This document shows positions 1 to 10,748 of a stretch of DNA of 10,748 nt, in pieces. The stretch is taken from the NCBI GenBank assembly GCA_033551855.1, contig JAWSUI010000087.1:1-10748 (forward strand), given 5' to 3'. A program made the translations under genes and the position numbers. This DNA is from Deferrisomatales bacterium. GTDB lineage: Bacteria > Desulfobacterota > Deferrisomatia > Deferrisomatales > JACRMM01. Every line of letters starts with the position of its first letter. The first letter of the stretch is position 1. The notes below the pieces were generated by a model. It was given only the letters and a program-made list of their open reading frames with translations, had not been told where the DNA came from and did not search any database.

Positions 1-70
1 CTGGGATGTCAGGGGGTTCGCCTCGATTCAGGAACGAATTTTTCAGGAACTTCCGCATAGAAGCAAGAGC

Positions 71-103
71 AAAGGGACAGGCGAAAAGACAGGCGAATAA
101 TCC
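71..103 (-). repeat. Transposase-associated repeat, copy L1, with internal duplication
   Basis: AAAGGGACAGGCGAA at 71-85; GACAGGCGAA occurs at 76-85 and again at 88-97, followed by TAATCC. Confidence 0.85.
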
Positions 104-336
104 GGAGCCTGGCCGAGCCCCCCGGTGGCTCCCACTAAGGGTGGCCTGGAGAGAGGGTGCGCCGGGCCAATACGGGAAGCCCGGGAACTCGGTGAAGGCG
201 AAGGAAGTCGGAAACGACCTGAGGAACTGGCGGGCGCGCAGAAGGACCAGACTCCGGGGGGCGGGACCGCCGTGGGCAGGCAGACCTGTCCCTCGGAGAG
301 GGCCGAGACGGCGGGAGTGGCGGCCGACTTCGGGCC

Positions 337-1272
337 TCAGGCGGGCCTTCGCAGCCGCTTGAGCGAGAACACGCCGTCGAGGTCCGGGACCCGGTGGGGT
401 CTCCTATCCCGCCGCTGGGCCGGGTGCCCCCCGAACCGCCGGCAGCACGCAGCCACGAAGGCCTGGGTGCCGATCACCCCCGAGTCGGTGAAGTACCGGA
501 TCCGGCAGGAAAGCCGGTGGGCGGCGCCGATCTCGTAGCCCCGCTCCTCCTCCCTCTGCACGACCTCCTCCGGGATCCCCGCCCCCTTGTCGCCGGCAAG
601 GGAACCGACCTGGTAGACATACTTCCGGTAGGCCCGAAGCCGCTGGCCCTCGTTCAGGGCCCCGAAAGGGGCCAGGCCTAGATCGAGGGAGAGAAGGCCC
701 TCGGGGTTTCCCGCCTGCAGGTGGTAGCCAAGCGAGCTCCACCGGTAGTCCTCGGGGCGGTTCACCAGGCCTGCGCGCACGGGGTTCAGGTCCACGTAGG
801 CGAGCACGTTGATCAGCGTGTCGCCGTTCTCCACCAGCACGCTCTTGAATCGCTCCCCCCAGAAGTAGCCCCGCCGGCCGTGGGTCTTGTTGAACCACCG
901 AGAGAAGGACTGTTTGAAGTCCTTTACGAGTTCCGAGAGGCTCTCCCACTTGGCCCGGTAAAAGGGGATCTGACCGTCGAGGAGTTCCCGCTTCGCCTCC
1001 TCGCTCTCGCCGTAGTACAGCCGGAAGCGCTGCCGGACCTCTTGGTCAGACACGCCGGCTCCGGTGTGCATGCGAAGGACCAGGTGGACATGGCTGCCCA
1101 TCCAGCAAAACCCCAGGACCTCGACGAAGTAGACCCGGGCCAGGCGGAGAAGGAGCTTCGTGAGGTGCTCCTTCTCCCAGTCGCCCAGGACGAAGCCCGG
1201 CAGCGCGGAGCGGGAGACGACGTGGTAGGTGGCGGACTCGCCCTGGACGAGAAACCGGGGGATGCGAGGCAT
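337..1272 (-). CDS. HUH/Y1 tyrosine transposase, REP-associated (RAYT)/IS200-like family, long ~310-aa subtype
   Basis: N-terminal MPRIPR...YHVVSR; HUH motif (MGSHVHLVL); GYFWGERFKS; catalytic-Tyr segment AYVDLNPVRAGLV..PEDYRWSS; RBS GGAGGT at 1279-1284 on the minus strand. Confidence 0.93.
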   Translation of the reverse strand: MPRIPRFLVQGESATYHVVSRSALPGFVLGDWEKEHLTKLLLRLARVYFVEVLGFCWMGSHVHLVLRMHTGAGVSDQEVRQRFRLYYGESEEAKRELLDGQIPFYRAKWESLSELVKDFKQSFSRWFNKTHGRRGYFWGERFKSVLVENGDTLINVLAYVDLNPVRAGLVNRPEDYRWSSLGYHLQAGNPEGLLSLDLGLAPFGALNEGQRLRAYRKYVYQVGSLAGDKGAGIPEEVVQREEERGYEIGAAHRLSCRIRYFTDSGVIGTQAFVAACCRRFGGHPAQRRDRRPHRVPDLDGVFSLKRLRRPA

Positions 1273-1325
1273 GGCGGCACCTCCGGGGAAGGAGGGGAGG
1301 GGAAGCCGACAGAAGTTATCTCAAA

Positions 1326-1353
1326 ACTTTACTCGCAGCCCCATGTCTGTCAA
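1326..1353 (-). promoter_or_regulatory. Sigma70-type promoter for the transposase
   Basis: Minus strand TTGACA (1353-1348), 16-nt spacer, TAAAGT (1331-1326), about 54 nt upstream of the ATG. Confidence 0.7.
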
Positions 1354-1354
1354 G

Positions 1355-1383
1355 AATAGTCGGCCTGTCCCCTCTTCCCTCTT
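1355..1383 (+). repeat. Transposase-associated repeat, copy R1
   Basis: AATAGTCGGCCTGTCCCCTCTT; CCCTCTT is tandemly duplicated (1370-1376, 1377-1383). Confidence 0.85.
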
Positions 1384-1428
1384 CTTTGCCCCTCGCTCTC
1401 GACCTCCCCGTCTCGGCCGCTGAGGCCG

Positions 1429-2130
1429 TCAGAAGCGAACCGAAAGTCCTGCGAGGAGCTGATGGGTCCGGAGATCCACCTTGACCTCCTCGCGTTCCGC
1501 TGAGCCGGCGACCACCAACCAGAAGCCTTCCGACTCGCCGTCCGCTTTGAGGTCCGCCTGGAGATAGCGATACGCCCCGAAGGCGGCGAGTCGTCGGCTC
1601 ATGTGCCAGGCCAGCCCCGCTCGGAGATCCACGCCCATTCCACTCCCCCCGCCTCGGACCTTCTCGGGGACCTCCGGACGGAAGTCCACGCTCATACTGG
1701 CTGTGACCAAGGCCAGTCCCACGGCTCCGTAAGGCTGCAGGCGTCCTCTTGGGAAGGCCTGGCTTGCACCCAACGGGAACCGAAGCATCAGCAGCCCGGT
1801 TAAGGGGACAACATCGAGATCGACGCCGTCTCCGTTCGCTTTGAAGTAGGAGACGTCCAGCGCCACGCCAAACGACGGCGCGCTCTCGAACCAGTGGCCG
1901 AGCCGTAGGCCGAAGACGGGGGCGGAGTCGAAGGAGACGCGGCGGTCGGCCTCGAAGCGCTGGCCGGGGCCCAGGATGGTCAGGTGCTGGTGGGTTACGG
2001 AAACGGTCGCGTCCTCGACCCGTGCCACTCCGAGGTACAGGTCCAGAAACGTTTCCGACCTCCCGGCTTCCGCCGAGAGGCAGACGAGGGCGAATGCGCC
2101 GATGATGACGAACCTCGTGTTCCCCTTCAT
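1429..2130 (-). CDS. Outer membrane beta-barrel protein (OmpA/OmpW-like small barrel)
   Basis: Signal peptide MKGNTRFVIIGAFALVCLSAEA; amphipathic strands (FGLRLGHWF, FGVALDVSY, LQPYGAVGLA, LRAGLAWHM, AFGAYRY); C-terminal beta-signal LLAGLSVRF; RBS GAGG. Confidence 0.88.
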   Translation of the reverse strand: MKGNTRFVIIGAFALVCLSAEAGRSETFLDLYLGVARVEDATVSVTHQHLTILGPGQRFEADRRVSFDSAPVFGLRLGHWFESAPSFGVALDVSYFKANGDGVDLDVVPLTGLLMLRFPLGASQAFPRGRLQPYGAVGLALVTASMSVDFRPEVPEKVRGGGSGMGVDLRAGLAWHMSRRLAAFGAYRYLQADLKADGESEGFWLVVAGSAEREEVKVDLRTHQLLAGLSVRF

Positions 2131-2147
2131 GGCTGCCTCACTGGTTG

Positions 2148-2201
2148 CCGGATAGTTGGCCCGGATAGTTGGCCTGTCCCCTTTTCGGTTCCCTTTTCGG
2201 T
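2148..2201 (+). repeat. Transposase-associated repeat, copy R2, with tandem duplications on both sides
   Basis: GGATAGTTGGCCTGTCCCCTTTT at 2163-2185; CCGGATAGTTGGC at 2148-2160 and 2161-2173; CCCTTTTCGGT at 2179-2189 and 2191-2201. Confidence 0.88.
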
Positions 2202-2349
2202 GCCCCCAACTCCCAGGGGCCGAGCAGGGCAGCGGAGGAGCCGCAGGCGCCGATCGCGGTTCTGCTGGAGGGGCGGGGTCGACGGTCTCCGACTCCCCCC
2301 GGCCGACCGCCGGGTCGTCCTTCCGCGGGTGCCCTTGGTGTGCCAGGAA

Positions 2350-2365
2350 AGCAACTGGCGTGCCA
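2350..2365 (-). promoter_or_regulatory. Sigma54 (-24/-12) promoter
   Basis: Minus strand TGGCACG-CCAG-TTGCT, an exact match to TGGCACG-N4-TTGCW, pointing toward the beta-barrel gene. Confidence 0.8.
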
Positions 2366-2389
2366 TGGGGCAGTCGGCCTTCGCATGAG

Positions 2390-2445
2390 CCGCGAGGGGG
2401 TCGGTTTCGCGATTCTCAGCCCGGCCTGGGCACTCCCCCTCGCGG
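2390..2445. repeat. Perfect 11-bp inverted repeat
   Basis: CCGCGAGGGGG (2390-2400) and CCCCCTCGCGG (2435-2445), 34-nt spacer, between the sigma54 site and the enhancer-like box. Confidence 0.6.
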
Positions 2446-2475
2446 AGTTTCCGAGCATTCCCGGCACACCCCCTC

Positions 2476-2488
2476 GGCATTTCCTGCC
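2476..2488. promoter_or_regulatory. Putative enhancer-binding-protein site
   Basis: Palindrome GGCA-TTTCC-TGCC 111 bp upstream of the -24 element; a weaker copy GAGCA-N5-GGCAC lies 22 bp away (2453-2467); equivalent box at 7317-7329. Confidence 0.5.
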
Positions 2489-2579
2489 CATCGAGACCGT
2501 TGGGGTGCTCGGGGCGGCCGGCCGGCGGGAAGGCCCTTGGGGCCTTTCCTTGTGAGTGGCACCTCGCCCGGCTGGGGAG

Positions 2580-2631
2580 GTCTTGGCGACAGGGTAGCCC
2601 GGGGGAGGTAGCCGATGTGAAACACCACGAG
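2580..2631. repeat. Conserved intergenic motif, copy 1 (paralog of 7430-7480)
   Basis: GTCTTGGCGACAGGGTAGCCCGGGGGAGGTA matches 7430-7460 at 27/31 positions without gaps; downstream ATG and AACAC are also conserved in register. Confidence 0.8.
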
Positions 2632-2718
2632 AGACAGACGAGGAGATCACTACCCTGCCCCCGGGGGAGCTCGCTCGAACGACAGAGCGGCGGCGGCCTC
2701 GTCGAGACGGAGCAAACC

Positions 2719-3252
2719 TCAATCCGGTGACTGTTCCACTTCGGGCAGGAACCCCTGGGGCAGCCCCTGTGGGAAGCGCGCGAACTGGTACAGGCGGGGC
2801 AGATCGCCCGGGTCGACGTTCAGCTCGGTGCTGCGCCGTGCCCCGACCGACGACGTCACCCCGGTGGCGATCCAGGCCGGTCCCGTGAAGATCAGGAAGG
2901 AGCCGTGCGTGACGGTGGAAGCGCAGCCAAAGGTGGACCAGAGAGCGGTCTTGCCGCGGTCGCTCTTCGCGAGCTCGACGGTCACGCGATCGGTGGGTGC
3001 CACCGGAAACGGTTCGGCACCCTCGGCGGTCTGCAGCCAGATCCGCTCTTCTTCCACGGCCAGGAGCTCTCCGGACAGTTCTTCTCCCCCCGGCCGGGTC
3101 ACCCAGACCCGGTGACCGCGCACGGGCACCTCTGCGACGTTCACTCCGGTCTTGGGTGTACCCGGGGCCTGGCTGCGGTCGAGCCCTCCCAGATTGGAGG
3201 AGGCACAGGCGAGGGCGAGCAAACACCCTGCGAGGCACCACGGCCGGCTCAC
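2719..3252 (-). CDS. Hypothetical lipoprotein with hydrophobic segment and C-terminal ARFPQGLP motif
   Basis: GTG start overlapping the upstream stop (GTGA, 3249-3252); RBS GGAGGT; signal with LALAC lipobox; small beta domain GHRVWVT..LSGELLAVEEERIWL; hydrophobic stretch WSTFGCASTVTHGSFLIFTGPAWIATGV. Confidence 0.78.
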   Translation of the reverse strand: MSRPWCLAGCLLALACASSNLGGLDRSQAPGTPKTGVNVAEVPVRGHRVWVTRPGGEELSGELLAVEEERIWLQTAEGAEPFPVAPTDRVTVELAKSDRGKTALWSTFGCASTVTHGSFLIFTGPAWIATGVTSSVGARRSTELNVDPGDLPRLYQFARFPQGLPQGFLPEVEQSPD

Positions 3253-4817
3253 GGGGCACCTCCGCCGACGGCAAGACCCCGGCGATCCACGCGGCTCTTC
3301 CAGAAGTACTCCTCCATCCTGCCCTCGATCTTCTTGTACTCAGGCGCAAGGCGCCGGAGGGTCGCCTCGGGATCTGCCAGCGCGCGGGCGGCCAGGCCCT
3401 GGTCCTCTTCGGTGAGCCACTCCCTACGCATCCATTCGTAGTAGTAGCCCCGAGACTCCAGGAAGAGCTCCGAATCCCCTTCCGGGAGCTCGAAGTGCAG
3501 GGTGTACGCGTCGCCCGGGTAGGTGACCAGATAGGCATCCGGGTCGAGCAGGAGCCGCAAGGCCTCCGGCTCCGTATGGCCGCCCCGGGTGACGTCGGCG
3601 AGCGGGATCGCAGCGGGCGATACCGGAGGCTCCAGCACGGCGAGCCCGGCGAAGTCGATCTTCCAGTTGCCCCGCGCGAGGGTCAGCCGGACTCGCCACC
3701 TCTCGGAGGGGAGCTGTGCGGCGACGTCGGGTGGGATCGGAACGACCTGCACCTCCCGAGCGATGGGCCCGACTTCGTGGAAGGAGCCGATGGGAACCCA
3801 TCGGCCGTCCCGGTCCTGGACGCTCACCTCCACCGCGCCCAGCAGGCGACCAACCCCTGACGCGAGCTCGATCGCCTTCGCGTCCCCGCGATCCAACTCG
3901 ATCAGCCAGTCACCCGCCCGGAGCCCCATGTACGCCAGGACCTGGTAGAAGAGGTAGGTATTGAGCAGGGAGTTTCGCCCGGCGATCACGATGCCGGTGC
4001 TCCCCTCCAGAAAGGGGAAGTCGAGTTCCACCGTCTCGCGGGCGGCCAGGTACTCGGGGTCTGCCGGGGAGAGGTACTCCAGCGCGTCCACCGAGCCCAC
4101 GGCGGCCAGGCAGTCGCCTTGGCCGGAGCGGCATTCCACGGGGGGGAGGACGAGGCGCGCGGGATAGAAGCTCTCCCCGGCGCGAAAGACCCGGCCCCCT
4201 TCCGGGCGGGGCGCGGCGAGCACCCTCACCGAACGGACGGCGTGCGTCTCCAAGGCGTCGTTGGTCATCAGGAGCTCGAAACGGCGCCCTTCGGGCCGCG
4301 CCGTGTAGAGCGCGTCCACGTCCGTCGCTTCGAGGGAGCGGGCGACGCTCGCAGAAAACCCCTCGGCCTGGAGGGCGAGATCGCCGGCCTCGTCCAGGGC
4401 GAAGAAAGTCGGGCACGACCCGAAGCAGGCCTTGGGGTTCGCGAGGCAAGCGGCGGTGACCGCCAGAGAAACCCCGGTCATGACCCCCAGGACGACCATG
4501 TGGTTCTTGGCGACCGAGCGGGGCTCGTTGGTCTCCAGGAGGCGAACGTCCTGGATCGGTATGGAGAGGGCACCACGGGCCACCTCCTTGCGGTCTCGGT
4601 CATAGCGGACCCCGGTCCCGGCGATTCTCCGCTCCTGCTCCTCGACCGTCCAGTCGTCGAGCACGAACACCTCGCCCTGCTCGGTGTGGCACTTGAGAAA
4701 CGGCACGGCCGGATCCACCCGGTGATATTCCGACGGCTGGATGAACTGGGCACGCCAGACCGTCGCCGAGCAACCGGCGGCGAGCGGCAGGAGCAGCAGA
4801 AGCGCCATCCTCTCCAT
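3249..4817 (-). CDS. Hypothetical lipoprotein with TM helix, CxxNPKACFGSCP motif and large beta-rich C-terminal region
   Basis: Start placed at ATG 4817 (MERMALLLLLPLAAGC, lipobox; 4808 is an alternative) rather than 4934, which lies inside the repeat element; internal helix MVVLGVMTGVSLAVTAAC followed by LANPKACFGSCPTFF; long open frame with protein-like composition. Confidence 0.82.
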   Translation of the reverse strand: MERMALLLLLPLAAGCSATVWRAQFIQPSEYHRVDPAVPFLKCHTEQGEVFVLDDWTVEEQERRIAGTGVRYDRDRKEVARGALSIPIQDVRLLETNEPRSVAKNHMVVLGVMTGVSLAVTAACLANPKACFGSCPTFFALDEAGDLALQAEGFSASVARSLEATDVDALYTARPEGRRFELLMTNDALETHAVRSVRVLAAPRPEGGRVFRAGESFYPARLVLPPVECRSGQGDCLAAVGSVDALEYLSPADPEYLAARETVELDFPFLEGSTGIVIAGRNSLLNTYLFYQVLAYMGLRAGDWLIELDRGDAKAIELASGVGRLLGAVEVSVQDRDGRWVPIGSFHEVGPIAREVQVVPIPPDVAAQLPSERWRVRLTLARGNWKIDFAGLAVLEPPVSPAAIPLADVTRGGHTEPEALRLLLDPDAYLVTYPGDAYTLHFELPEGDSELFLESRGYYYEWMRREWLTEEDQGLAARALADPEATLRRLAPEYKKIEGRMEEYFWKSRVDRRGLAVGGGAP

Positions 4818-4870
4818 CGGCCTTCTGACCCTTCGCAGCACCGTCGCATCTCCTTCCACCGCTAGCAGAG

Positions 4871-4957
4871 AAAAAGGGACAGGCGAACTATCGGGCGTTT
4901 CGTGGCCCGATCTCGTGTGACGGCGAGCACCCAAGGATAATTGGCCTGTCCCCTTTC
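4871..4957. mobile_element. Non-autonomous REPIN/MITE-like element (inverted repeat pair L2 + R3)
   Basis: AAAAAGGGACAGGCGAACTATC (4871-4892) and GGATAATTGGCCTGTCCCCTTTC (4935-4957) in inverted orientation, same polarity as the transposase ends; internal hairpin ATCGGGC/GCCCGAT (4890-4896, 4905-4911). Confidence 0.72.
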
Positions 4958-4974
4958 CGCTCTTGCCAGGCTGT

Positions 4975-6960
4975 TCACAGCCCCGATGCCGCCCCGGACC
5001 GGGCGAGCAGGGCGCTGAGAAAGCACTCTTGCCCCGGAGGCGGGGCCGAGGTCCGGTCGAAGGTGGCCATGCAGGTGAGATTCCCGTGCAGGGTCACCAG
5101 GCCGTCCCGGCAGTCCGGGTCGCCGCCCCACCCCGCAAAGGCCGAGCCGCCGTAGGGGCTCGCCACGAGCCGGACGACCGTCCCCTCGGCGAAGCTCGCC
5201 TGGCACTTGGCCCCGCACTCCAGCCCGGCGGGCTGGCTCGTGACGACGCCGATCCCGGTTCCCCCCTTGGCCAGGTTGAGGAGGCGGTGGGCCGTCAGCT
5301 CGCCGGCGACGTCGGCGTCCGAGTAGGTCACGTAGGCGCGCCGGCCGTCCGGGCTCACGGCTACCCCTGCGGGGCTGGCGGGGGCCTCGATCGTCCAGCT
5401 CACCTCGTTCGTCGCTGTGTCGGCGACCGTCACGGTCTTGCTGCCCTCGTTGGCCGCGAAGACCCTCCTCCCGTCGGGGCTCACGGCCAGCCCCCTCGGC
5501 AGGGAGCCGGTCGGTATGCTTCCGGAGACCTCGCGGAGCGGCGTGCTCACCACCGTGACGGAGGCCCCGAGCTCGTGGGAGACGAAGAGTCGCTGCCCGT
5601 CGGGGGTGAGGGCGATGTCCAGAGGTCGGTACCCCACGGGGATCCTTGCCAGCGGAACCCCGCCAGACGGCTCGAAGACGCGGACCTCCCCGGGCTCGGT
5701 GAGGGACGAGAAGGCCGCGTACACCAGCAGGCCGTCGGGGCTCGGGGCCACGGCGAGGGGCACGAAGCCTGCCGTGCCGGGGAGGCTCGCGGTGATGTGG
5801 CCCCCCCGGAGGTCGACGACGCTCACGCCTCCCCCGTCCCGGGCGTCGGCGACGTAGAGGAGCCGGCCGTCGGGGCTTACCGCCAGGCCACGGGAGCCCC
5901 TGGGGGGATCTCCGCAGGGGGCCGACAGATTGCCCACGAGGACGTTCGACACCCCGTGCAGGATCGTCACCCCGTCTCCGCCCCCACAGGCATACACCCG
6001 CCTGCCGTCCGGGCTGATCGCCAAGGCCGGCGGGCCGGCCCCGGGGGTCGCGGGCACGGCGGTCGAGGACAGAATCTGGCGCGTGGCGGCGTCCAACATG
6101 AAGACGGCCGGTCCGTCGTTCGGGGTGAGGGCGGCGATGAATACCCGCCTCCCGTCGGGGCTCACGACAACCGCGCCCTGGAGTGCGTCGACCGGGATCG
6201 GCAGGAGTGAGGCGCCGGTCGGGTGCCCGGCCCGGGCGTCGAAGCTCCGGGGGCTGATCGCGACGCCGTGGGCCGTGCTGGCGAAGAGGTGCCCGTCGGA
6301 GGCCCCGCTCGGCACCACGGCTACGACCCGGTGCGAGTCCGCTTGGAGGACTGCCGCGGCAGGTGTGGCGTCGAAGAGCAGGTCCGCCGCCCCGATCCCC
6401 TCCAGCCCGGTGCCCACGATCGTCACGACGGTTCCCGGGGCTCCTCCCCGGGGAGAGAAGAAGCGGATGCGGGGTCCCCCGGGGGTGGCCACCTGGGTGC
6501 CGGTGAAGGAGCCCGCGCCGCCCGTCTCGGGCTTGGTCCAGGCGCCGCTGGCGCTGCGGGTGGCGAGGTCGAGCGCCGTGAGAACCCACTCGTTGTCGGG
6601 GCAAGGAGGCCGGTAGAGCCACCCCGTGGGCACTTCGCCGGCTCCGGCCAGGCCCTCGAGGCTCGCGTCGGCGCAGTCGACGTCGCCGTCGAGCACGACC
6701 GCCCCCGTCACCGTGGCGGCTTCCCGATCCGCCGTCACCTCCGCCTCCCAGTTCCCGGTGACCGTGCCGAAGATGGGGTCGGTTCCCCTCCAGGTGCCGG
6801 CCCAGACGCCGGTGAGGTCCGGGGGCGGCGGCTCGGCTTCGCCGCCCCCGGACCCGCCGCACGCGGCGAGCCCCAGGCAGGCCAGTAGCGTGATGAGGAG
6901 GTGCCCCCGGGGAAGGCCGGCGGGGGACGAGCCGTCGTACACCTTGGAGATACGTTTCAT
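4975..6960 (-). CDS. Surface lipoprotein: IPT/TIG domain, 7-bladed YncE/YVTN beta-propeller, InlB B-repeat-like domain
   Basis: RBS GGAGGT before ATG 6960; lipobox LAAC followed by GGSGGG linker; PRIRFFSPRGGAPGTVVTIVGTGL (IPT/TIG); seven [ST]PDG blades; KGGTGIGVVTSQPAGLECGAKC...FAGWGG..C...TCMATF; C-terminal ECFLSAL. Confidence 0.9.
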   Translation of the reverse strand: MKRISKVYDGSSPAGLPRGHLLITLLACLGLAACGGSGGGEAEPPPPDLTGVWAGTWRGTDPIFGTVTGNWEAEVTADREAATVTGAVVLDGDVDCADASLEGLAGAGEVPTGWLYRPPCPDNEWVLTALDLATRSASGAWTKPETGGAGSFTGTQVATPGGPRIRFFSPRGGAPGTVVTIVGTGLEGIGAADLLFDATPAAAVLQADSHRVVAVVPSGASDGHLFASTAHGVAISPRSFDARAGHPTGASLLPIPVDALQGAVVVSPDGRRVFIAALTPNDGPAVFMLDAATRQILSSTAVPATPGAGPPALAISPDGRRVYACGGGDGVTILHGVSNVLVGNLSAPCGDPPRGSRGLAVSPDGRLLYVADARDGGGVSVVDLRGGHITASLPGTAGFVPLAVAPSPDGLLVYAAFSSLTEPGEVRVFEPSGGVPLARIPVGYRPLDIALTPDGQRLFVSHELGASVTVVSTPLREVSGSIPTGSLPRGLAVSPDGRRVFAANEGSKTVTVADTATNEVSWTIEAPASPAGVAVSPDGRRAYVTYSDADVAGELTAHRLLNLAKGGTGIGVVTSQPAGLECGAKCQASFAEGTVVRLVASPYGGSAFAGWGGDPDCRDGLVTLHGNLTCMATFDRTSAPPPGQECFLSALLARSGAASGL

Positions 6961-7191
6961 CGGCGCCACCTCCGTGTCACGGTGCGATCGGGTCACACCT
7001 CCACCCGGCCCCATCGGAGCTCCAGATCGCGTTGTCCTCTTGCCCTGTGGGTTTGCAGAAATGGGCGGGGATCCACACGGCTTCGGATGCATACGTTCCT
7101 GCATGTCGGGTTTGCTCGCCTCTACCCTCCGCCAGAGCTCATCCGCGCGCGCTGGTCAACGGTCGGCGCCTCCTTGCTGATGTGCGGCTGC

Positions 7192-7208
7192 AGCAAGCCA
7201 CCGTGCCA
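7192..7208 (-). promoter_or_regulatory. Sigma54-like site with one extra base in the spacer
   Basis: Minus strand TGGCACG-GTGGC-TTGCT (N5 instead of N4), 232 bp upstream of the lipoprotein ATG. Confidence 0.5.
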
Positions 7209-7246
7209 CGGGCGGGGAGCTTCCCATGGGGCCGAAACCGGCTTTG

Positions 7247-7259
7247 TTTCAATGGCTTG
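7247..7259 (+). promoter_or_regulatory. Putative IHF site
   Basis: TTTCAA-TGGC-TTG, one mismatch to WATCAA-N4-TTR, lying between the sigma54-like site and the enhancer-like box. Confidence 0.4.
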
Positions 7260-7316
7260 CCTCGGACGAAGGCACCTCACCGGCAAGACTCCTCATATTT
7301 CTTGATCTGTCGTCCG

Positions 7317-7329
7317 GGCATTTTGTGCA
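7317..7329. promoter_or_regulatory. Putative enhancer-binding-protein site
   Basis: GGCA-TTTTG-TGCA, 109 bp upstream of the -24 element, same position as the box at 2476-2488. Confidence 0.48.
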
Positions 7330-7388
7330 CCATATCCCAGGCCGCTCGCTGGCGGACTTGCGGTCGCCGGCAGGCACCGACGGCACGG

Positions 7389-7417
7389 GTGCCCCGTCGT
7401 GCTGCACGGCGGGGCAC
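7389..7417. repeat. 29-bp near-perfect palindrome
   Basis: GTGCCCCGTCGTGC-T-GCACGGCGGGGCAC, 14-bp arms with a single G-T pair. Confidence 0.7.
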
Positions 7418-7429
7418 GGAGGACGTTTC

Positions 7430-7480
7430 GTCTTGACGACAGGGTAGCAGAGGGGAGGTAACGAATGGCTAACACGCGAG
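7430..7480. repeat. Conserved intergenic motif, copy 2 (paralog of 2580-2631)
   Basis: GTCTTGACGACAGGGTAGCAGAGGGGAGGTA...ATG...AACAC; 27/31 identity to copy 1. Confidence 0.8.
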
Positions 7481-7650
7481 GGCGACCGGGAAGGGGAGGA
7501 GGCCCGTGCGGGGGGGGCGTGGCAAGGGACGGACCGGCGGCGTGGGTACTGTCGACCGGAACGCGCCGTGTGCGCTTGGGGGGGGGCCCGCGGACGGAAC
7601 CCGCTGAGGTCCGTGCCCGCCATGCGGAGGCCAAGCTCCGTCGTGTGCGG

Positions 7651-7678
7651 GTGGGGTGGGCATTGCCCACCCTTCTAC
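7651..7678 (+). repeat. GTRG-family REP-like palindrome; may also terminate the upstream minus-strand operon
   Basis: GTGG + GGTGGGCA-T-TGCCCACC + CTTCTAC; perfect 9-bp arms (7654-7662, 7664-7672); about 35 bp past the stop at 7709. Confidence 0.62.
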
Positions 7679-7708
7679 GCTCCCCGCTGACGATTCTTTG
7701 CCGGGTCC

Positions 7709-8116
7709 TCAGGCCTGCGCCGGCTGGGGCGCGGTCATGAGCCGGTAGAGGGCGAGGCCCACCAGGAAGTCCGCCGTGGCCATGGCGCTGTAGGGGAAGG
7801 TCGTGTGCAGGAACCACCCCAGGGGGTCAGCGCCCGGCGTCACCGGCAGCTGGCCCGTCAGGGTCCGCACGAGGGTGAAGTCGGTCATCAGGATGATCCC
7901 GAGGAACGCGATGAAGCTGTTGAGGAGCACCCCCCACACGGCCGTGCGCCGCGAGAGGAAGAGGGAGCTGACGATGAGGAGGTCGGCCGCGGCGAAGAGG
8001 TTCCCCCAAAGGTAGACCGTCCCTCGACTGGGCGGGTGGATGCGGTAGTGCATCATCACCGCGCCGATGGCCAGGCCCAGCAGGGCCAACCAGAGCATCC
8101 GTCGTTCGGCCGCCAT
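7709..8116 (-). CDS. Hypothetical 4-TM membrane protein with HxRIHPP motif
   Basis: RBS GGAGG; four hydrophobic helices; His in GAVMMHYRIHPP and WFLHTT; intramembrane Asp in AADLL and TADFL. Confidence 0.85.
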   Translation of the reverse strand: MAAERRMLWLALLGLAIGAVMMHYRIHPPSRGTVYLWGNLFAAADLLIVSSLFLSRRTAVWGVLLNSFIAFLGIILMTDFTLVRTLTGQLPVTPGADPLGWFLHTTFPYSAMATADFLVGLALYRLMTAPQPAQA

Positions 8117-8127
8117 GAGGCCCCTCC

Positions 8128-8226
8128 CTAGAATTTCGCGGTATACCCCAGCAGGAAAACCAGCGTGACCGCCACCGCGTGGAGAACGATCCAGCCCGGC
8201 TTCGGGTACATCAGGTGCCGCAGCAT
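8128..8226 (-). CDS. 32-aa single-TM His microprotein (cytochrome b559 subunit-like), not in ORF track
   Basis: MLRHLMYPKPGWIVLHAVAVTLVFLLGYTAKF*; RBS GGAGG 7 nt before the ATG; 4 nt from the previous stop and 11 nt from the next start; mostly G/C third positions. Confidence 0.8.
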   Translation of the reverse strand: MLRHLMYPKPGWIVLHAVAVTLVFLLGYTAKF

Positions 8227-8230
8227 CCCG

Positions 8231-8341
8231 TCACCTCCCCACGTAAAGGGCCGCGAGCCGGCCCGCTGTGTACACCACCGCCAGGCCCACGAAGTGCACC
8301 ACCCACCACCGGGCGGTCAGGAATCGCCACTCCCGCTTCAT
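8231..8341 (-). CDS. 36-aa single-TM His microprotein (cytochrome b559 subunit-like), not in ORF track
   Basis: MKREWRFLTARWWVVHFVGLAVVYTAGRLAALYVGR*; RBS GAGGAGGAG directly upstream; basic N-terminus plus one TM helix; paralogous to 8128-8226. Confidence 0.8.
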   Translation of the reverse strand: MKREWRFLTARWWVVHFVGLAVVYTAGRLAALYVGR

Positions 8342-8462
8342 CTCTCCTCCTCACGGCCTCAGATCGGTGCTCCCCCCTGCCGGTGGGCGCGCCCTGCTGA
8401 AGGCTGCTGCCGCTGCATTCGGCAAGCTCCGTCGCCGCCGAGCGGACAGCCTCGGCCCACAC

Positions 8463-8491
8463 TGGATAGCACCGGGGTGGGGCTTGGTCAA
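8463..8491 (-). promoter_or_regulatory. Possible sigma70 promoter for the microprotein operon
   Basis: Minus strand TTGACC-N17-TATCCA with an extended TG; the -10 lacks the final T. Hairpin GCCGAG/CTCGGC (8437-8456) at the predicted start. Confidence 0.4.
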
Positions 8492-8784
8492 GGCCATGCC
8501 GACAACCTGGATTCACCGGCTGGTCGGCAAGCGGAGTCCGGGATCCCGTGCGTTTCGCCCCGCAATCCGCGGTAATTCGAGGAAGTGTCCCCGCGGTCCC
8601 CGGTGCGCCGGGCTTCACCCGCTTGCACCGGGCTCGCCGACTCGGTGGATGCGGTGCGGGGCTGCACTCCTGGGCTCGCGGACTCCGCCCCACAATGTGG
8701 TGGATTCTGGGACAACTGACGCCCCAGCAGGGGTGCCCCCCGGCGGCTTCCGGGGGTGGGGGAAGAACGGCTTTTTCCCTGGAG

Positions 8785-8827
8785 TTGACCCACGTCATGT
8801 CGGCCCGCGCGGGTCCTCGGCTATCCT
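8785..8827 (+). promoter_or_regulatory. Crp/Fnr-family (HcpR/Dnr-like) box with -10 element, class II activated promoter
   Basis: TTGA-CCCACG-TCAT (8785-8798) resembles TTGA-N6-TCAA; TATCCT at 8822-8827 places the box centre near -42. Confidence 0.65.
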
Positions 8828-8868
8828 GCGTCCAAGTTGGACGGAAGAGCGAAGACGGAGGACCGACC

Positions 8869-9105
8869 ATGAACTTTCCCAATGGGCTCGGCGACCGGGC
8901 CATCAACGACGTCGTCGCCGAGCACCCCACGATCGGCTCCATCCTGGAGAGGCACGAGATCGGCTGCGTCACCTGCGGCGTGGGCATCTGCCTGCTCAAG
9001 GACGTGGTGTCGATCCACGGCCTGCCCGCGGACGCGGAGCAGGCAATCGAACGGGAGATCACGAGCTACCTCGAGAGCGTACCCCACAGCAAAGAGGAGA
9101 CCTGA
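8869..9105 (+). CDS. DUF1858-like small CxxC protein (hybrid cluster protein-associated redox disulfide domain)
   Basis: RBS GGAGGA at 8857-8862, ATG 8869; INDVVAEHPTIGSILERHEIGCVTC...LKDVVSIHGL; 78 aa. Confidence 0.85.
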   Translation: MNFPNGLGDRAINDVVAEHPTIGSILERHEIGCVTCGVGICLLKDVVSIHGLPADAEQAIEREITSYLESVPHSKEET

Positions 9106-9106
9106 G

Positions 9107-9565
9107 ATGACCAACCTGGCTTGCGGCTGCCCCGGCTCCAACGTGCGCACCCTGCATCGATCCCCGAGTCCCGCCCCCCAGGATCCCGCCCGGGTCCCTT
9201 CGGAGCTCCGGCAGTGGCCCACCCAGCTCCGGCTGGTCCCCCCGACGGCCCCCTGGCTCCAGGGCGCGGACCTCCTGGTGGCGGCCGACTGCGGGCCCTT
9301 TGCCTACGGCGATTACCACCGGGATTTCCTCAAGGGCCGGGTGGTGGTGAACGCGTGCCCCAAGCTCGACGAGGCAGGGCCCTACGTGGAGAAGCTGGCC
9401 GAGATCTTCCGGCAGAACGACCTGCGGTCGATCACGGTGGCCATCATGGAGGTGCCGTGCTGCAAGGGGCTCGAGGTGATCGTGCGGCAGGCCCTGGCGG
9501 CTTCGGGGAAGGCCATTCCCCTCGACGTGGCCGTGATCGGGGTCGACGGCGAGAGGAGGCAGTGA
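9107..9565 (+). CDS. Cys-rich iron-sulfur cluster-binding protein (C-terminal domain of the hcp-associated ferredoxin family)
   Basis: ATG 1 nt after the upstream stop; motifs CGCPGS, SELRQWPTQLRLVPP, LLVAADC, ACPKLD, MEVPCCKGL; 152 aa. Confidence 0.87.
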   Translation: MTNLACGCPGSNVRTLHRSPSPAPQDPARVPSELRQWPTQLRLVPPTAPWLQGADLLVAADCGPFAYGDYHRDFLKGRVVVNACPKLDEAGPYVEKLAEIFRQNDLRSITVAIMEVPCCKGLEVIVRQALAASGKAIPLDVAVIGVDGERRQ

Positions 9566-9567
9566 CC

Positions 9568-10137
9568 GTGCGCGACGTGACCTCCGTGCTCACCGAGGAG
9601 CACCGTCTGATCCTGCGGATGATCGACCTGGTGGAGCACAACACGCGGTTGGTCGAAGAGGGGGGGTTCTCGGACTGGGACTTCTACCTGGACGCGGTCG
9701 ACTTCATCCGCCACTACGCCGACCGGTTCCACCACGCCAAGGAGGAGGACGTGCTCTTCCGAGAGCTCGTGCGGAACGGGATGCCGGAGCAAAACTCGCC
9801 GGTGGCGGCCATGCTGATGGCCCACGACCAGGGGCGGGCGTTCGTCCGGGGCATGGAGGAGGCGGCTCGTCGCGCCAAGGGCGGCGACGCCTCGGCACCG
9901 GCGGCCGTGGCCGAGAACGCCCGCGGCTACGCCGCACTCCTGCGGGACCACATCGACAAGGAAGACAACATCCTCTATCCCCTGGCCGAGCGGGTCCTCC
10001 CGGCGGGCTGGCGCGACGCCATGGCGGCCGAGTACGAGGGAGCCGAACGGCCGGGCATCCAGGAACGCTACCAGGAGTTGGTGGAGCGGCACGAGGAGCG
10101 CGCCCGCCAGGGCCGGGCCAGGGCTTCCGCGGCCTGA
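9568..10137 (+). CDS. Hemerythrin-like (HHE cation-binding) domain protein
   Basis: EEHRLI, HHAKEEDVLF, AHDQGR, DHIDKEDNILYP. GTG 9568 is 8 nt after GGAGG (9555-9559); GTG 9562 overlapping the upstream stop is an alternative. Confidence 0.92.
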   Translation: MRDVTSVLTEEHRLILRMIDLVEHNTRLVEEGGFSDWDFYLDAVDFIRHYADRFHHAKEEDVLFRELVRNGMPEQNSPVAAMLMAHDQGRAFVRGMEEAARRAKGGDASAPAAVAENARGYAALLRDHIDKEDNILYPLAERVLPAGWRDAMAAEYEGAERPGIQERYQELVERHEERARQGRARASAA

Positions 10138-10187
10138 GACCGCTCCGCCGGCCGTTTCCCGGATGATCCAGATTTCGGGGCGCGCGT

Positions 10188-10230
10188 GGCCTCCCCCGGG
10201 GTGACCGTGCGGGGGAGGCCTCTCCGTTGT
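10188..10230 (+). terminator. GC-rich hairpin after the hemerythrin gene, possible terminator
   Basis: GGCCTCCCCCG (10188-10198) and CGGGGGAGGCC (10210-10220), perfect 11-bp stem; U-tract weak (TCTCCGTTGT). Confidence 0.5.
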
Positions 10231-10321
10231 GCCGAGCGCCGCTTGACTCCCGAAGGCAATGCGGGCAGAAGAGGCGGGTCCGCCCTCGGCTCGGACCGGG
10301 GGCGGCGGCTCGGGAGGCGGC

Positions 10322-10748
10322 ATGGACGGCGCGTGGGTCTACCCCCTGCTCTTCGGGGCGGGGCTGGTGGCGGGCACCATCAACGTAGTGGCCGGGGGGG
10401 GGTCGTTCCTTACCCTCCCGGTCCTCATCTTCGTGGGGCTCCCCCCCACGATCGCCAATGCCACCAACCGCGTGGGGGTGCTGCTCCAGAACGTGGGGGC
10501 CGTGTGGGGGTTTCACCGGCACGGCGTGCTCGACTGGCGCAGCGTCGCCTGGGCGGCCTTCCCGGCCGCCCTGGGTTCCCTGCTGGGCACGTGGGCGGCC
10601 CTGCGGGTGGGGGACGAGGCGTTCCAGCGCATCCTCGCGTTCCTGATGATCGCCGTGACCCTGTGGTCCCTGTGGAACCCGCTCCGGGGGCGGGCCGCGA
10701 AGGGCGGGGGCGGGCTCCGGGTGGGGCTGCTCGCGGCGGGCTTCTTCG
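10322..10748 (+). CDS. Sulfite exporter TauE/SafE (TSUP) family protein, 5' part, runs off window
   Basis: RBS GGGAGG; MDGAWVYPLLFGAGLVAGTINVVAGGGSFLTLPVLIFVGLPPTIANATNRVGVLLQ; frame open to the window end. Confidence 0.92.
   Translation, partial: MDGAWVYPLLFGAGLVAGTINVVAGGGSFLTLPVLIFVGLPPTIANATNRVGVLLQNVGAVWGFHRHGVLDWRSVAWAAFPAALGSLLGTWAALRVGDEAFQRILAFLMIAVTLWSLWNPLRGRAAKGGGGLRVGLLAAGFF

Follow-up and report, generated by a model that had tools for sequence, protein, structure and literature searches.

A conserved trio of two cytochrome b559-like single-helix peptides and a four-helix membrane protein in anaerobic Desulfobacterota

The window, i.e. the whole stretch of 10,748 nt analysed here (contig JAWSUI010000087.1 of assembly GCA_033551855.1, Deferrisomatales bacterium), contains three small genes that follow each other on the minus strand in the order pepA, pepB and 4TM. 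According to the ORF list, pepA (8234..8341, stop TGA at 8233-8231) encodes a single-helix peptide of 36 aa, MKREWRFLTARWWVVHFVGLAVVYTAGRLAALYVGR, pepB (8131..8226, stop TAG at 8130-8128) encodes a single-helix peptide of 32 aa, MLRHLMYPKPGWIVLHAVAVTLVFLLGYTAKF, and 4TM (7712..8116, stop at 7711-7709) encodes a four-helix membrane protein of 135 aa. Each gene is preceded on the same strand by a GGAGG ribosome-binding site. That of pepA, read from the sequence at 8346..8350, is 4 nt 5' of the ATG at 8341; that of pepB (8234..8238) lies within the last pepA codons, 7 nt 5' of the ATG at 8226; and that of 4TM (8123..8127) is found immediately past the pepB stop, 6 nt 5' of the ATG at 8116. The gap between the pepA stop and the pepB ATG is 4 bases long (8230-8227). 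The first-pass annotation had described two adjacent short ORFs with strong ribosome-binding sites, 4 nt apart, and both were confirmed on the minus strand, with the sequences given there. An Rfam scan of the window found no family, a sigma-70 promoter scan gave no match, and the single terminator-like site falls within pepB with a score at chance level.

The two ORFs are very short and spurious ORFs are numerous in high-GC DNA, so one may ask if they are genes at all and not chance frames or an untranslated leader of the 135-aa gene. We find this hardly credible, as it is already contradicted by the conservation and by the fusion data. The amino acid sequences of pepA and pepB remain conserved across loci in which 4TM is only 46-78% identical to the 4TM of the window, and the median dN/dS in frame is 0.19 for pepA (22 sequences, with 156 usable pairs out of 231) and 0.27 for pepB (18 sequences, with 128 usable pairs out of 153), while the two shifted frames of the peptides give medians of 0.93-2.24, i.e. 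the low values are confined to the proposed frames. Besides, each ORF has a GGAGG site of its own, pepA forms an in-frame C-terminal domain of 4TM at 9 loci, and the pepA profile retrieves 65 clusters of predicted proteins. We conclude that pepA, pepB and 4TM are protein-coding genes under purifying selection; a conserved pair with a coding substitution pattern is far beyond chance.

A locus search seeded with the four closest 4TM sequences (alignment A2) yielded 26 species-representative loci from Desulfobacterota, where pepA is found upstream of 4TM in 25 cases and pepB in all 26, two of the pepB copies being frameshifted; a Desulfurivibrio isolate is among the carriers of the trio. The pair thus recurs upstream of homologues of the 135-aa protein, with its His residues invariant and with the low dN/dS values given above. 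In a wider sample of the phylum 4TM is present in 25 out of 401 genomes. Two architectures occur: the split arrangement pepA-pepB-4TM seen in the window (14 of these 25 loci), and a fusion, 4TM::pepA, in which pepA forms the C-terminus of 4TM and is followed by pepB (9 loci); the other 2 loci lack the peptides. The initial idea of a "minimal" two-peptide cytochrome has to be given up: the peptides belong to an obligate trio, and in some lineages pepA is even fused to the four-helix partner. Relatives of 4TM are also named from Nitrospirota/Thermodesulfovibrionales, Armatimonadota and Chloroflexota. One further fusion, in which QueA is joined to part of 4TM (P0309), is probably a chimera produced by gene calling and was not considered further.

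The genes that flank the trio vary between lineages, and no neighbour conserved across lineages was found in the window and 16 related loci. A motif scan of the examined loci did not reveal a rubredoxin gene next to the trio, and there are no cytochrome c maturation genes among the neighbours. A search of the literature, subscription journals and supplements aside, found no description of the trio or of b559-like peptides outside phototrophs.

The two peptides have a common pattern of conserved residues. In pepA, W13, H16, Y24 and G27 are invariant (alignment A3, 28 homologues), and the position five residues before the His is occupied by Arg in 23 of the 28 sequences and by Gly in 5. The invariant residues of pepB are H16, L26, G27 and F32 (alignment A4, 27 homologues), and here Gly stands at -5 instead of Arg. 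His16, positioned near the N-terminal end of each helix, is thus present in 28/28 pepA and 27/27 pepB sequences, and at least one more distant relative (P0166) has a Tyr where the His is expected. The ungapped register originally proposed for the two peptides (W -4, H 0, V +2, V +7, Y/F +8, G +11) is right, and in both families aromatic residues are kept at -4/-3 and at +8, and Gly at +11. Both also lack a Pro at +5, as had been claimed. The alignments A3 and A4 match each other in hhalign with a probability of 95.3% (E 2.2e-8), i.e. pepA and pepB are paralogues. This has to be kept in mind below, since for the same reason the matches of the two peptides to cytochrome b559 are not independent pieces of evidence.

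The distribution of positive charges allows a prediction of the topology. The K+R count of pepA is 2.89 in the N flank vs 0.89 in the C flank, that of pepB is 2.04 vs 0.81, and since the counts are higher in the N flank, both peptides are predicted to have their N-terminus inside. In 4TM the N-terminus, loop 2 and the C-terminus together have a count of 5.4 vs 2.45 for loops 1 and 3, and a C-terminus on the cytoplasmic side is also in keeping with the fusions found at this end of 4TM, to pepA and to rubredoxin/GAF/cyclase domains, which are cytoplasmic.

The 4TM protein itself matches no family in Pfam or NCBIfam. Its AF2 model has a pLDDT of 92.6, and its profile retrieves 1042 proteins at E<=0.001, of which the best 120 include none with a name or a Pfam domain. 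The residues invariant in 69 homologues (alignments A1 and A5) include H23, H27, P29, D45, N66, M77, D116 and Y124; the invariant His residues are these two only, both located on helix 1 or at its end, where they form a motif of the protein's own, His23-x3-His27-Pro. A Foldseek search against the PDB returned nothing at E<=0.001, and in VIA-align wide the top matches (Z up to 10.9) are four-helix bundles that are not related to it. The matches in fold to Dcytb (Z 8.3) and to cytochrome b561 (Z 8.0) are weak and within helical-bundle noise. An assignment of 4TM as a Ferric_reduct/cytochrome b561-type di-heme cytochrome was rejected: there is no Pfam match, and the invariant His residues are two in number, not four on two helices.

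These properties have to be weighed with a reading in which no heme takes part. The trio might act in the membrane as a sensor, or as a small transporter of metals or ions, with 4TM as its core; Asp45, Asn66 and Asp116, together with the outer His-x3-His, Met77 and Asp79, would be the binding sites, the peptides would be accessory, with His residues that bind a metal or a proton, and the likeness to b559 would be due to convergence or chance. Several observations are in line with it: Asp45, Asn66 and Asp116 are invariant and intramembrane and would also suit the binding of an ion or metal, the His-x3-His-Pro motif is invariant as well, the fold search leads to generic helical bundles only, and the split cassette has no conserved redox neighbour. 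Even so we consider this reading unlikely, mainly because of the comparisons with b559 and the links to redox proteins that are described below.

The first-pass annotation had likened the two peptides to the PsbE/PsbF pair of cytochrome b559. In Pfam, the cytochrome b559 family PF00283 is the sole match of both pepA (E 0.029, 14.3 bits) and pepB (E 0.11, 12.4 bits), and pepB also matches TIGR01333, the NCBIfam model of the beta subunit (E 0.015, 14.9 bits). These are weak matches; the curated cut-offs are 30 bits for PF00283 and 61.15 bits for TIGR01333, and all b559 scores obtained in this work (12-20 bits) are below the 30-bit mark of Pfam and the 61-bit mark of NCBIfam. Membership in PF00283 is thus not established, and the low scores also speak for the non-heme device. 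No PF00283 match at or over the cut-off was found for these proteins or in the scan of the genome. Among the homologues, PF00283 is the commonest family at E<=1 (6 of 28 for pepA, best E 0.0093; 10 of 27 for pepB, best E 0.0012), while most homologues (22/28 and 17/27, respectively) have no PF00283 match at this level. When 15 more distant relatives were scanned at E<=10, the family was found in 2 only (P0174 and P0134). A six-frame scan of the 4.24-Mb genome at E<=10 gave pepA and pepB alone as PF00283 matches; PF00283 matches at E<=10 occur in 11 of 14 control genomes, too.

The profiles were also compared with solved structures. Of the 54 PDB sequences that the pepA profile (A3) found at E<=10, 53 belong to photosystem II entries, as chain E or F; 52 of these chains are named cytochrome b559, PsbE or PsbF, and one (7ymi_F) is named 'Photosystem II protein Y' (best match E 0.013, 18.2 bits). 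Out of 31 matches of the pepB profile (A4), 27 are PsbF, including the top 24 (best match E 0.01, 18.7 bits). A broader profile (A6, 62 sequences) had 67 matches, the best 60 of which are all chains E or F of photosystem II (best match E 0.003, 20.2 bits). In every alignment printed between A3, A4 or A6 and the photosystem II chains, His is placed on His. The PsbE/PsbF register cited in the first-pass annotation (Arg at -5, aromatic at -4/-3, His at 0, Pro at +5, aromatic at +8 and Gly at +11) is indeed seen in the HMMER alignments to the solved chains. A control profile made from the His-bearing first helix of 4TM gave 2 PDB matches, neither of them b559.

As an empirical null we used the six-frame translation of the genome (8.06 M residues), in which the best non-self scores of the profiles are 9.7, 7.7 and 8.4 bits, so that the b559 scores exceed the empirical background by 7-12 bits. 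The cross-scores between the paralogous peptides are 16.0, 10.0 and 20.4 bits. The b559 chains thus score about as well as pepA and pepB do against each other's profiles. In the ESM Atlas, clusters of b559 rank second and third for pepA (0.86 and 0.85) and fourth for pepB (0.84), values that we take as leads only. The proposed likeness thus stands in so far as b559 is the only named family that the peptides resemble in Pfam, NCBIfam, the PDB profiles, the six-frame scan and the ESM Atlas, with the His residues aligned, and it falls short in that the scores remain below the cut-offs. For the non-heme reading it is difficult that the PDB matches of the profiles are almost exclusively to b559, His on His, that the control His-helix profile has none, and that the b559 scores rise so far over the empirical background.

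The likeness extends to the general design. Cytochrome b559, just as pepA and pepB, is made of two related single-helix peptides encoded by an adjacent pair of genes, and the single His of each peptide follows shortly after the start of the helix, whose N-terminal end faces the cytoplasm or stroma. The register agrees in part (Arg at -5, in pepA alone, aromatic at -4/-3, His at 0, aromatic at +8, Gly at +11). There are differences, too. Firstly, the Pro at +5 is present in both b559 subunits and absent from pepA and pepB. Secondly, PsbE has a lumenal C-terminal extension, and the matching alpha chains in the PDB are 74-84 residues long as opposed to the 36 residues of pepA. Thirdly, the partner in photosystem II is D2, whereas here it is the obligate four-helix 4TM, and the trio has no psbL/psbJ neighbours. 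Finally, the hosts of the trio are anaerobic, non-photosynthetic bacteria. The absence of a photosynthetic context, remarked on at the outset, is borne out by the genome, which is 100% complete and has no match to the reaction-centre family PF00124, and by the window and the 16 related loci, in which no photosystem family was found.

It is instructive to compare the trio with redox systems in which related 4TM proteins occur. In a clade that lacks the peptides, 4TM is directly followed by a protein of 463-469 aa with the domains Ferric_reduct (di-heme b), FAD_binding_8 and NAD_binding, and the 4TM gene overlaps this NOX/ferric-reductase-type flavocytochrome b gene. The adjacency is seen in 2 genomes. 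Among 24 metagenome loci fetched, 20 contain the whole 4TM and downstream DNA, and all 20 show it, too. The small four-helix protein p22phox is a partner of NOX flavocytochromes, and the layout of the peptide-less clade recalls that of NOX/FRE/ferric-reductase-type flavocytochromes (PF01794, FAD_binding_8 and NAD_binding) with p22phox, i.e. a heme-b conduit and a small four-helix partner. The clade of the window differs in that it has no flavocytochrome, and two peptides instead. The 4TM protein and its NOX-linked relatives match no family in Pfam, and p22phox is not among the fold-search matches listed. The replacement of the peptides by a di-heme flavocytochrome b speaks against a non-heme device, as does the fact that Asp45, Asn66 and Asp116, its would-be binding residues, are not kept in the NOX-linked 4TM clade.

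Two separate rubredoxin fusions speak against a non-heme device as well. In P0179 a rubrerythrin-type rubredoxin domain (PF21349, E 1.9e-11) is joined to a pepA-like helix, and P0310 consists of a 4TM domain (59% identical to that of the window), a Rubredoxin domain (E 4.5e-20), a GAF and a cyclase domain; these two links come from one singleton cluster and one three-member cluster, both from short metagenome contigs. According to PMC6697814, psbE and psbF of cyanobacteria are clustered with rubA, the gene of a membrane rubredoxin, and an electron path from NADPH via FNR and rubredoxin to b559 has been proposed. P0179 has the same layout as the RBD1 protein described there, in which a rubredoxin-like domain precedes one membrane helix. 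In both systems a cytoplasmic rubredoxin-type domain is tied to a b559-type helix pair, and P0310 has its rubredoxin on the cytoplasmic C-terminus of 4TM. The difference is that the link of the trio consists of rare fusions in metagenome proteins and not of a conserved neighbouring gene, and that P0179 carries the His in its own helix, which resembles pepA.

Taken together, we lean towards the view that the trio is a membrane cytochrome b of three subunits, in which a bis-His heme of the b559 type is positioned on the cytoplasmic side. In this scheme, which we derive from sequence comparisons, pepA, pepB and 4TM would be subunits of one small membrane complex of anaerobic Desulfobacterota. Both peptides would be inserted with a cytoplasmic N-terminus, and, in the manner of PsbE and PsbF in cytochrome b559, their pair of His residues would serve as ligands of one heme b near the cytoplasm. 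The His23-x3-His27-Pro motif of 4TM would be positioned at the opposite, periplasmic face, where it may either be a further site of redox chemistry or metal binding, or mark the point at which the electrons leave the complex. With a heme at the inner face and a His site at the outer one, the complex would thus be able to pass single electrons between a donor in the cytoplasm, perhaps a module of the rubredoxin type or one that uses flavin/NAD(P)H, and the outer face of the membrane. This mode of action would resemble that of the four-helix di-heme cytochromes of the b561/Dcytb type, which are small redox proteins of the membrane and have His ligands close to either face, even though the trio has one His per peptide and a His-x3-His on one helix of 4TM, and no Pfam match. 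A complex prediction of 4TM, pepA, pepB and heme, with pepB as partner, gave 0.30 in both runs vs a mark of 0.32; it had no folded controls for comparison, and we count it neither for nor against binding. As far as the first-pass interpretation is concerned, the peptides are real, conserved, paralogous and b559-like, and their orientation matches; membership in PF00283 is not established, and what did not hold is the minimal two-peptide unit.

Another way to accommodate heme is that the complex binds it for trafficking or chaperoning and not for electron transfer, one pair of His residues being positioned in the membrane towards the inner face and another at the outer face. Cytochrome c synthases have paired His sites, an arrangement that is loosely similar. 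The four invariant His residues of the trio are predicted to make up two pairs at opposite faces of the membrane, but no Trp-rich external heme-handling domain is seen, 4TM has no match in Pfam or NCBIfam, cytochrome c maturation genes are absent among the neighbours, and the links to NAD(P)H/FAD/di-heme proteins and to rubredoxin point to electron transfer. A heme-handling role is in our opinion quite improbable. The ease with which b559-type helices take up heme suits such a role; in PMC5730185, b559-type peptides and heme are described to assemble spontaneously, both in vitro and in vivo.

The evolutionary origin of the peptides may be viewed in the same light. Between common descent and convergence as the source of the likeness to b559, the sequences leave us about evenly divided. 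A more far-reaching proposal, which we put forward tentatively and regard as somewhat doubtful, is that true homology links pepA and pepB to PsbE and PsbF. They would then represent a two-peptide heme module, tied to rubredoxin and NAD(P)H/flavin donors, that belonged to a small transmembrane redox complex in anaerobic non-photosynthetic bacteria, and photosystem II would have recruited this module, unless there was a very early transfer in the reverse direction.

Cytochrome b559 is essential for the assembly of photosystem II, and its function and evolutionary source are debated. The literature searched treats it as a component of oxygenic phototrophs only, and if the peptides were true homologues they would be the first relatives of b559 outside this group as well as a tractable non-photosynthetic model. 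A b559-like pair in anaerobes, with its peptides linked to a four-helix partner and with related forms linked to rubredoxin or to a NOX-type flavocytochrome, makes it possible to test if the two-peptide bis-His design predates photosystem II or is independent of it, if the rubredoxin-to-b559 path proposed for the repair of photosystem II has a counterpart elsewhere, and what the job of a 'free-standing' b559-type cytochrome may be. The finding would also add a widespread membrane complex to the bioenergetics of sulfate-reducing and other anaerobic bacteria, two subunits of which, pepA and pepB, are short enough to be easily overlooked by gene callers.

The two single-helix membrane peptides, pepA (8341-8234, 36 aa) and pepB (8226-8131, 32 aa), lie on the minus strand together with 4TM (8116-7712), a four-helix membrane protein of 135 aa. 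The ATG of pepB is 4 nt past the pepA stop, that of 4TM 11 nt past the pepB stop, and GGAGG stands 4-7 nt ahead of each of the three starts. Downstream there are only Arg/Pro-rich spurious frames (7105-7708), while upstream a 527-nt spacer (8342-8868) precedes a divergent plus-strand gene set. Given this tight packing, the non-coding DNA on one side and the spacer before divergent genes on the other, pepA-pepB-4TM is a three-gene operon. The first-pass annotation had read the peptides as tandem microproteins resembling cytochrome b559 of photosystem II (PsbE/PsbF); the peptide sequences, gene spacing and ungapped register it gave are all correct, with the ORFs read on the minus strand. The window indeed contains no photosystem genes, as was claimed there, and no type II reaction-centre gene (PF00124) was found in the 100%-complete genome.

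The two stretches flanking the trio (about 600 and 527 nt, respectively) are without a convincing gene in DNA of 65-72% GC, and no Rfam family, sigma-70-like promoter or terminator-like site was found in them. The plus-strand set consists of a 78-aa protein (8869-9102) with a weak, sub-cut-off match to the hybrid-cluster-associated redox disulfide domain (E 9.1e-5 for TIGR03980), a 338-aa hemerythrin-domain protein (9121-10137) that weakly resembles the iron-sulfur repair protein YtfE/RIC, and an exporter of the TauE/SafE type (10259-10747) whose gene is cut by the window end; this set (8869-10747) is not kept next to the trio in other lineages. Elsewhere in the window, a minus-strand ORF of 311 aa (337-1272) matches the IS200-like Y1 transposase domain in two stretches (E 2.2e-10), exceeds the 121-position Pfam model in length and adjoins an outer-membrane beta-barrel gene (1429-2130).

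Both short ORFs are genes. The 4TM protein is present in 6 out of 41 related genomes, where the peptides adjoin it. Related contigs are labelled Desulfobacterota/Thermodesulfobacteriota (Desulfobaccales, Desulfurivibrio, Desulfomonile, 'delta proteobacterium' MAGs). Scanning species-representative genomes turned up 26 loci with 4TM; pepA lies upstream of it in 25 (it is absent in locus L015) and pepB is present in all 26, two copies being frameshifted. The invariant residues are W13, H16, Y24 and G27 in pepA (n=28) and H16, L26, G27 and F32 in pepB (n=27). Pairwise comparisons in the proposed frames give median dN/dS values of 0.19 (pepA) and 0.27 (pepB), as opposed to 0.93-2.24 when this DNA is read in its other two frames. 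Conservation beside homologues of the 135-aa protein, invariance of the His and dN/dS had been proposed as a check in the first-pass annotation, and all three bear it out; that the short ORFs are not genes is hardly credible. The frameshifted pepB copies (L025:5857-5990 and L033:5849-5990) both belong to MAG records of an 'uncultured delta proteobacterium' and may reflect sequencing error or decay; pepA and 4TM are intact beside them, the 4TM match in L033 beginning at residue 11. Searched with the pepA profile, 1.84 billion representative proteins yield 65 clusters at E<=0.001; the 4TM profile detects 1042 proteins among 8000 candidates scored. No Pfam domain occurs in the 120 listed 4TM matches, whose names, where given, are 'hypothetical protein'.

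The genes next to the trio vary from lineage to lineage, so the trio is a self-contained module. In a phylum sample of 401 genomes (340 of good quality, 254 genera), which partially overlaps with the 26 loci, 4TM was found in 25 genomes (24 of those of good quality, 21 genera), one copy in each. Sorted by local profile searches, these loci fall into three architectures: split pepA-pepB-4TM (Type I, 14 of 25), a pepA-like helix fused at the 4TM C-terminus and followed by pepB (Type II, 9 of 25), and 4TM without peptides (Type III, 2 of 25). The pepA-profile matches also include fused 4TM-pepA proteins (P0151, P0157, P0160, P0180). Because a pepA-like helix occurs fused to 4TM, the two very likely form a physical complex. 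The peptides themselves are paralogous, with His aligned on His (hhalign probability 95.3%, E 2.2e-8).

How close are the peptides to b559? Its Pfam family, PF00283, is the only one matched by pepA (E 0.029) and pepB (E 0.11) at E<=10, and the beta family TIGR01333 is the only NCBIfam match of pepB (E 0.015). No family is matched by more of the homologues at E<=1 than PF00283 (6 of 28 pepA, 10 of 27 pepB), and when all 4.24 Mb of the genome are scanned in six frames, pepA and pepB are its only two matches at E<=10. However, the same loose search gives matches in 11 of 14 control genomes, therefore this score level alone means little. The profiles were also compared with 177,635 distinct PDB sequences. 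The pepA profile has 54 matches at E<=10 (best E 0.013), 53 of them photosystem II chains E or F (one, 7ymi_F, is named 'Photosystem II protein Y') and the sole other one 2pw9_A. The pepB profile has 31 (best E 0.01), 27 of which are PsbF, including the top 24, and a broader 62-sequence profile has 67, the best 60 all being chains E/F (best E 0.003, 20.2 bits). A control profile made from helix 1 of 4TM, which bears His, has two matches, neither of them b559. The alignments printed pair His with His and show Arg -5, the aromatics at -4/-3 and +8, and Gly +11 (counted from His) in register. An empirical null was taken from the genome translated in six frames (8.06 million residues), where the non-self maxima of the three profiles are 9.7, 7.7 and 8.4 bits. 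The two pepA profiles give pepB 16.0 and 20.4 bits, the pepB profile gives pepA 10.0 bits, and b559 chains reach 18-20 bits; b559 is thus as close to the profiles as the two peptides are to each other. ESM Atlas, another method applied to the same sequences, ranks b559 clusters second and third for pepA and fourth for pepB, scores that serve as leads only. The proposed likeness thus stands as far as specificity is concerned, and by these comparisons the resemblance is non-random. It does not suffice for family membership: no b559 score of the peptides, PF00283 and TIGR01333 included, reaches a curated cut-off, Pro +5 is absent from both and Arg -5 from pepB, most individual homologues have no b559-family match, and the signal is mostly gone in more distant relatives. 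The peptides are not, on these scores, demonstrable members of PF00283, and we give even weight to common descent with b559 and to convergence.

By K+R counts (N versus C flank 2.89 and 0.89 in pepA, 2.04 and 0.81 in pepB), both peptides have a cytoplasmic N-terminus, and so does 4TM, whose loop 2 and C-terminus also fall in the cytoplasm. A cytoplasmic C-terminus fits the C-terminal fusions of 4TM to pepA and to soluble rubredoxin, GAF and cyclase domains. Both peptide His would therefore lie near the cytoplasmic face, similarly to the heme of b559, which is on the stromal side (PMC6697814). In a confident AF2 model of 4TM (pLDDT 92.6) the invariant His23-x3-His27-Pro ends helix 1, and it is predicted at the outer face of the membrane. 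We propose that pepA and pepB form a parallel heterodimer ligating one heme b at the inner face, that they would join 4TM in a six-helix complex, and that this complex may carry electrons one at a time between a donor in the cytoplasm and the His-x3-His site at the outer face. We lean slightly towards heme binding by the pair, and the transmembrane electron path is rated lower. A non-heme metal or ion device is a less likely rival, and a device that handles heme is more improbable still.

Fused relatives point to redox partners. In P0179 (74 aa, a singleton cluster) a rubredoxin domain of rubrerythrin type (E 1.9e-11) is fused to a pepA-like helix that bears the His, and P0310 (583 aa) joins a 4TM 59% identical to that of the window to a canonical rubredoxin (E 4.5e-20), GAF and nucleotide cyclase, which suggests a redox-sensing signalling variant of the complex. 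These fusions echo the cyanobacterial rubA-ycf48-psbEFLJ cluster and the NADPH-FNR-rubredoxin path to b559 that has been proposed (PMC6697814). Heme uptake by b559-type peptides is known to be spontaneous (PMC5730185). Two further proteins, P0134 (85 aa) and P0150 (79 aa), contain two pepA-like His helices in a single chain with a polar linker of ~20 residues; as hairpins they would place the two His at opposite membrane faces, and a dimer could thus hold two hemes. P0309 (298 aa), in which a QueA (queuosine-synthesis) domain runs into the C-terminal two thirds of 4TM on a 1074-nt contig, is probably a chimeric assembly or gene call and was set aside.

In both Type III genomes, 4TM overlaps the beginning of a gene for a NOX/ferric-reductase-like flavocytochrome b of 463-469 aa, which has Ferric_reduct, FAD_binding_8 and NAD_binding domains. 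Ferric_reduct is a di-heme b membrane domain. A metagenome scan with the Type III 4TM sequences gave 24 loci, of which 20 hold the whole 4TM and downstream DNA; the same flavocytochrome follows 4TM in 20 of 20, and neither pepA nor pepB was detected in them. Loci with this peptide-less arrangement are L058:68-1890 and L060:62-1908, both minus, and L061-L080. As the metagenome loci are 64-87% identical to the query they represent one clade. The 4TM proteins of the peptide-less clade have other residues in place of the intramembrane Asp/Asn seen in the window's clade, and they carry a His in helix 4. The Type III pair resembles a bacterial enzyme of NOX type that has a four-helix partner gene of its own. 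Comparing Types I/II with Type III, the partner of 4TM is thus either the peptide pair or a known heme-b conduit for electrons. No published description of the trio was found in the literature searched. The b559-type peptide pair is here part of a new complex and in a new biological setting.
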